In this document: positions 1 to 14,507 of the stretch, piece by piece
How positions within the stretch are numbered: the stretch's first letter is position 1
Layout of the letters: each line of letters opens with the position of its first letter
Source of the DNA: Pseudomonadota bacterium
GTDB taxonomy: Bacteria; UBA10199; 2-02-FULL-44-16; JAAZCA01
Direction of reading: 5' to 3'
DNA length: 14,507 bases
Assembly (NCBI GenBank): GCA_043822785.1
Contig: JBDRBN010000005.1
Location: forward strand, 1-14,507
Translations under genes and position numbers: made by a program
Notes under the pieces: model-generated
Told to the model about the DNA's origin: nothing
Seen by the model: only the letters and a program-made list of their open reading frames with translations
Database searches by the model: none

Positions 1-16
1 TATAACCTCTGTTTGC

Positions 17-55
17 GGGAGATTGCTTCGTCGCTAAACGCTCCTCGCAATGACA
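17..55 (-). repeat. REP-like palindromic repeat arm (GTCATTGCGAG family)
   Basis: The reverse complement, TGTCATTGCGAGGAGCGTTTAGCGACGAAGCAATCTCCC, matches the element at 7111-7168 and shares its terminus with the arms at 5012-5059. Confidence 0.8.
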
Positions 56-120
56 CCTAGACATGAGAAAAATGAATTCTTATATTTCAACCAGTTAACA
101 CCTCTAACGCGACAGCAGTG

Positions 121-166
121 AGAATTTTGGATTTGTTTAGAAATTAGGATTTAGAATTTGGGATTT
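121..166 (-). repeat. Heptamer array, family A (4x7 + 11-nt spacer + 7)
   Basis: The minus strand reads AAATCCC AAATTCT AAATCCT AATTTCT AAACAAATCCA AAATTCT. Confidence 0.7.
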
Positions 167-207
167 CATAGGTAATGATTCTAACTTCTATCAATTAAGG
201 AATCTAC

Positions 208-1284
208 ATGCTCTACTATCTTCTATATCCACTGCACACCGAGTTCATCGGCTTTAATGTGGTGCGCTACATAACCTTCAGGGCGTTTATGGCTACGTTT
301 ACCGCCATGGTCCTATACTTCCTGTTCGGAAAGCGCATGATAGCCTATCTCACCAATAAACAGTTTTGGCAAAGCGTGCGGGATGATGGTCCTGTCTCGC
401 ACATGGACAAGAGGGGCACTCCCACTATGGGAGGGCTATTGCTCTGGATCTCGGTGTTCATATCTACACTTCTGTGGTCGCGCTTTCAGGAACCATTCGT
501 GCTCTTAGCCATATGCATTGTGCTGTGCTATGGGCTGATAGGATTTCTAGATGATTACAGAAAGGTGATTCTAAGAGATGCTAAGGGCCTAAGGGCACGT
601 TGGAAGCTGCCGCTGCAGTTAGCAGTTGCCACAATAGCCATGCTCGTGCTCTTCGATACCATAGGCCTTTCCCGCGACTTGTCAGTCCCGTTCTTCAAAG
701 GGTTTAACCCAAATCTTGGGTGGGCATACATACCGTTTAGCGTATTTGTAGTCGTTGGCGCTTCAAACGCGGTAAATCTAACCGACGGGCTCGATGGTCT
801 GGTTAGCGTGCCTTCCATAGTTGCTTTTTTGGCATATGCAATCCTCGCCTACATAGCAAGCCACGCTGCCATATCTAACTACCTGGCTGTTCAATCTGTG
901 CCAGGCAGCGGTGAGCTAGCAGTGATGTGCGGTGCTGTGGTTGGAGCCTGCGTGGGTTTTCTTTGGTATAACGCACATCCCGCTTCGATCTTCATGGGCG
1001 ATGTGGGTTCGCTCCCCCTGGGAGCACTTTTAGGGTACGTTGCTGTGGTCACAAAAAACGAGATATTGCTCGTCCTGATCGGAGGGATTTTTGTTTTAGA
1101 AACAATATCGGTCATCACACAGGTCGTATCATTTAAGTTGACCGGCAAGCGCGTCTTTAGGATGGCGCCTCTTCATCATCATTTTGAATTAAAAGGGTGG
1201 AGCGAATCCAAAGTGATAGTTCGCTTTTGGATCATAGCTATAATATTAGCTTTGGCATCGCTGTCGACGCTGAAGCTGAGATAG
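208..1284 (+). CDS. mraY: Phospho-N-acetylmuramoyl-pentapeptide transferase
   Basis: 358 aa membrane protein with KRGTPTMGG, GFLDDY, SNAVNLTDGLDGL, FMGDVGS and MAPLHHHFELKGW motifs. AAGGA lies upstream of the ATG. Confidence 0.98.
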   Translation: MLYYLLYPLHTEFIGFNVVRYITFRAFMATFTAMVLYFLFGKRMIAYLTNKQFWQSVRDDGPVSHMDKRGTPTMGGLLLWISVFISTLLWSRFQEPFVLLAICIVLCYGLIGFLDDYRKVILRDAKGLRARWKLPLQLAVATIAMLVLFDTIGLSRDLSVPFFKGFNPNLGWAYIPFSVFVVVGASNAVNLTDGLDGLVSVPSIVAFLAYAILAYIASHAAISNYLAVQSVPGSGELAVMCGAVVGACVGFLWYNAHPASIFMGDVGSLPLGALLGYVAVVTKNEILLVLIGGIFVLETISVITQVVSFKLTGKRVFRMAPLHHHFELKGWSESKVIVRFWIIAIILALASLSTLKLR

Positions 1285-1366
1285 TAATCAGTAACCAGTG
1301 ATCAGTGATCAGTAAAACCTGGCAAACAAAAACTGATCACTGATAACTGATTACTGGTCACTGAAC
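1283..1366. repeat. Inverted pair of heptamer arrays, family B (AGTRAYC), forming an imperfect long hairpin
   Basis: Left arm AGTAATC AGTAACC AGTGATC AGTGATC AGTAA (1283-1315); right arm ACTGATC ACTGATA ACTGATT ACTGGTC ACTGAAC (1332-1366). Confidence 0.9.
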
Positions 1367-1369
1367 ATT

Positions 1370-2761
1370 ATGGATCTCAAAGATAAAAAAGTCTTGGTCA
1401 TAGGCTTGGGGCGTTCTGGCATCGCAGCAGCTCGCTACTTAGCAAATGAAGGCGCCTGTGTTATCGCAGCAGATATAAAGGATGCCAGCGAGCTGACACA
1501 GGCTATCTCCGCTCTGAAAGGCATGGGGGTCAAGTTCAGGTTTGGACATGACAGCCTAAAGCTAGATGACACTTGCGATATGATCGTAGCGAGTCCGGGC
1601 GTACCGCTTGATCTGCCAGGTCTTACCCTCCTTCGCGCTAAAGGCATACCCATAATCGGGGAACTCGAACTCGCATCTTACAAAATCACTCGCCCTATCA
1701 TAGCGGTCACCGGAACTAACGGAAAAACCACCACGACTTCGCTGATCGGACATCTTTTGAATAAAGCAGGGATATCCGCGTGCGTTGCGGGCAATATCGG
1801 AACACCCCTCATCGATGTCATAGATGAAGCGCAGCGTTCTGATTATGTTGTGGTCGAGGTGTCAAGCTTCCAGATGGATACCGCTCCAACTTTTCCTGCG
1901 CATATAGCCGTATGGCTCAACGCCACTTGCGACCATATCGATAGACATGGCACGTTTGAGAATTATGTTGCGAGCAAAGCAAAGCTCTTCGCACAGATGC
2001 CAAGTCATGGCATAGGCATCTATAATGCTGCAGATGACTCAGTATCACACGCAGTCACGGCATCATCATGCAAGCTCATCCCATTTGATGCGACGGGCAA
2101 TCTGTTGGCGCGCGCACATCATCATCATGGAACGGCTGATGGGTTTGCGTGGTACGAAAGCGGCAGCCTGTGCGTACGCATAGGTGCGGAAACTGCACAT
2201 CGCTACCCATTATCCAAAACAACGCTTCCAGGCCCACACAACAGGGAGAACATGCTCGCTGCCCTTTTGGCTGCACGGCTCGCTGGCGCATCATACGATG
2301 CCCTGATCAGCGGTCTTTTAAGCTTTGCCGGGCTTGCCCACAGAGTGCAGTTCATAGGTGAGCACATGGGCGTTCGTTATTTCGACGATTCAAAAGGCAC
2401 CAACGTGGGGGCAACCATGAGGGCGCTGGATGTATTTTCAGAGCCAGTAGTTCTCATCGCAGGAGGCAGGTCAAAGGGTACCGACTTCTCTCCTCTTGCG
2501 CCCCAGATCAAAGGCAAGGTCAAAAAACTCATCCTCATCGGCGAAGCTGCTGATGAGATGCAAACTATATTTGGCATGCACACGAGCACAACCAAAGCAG
2601 ACTCCATGGACGAAGCTGTTAAAAAAGCAAGTATCGCAGCAGAAGTCGGGGATGTGGTTCTGCTTTCACCAGCATGTGCCAGCTTTGACATGTTTAAAGA
2701 CTATGCTGAAAGAGGAAACGCTTTTTCAGATGCAGTGATGAGGCTTTCGAAAAAAACATGA
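1370..2761 (+). CDS. murD: UDP-N-acetylmuramoyl-L-alanine--D-glutamate ligase
   Basis: GLGRSG, SPGVP, AVTGTNGKTTT P-loop, EVSSFQ, DHIDRH, DDSKGTN and LLSPACASFDMF motifs. Confidence 0.97.
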   Translation: MDLKDKKVLVIGLGRSGIAAARYLANEGACVIAADIKDASELTQAISALKGMGVKFRFGHDSLKLDDTCDMIVASPGVPLDLPGLTLLRAKGIPIIGELELASYKITRPIIAVTGTNGKTTTTSLIGHLLNKAGISACVAGNIGTPLIDVIDEAQRSDYVVVEVSSFQMDTAPTFPAHIAVWLNATCDHIDRHGTFENYVASKAKLFAQMPSHGIGIYNAADDSVSHAVTASSCKLIPFDATGNLLARAHHHHGTADGFAWYESGSLCVRIGAETAHRYPLSKTTLPGPHNRENMLAALLAARLAGASYDALISGLLSFAGLAHRVQFIGEHMGVRYFDDSKGTNVGATMRALDVFSEPVVLIAGGRSKGTDFSPLAPQIKGKVKKLILIGEAADEMQTIFGMHTSTTKADSMDEAVKKASIAAEVGDVVLLSPACASFDMFKDYAERGNAFSDAVMRLSKKT

Positions 2762-3882
2762 TGGAAGAATTCGAACATCAAAGAGTTCATCTCGACTCCA
2801 CCTTGCTCTTCTGCGTAATACTGCTCGTGGGCATAGGGGTCTTTATGAACTATAGCGCCAGCGCGGTGCTGGCTCGCGAGCGTTTCGGCGATAGCTACTT
2901 CTTTCTCAAGAGGACGCTTCTTTTCTGCTGTCTTGGATTTGGCGGAATGGCTATCACCACGCGTTTTGAGTACAGGCGATATCGCACGATCGTCTACCCC
3001 ATCTTGTTTGCCACGCTAGTACTCGTGGGATTGGTCTTCATGCCAGGCATAGGCAAGACTATAAGCGGAGCCACGCGTTGGATAAACTTGGGTGTGTTCG
3101 CGTTTCAGCCGTCTGAAGCAGCCAAGATTGCTATGATCATATTCCTGGCATATTCCCTGGAAAAAAAATCAGGAAAGATAAAGAGCTTTGGAGTGGGATT
3201 TGTACCACACATACTGTTCATGACGGTTGTAGCATCGTGCATACTTCTACAGAAGGACTTTGGAGCAGCTGCTACCATAGCAGCGATCACGTGGCTCATG
3301 ATGTTCGTTGCAGGCGTGAGGATGCCTTACCTCTTTGGAATGCTGGCAGCAGCTTTGCCTTTGGCCGTCATGCTGGTAGCTAGCTCGGAATACAGGCGGC
3401 GTCGCATCCTGGCTTTTTTGAACCCATGGGATGATCAGTATGGATCTGGTTTTCAGATGATCCAGTCGTTTGTGGCATTTAACGAAGGCGGATGGTTTGG
3501 AAAGGGCTTAGGCCAAGGCCAGCAAAAGCTCTTCTACCTGCCCGAAGCGCATACGGATTTTATCTTTTCGGTAATCGGAGAGGAGATGGGCCTTGTTGGA
3601 ATAGTTCTTGTGATATCGCTGTTTGGCTTTTTTTGTTACCGCGGCTTTATAATAGCGCTGCGCGCTCCAGACTTATTTGGTCGACATCTGGCTCTGGGTT
3701 GCACGCTGCTAATCGCGCTGGAAGCTGTGCTCAATATGGGTGTGGTGATGGGCATTTTTCCAACAAAGGGACTGGCCCTTCCATTTATAAGTTACGGAGG
3801 GTCATCGCTTGTAATCTCGCTCATAGCCGTTGGCATACTGCTCAACATATCCACATATAAACGAGTTGAGCGAAGCTGGTAA
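2758..3882 (+). CDS. ftsW: SEDS-family peptidoglycan glycosyltransferase FtsW
   Basis: GATRWI, FQPSEAAK, YLPEAHTDFIF and LPFISYGGSS motifs. Sits between murD and murG, with an ATGA overlap on the murD stop. Confidence 0.96.
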   Translation: MMEEFEHQRVHLDSTLLFCVILLVGIGVFMNYSASAVLARERFGDSYFFLKRTLLFCCLGFGGMAITTRFEYRRYRTIVYPILFATLVLVGLVFMPGIGKTISGATRWINLGVFAFQPSEAAKIAMIIFLAYSLEKKSGKIKSFGVGFVPHILFMTVVASCILLQKDFGAAATIAAITWLMMFVAGVRMPYLFGMLAAALPLAVMLVASSEYRRRRILAFLNPWDDQYGSGFQMIQSFVAFNEGGWFGKGLGQGQQKLFYLPEAHTDFIFSVIGEEMGLVGIVLVISLFGFFCYRGFIIALRAPDLFGRHLALGCTLLIALEAVLNMGVVMGIFPTKGLALPFISYGGSSLVISLIAVGILLNISTYKRVERSW

Positions 3883-3909
3883 AAAAACAGAAGCTAGATA
3901 TAAAAACAA

Positions 3910-5010
3910 ATGAGTGTTTCTAAGAAAAACAAAGATGTGATCATAGCTGCCGGCGGAACTGGCGGACACGTTTTTTCTGGCATAGCCATTGCCGAGGAGA
4001 TGAGGCGCGCTGATCCATCCGTGCGCATATGTTTTGCCGGCACGGCAAGAGGGCTTGAGTCCAGCATAATGCCCAAACTCGGTTGGCCGCTCATGCTCGT
4101 GGGTGCGCATTCCATAAAGGACAAGCGAGGCATAAGAAGAATCATGGCATGGCTTAACGTGCCTTTCTCCATAGCGAGAGCGCTGGCGATCCTTCTGTCA
4201 AAAAAGCCCTCGCTCGTGGTAAGCATTGGCGGTTATGCTGCTGGTCCGCTCGTAGTCGCAGCGTGGATTCTATGGATACCAGTTGCTCTTGTAGAACCCA
4301 ATGCAATACCGGGCATGACAAACCGCATGCTTGGCAGGTTTGCAAAAAAGGTCTTCATAACGTTTGAACAAGCTAAGGGCTTTTTTGCAAAAAAGAAGAC
4401 CATGCTCACAGGAACACCGTTGCGCAAAGAAGTGCTTGAGACAACAAAGGCTAAGCCAGCTTTTGAAAAAGAAAACACCCTCTTTGTGTTTGGCGGATCC
4501 CAAGGAGCTATGACATTAAATAGGGCAATGATTGGAGCAGCAAGTTTACTCAAAGATATAGCAGGTGGCGTGAAGGTAATACATCAGGTGGGAGCGAACA
4601 GCGATCTTTCCAAGATAGAAGCTGCGTATAAAACAGCCGGCATAGAAGCAGAGGTGATGCCCTTCTGCGATAGGATCTGGGAGTGTTATGAAAAAGCAGA
4701 CATGGTCATCGCTCGCTCCGGCGCAATTACGATTGCTGAAGTTTCAGCGCTTGGCATTCCATCAATACTCGTGCCCTACCCTTATGCAGCAGACGATCAT
4801 CAGCGCGCCAATGCCAAAGCTTTGGTAAATGCAGGCGGCGCTGTGTTGATCGAAGATTCAGAATGCACCGGAGAAAGACTAGCGCAAGAGATAGCAAACA
4901 TGTTAGGCGATTCAAAAAATCTTAAGTCTATGGGAGAGGCTGCAGCATCTTTTGGAAAGAGGGATGCAGCGAAAAGAATCGCAGATGAGAGTTTAAAGCT
5001 GACAAATTAA
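3910..5010 (+). CDS. murG: Undecaprenyl-PP-MurNAc-pentapeptide GlcNAc transferase
   Basis: GGTGGH, GGY, EPNAIPG, GGSQGA, RSGA and DDHQRANA motifs. Confidence 0.97.
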   Translation: MSVSKKNKDVIIAAGGTGGHVFSGIAIAEEMRRADPSVRICFAGTARGLESSIMPKLGWPLMLVGAHSIKDKRGIRRIMAWLNVPFSIARALAILLSKKPSLVVSIGGYAAGPLVVAAWILWIPVALVEPNAIPGMTNRMLGRFAKKVFITFEQAKGFFAKKKTMLTGTPLRKEVLETTKAKPAFEKENTLFVFGGSQGAMTLNRAMIGAASLLKDIAGGVKVIHQVGANSDLSKIEAAYKTAGIEAEVMPFCDRIWECYEKADMVIARSGAITIAEVSALGIPSILVPYPYAADDHQRANAKALVNAGGAVLIEDSECTGERLAQEIANMLGDSKNLKSMGEAAASFGKRDAAKRIADESLKLTN

Positions 5011-5011
5011 T

Positions 5012-5059
5012 TTGTTATTGCGAGCCCTGCACCAGATGGTGCAGGGCTCGCAATGACAA
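5012..5059. repeat. Near-perfect 23-bp inverted repeat: REP-like arms around a CCCTGCACCA-GA-TGGTGCAGGG core
   Basis: TTGTTATTGCGAGCCCTGCACCA GA TGGTGCAGGGCTCGCAATGACAA, with one mismatch (U-G in RNA) and no following U-tract. Confidence 0.9.
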
Positions 5060-5071
5060 CGAGAGATAAAT

Positions 5072-6439
5072 ATGTTTAAGAAGTATAAACACATTCATTT
5101 TGTTGGCATAGGCGGCATAGGCATGAGCGGCATTGCCGAAGTGCTCATCAACCTGGGCTATCGCGTGAGCGGATCTGACGTCAAACGCGGCGAGACAACG
5201 CGCAGGCTCAAGAGGCTAGGTGCTAAGATATATTATGATCATAAGCGCTATAACATAGAGGGCTCACATGTGGTCGTGGTGTCATCTGCGGTCAAAGAGA
5301 CAAATCCAGAGGTAAAAGAAGCAAGAAAGCTTGGCATCGCAGTTGTGCCAAGGGCAGAGATGCTGGCTGAGCTCATGCGCCTAAAGTATGGAGTAGCTGT
5401 GGCTGGAACACATGGCAAGACATCCACGACATCTATCATAGGTCATCTGCTCGACTATGCTAAGTTTGATCCCACAGTCATCATCGGGGGCAAGGTAAAT
5501 AATCTAAGATCGAACGCAAGGCTTGGAAAAGGCAAATTTCTCGTTGCAGAAGCAGATGAATCTGATGGATCATTTTTAAAGCTAGCGCCGACCATCGGAG
5601 TGATAACAAACATCGATCCAGAGCACATGGAAAACTATCAAAGCTTTAACGATCTAAAGCGCGCTTTCGTGGAGTTCGCAAACAAGGTGCCGTTCTACGG
5701 TGCAGTGGTCGCATGCGCAAGCCATCCGACCGTGCGCAAAATCATTCCCTATGTTACCAGGCCCATCATCACATATGGAGATAGGGATGCCGACTACACT
5801 GCGCGCAAGATTACTCAGGATGGTGATAAGCTCAAGTTCGAAGCAGTCTACGCAGGAGAGCTTTTAGGAGAAGTATCGCTTCGCATGACCGGAGCTCACA
5901 ACGCGCTGAACGCCCTTGCAGCTATCGCTGTGGGCCGGCATCTGGACATCCCCTTTTCAACCATTAAGTCCGCACTCAAAGGATTCAAAGGCGTTGTCAG
6001 GCGTTTTCAAGTTCTGTCAAAGGTAGGACCCATCGTAGTTGATGATTATGCTCATCATCCGGTGGAAATAAAAGCTACAATAGACGCTGCGAAGTCAGGC
6101 TGGCCAACCAGGCGCATCGTGAGTGTTGTGCAGCCACATCGTTATTCAAGGCTGGCAAATCTCTTTGATGACTTTGTCACATCCGTAAAGGACGCAGATG
6201 CTGTTGTAGTGATGGATGTATATGCAGCAGGCGAGAGACCACGCAGAAATCACACAGGAGAGAGACTATGGCGAGAGATGTGCAAGAAATATCCCAAGAA
6301 GATGATTGCGTTTGCGCCGACGACACAAGAGGTTCAGTCAACGCTGGCACCATGGTGCACGAAGGAGGACTTGATCCTGTTCATGGGTGCGGGGAGCATA
6401 ACGATGACAGCGAAAATCTGCTCGAAGAGCTTGACCTGA
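5072..6439 (+). CDS. murC: UDP-N-acetylmuramate--L-alanine ligase
   Basis: HFVGIGGIGMSGIA, AGTHGKTST, EADESDGSF, DDYAHHP and QPHRYSR motifs. Confidence 0.98.
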   Translation: MFKKYKHIHFVGIGGIGMSGIAEVLINLGYRVSGSDVKRGETTRRLKRLGAKIYYDHKRYNIEGSHVVVVSSAVKETNPEVKEARKLGIAVVPRAEMLAELMRLKYGVAVAGTHGKTSTTSIIGHLLDYAKFDPTVIIGGKVNNLRSNARLGKGKFLVAEADESDGSFLKLAPTIGVITNIDPEHMENYQSFNDLKRAFVEFANKVPFYGAVVACASHPTVRKIIPYVTRPIITYGDRDADYTARKITQDGDKLKFEAVYAGELLGEVSLRMTGAHNALNALAAIAVGRHLDIPFSTIKSALKGFKGVVRRFQVLSKVGPIVVDDYAHHPVEIKATIDAAKSGWPTRRIVSVVQPHRYSRLANLFDDFVTSVKDADAVVVMDVYAAGERPRRNHTGERLWREMCKKYPKKMIAFAPTTQEVQSTLAPWCTKEDLILFMGAGSITMTAKICSKSLT

Positions 6440-7428
6440 TGGCGCTAAACCCAAGGCTGCGCGCAAAGCTTGAAAGACAACGTGAACAGGAAAAAAACAT
6501 AAGTCGCGAACAGCTCGAAGAGCTCGTGCGCCTTTTTTCCCAAGGATCTGTTTTTGTAAATGAGTCCACAGCAAATCACAGCGCAGCTCGGGTGGGTGGA
6601 GCTGTAGAAGCTTTCGTGACCACAAACGATATGGATGAGTTAAAGCGTGCTATCGCGTGGGCAAACGAGCTTTCAATTGAGTATCGCTTTTGGGGAACAG
6701 GCTCGTTTACACTCGTACGCGATGGCGGGCTTAGCGGCATCTTAATCAAACTAGGCGATGGCTTTAAGGATATAGCGGTGGAGCGCTCTTTTGAATCTGA
6801 GGTCTTTGTTTCAGCAGGAGCAGGTACAAAAGTATATGAGTTCACATCTTTCTGTAAAGCCCAGGGAATATCTGGTGCAGAACAACTTTGTGGAGCACAG
6901 GGGACCTTAGGCGGCCTGCTCTGTGCTCAAGCATCACCAGACGGAAAAACCCTCGAGGGTATGGTGGAGGAGATCACTATCATAACCCGCGAAGGACGTG
7001 AGCTCACGCTAAGGGGATCTGGGCTTCGGTTTGAAGAAGGTCGCCTTAAGATTCCGCGCACATCTTGCGTAACAAAAGCGCTCTTTAAGCTCTCGCGCGC
7101 ATGCGATTCCGTCATTGCGAGAAGCCCTTCGACGTTGCTCAGGGCAGGCTCCTGCGACGAAGCAATCCCATACGACACCCCCTGCTTCGCACTTGCATTC
7201 AAGAGCCCGTGCAAAACTTCTGCACAAATCTTGATAGACGAAGCTGGGCTTACAAGTGTGCGCGTTGGCAATGCAAGGGTATCTGCTGAAAACGCCTGCA
7301 CCATACAAAACGAAGGCGATGCCACGGCAAAGGACATAATAGTGCTCATCAGTTTAATTAAGGATCGAGTAAAACAAGCGTCGGGTATTCTGCTTGTGTC
7401 CACTATAGACATAGTAGGAAAGCGCTAA
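6439..7428 (+). CDS. murB: MurB-like protein (UDP-N-acetylenolpyruvoylglucosamine reductase fold), probably catalytically inactive
   Basis: Lies between murC and ddl with collinear remnants of MurB motifs (RVGG, GxGS-LVRDGG, AGAG, GTLGG, FKSP, LIDEAGL, GNARVS, N-G-ATAKDI). Start placed at ATG 6439 (TGATG overlap with the murC stop) rather than 6268. Key residues are substituted. Confidence 0.85.
   Translation: MALNPRLRAKLERQREQEKNISREQLEELVRLFSQGSVFVNESTANHSAARVGGAVEAFVTTNDMDELKRAIAWANELSIEYRFWGTGSFTLVRDGGLSGILIKLGDGFKDIAVERSFESEVFVSAGAGTKVYEFTSFCKAQGISGAEQLCGAQGTLGGLLCAQASPDGKTLEGMVEEITIITREGRELTLRGSGLRFEEGRLKIPRTSCVTKALFKLSRACDSVIARSPSTLLRAGSCDEAIPYDTPCFALAFKSPCKTSAQILIDEAGLTSVRVGNARVSAENACTIQNEGDATAKDIIVLISLIKDRVKQASGILLVSTIDIVGKR
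7111..7168 (+). repeat. In-frame REP-like element inside murB, containing a nested 24-bp hairpin (7125-7148)
   Basis: GTCATTGCGAGAAG[CCCTTCGACGTTGCTCAGGGCAGG]CTCCTGCGACGAAGCAATCC. The outer parts match the reverse complement of 17-55. Encodes VIARSPSTLLRAGSCDEAI. Confidence 0.85.
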
Positions 7429-7443
7429 AATAAGGAGCAGCGC

Positions 7444-8388
7444 ATGACTGGCAAATGGATGGGAAGACGAATCGCCGTACTCATGGGGGGCATCTCTAAA
7501 GAAAGAGAGATCTCCCTCAAGACCGGCAGTGCTATAACCCAGGCGCTAAAACGTCTCAATTACGATGTACACACTATTGATGTTGGAGATGGAGTGCAGC
7601 TTGTGGAGGACCTTACTAAAGTAAAACCCGACGTCGCCCTCATCGCGCTTCATGGCAAGTTTGGAGAGGACGGTTGCATACAGGGGCTTTTGGAGATGAT
7701 GAGGATACCCTACACAGGCGGTGGTGTTTTAGCCTCTGCAGTAGGTATGGATAAGATCATATGCAAGCGCGTTGCGCGCGAATTGGGCATACCATGTGTT
7801 CCTGACAGATTTTTTGAAACCAGTACAAATGATGCAGAGCATTTTGTTAAAGAATTTAAAATGGAGTTTCCTGTAATCGTTAAGCCATCTCGCGAAGGGT
7901 CCACGATCAACATGACGATTGTAAACAAACTAGATGAACTACGAGAAGCCATAAGGGTTGCCATACAATCAGACACCAAGGTGATCGTAGAGCAGTACAT
8001 CAAAGGTAAGGAAGTGACCGTCGGGCTCATAAACGGCCAGGCGCTCCCTGCACTTGAGATCGCACCGAAGAGCGGGTTCTATGACTATACGTCCAAATAC
8101 ACAAAGGGCATGACCGAATACATAGTGCCTGCTCGAATAGGCGATGCAATTGCTCTGAAGCTTAAGCGCTGGAGTGAAATCCTATGCGAAGCGATCGAAT
8201 GCGAAGGCACAGCGCGCGTGGATTTTATCGTAAGGGATGATAGCGAAGCATATTTCCTTGAAGTGAACACCATACCCGGGATGACAGAGTTGTCTTTGGT
8301 ACCAAAAGCTGCCGCACACATCGGCATCGGGTTTGACGAAGTGTGTGAAAGACTACTTGATGGAGCTAGGTTAAAGGTAAACATATAA
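7444..8388 (+). CDS. ddl: D-alanine--D-alanine ligase
   Basis: GGISKEREISL, ALHGKFGEDG, VKPSREGS, FYDYTSKY and LEVNTIPGMT motifs. TAAGGAG ribosome-binding site upstream. Confidence 0.97.
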   Translation: MTGKWMGRRIAVLMGGISKEREISLKTGSAITQALKRLNYDVHTIDVGDGVQLVEDLTKVKPDVALIALHGKFGEDGCIQGLLEMMRIPYTGGGVLASAVGMDKIICKRVARELGIPCVPDRFFETSTNDAEHFVKEFKMEFPVIVKPSREGSTINMTIVNKLDELREAIRVAIQSDTKVIVEQYIKGKEVTVGLINGQALPALEIAPKSGFYDYTSKYTKGMTEYIVPARIGDAIALKLKRWSEILCEAIECEGTARVDFIVRDDSEAYFLEVNTIPGMTELSLVPKAAAHIGIGFDEVCERLLDGARLKVNI

Positions 8389-8505
8389 AAATCCAAAATT
8401 CGAATACCTGCCGGCAGGCAGGTCGAATTTCGAATGATTTTATTTAGATATTTGAGATTTGATATTAAAAATTCCTTCGATATTCGAATTTAGATATTCG
8501 AAATT
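8389..8505. repeat. Inverted pair of family-A heptamer arrays; left arm interrupted by CCTGCCGGCAGGCAGG (8407-8422)
   Basis: Left arm AAATCCA AAATTCG AATA[16 bp]TCG AATTTCG. Right arm on the minus strand AATTTCG AATATCT AAATTCG AATATCG AAGGAATTTTT AATATCA AATCTCA AATATCT. Confidence 0.85.
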
Positions 8506-8526
8506 GTATAGAGAGATACGAAGCAT

Positions 8527-9324
8527 ATGAGCGTATTCTTAGATCGACAAAATGTGCAGCGAAAGAGGCAGTGGTCCAGAAGGCTGCGCCAAATAGAAAG
8601 CATGCTTCTTTCCATGCTCGTCATGGTTGCGGGATTGGCAGCGATTTATGGCCTCTACAAGCTTATCTTTTTAGGATCTGTCTTTAAAGTAGAAAGGATC
8701 GTGGTTGAAGGAAATTGGAATTATATTACTGCAGACGAAGTGGCGTTCGGATCCGGCATAAGAAAAGGCGATAACCTCTTCTGGATATCAGTTTCTGATA
8801 TTCACAAGAGGCTAAAGGAAAAACCGTGGATCAAAGAGGTTGCCGTAAGAAGGCAGCTTCCTGACACGCTTTGCATCTATGTGAAGGAATTTAGGCCAGC
8901 TGCCATCATGTACTCAAATCAGTTCTATCATGTGGATGACGAGGGATCTATAATAAAAATAGTCGAAGTAGCTGAGAATAAGGACTTACCGGTACTGAAC
9001 GGCATCATGATAGATGAAAACGGAAAGGTTGTGAAAGCACACCTGCCCAGGTTAAAGGAAATGCTCTCAATAGTTACGCTCTTTGACACAAGCCGGTTTG
9101 GCAGAAAAGAGGGTATCGCTGAAATCAACTACGACGAGATCAAAGGCTATTCGATAATAACTCGGCGCAATCCCATGCAAATACTCATCGGAAAAAAGGA
9201 TCTTGCAGAACGAATAGATCAAATCGACCGCATGAGCAATGCTATGATCAAAGATCGTGCGCCAATACAATATATGGTTGCAAATGAAGGACGACGAATC
9301 ATCGTCAGATATAGGCCGTCATGA
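8527..9324 (+). CDS. ftsQ: Cell division protein FtsQ/DivIB
   Basis: Basic N-terminus, one TM helix and a POTRA-like segment (F-V--I-VEGN, G-NLF, PWIKEVAVRRQLPDTL-I-VKE). Sits between ddl and ftsA. Confidence 0.9.
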   Translation: MSVFLDRQNVQRKRQWSRRLRQIESMLLSMLVMVAGLAAIYGLYKLIFLGSVFKVERIVVEGNWNYITADEVAFGSGIRKGDNLFWISVSDIHKRLKEKPWIKEVAVRRQLPDTLCIYVKEFRPAAIMYSNQFYHVDDEGSIIKIVEVAENKDLPVLNGIMIDENGKVVKAHLPRLKEMLSIVTLFDTSRFGRKEGIAEINYDEIKGYSIITRRNPMQILIGKKDLAERIDQIDRMSNAMIKDRAPIQYMVANEGRRIIVRYRPS

Positions 9325-9326
9325 GC

Positions 9327-9373
9327 CCAAAGGTCCCTCGCCAAAAATCTTAGGCGAGCCATCGGACCTATGG
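9327..9373 (+). other. Bulged stem-loop in the ftsQ-ftsA spacer
   Basis: CCAAAGGTCC/GGACCTATGG outer stem with one mismatch, CTCGCC/GGCGAG inner stem, CCATC bulge and a 10-nt loop. Confidence 0.55.
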
Positions 9374-9402
9374 ACTTGTGACCGGGGAAAGGGGGAGTGC
9401 GT

Positions 9403-10629
9403 ATGGCAAAGCGAGAAGAGCTTGTTGTGGGGCTCGATATAGGCACCACAAAAATCTGCTGTATCGTAGGTGAGGTGATGAACGAGGGGGTCGATATAAT
9501 CGGCATCGGCACCCACCCATCAAAGGGTTTGCGCAAAGGCGTGGTGGTCAACATCGAGAGCACTGTGGGCTCGATCCGAAAGGCTGTCGAGGAAGCTGAG
9601 CTCATGGCTGGATGCGAGATCACCTCGGTCTTTGCAGGAATTGCCGGGGGACACATCAAAGGCTTAAACAGCCACGGCATAGTCGCGATCAAGGATAAGG
9701 AAGTCACTCCCATGGATGTGGATCGCGTGATCGATGCTGCCCAGGCAGTCTCCATACCCCTGGATCGTGAAGTGATACACGTCGTGCCTCAGCAGTTTAT
9801 AGTCGATGACCAAGATGGAGTGCGCGATCCAGTGGGAATGAGCGGCATTAGACTAGAGGCCAAGGTGCACATCGTCACAGGCGCTGTCACCTCTGCCCAG
9901 AACATAATCAAATGCTGCAACCGAGCAGGACTCAATGTAAACGATATCATCCTGCAGCAGCTAGCTTCTGCCGAAGCGGTCATAAGCGCTGACGAAAAGG
10001 ATTTGGGAGTGGTGCTCATAGACTGCGGCGGCGGCACCACAGACATCGCCGTGTTCTCACAGGGGTCCATCGTCTTTACCTCGGTCCTCACCATAGGAGG
10101 CAACCACCTCACAAACGATGTGGCGGTTGGGCTAAGAACGCCAGCATATGAAGCTGAAAAGATAAAGCAGCGCTATGGATGCTGCTCAACAAGCATGGTG
10201 CACAAGGACGAAACCATAGAGGTGCCTTCTGTTGGCGGCAGAAACCCCAGACTGCTCTCTCGCCAGATAATGGCAGAAATACTGGAGCCTCGTATGGAAG
10301 AGGTGTTCACCCTGGCTCAGCAGGAGCTGGTGCGCTCAGGCTATGAGGATATGGTCGCAGCCGGAGTTGTTCTCACCGGTGGCACCACCCTCTTGGAGGG
10401 CACGGTGGAGCTTGCCGAACAGGTGTTCAACCTTCCGGTGAGATCTGGCCTTCCAAAGAGGATCGGCGGACTCGTGGATGTTGTTCGCAATCCCATGTAT
10501 TCCACAGGCGTTGGTCTTGTGATCATGGGGTCTGCATCGCGCGACGAACAGCGATTTAAAATACGGGACCGCAATTTATACTCAAAAGTCAAAGGCCGCA
10601 TGAAGGAGTTTTTGGGAGAGATCCTCTGA
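9403..10629 (+). CDS. ftsA: Cell division protein FtsA
   Basis: GLDIGTTKI, GLRKGVVVNIE, DCGGGTTD and VLTGG motifs. ATG 9403 follows a GGGGGAG ribosome-binding site; the ORF track starts two codons earlier at GTG 9397. Confidence 0.98.
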   Translation: MAKREELVVGLDIGTTKICCIVGEVMNEGVDIIGIGTHPSKGLRKGVVVNIESTVGSIRKAVEEAELMAGCEITSVFAGIAGGHIKGLNSHGIVAIKDKEVTPMDVDRVIDAAQAVSIPLDREVIHVVPQQFIVDDQDGVRDPVGMSGIRLEAKVHIVTGAVTSAQNIIKCCNRAGLNVNDIILQQLASAEAVISADEKDLGVVLIDCGGGTTDIAVFSQGSIVFTSVLTIGGNHLTNDVAVGLRTPAYEAEKIKQRYGCCSTSMVHKDETIEVPSVGGRNPRLLSRQIMAEILEPRMEEVFTLAQQELVRSGYEDMVAAGVVLTGGTTLLEGTVELAEQVFNLPVRSGLPKRIGGLVDVVRNPMYSTGVGLVIMGSASRDEQRFKIRDRNLYSKVKGRMKEFLGEIL

Positions 10630-10637
10630 TAAAATAC

Positions 10638-10670
10638 TAGAAGTTAGAAGTTAGAAGTTAGAAGTTAGAA
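10638..10670 (+). repeat. Heptamer tandem array, family C, (TAGAAGT)4 TAGAA
   Basis: Four perfect copies plus a partial one, starting 9 nt after the ftsA stop. The reverse complement TTCTAACTTCTA occurs at 179-190. Confidence 0.9.
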
Positions 10671-10711
10671 ACCGGAACATAAAATTTAAATAAAGATACA
10701 AGGAGGTTTTC

Positions 10712-12031
10712 ATGTTTGAACTTGTTGAAAATTGCGCACAGAACGCAAAGATAAAGGTGATAGGAATCGGCGGAGGAGGAGGTAATGCCATCAACACTAT
10801 GATGGAGATGGGATTGGACGGTGTTGATTTCATCGCTGCCAACACTGACATGCAGGCGCTCAAGGCCAACTTAGCAGCACACAAGATACAGATAGGTAAG
10901 GAATTGACAAAAGGTTTGGGTGCGGGTGCCAGCCCCGACATCGGCCGCAACGCTGCGCTTGAAGACCAGCGCGCCATAAGCGAGCACTTCGAAGGCGTGG
11001 ATATGGTCTTCATAACTGCAGGCATGGGCGGCGGCACAGGCACAGGAGGAGCACCTGTCATTGCAAAGATCGCCAAGGAGATGGGTGCGCTCACAGTAGG
11101 CGTGGTCACTAAACCCTTTGAGTTCGAGGGCAAGCAACGCGCGCTTCAGGCTGAACGCGGCATAAGCGAGCTTAGGGATTCGGTGGATACGCTCATCACC
11201 ATTCCAAACGAGAAGCTTTTAGAAGTAGTGTCGCACGATGTCACTGTTATCGATGCTTTTAAACAAGCAGATCAGGTTCTGCTACAAGCAGTGAGAGGCA
11301 TATCAGACCTCATTACCGTGCACGGTCTTGTCAACCTAGATTTTGCAGATGTGCGCACGGTCATGAACGAGATGGGTATGGCGCTCATGGGCACTGGAAC
11401 TGCAAGCGGCGAAGCACGCGCTATCGAGGCAGCTACTAAGGCAATATCCAGCCCGCTGCTGGAAGATATGACGATCAAGGGTGCAACCGGCATACTCATC
11501 AACATAACTGGCGGCTCTGATATGACGCTCTATGAGATCAGCGAAGCTTCGAAGATAATACAGGAAGAGGCGCACGAAGATGCAAACATACTCTTCGGCG
11601 CTGTCATCGACGAAGCCTTAAAGGGCGAGCTGCGCATTACAGTGATAGCGACAGGATTCAACAAACCACAGCACAAGGTGCTAAGGCACGCTAATTCCGC
11701 ACATACCGGAATTCATTCATATGCACCTCTGCCGCATGCAGCAGCATCGGTTCAGACAACGCTTACGCGTCCACAAGCACCATCCCAGATGCCTCAGCTG
11801 GATATGAGAGGGCTGCCAGCCCTGGGCGTACAGACGCACACGCCTACAAGAGGCATGGGACATGCGCAGGGCGCTTCACGCACCATGCCAATCGGCATGA
11901 ATCCGGCTGCCTCAATAAAAGCACATGAAGTCAAATCAGAACTCAAGGATATCGCTAAGGAAATTGGAGTGCTCGAATATCAGAACGATGAATATGATAT
12001 CCCGACATTTTTGAGAAAACAGGCGGATTGA
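10712..12031 (+). CDS. ftsZ: Cell division protein FtsZ
   Basis: [16 protein letters not shown] tubulin signature, NLDFADV and C-terminal [17 protein letters not shown] ribosome-binding site. Confidence 0.99.
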
Positions 12032-12063
12032 CCAGTTATCAGTGACCAGTAACCAGTGATCAG
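12027..12063 (+). repeat. Heptamer array, family B, overlapping the ftsZ stop
   Basis: ATTGACC AGTTATC AGTGACC AGTAACC AGTGATC AG; same unit as 1283-1315. Confidence 0.85.
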
Positions 12064-12183
12064 CTATTGATTATTATAAATTTAATAATATCAACATGTT
12101 GTAGCTGCAGAATCTAAGCAACTTTTTAAGATTTTTTCAGATAATAATATATAGCCTTGCTGGTACTTGGTTGGATTAAACGT

Positions 12184-12189
12184 TATAAT
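12184..12189 (+). promoter_or_regulatory. Possible sigma70 -10 element for the transglycosylase gene
   Basis: Perfect TATAAT ending 43 nt before ATG 12233 in an AT-rich spacer. No convincing -35 at 17-bp spacing. Confidence 0.3.
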
Positions 12190-12232
12190 AATGATGAGGT
12201 CAGGACCATCATCACAAACGAAGGGAGATAGG

Positions 12233-14434
12233 ATGCCCCTGTTACGTTTATGCGCCACTTGGATTGTGGTCGTGTTAGTAATGTTATCTATATCGGCCTG
12301 TTCATCTAAGAAAAGGGCACGCTCTTCCTATGATAGCACGCGGTTTATAAGTGAGCACGATCTGCGCGCGCTCCCTACAAGCGATATACCCATAGTCATA
12401 AACGACCGAGTAGTCGCCTGGATTGAATATTTCCACGGCCCAGGAAGGCGCCATTTTGTACGCTATCTGGAAAGAAGCGCGCGCTATCTTCCGCTCATGA
12501 AAGCTATTCTGCAAGAGCAAGGCATGCCTACCGATCTTGTGTACATCGCCCTCATCGAGAGCGGGTTTAACAACCACGCCTACTCAAGAGCAGCAGCTGT
12601 GGGACCCTGGCAGTTCATACGTTCAACTGGCAAGATATACGGCCTTGAGGTGAACGAATGGGTTGATGAGCGCCGTGATCCAGTAAGAGCAACATATGCT
12701 GCAGCCAGAATGTTTCGTGATCTGTACCAAGATTATGGCGACTGGTATCTGGCAATGGTAGGTTACAATGCAGGGCCTGGCCGAGTAGCCAAAGCTATGG
12801 AAATAACCGGCAGCCGCGATTTCTGGGTTATGGCTGAGGACAGAACAGCGCTGAAACCCGAAACCCGCGATTATGTTCCAAAGTTCATAGCTGCCATGAT
12901 AATGGCAAGGCAGCCCGAAAAGTTCGGCTTCAGGAATCTAAACTTTCATGAACCCTGGGAGCACGAAAGCGCTGCAGTAGAAACCCAAACCGACATCTCT
13001 GTTATAGCAAAATGTGCAGGAGTTGCAGAGCACGAGGTGCTTGATCTCAATCCTCATTTAATAAGGGGTGCCACACCGCCCAATCATAATAACTACAAAG
13101 TGCGCCTGCCAAAAGGCACATCACAAAAATTCTTGCTCGCTTACGCCAATGTTCCAAAAGAAGAGCGTATCCAAATCGTGCGCCACAATGTAAGGCACGG
13201 CGATACCATGTACAAGATTGCCAAGCGCTATGGAATCAGCGTTCAGGCATTGGCCCAGGCAAACGGCCTTAGCAGAAAGAGCAAACTGCACCGAGGAAAA
13301 ACTCTCGTAATTCCTGTCGGTGCATCTGCAGCTCGCTTCGCAAAGGCATATGACGAACCAAGCAGTGAAGGACAGCATTCAAAACTCATTCGCTATAATG
13401 TAAAAAAGGGCGATACGCTGGGTGCGATTGCTGCCAAATTTCCAGGTGTAACCGTATCAAAGCTTAAAAGTTGGAATCACCTTGGTCGACACTCACACAT
13501 CAGAACAGGACAGAAGCTAAAGATCTATACAAAGGCAGCATATGCTAGCAGCTCTATAAGCGAAAAACCAGAATCTCATACGGTAAAGCACGGTGAAACC
13601 CTTGGAGGTATTGCTGCACGCTATGGCACTACGGCAAAGAAGCTCATGGCATTAAACAGCATAAATAATCCAAAGCACCTTCGCTCTGGCATGAAGCTCA
13701 AGGTGCAATCATCGGGCAATACTACAACAGCCATCGCACTTGAAGATGCAAAAGCCCCAACTGGTAGCGGAGTAACAAAGATTGCAAAAGTAGAATCAGA
13801 AACCACAAGCACGCATCGAGTGCGCAAGGGCGAAACCTTGGGCACGATCGCAGCCAAGTACGGTGTGAGCACAAAGCAGCTCATGTCATGGAATGGAATA
13901 AAAAACCCCAAGTACGTGCGTGCAGGTCAAAATCTAAAGGTGAGATCAAACACAAAAACCACATCCTCGACCGAGACCACAGCCATAGCTCTTGATGACA
14001 CATCTTCAGGTTCCACGACCAGCACAAATGCTTCAGGACATACTCATCATGTGCGCAAAGGCGAAACCTTGGGCACGATCGCAGCCAAGTACGGTGTGAG
14101 CACAAAGCAGCTCATGTCATGGAATGACATCAAAAATCCTCGCATGGTAAAAGCAGGGCAGAAGTTAGTAATTAAGAAATCTACCAAGTCAAAAGTTGAT
14201 ATTGAAAGTGCTCCATCGATTAAACCAGTTCCAAACAATACACCGATAAAGATTTCCGTTCCAAACACCACAGTACAGAACAAAACAATAACTCATCGCG
14301 TGTCCGCAGGCGAGACCCTGTGGGATATTGCAAGAAAACACAGCGTCACCATTGCCCAGCTTCAGAAATGGAACAATCTGAACGATCCATCCTCAGTTCG
14401 ATTAGGCACAACGCTGAAGATCTTTAAGAACTAA
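12233..14434 (+). CDS. Lipoprotein lytic murein transglycosylase, MltD-like (SLT domain + six LysM domains)
   Basis: AAGGGAG site before ATG 12233; signal peptide with ISAC lipobox; SLT motifs IESGF, GPWQFI, GYNAG and ETRDYV; six V--G(D/E)T(L/M)--IA LysM repeats. Confidence 0.92.
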   Translation: MPLLRLCATWIVVVLVMLSISACSSKKRARSSYDSTRFISEHDLRALPTSDIPIVINDRVVAWIEYFHGPGRRHFVRYLERSARYLPLMKAILQEQGMPTDLVYIALIESGFNNHAYSRAAAVGPWQFIRSTGKIYGLEVNEWVDERRDPVRATYAAARMFRDLYQDYGDWYLAMVGYNAGPGRVAKAMEITGSRDFWVMAEDRTALKPETRDYVPKFIAAMIMARQPEKFGFRNLNFHEPWEHESAAVETQTDISVIAKCAGVAEHEVLDLNPHLIRGATPPNHNNYKVRLPKGTSQKFLLAYANVPKEERIQIVRHNVRHGDTMYKIAKRYGISVQALAQANGLSRKSKLHRGKTLVIPVGASAARFAKAYDEPSSEGQHSKLIRYNVKKGDTLGAIAAKFPGVTVSKLKSWNHLGRHSHIRTGQKLKIYTKAAYASSSISEKPESHTVKHGETLGGIAARYGTTAKKLMALNSINNPKHLRSGMKLKVQSSGNTTTAIALEDAKAPTGSGVTKIAKVESETTSTHRVRKGETLGTIAAKYGVSTKQLMSWNGIKNPKYVRAGQNLKVRSNTKTTSSTETTAIALDDTSSGSTTSTNASGHTHHVRKGETLGTIAAKYGVSTKQLMSWNDIKNPRMVKAGQKLVIKKSTKSKVDIESAPSIKPVPNNTPIKISVPNTTVQNKTITHRVSAGETLWDIARKHSVTIAQLQKWNNLNDPSSVRLGTTLKIFKN
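13820..14126 (+). repeat. Direct repeat in LysM4/LysM5 (13820-13895 and 14051-14126)
   Basis: Two 76-bp copies, 231 bp apart, differing at one synonymous position (AAG/AAA). Confidence 0.9.
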
Positions 14435-14443
14435 CCTAAAACC

Positions 14444-14503
14444 AAATCCAAAATCCGAATATCGAAATTCGAAGGAATATTTAATGCTGAATATCCAATA
14501 TCA
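14444..14503 (+). repeat. Heptamer array, family A left arm (probably continues beyond the window)
   Basis: AAATCCA AAATCCG AATATCG AAATTCG AAGGAATATTT AATGCTG AATATCC AATATCA. Confidence 0.85.
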
Positions 14504-14507
14504 ATTC

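Follow-up and report, generated by a model that had tools for sequence, protein, structure and literature searches.

The murB gene of the dcw cluster in this genome, which belongs to an uncultured deltaproteobacteria-like lineage, most probably encodes a pseudoenzyme that is kept by selection, and is not a decaying gene. Under this reading, to which we give a probability of roughly 70%, the reductase step is covered by a second murB and the dcw copy would retain a non-catalytic role. Positions 6268-7428 of the window (the whole stretch of 14,507 nucleotides that was analysed) would thus hold the ancestral dcw-cluster murB, turned pseudoenzyme with the three-domain type II MurB fold kept and with the residues for FAD binding, for UDP-sugar diphosphate and carboxylate binding, and for proton donation lost. 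The fold, the site loss, the second gene, the order of events, the selection and the overlapping gene model are computed results and are presented below; the features concerned are listed in Table 1.

Table 1. Features of the murC-ddl region (positions in the window; residue numbers of motifs refer to the 329-aa form of the protein)
Feature	Position	Strand	Residues	Remarks
murC	5072..6439	+		last 57 codons dual-coding; TIGR01082 537.9 bits (cut-off 335.1)
AGGAG, Shine-Dalgarno-like	6256..6260	+		within murC, 7 nt 5' of ATG 6268
murB-like ORF, putative catalytically degenerate MurB paralogue	6268..7428	+		386 codons plus stop; MurB_C and FAD_binding_4 domains
murC/murB-like overlap	6268..6439	+		172 nt; murB frame is murC frame -1; acidic 57-residue N-terminal tail
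Start ATG of the sequence-only reading	6439..6441	+		overlaps murC stop TGA (6437-6439) by 1 nt (TGATG)
GTGSF	6694..6708	+	86-90	degenerate first FAD-binding motif (canonical GxGSN)
GAQGTLGGLLCAQASPDG	6892..6945	+	152-169	degenerate second FAD-binding motif
FEEGRL	7030..7047	+	198-203	replaces FxYRxS; Tyr and Arg159 equivalent lost
PCFALAFKSP	7180..7209	+	248-257	replaces PxxGSxFKNP; general-acid Ser is Leu252, Asn233 equivalent is Ser256
ENACT	7288..7302	+	284-288	replaces KHANF; conserved His is Asn285
LVSTI	7393..7407	+	319-323	replaces LExEV; Glu325 equivalent is Thr322
ddl	7444..8388	+		begins 15 nt after the murB-like stop; 367.8 bits (cut-off 243)

Active-site motifs and fold of the dcw-encoded MurB

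A sequence-only reading of the window had listed six motif substitutions in this gene, and motif mapping together with a HMMER alignment recovered all six at the positions it gave. The FAD-binding consensus GxGSN / GxPGxxGGAxxxNAG is not found in the dcw copy, which has GTGSF / GAQGTLGGLLCAQAS instead. In the HMMER alignment to the structures 4pyt, 3tx1 and 1hsk, a Leu faces the general-acid Ser, a Thr faces the catalytic Glu and an Asn faces the conserved His. The positions of E. coli Arg159, Ser229, Glu325 and Asn233 hold Gly201, Leu252 (codon CTT, 7192-7194), Thr322 (codon ACT, 7402-7404) and Ser256, respectively. The roles of these catalytic and substrate residues are taken from section 3.4.2 and the reference titles of PMC12844806, where Arg159, Glu325 and Asn233 are the diphosphate- and carboxylate-binding residues. 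A structure-guided alignment likewise placed no equivalents of the Arg, Ser and Glu in the protein. None of 11 sites that are near-invariant in active MurB is retained and, judged from the alignment, the alteration of all 11 exceeds chance.

The protein is nevertheless recognizable as a MurB by its domains. Both Pfam domains scored above cut-off in the 329-aa form (MurB_C 67.1 bits, FAD_binding_4 49.7 bits), whereas the NCBIfam equivalog cut-offs were missed by this form (NF010480, 176.6 vs 259; TIGR00179, 98.2 vs 144.5) and also by the 386-aa form (175.8 and 97.4 bits). The AF2 model reached a pLDDT of 92.8 and a pTM of 0.89, and the best Foldseek matches were 4pyt, 1hsk and 3tx1, with TM scores of 0.78-0.89 (0.82/0.89 for 4pyt) at 23-27% identity. 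Together, these data bear out the earlier claim of a MurB that is folded and looks catalytically dead. GxGS and GTxGG are partly retained and could, formally, still permit nucleotide binding.

The same losses recur well beyond this genome. We compared alignment columns between 228 active-type and 41 degenerate sequences, using the Arg column (Arg159 equivalent) to define the groups; N90, N164, Y200, R237, G251 and H285 are sites outside this definition. The Asn of the GTGSF site (N90) fell from a frequency of 0.97 in active-type to 0.02 in degenerate sequences. In the second FAD motif, G152 fell from 1.00 to 0.32, P154 from 0.95 to 0.15, N164 from 1.00 to 0.15, A165 from 0.99 to 0.29 and G166 from 0.99 to 0.27, so that the FAD-motif Asn and NAG positions are present in 2-29% of degenerate versus 97-100% of active sequences. 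The Tyr of FxYRxS (Y200; 1.00 to 0.00), R237 (1.00 to 0.15), the PxxGSxFKNP region (G251, 1.00 to 0.07; K255, 0.86 to 0.17; N256, 0.95 to 0.15) and the His of KHANF (H285; 1.00 to 0.07) followed the same course. Core residues remained at frequencies of at least 0.90 in the degenerate set (G53, G54, G86, G88, D95, G97, G155, G159, F254, G277, A279, L303, V311 and L319). When clusters at 50% identity were represented by one sequence each, 18 of the top 32 retained 0-3 of the 11 sites, 13 retained 10-11 and one retained 6. Family models drew the same line: with TIGR00179 (cut-off 144.5), the degenerate copies of G012, G002 and G015 scored 93.5, 107.7 and 104.3 bits, and two active Cys-type sisters scored 171.7 and 202 (NF010480, 282.9 and 297.5).

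Across the 329 positions, only 4 combine conservation in the degenerate clade with rarity in a set of 24 active sister sequences. On this count we rejected a new active site. The same count bears on whether the protein has become a ligand-binding regulator, which might for example sense a UDP-sugar or a nucleotide and act upon MurA, MurC or the second MurB. The kept fold and domain arrangement, the partly kept Gly-rich loops and the kept position in the dcw operon would all suit such a regulator. We nevertheless consider it unlikely, as the few clade-specific gains include no new conserved pocket residues and the E. coli diphosphate and carboxylate residues (Arg159, Glu325 and Asn233, as assigned in that section of PMC12844806) are lost and variable.

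Gene start and overlap with murC

The genes stand in the order murC, murB-like gene, ddl. The earlier judgement that the neighbouring Mur enzymes look normal agrees with the scores of MurC and Ddl, both well over their cut-offs (Table 1). The dcw cluster had also been called otherwise complete, which could not be confirmed as written: the window begins at mraY, and two further Mur-ligase genes adjoin each other on contig C69.

The murB-like gene had been read as a frame of 329 codons coupled to murC. Positions 6439-7428 indeed read without a stop and translate into 329 aa, but the start and the length were wrong. Only 2 of 16 genomes (G000 and G010) have a start codon at the position aligned to ATG 6439, whereas an ATG 57 codons upstream, at 6268, is retained in 15 of the 16 genomes of families f1 and f4 and yields a protein of 386 aa. 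The coupling to murC is kept, in the form of a long out-of-frame overlap and not only of the 1-nt TGATG junction. Gene callers disagreed on the start of this gene. The peptide that follows ATG 6439 (ALNPRLRAxLER) is conserved despite the aligned codon rarely being a start.

Several features of the murC 3' end point to the upstream start. Purine runs of the GGAG or GGGGAG type lie 5' of the -57 ATG in 15 of 15 genomes, and the murC Gly396 codon is GGG in nine and GGA in six of these, with no other codon used. The -57 ATG demands that the murC Leu399 codon end in A; it is CTA in 13 and TTA in 2 of the 15 genomes, codons of this kind making up 3-37% of murC Leu codons, and it is mixed in 12 control genomes without the extension. 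Synonymous codon identity of murC was 0.657 in the overlap (codons 399-455, 38 columns) compared to 0.409 in the remainder (codons 1-398, 276 columns; MWU p=4.8e-10), and 0.611 compared to 0.344 when codon families of fourfold or higher degeneracy were considered (p=2.0e-8). The 12 control genomes showed no rise in the overlap region (0.355 vs 0.379, p=0.76). Because of the -57 ATG, the Shine-Dalgarno-like site and the synonymous-site conservation, the model 6268-7428, with 386 codons and 172 nt shared out of frame with murC, appears to be the correct one and is well supported.

Other arguments and arrangements were set aside. The mere existence of a stop-free alternative frame was rejected as weak standalone evidence, since synonymous shuffling of the murC 3' end likewise left 8%-82% of the shuffled sequences free of stops. 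A programmed -1 frameshift leading to a MurC-MurB fusion was rejected as well, a slippery heptamer X_XXY_YYZ being found in 1 of 15 genomes and at a site that is not shared. Nor is there one continuous frame for such a fusion: the two frames differ by -1, and a start codon and Shine-Dalgarno-like site are conserved instead.

The tail encoded within murC is predicted to be disordered (pLDDT <50 at residues 1-54 of the 386-aa form). As the extension is also present in the active copies of f1 (G004 and G005) and f4, it predates the loss of the active site. We place its origin, as a helix together with an acidic, disordered tail whose codons lie within murC in the other frame, putatively in the common ancestor of f1 and f4.

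Second murB, phylogeny and selection

A second murB had been suggested as one source of UDP-MurNAc, and a canonical copy was found on contig C91 of the genome amid housekeeping genes. It encodes 296 aa with all canonical motifs, scored 207 bits with TIGR00179 (cut-off 144.5) and 258.6 with NF010480 (cut-off 259), and looks able to do the reductase step. Salvage through AmgK and MurU had been offered as another route; an adjacent AmgK/MurU-like gene pair is present, with scores below the NCBIfam cut-offs. Searching the genome also revealed murA. As MurA together with the second MurB would provide for de novo synthesis, the host- or prey-dependent lifestyle that had been invoked is not needed for this genome.

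The second murB occurs in 11 of 13 f1 genomes, ten of which carry both copies, and it adjoins rluB in 6 of 10 other loci. It was not found in any of the 9 other genomes of the order, nor in any of 48 genomes of the class outside f1. In a tree of 55 rows with SH-aLRT support, branches with 100% support separate the clade of second copies from that of the dcw copies. The f1 dcw clade is supported at 98%, and the ten degenerate f1 copies form one clade at 93%; the intact f1 dcw copies of G004 and G005, genomes that also possess a second murB, fall outside it. This indicates that the dcw copy is a vertically inherited murB whose active site was lost once within the family, in the 10-genome clade. 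All genomes are MAGs, in which misbinning is possible, and the pattern is repeated in the three-contig genome G003. A metagenome scan for nearer relatives returned one locus, L128, at 56% identity.

We envisage the following order of events. After the extension had arisen, the f1 ancestor would have gained a distantly related, canonical second murB beside rluB. Once another gene provided the reductase, a single loss of the active site may have followed in the dcw copy, in the common ancestor of the 10-genome clade to which this genome belongs, and the second murB would now perform the reduction. The remaining protein would have been kept under purifying selection for some task that needs the fold and not the chemistry.

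The frame is open in 10 of 10 degenerate f1 genomes. For the pair G001-G010, dN/dS (NG86) was 0.17 for the pseudo-MurB, compared to 0.064 for murC, 0.076 for ddl and 0.135 for the second murB; for G007-G012 the values were 0.33, 0.11, 0.18 and 0.22. These ratios are rough, as dS has reached or come close to saturation (NG86 estimates of 0.8-1.7, with larger ML estimates) and only two within-genus pairs were usable, yet they are not near 1 and agree with the earlier claim that the gene is kept by selection. Purifying selection thus appears to have continued on the dcw copy after loss of the active site.

Decay of the gene would offer a simpler account, in which the frame stays open only for the architecture of the operon: the gene starts within murC and stops 15 nt before ddl, and an early stop codon would exert polarity on ddl-ftsQAZ. 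Its overlap with murC, the closeness of ddl and its rate fit this account, the murB-like gene evolving fastest of the four genes compared (31-50% identity to G000, vs 68-77% for murC). We hold it to be very unlikely, however, because the dN/dS ratios reflect selection on amino acids, the core fold residues are kept, the model is confident and 16 close relatives share a mean column identity of 70%. Plain decay was rejected on the same grounds together with the intact frames.

Two genomes depart from the pattern. A second murB was not found in G002 (99% complete, murA present) or G006 (95% complete), which have only the degenerate copy; either the gene is missing through an assembly gap or the seemingly dead form can suffice. 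G011, a congener of G006, has the second murB. The state of G002, with murA but only a degenerate-type MurB, would be expected if the dcw copy were still a UDP-N-acetylenolpyruvoylglucosamine reductase with a rebuilt active site. The remaining GxGS and GTxGG elements also allow for this, and the general acid is already plastic in the order, with Ser changed to Cys where a sole MurB was found and murA is present. Against it, the loss of the site coincides with possession of the canonical second murB, the FAD-motif residues are gone, and clade-specific gains are few. Moreover, no substitute residue set is conserved, because the Arg, Ser/Cys, Asn, His and Glu positions vary between degenerate orthologues. 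A rebuilt reductase is therefore highly improbable in our view.

Candidate role, significance and comparison with known systems

Because the pseudoenzyme is still under purifying selection, it should serve a purpose for which the fold is required and the chemistry is not. We infer that the retained role may be structural: the protein might, for example, occupy a position in the divisome or in an assembly of cytoplasmic Mur enzymes, and the older N-terminal extension could mediate this. A complex prediction of MurC with the murB-like protein, run without controls, gave ipSAE values of 0.00 and 0.00 and speaks neither for nor against such a pairing. In the f4 genome G015, an independently degenerate copy lies in a cluster that lacks both murC and murD, and therefore a MurC-specific role cannot be general; murA was not found in G015. 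More speculatively, MurB might, in this clade, have gained an essential, non-catalytic second job in the cytoplasmic cell-wall or division machinery, carried out by the fold and the murC-encoded tail, before a foreign murB took over the chemistry and left the old protein as a pure structural subunit. We regard this extended scenario as possible but doubtful.

MurB counts as a straightforward essential enzyme with a single function, and it is regarded as a drug target. In a diverse clade, with at least 18 of the 32 50%-identity clusters examined, its fold has been kept long after cofactor, substrate and catalytic sites were stripped, which would imply a second role, present or once gained. Such proteins could serve as a natural separation-of-function allele in the search for Mur-enzyme assemblies. 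They also matter for annotation: pipelines label them UDP-N-acetylmuramate dehydrogenase, so that pathway reconstructions would attribute this reaction to the wrong gene. The dual-coding stretch of murC would, in addition, be a well-supported long out-of-frame overlap of two core genes. The open literature searched contained no description of a conserved dead MurB or of a murC-murB overlap; a planctomycete is listed there with two murB genes and no more (PMC12288469). Were the extended scenario true, the dcw copy would rank as the first pseudoenzyme among MurB proteins and would be a sign that the early Mur enzymes work as an assembly, whose members are required for their position besides their reaction.

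Compared with type II MurB (4pyt; 1hsk from S. aureus; 3tx1 from Listeria), the protein is alike in fold, domain order, Pfam domains and dcw place between murC and ddl. It differs in having lost the FAD-motif Asn and NAG, the Tyr and Arg, and the Ser, Asn, His and Glu, in falling below both equivalog cut-offs, and in its added N-terminal extension, which lies partly inside murC. The degenerate LytM-domain amidase activators EnvC and NlpD are catalytically dead homologues of cell-wall enzymes that are retained for a non-catalytic role. By analogy, the dcw-encoded MurB would share with them a kept enzyme fold, lost catalytic residues and retention under selection. In contrast, EnvC and NlpD are periplasmic and act on hydrolases by a known mechanism, while the protein described here would be cytoplasmic and derives from a precursor-synthesis reductase.

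The MurC-MurB fusion of Verrucomicrobium spinosum resembles our locus in that MurC and MurB are coupled, in the order MurC then MurB. There, the isolated MurB domain is reported to fail to complement and the fusion to complement, which hints at a dependence of MurB on MurC (PMC4803751). The loci differ in that here there are two ORFs in different frames, with a 172-nt overlap and no slippery heptamer, and in that the MurB is degenerate, whereas the V. spinosum fusion complements murB. Finally, MurG has been described as an oligomeric scaffold in Bordetella pertussis (PMC6420597). Its likeness to the case presented here would lie in the idea that Mur enzymes assemble, so that a member could be required for its position in addition to its catalytic activity.

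A MurB fold lacking the active-site residues

The sequence-only reading had proposed a catalytically dead MurB at 6439-7428 in the division (dcw) cluster; the gene lies between murC and ddl. This interval translates without a break to 329 residues, and every substituted motif quoted for it was recovered in place, including Leu252 (CTT, 7192-7194) and Thr322 (ACT, 7402-7404). According to section 3.4.2 of PMC12844806, MurB holds the carboxylate by Arg159 and Glu325 and the diphosphate by Tyr190, Lys217, Asn233 and Glu288, and the title of reference 73 therein names Ser229 as the general acid. In HMMER alignments of the dcw copy with the solved MurB structures 4pyt, 3tx1 and 1hsk, the general-acid Ser pairs with Leu, the catalytic Glu with Thr and the conserved His with Asn.

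Both Pfam MurB domains were found, and the protein scored below the cut-offs of TIGR00179 (98.2 bits; cut-off 144.5) and NF010480 (176.6 bits; cut-off 259). The AlphaFold2 model, built from an alignment of 70 sequences, reached a pLDDT of 92.8 and a pTM of 0.89, with low confidence only at residues 231-240, and its closest structural matches were type II MurBs (4pyt, TM 0.82/0.89, then 1hsk and 3tx1). Together, the sub-cut-off scores, replaced motifs and confident MurB-type model indicate that the predicted fold is intact while the residues bearing the catalytic chemistry are gone.

We compared 228 active-type with 41 degenerate sequences, assigned to the groups according to their Arg, Ser/Cys and Glu positions and leaving out P0074, P0020 and duplicates. 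Conservation fell sharply at sites outside the group definition (active-type and degenerate frequencies: N90, 0.97 and 0.02; G152, 1.00 and 0.32; P154, 0.95 and 0.15; N164, 1.00 and 0.15; G166, 0.99 and 0.27; Y200, 1.00 and 0.00; R237, 1.00 and 0.15; G251, 1.00 and 0.07; N256, 0.95 and 0.15; H285, 1.00 and 0.07), and 14 core positions remained at 0.90 or above. Only 4/329 positions combine conservation across the degenerate clade with rarity among 24 active Cys-type sister sequences (Cys for the general-acid Ser), which argues against the formation of a new pocket. We also searched 1.84 billion cluster representatives with a profile; among the best 32 of 150 listed matches, the number of sites retained out of 11 is 0-3 in 18, 10-11 in 13 and 6 in one. 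Here the active/dead split is nearly all-or-none, and the dead form diverse. Two metagenome proteins are intermediate: P0264 keeps 6/11 sites, and P0020 keeps Arg and Glu, with Arg replacing Ser/Cys and Asn replacing His.

By fold and descent the dcw protein belongs to the MurB superfamily, and by definition it qualifies as a pseudoenzyme. Classing it as a MurB enzyme would be wrong, since four defining features were tested for and found lacking.

Gene start and overlap with murC

The window, an entire contig (C5) of genome G000 (2.30 Mb, 148 contigs, 87% complete), holds the distal dcw cluster; the MltD-like protein immediately 3' of ftsZ has 755 aa. All FtsZ relatives come from metagenome-assembled genomes, the nearest at 57-70% identity and titled mostly uncultured Deltaproteobacteria, Myxococcales or plain 'bacterium'.

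Coordinates of features in the window and of the salvage-like gene pair on contig C59
Feature	Position	Strand	Remark
mraY	208-1284		
murD	1370-2761		
ftsW	2758-3882		
murG	3910-5010		
murC	5072-6439		
AGGAG, GGAG-like site	6256-6260		upstream of ATG 6268
ddl	7444-8388		
ftsQ	8527-9324		
ftsA	9397-10629		
ftsZ	10712-12031		
MltD-like lytic transglycosylase	12167-14434		SLT domain and six LysM repeats
AmgK-like / MurU-like pair	G000:C59 (L129 898-1926 and 179-925)	minus	overlapping genes; best NCBIfam matches AmgK, MurU

The proposed 6439 start and 329-codon frame had to be revised. Among 16 genomes of the window's family (f1) and a sister family (f4), the aligned codon is a start codon in only two, yet the peptide downstream is conserved all the same. 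The frame is open for 61-239 codons further upstream in the 15 genomes with murC upstream, and for 35 codons in G015 (f4), without it. With the exception of G015, all carry an ATG 57 codons upstream (6268), formed from the third base of the murC Leu399 codon and the TG of Trp400, so that Leu399 must be CTA or TTA. It is CTA in 13/15 and TTA in 2/15, against just 3-37% A-ending codons among murC Leu codons; since the genomes are akin, multiplied probabilities would overstate the case. murC Gly396 is only GGG or GGA, giving a GGAG-like site 5-9 nt before this ATG in the 15 genomes.

Synonymous codon identity in murC was 0.657 in codons 399-455 (38 columns) versus 0.409 in codons 1-398 (276 columns; p=4.8e-10), and elsewhere 25-column windows never exceeded 0.505. 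In 12 control genomes of the class without the extension, the Leu399 codon is mixed and identity was 0.379 (codons 1-398) versus 0.355 (399-455; p=0.76). The conserved ATG, the GGAG-like site and the overlap-limited synonymous conservation therefore place the predicted murB-like gene at 6268-7428 (386 codons), with a 172-nt overlap with murC in the -1 frame. There was no support for frameshifting between the two genes.

The extension of 57 residues is acidic and predicted to be disordered (pLDDT <50, residues 1-54), and the helix that follows (62-76 in long-form numbering) is predicted confidently. Active (G004 and G005 of f1; f4) and dead copies share the extension, which must then be older than the catalytic loss. 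Gene callers give the orthologues at least three starts (-57/-58, -29/-28 and +20 at 'MTREQ'; P0003, P0022, P0027, P0041 and P0044 differ from P0020, P0024 and P0026), and dead copies carry the source name 'UDP-N-acetylmuramate dehydrogenase'; both are annotation pitfalls. P0268 (766 aa) and P0337 (609 aa) are long proteins that resemble MurB only over their last ~300 residues, making them possible MurC-MurB-type fusions among relatives.

The second murB and the order of events

The suggestion that UDP-MurNAc might come from another murB was borne out by a canonical copy on contig C91, the second of two G000 loci matched by the MurB_C family. Its 296-aa product has all motifs canonical (TIGR00179, 207 bits, passing; NF010480, 258.6 against 259). 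The surrounding genes have housekeeping functions: they encode a class I tRNA synthetase (Trp/Tyr type), ScpA and ScpB, an RluB-like pseudouridine synthase and a peptidase of family M48. The second murB adjoins rluB at 6/10 other f1 loci. murA was located on C24. As for the suggested MurNAc salvage, a kinase/uridylyltransferase pair exists on C59, but its AmgK (141 bits; cut-off 550) and MurU (152 bits; cut-off 250) matches are both sub-cut-off; a comparable APH-family gene of ~345-400 aa is the top match in G001, G002, G015 and G017. G000 may have a salvage route beside the de novo route.

MurB was matched in 60/61 genomes of the class, the second-copy type only in f1. Both copies occur in 10/13 f1 genomes, the dcw copy alone in G002 and G006, and the second alone in G011 (78% complete); the nine other genomes of the order each have a single MurB locus. 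Among 41 MurB copies tabulated by motif, nine dcw copies from the class's other families are canonical with Ser. Cys replaces the general-acid Ser in 8/9 copies of sister families f2-f4, other sites being kept where present (the G013 gene among them is interrupted), and the G015 copy is degenerate. Of the f1 copies, those of G004 and G005 are Cys-type and intact, and 10 others are degenerate.

In a maximum-likelihood tree of 55 rows, from which the second copy of G008 (frameshifted) and the G013 copy (interrupted) were omitted, dcw and second copies were split by branches with 100% SH-aLRT. The f1 dcw copies formed a clade (98%) in which the 10 degenerate ones grouped together (93%), with G004 and G005 outside, and G015 was an independent long branch (1.05) inside f4. 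The second-copy clade (99%) also includes three unnamed metagenome proteins, its nearest named relatives (~45% identity) being labelled Pontiellaceae, Lentisphaerae and Aminicenantes. On the simplest reading, the second murB would have been acquired once, in the f1 ancestor, probably horizontally (the root is midpoint only); a phase with two active genes, persisting in G004 and G005, would have preceded a single loss of the dcw active site.

The two copies omitted from the tree are both broken: the G008 second murB (L032, G008:C24) has its N-terminal and MurB_C parts in separate frames, and the G013 dcw murB (G013:C8:197133-198076) is broken by a TAA. These may be assembly errors or genuine. 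In the Cys-type dcw MurBs (f2, f3 and f4, L013-L021; G004 and G005, L008 and L009), Ser229 (E. coli) is Cys (LGCVFKNP) and the rest canonical. Such a copy is the only MurB found, with murA present, in G014, G016, G017, G019 and G020; a thiol general acid may be of enzymological interest.

Selection and a proposed role

All 10 degenerate f1 genes have an open frame. Within-genus dN/dS (NG86) was 0.17 for the pseudo-MurB in G001-G010 (murC 0.064, ddl 0.076, second murB 0.135) and 0.33 in G007-G012 (murC 0.11, ddl 0.18, second murB 0.22), rough figures with dS of 0.8-1.7 close to saturation, though well away from 1. Plain decay, expected to give values near 1, is very unlikely in view of these ratios, the open frames and the core positions kept.

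We infer that the C91 enzyme makes UDP-MurNAc and that the ancestral dcw MurB had gained a second, non-catalytic role that would still depend on the fold and possibly on the N-terminal extension. Most plausibly it would take part in an assembly of cytoplasmic proteins of cell-wall synthesis or division. Against a simple form of this proposal, no second murB was found in G002, though murA is present.

In G015 (97% complete, 30 contigs) the dcw cluster (L132, G015:C9:34000-53000) reads mraW-ftsI-one Mur ligase-mraY-ftsW-murG-dead murB-ddl-ftsQAZ, with neither murD nor murC. murA was not found in this genome, and Mur_ligase_M matches number three, versus six in G000, G002 and G017. G015 does have an AmgK/MurU-like pair, and its cell-wall precursor pathway looks salvage-dependent. 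Its dead MurB persists without murC, so MurC as sole partner cannot be general.

Literature searches found neither a conserved dead MurB nor a murC-murB overlap reported. The MurC-MurB fusion of Verrucomicrobium spinosum, as described in PMC4803751, has the same gene order as here and indicates that MurC and MurB can be coupled.

What the first reader, a model, noticed from the sequence alone, without database searches (positions are those of the whole stretch)
7111..7170. Palindromic DNA repeat translated in frame, replacing a MurB helix
Seen: codons VIARSPSTLLRAGSCDEAIP derive from the same repeat found intergenically at 17-55. They sit where MurB normally has the helix ending R---QP, just before the catalytic-Ser loop. 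The segment is close to the usual length, so this looks like replacement rather than pure insertion (inference). It is analogous to Rickettsia palindromic elements inserted in coding genes (established), and suggests relaxed constraint on this part of the protein.
Basis: partly seen in the sequence, partly recalled or inferred. Interest (0 to 1): 0.75.

Follow-up and report, generated by a model that had tools for sequence, protein, structure and literature searches.

The report
Hairpin repeat inside dead MurB copy
A 57-base copy of this uncultured bacterium's most abundant hairpin-type DNA repeat sits in frame inside a copy of the cell-wall gene murB that has lost its catalytic residues, while an intact murB elsewhere in the genome likely does the chemistry, so the insertion is real but likely a tolerated passenger of a kind already known from Rickettsia and other bacteria.

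Summary
Window 7111-7167 is one 57-bp arm of a TGTC/CGTC-tagged repeat (417 strict copies in the genome), read in frame as 19 residues. Contigs from two studies bridge both junctions. The interpretation needs correcting: the host is not a working MurB. It lacks the catalytic Arg, Ser/Cys and Glu, as does its whole clade, and an intact second murB lies on another contig. The closest orthologue has no repeat, a 22-residue loop (35 here, 33 canonical) and no predicted helix. So the helix was probably decaying first, and the repeat came with loss of at least 6 codons. The same repeat sits in frame in seven other ORFs, among them TruA and QueG, whose same loops hold other repeat families in related genera. 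Small GIY-YIG (Ssn-like) genes flanked by this repeat are the likely copying agents. In-frame palindromes are known (Rickettsia RPE; CGTC REPs, one listed in R. conorii MurB). More interesting is the host: the dead MurB is under purifying selection and likely starts 172 nt inside murC. The scan noted dead dcw MurBs and repeat-filled TruA/QueG loops before, on other DNA.

The parts
7111..7167 (+). Single arm of the TGTC/CGTC-tagged repeat, 57 bp, read in frame as 19 residues (residues 282-300 of the 386-aa product)
   Evidence: bridged by contigs
7125..7144 (+). Core of an inner cassette from a second hairpin family nested in the arm (62 loose matches in the genome, many outside arms)
   Evidence: the same hairpin type lies beside other small GIY-YIG genes
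6268..7428 (+). murB-like gene of the dcw cluster, MurB fold, catalytic residues lost; 386 aa from the likely start at 6268 (329 aa from the ATG at 6439)
6268..6439 (+). 172-nt overlap of the murB-like frame with the 3' end of murC; would encode an acidic 57-residue extension (16 D/E, 2 K/R)
7039..7041 (+). Gly codon at the place of S. aureus MurB Arg188
7192..7194 (+). Leu codon at the place of the proton-donor Ser238 (Cys in intact relatives)
7402..7404 (+). Thr codon at the place of Glu308
5072..6439 (+). murC, intact (TIGR01082 538 bits, cut-off 335)
7444..8388 (+). ddl, intact (TIGR01205 324 bits, cut-off 246)
21..54 (-). Intergenic arm of the same family, a different and recently expanded subtype, at the contig end
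5012..5059 (.). Near-perfect hairpin between murG and murC whose arms begin with the repeat's 5' end
   Evidence: z -10.7

Best explanation
A single 57-bp arm of the genome's dominant hairpin repeat sits in frame in a length-variable loop of a murB copy that lacks its catalytic residues, and it likely persists as a neutral passenger because an intact second murB likely supplies the activity. Order of events: (1) the family acquired a second murB (shown: present in 11 of 13 family genomes); (2) the dcw copy lost Arg, Ser/Cys and Glu in one clade (shown by alignment and tree; loss of activity inferred) but stayed under purifying selection (shown in two sister pairs); (3) the substrate-side helix shortened repeatedly (shown as length drift; loss of helix predicted); (4) the repeat expanded in this genome and one arm entered the loop with loss of 6 to 15 host codons (shown: at least 6); (5) only the frame-keeping 57-bp form survived, where its nearest siblings are 56 bp (inferred). 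Copying is most likely started by small Ssn-like GIY-YIG nucleases that nick the single-stranded hairpin, followed by repair (inferred from gene flanking; untested).
For: Siblings 54/57 identical and intergenic. No repeat-derived peptide in this loop in 93 homologues: a crude motif scan hit 6 others, by 3-4 residue matches inside ordinary loops, and DNA of 20 relatives' loops shows no arm. Catalytic positions F/G/L/N/T against N83/R188/S238/H271/E308; roles of Ser or Cys, Glu and Arg from passages of PMC3689657. TIGR00179 98 bits (cut-off 144.5) against 207 for the second copy, which keeps all motifs. Loop 32-35 residues in 58 of 58 intact homologues, under 32 in 27 of 30 lacking both Arg and Glu. 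All 32 rows without Glu form one clade (96/90) inside the Cys-type enzymes; query and P0002 are sisters (100/99). Models: core pLDDT above 90, insert 49-67; sister has no helix there. dN/dS 0.17 and 0.33 in two same-genus pairs. Arms avoid genes: 15 genuine arms in 8 ORF interiors, about 310 expected. GIY-YIG genes flanked on both sides: 2 of 9 in this genome, 0 of 9 Y1 transposases, background 0.4%; 4 of 21 homologous loci in the order, all in the three most repeat-rich genomes.
Against: Two family genomes (G002, 99% complete; G006, 95%) and G015 show only the degenerate copy, so redundancy is not shown everywhere. The same repeat also sits in single-copy, apparently intact TruA and QueG, so a dead host is not required for tolerance. 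No DNA of the sister P0002 and no empty-site allele was obtained, so the pre-insertion state is inferred from proteins. dS is saturated for every pair that includes this genome, so selection on this very copy is not measured. No expression data. Six genomes with 17-29 arms have no match to the flanked nuclease, and 0 of 499 arms fit the published SRM pattern.
Confidence: 0.8

Rival explanations
1. The repeat replaced the helix of a working MurB, and the enzyme functions with the new segment.
For: Position over the helix and near-canonical loop length, 35 against 33; fold intact, TM about 0.8 to solved MurBs; low-confidence short helices predicted in the insert; three genomes of the order have no other detected murB.
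Against: Arg, Ser/Cys, His, Glu and the flavin-site Asn are all replaced here and across the clade; an intact paralogue exists in this genome; the sister lacks the helix without any repeat.
Confidence: 0.05
2. The gene is a pseudogene in this lineage, no longer made or needed, and the frame is open by luck or only for polarity on ddl-ftsQAZ.
For: The extra base relative to both siblings could be a later frame repair after a tolerated frameshift; the gene evolves two to three times faster than murC and ddl; selection on this branch cannot be measured.
Against: No stop or frameshift in 386 codons; 70% identity to the sister with short end branches; open in all 12 family loci read; start codon kept inside murC.
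Confidence: 0.1
3. The insertion was selected, as a new binding surface for the pseudoenzyme or as an RNA or DNA signal inside the dcw operon.
For: Identical or nearly identical in contigs of two studies; loops of TruA and QueG are refilled by repeats in several genera.
Against: Found in one lineage only; still 54/57 identical to intergenic copies; no stable fold; low model confidence; the refilled loops carry unrelated sequences and frames, and some relatives carry none.
Confidence: 0.04
4. Assembly artefact that joined a repeat into the gene.
For: The genome is fragmented at these repeats: one subtype lies within 160 nt of an end in 58 of 148 contigs.
Against: Three independently assembled contigs from two studies bridge both junctions with 0-1 differences; the arm differs from every other copy; the frame is kept.
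Confidence: 0.01

Closest known systems
CGTC-tagged REP superfamily, intragenic copies (Di Nocera et al. 2013, PMC3733652; read: abstract, passages, section 6, supplement 3 part 2 and a term search)
   Same: Terminal TGTC/CGTC tag, stem opening with AT, mostly extragenic inverted dimers with tags outermost, a minority in frame in genes. The supplement lists a CGTC-1 dimer in R. conorii MurB (RC0332, residues 19-56) and REPs in pseudouridine synthases.
   Different: Stem is 5 bp plus an internal loop and a variable inner hairpin, not 8-9 bp with a 4-5 nt loop; the arm is a nested chimera of two hairpin families; the site is internal (domain III), and the host is catalytically degenerate.
Rickettsia palindromic elements (RPE; seen through passages of PMC10969869 and PMC1779305; the original papers were not readable)
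   Same: Lineage-specific repeat expansion with in-frame copies in unrelated housekeeping genes.
   Different: RPEs are 100-150 bp and up to about half of some families are intragenic; here arms are 25-72 bp and about 3% lie in gene interiors. Likeness of this sequence to RPE-7 is recalled and was not tested.
Ssn nucleases and Ssn-related motifs (Chenal et al. 2025, PMC11893778; read: abstract, passages, Discussion)
   Same: About 97-aa single-domain GIY-YIG genes flanked on both sides by tagged hairpins that occur in hundreds of copies.
   Different: 0 of 499 arms match the published degenerate SRM pattern; cleavage untested; the paper proposes but does not show that Ssn spreads its repeats.
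Type II MurB (S. aureus 1HSK, Listeria 3TX1, 4PYT; Cys-type IIb)
   Same: Fold (Foldseek E about 1e-27, TM about 0.8), Pfam PF01565 plus PF02873, place between murC and ddl.
   Different: Catalytic and flavin-site residues lost, R---QP helix decayed, likely long acidic N-terminal extension encoded inside murC.

Membership tests
CGTC-tagged REPs | Terminal CGTC (or TGTC/CCTC) tag | tested here: met
   TGTC in 355 and CGTC in 5 of 374 distinct arms; the murB arm has CGTC
CGTC-tagged REPs | 8-9 bp stem with 4-5 nt loop (families 1-4) | tested here: not met
   Folds give a 5-bp outer stem, internal loop and small inner stem; arm length 25-72. Figure 2 of the paper could not be seen.
CGTC-tagged REPs | Short tail, mostly CCA | tested here: inconclusive
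   After the stem: TCC 218, CCC 102, CCA 23 of 374; the murB arm has CCA, which may be host sequence
CGTC-tagged REPs | Mostly extragenic, often inverted dimers | tested here: met
   406 of 499 arms paired; 15 genuine arms in ORF interiors
RPE | Sequence membership of an RPE family | tested here: inconclusive
   No RPE model was among NCBIfam hits for the murB, TruA or QueG proteins; short peptides can be missed; no DNA comparison with Rickettsia was made
RPE | In-frame copies in several unrelated genes | tested here: met
   8 ORFs including TruA, QueG, a kinase, an RHS protein and an S8 protease
Ssn/SRM | Repeat matches the SRM consensus | tested here: not met
   0 of 499 arms
Ssn/SRM | Small GIY-YIG gene flanked by the repeat on both sides | tested here: met
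   Two 97-aa PF01541 genes here, one each in G013 and G015
Ssn/SRM | Nuclease in CDD family cd10448 | not testable with these tools
   No CDD library
Ssn/SRM | Sequence-specific ssDNA cleavage | not testable with these tools
   Needs a bench assay
RAYT/REPtron | Y1 transposase gene flanked by the repeat | tested here: not met
   0 of 9 PF01797 hits have an arm within 500 bp
Active type II MurB | MurB fold and domains | tested here: met
Active type II MurB | Catalytic Arg, Ser/Cys and Glu | tested here: not met
   Gly, Leu, Thr; below the TIGR00179 cut-off
Active type II MurB | FAD binding and reductase activity | not testable with these tools
   Needs purified protein

The most novel reading that the evidence does not exclude
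The dcw murB of this uncultured family is a true pseudoenzyme: a MurB fold kept for a non-catalytic job in the Mur pathway, made from a start codon 172 nt inside murC that gives it an acidic tail and couples its synthesis to MurC. The repeat is a natural linker-scanning mutation that marks the substrate-side helix as dispensable for that job. The repeats themselves are spread by Ssn-like nucleases, each with its own hairpin, which refill the same few permissive loops with whichever family is expanding in a genome.
Probability: 0.35. Interest if true: 0.65.

Novelty: new member of a known kind. Interest (0 to 1): 0.35.

Why it matters
The insertion alone is another case of a translated palindromic repeat and should score modestly. 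It matters as a marker. It exposes a MurB that a bacterial family keeps without catalytic residues, which would give a testable handle on the old idea that Mur enzymes also have structural roles in a complex (discussed in passages of PMC10214165, which also reports MurC-MurB fusions). And it ties a repeat family, its likely nuclease and recurrent target loops together in one clade, which makes the unknown copying mechanism of CGTC-type repeats testable in vitro.

Tried and rejected
Decayed second arm: bases 7183-7200 resemble the partner arm (3 loose matches outside arms genome-wide, motif chosen after the fact), but the sister and other homologues have the same residues, so they are host sequence; a role as target microhomology stays untested. 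Programmed frameshift making a MurC-MurB fusion: no conserved slippery site; replaced by the upstream start. RAYT mobiliser: 0 of 9 flanked. RNA family: 0 Rfam matches in the window. Close DNA relatives: metagenome scans gave none and one locus at 57%; the family search found nothing closer than 52%; a genome-collection scan for this composite arm gave 0. No RNA holder listed. No joint skipping the element in six runs, but only three cover the site. MurC with the dead MurB in complex prediction: no verdict, score 0.00, controls not folded. First dN/dS run included overlapping murC codons and was discarded (redone in 84). The quick tree was superseded. The Ogata 2002 paper was not held. Searches for print on dead MurB paralogues and on recurrent TruA insertions returned 0 papers in the open library; a search for E. 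coli numbering also returned 0. Parts 1 and 3 of the Di Nocera supplement were only term-searched, and the Ssn supplements were not opened; they may list this repeat type.

Full report
Setting. The window is contig C5 of a 2.3-Mb, 148-contig, 87% complete genome. It holds a dcw cluster; murC, a murB-like gene and ddl were identified by profile, the other gene names rest on my reading of the translations.

The element. Bases 7111-7167 are one arm of a repeat with fixed ends and a variable middle. A strict pattern finds 417 arms in this genome and 0 for the reversed control; the other 21 genomes of the order have 123, 56 and then 0-29. A loose pattern finds 499, of which 406 form inverted pairs, mostly 14-15 or 23-24 nt apart. 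The tag is TGTC in 355 of 374 distinct arms. The murB arm is unpaired and carries an inner cassette from a second hairpin family. It shares only its 11 first and 14 last bases with the copy at 21-54, but is 54 of 57 identical to two paired intergenic arms that are each one base shorter. That extra base makes 19 whole codons. The arm alone is not a strong palindrome (z 0.40). Contigs of X1 and X2 (one sample) and X5 (another study) bridge both junctions with 0, 1 and 0 differences; X3, X4 and X6 do not cover the site.

The host is a degenerate MurB. The predicted structure is a MurB (mean pLDDT 93; Foldseek E 3e-27 to 1HSK). But aligned with S. aureus MurB, Asn83, Arg188, Ser238, His271 and Glu308 read Phe, Gly, Leu, Asn and Thr. 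Passages of PMC3689657 name Ser (or Cys in type IIb) as proton donor and the conserved Glu and Arg as substrate and flavin contacts; the S. aureus numbers come from the alignment and a docking table. The protein scores 98 bits on TIGR00179 (cut-off 144.5), while a second murB on contig C91 scores 207 and keeps every motif. In the family, 10 of 13 genomes have two MurB matches; G011 (78% complete) shows only the second type, and G002 and G006 only the dcw type; the second copy of G008 is interrupted by a stretch of unread bases. Of 12 family dcw copies read, 2 are intact. In a tree of 56 of the 94 aligned homologues with the loop removed (the top 50 rows plus 6 outgroups), all 32 rows lacking the Glu form one clade (96/90) nested among Cys-type enzymes, and the query is sister to P0002 (100/99) (long branches could inflate this). 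The dead copy remains constrained: dN/dS 0.17 and 0.33 in two same-genus pairs, against 0.06/0.12 for murC, 0.08/0.18 for ddl and 0.13/0.22 for the second murB; an intact dcw pair from two genera gives 0.22. Against simple redundancy: G002, G006 and G015 show no intact murB, and G015 also no murA.

What the repeat replaced. The segment between the last strand and the FxxP motif is 32-35 residues in 58 of 58 intact homologues, but under 32 in 27 of 30 lacking both Arg and Glu (6 rows intermediate). The query has 35, of which 16 are host. P0002 (70% identical, no repeat) has 22, with both flanks alignable and 6 residues where the query has 19. Most of the next clade has 29-31. So 6 to 15 host codons were lost, at or around the insertion. 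The P0002 model has no helix in this loop; the query model has short helices at low confidence (pLDDT blocks 67 and 49).

Other coding copies. 18 of 499 arms lie more than 50 codons from the ends of ORFs of 150 aa or more; I dropped 3 as chance matches of the loose pattern, leaving 15 arms in 8 ORFs, where about 310 would be expected from the 62% of the genome that is such interior. Hosts: this gene, TruA, QueG, a Ser/Thr kinase, an RHS protein (5 arms), an S8 protease and two unknowns. TruA and QueG are single-copy. I compared three candidates with 5 relatives each. The same TruA loop holds an unrelated purine-rich hairpin repeat in 2 of 4 readable orthologues, a small hairpin in one and a short loop in one; the same QueG loop holds that repeat in 3 of 5, a tandem-like hairpin in one and nothing in one. 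That other repeat has 56-132 matches per strand in exactly those three genomes and 0 in the other two. The third candidate, an M23 peptidase, was inconclusive. So each genome fills the same loops with its own dominant repeat, which argues for tolerance rather than function of any one peptide.

Likely copying agent. An earlier scan note pointed to Ssn nucleases. Of 9 GIY-YIG hits in this genome, two 97-aa genes have arms on both sides; 0 of 9 Y1 transposases have any; random intervals do in 0.4% of cases. Among 21 homologous loci in the order, 4 are flanked on both sides by this arm: the two here and one each in G015 and G013, the next most repeat-rich genomes; many others are flanked by different tagged hairpins. 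This fits the Ssn architecture of PMC11893778, though no arm matches its SRM pattern and six genomes with 17-29 arms lack a match. No target duplication is visible at the murB junctions. The mechanism, nicking of the single-stranded hairpin and repair with a small deletion, is inference.

The gene start. The murB frame stays open 57 codons into murC. At one murC Leu-Trp (or Leu-Cys) site the Leu codon ends in A, creating ATG after a purine-rich stretch, in 16 of 16 aligned loci of this family, one neighbouring family and one metagenome contig, and in 0 of 12 others; other murC Leu codons end in A in 38 of 537 cases (G015 did not align; two further loci were left out). After that ATG there are 0 stops in 800 codons against 22.5 expected; controls have 29 in 587 against 24.1. 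Kin are not independent, but GC-rich genomes keep the rare codon. The overlap also occurs with intact MurBs, so it predates loss of catalysis. It supports translation of the dead gene.

Comparison and verdict. In-frame tagged palindromes are described: PMC3733652 lists many, including one in R. conorii MurB near its N-terminus, and RPEs are reviewed in PMC10969869 and PMC1779305. The repeat works like a CGTC-type REP and an Ssn motif but fails the stem and consensus tests, so I do not file it in those families. Three open-library searches found no paper on dead MurB paralogues or recurrent TruA insertions, but unchecked scan notes report both on other DNA. Verdict: real, a new member of a known kind, interest 0.35, most of it owed to the pseudoenzyme host.

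Noticed in passing
window 6268-6439; loci L004-L012, L015-L018, L026, L048: Conserved 172-nt dual-coding overlap: murB starts inside murC through a forced CTA/TTA Leu codon, giving an acidic N-terminal extension in two families, in dead and intact MurBs alike.
   Followed up: yes
L055:154-990 (TruA), L053:617-1423 (QueG); relatives L065-L068, L071-L075: The same loops hold different hairpin repeat families in different genera, matching each genome's dominant repeat.
   Followed up: partly
G002, G006, G015 (L026, L011, L019): Genomes 95-99% complete with only a degenerate murB found; G015 also without a murA match. They may lack the gene in the assembly or make UDP-MurNAc another way.
   Followed up: partly
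L044:1486-2376 and L036-L047: The stand-alone intact murB forms a distinct type with a KHPD motif where QP usually stands, shared across the family; its origin was not traced.
   Followed up: partly
L049 (G000 C26:26900-36700): Two small GIY-YIG genes bracket a 2190-aa RHS gene that itself carries 5 in-frame arms; a kinase next to it carries a dimer, and a Y1 transposase hit follows.
   Followed up: partly
L122-L128: Related hairpin families also lie inside ORFs: an AddB-like nuclease, GlnE, a DNA methylase, a spermidine-synthase-domain protein, a radical SAM methylthiotransferase-like protein and XseA. Not checked against orthologues.
   Followed up: partly
window 18-66 and 58 contig ends: One subtype occurs as 67 identical 49-nt copies and lies near an end of 58 of 148 contigs: a very recent expansion that breaks the assembly.
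   Followed up: no
window 120-170, 1283-1364, 8384-8510, 10638-10672, 12033-12072, 14431-14502: Several gene junctions of the dcw cluster hold other short-period inverted or tandem repeats, some pairing across the window.
   Followed up: no
window 7183-7200: Host codons just downstream resemble the partner arm and could pair with the inserted arm; ancestral by protein comparison, possible target microhomology.
   Followed up: partly
window 12167-14434: Lytic transglycosylase-like ORF with many LysM-like repeats, including a 98-nt duplication at 92% identity (domain names from my reading, not from a profile search).
   Followed up: no
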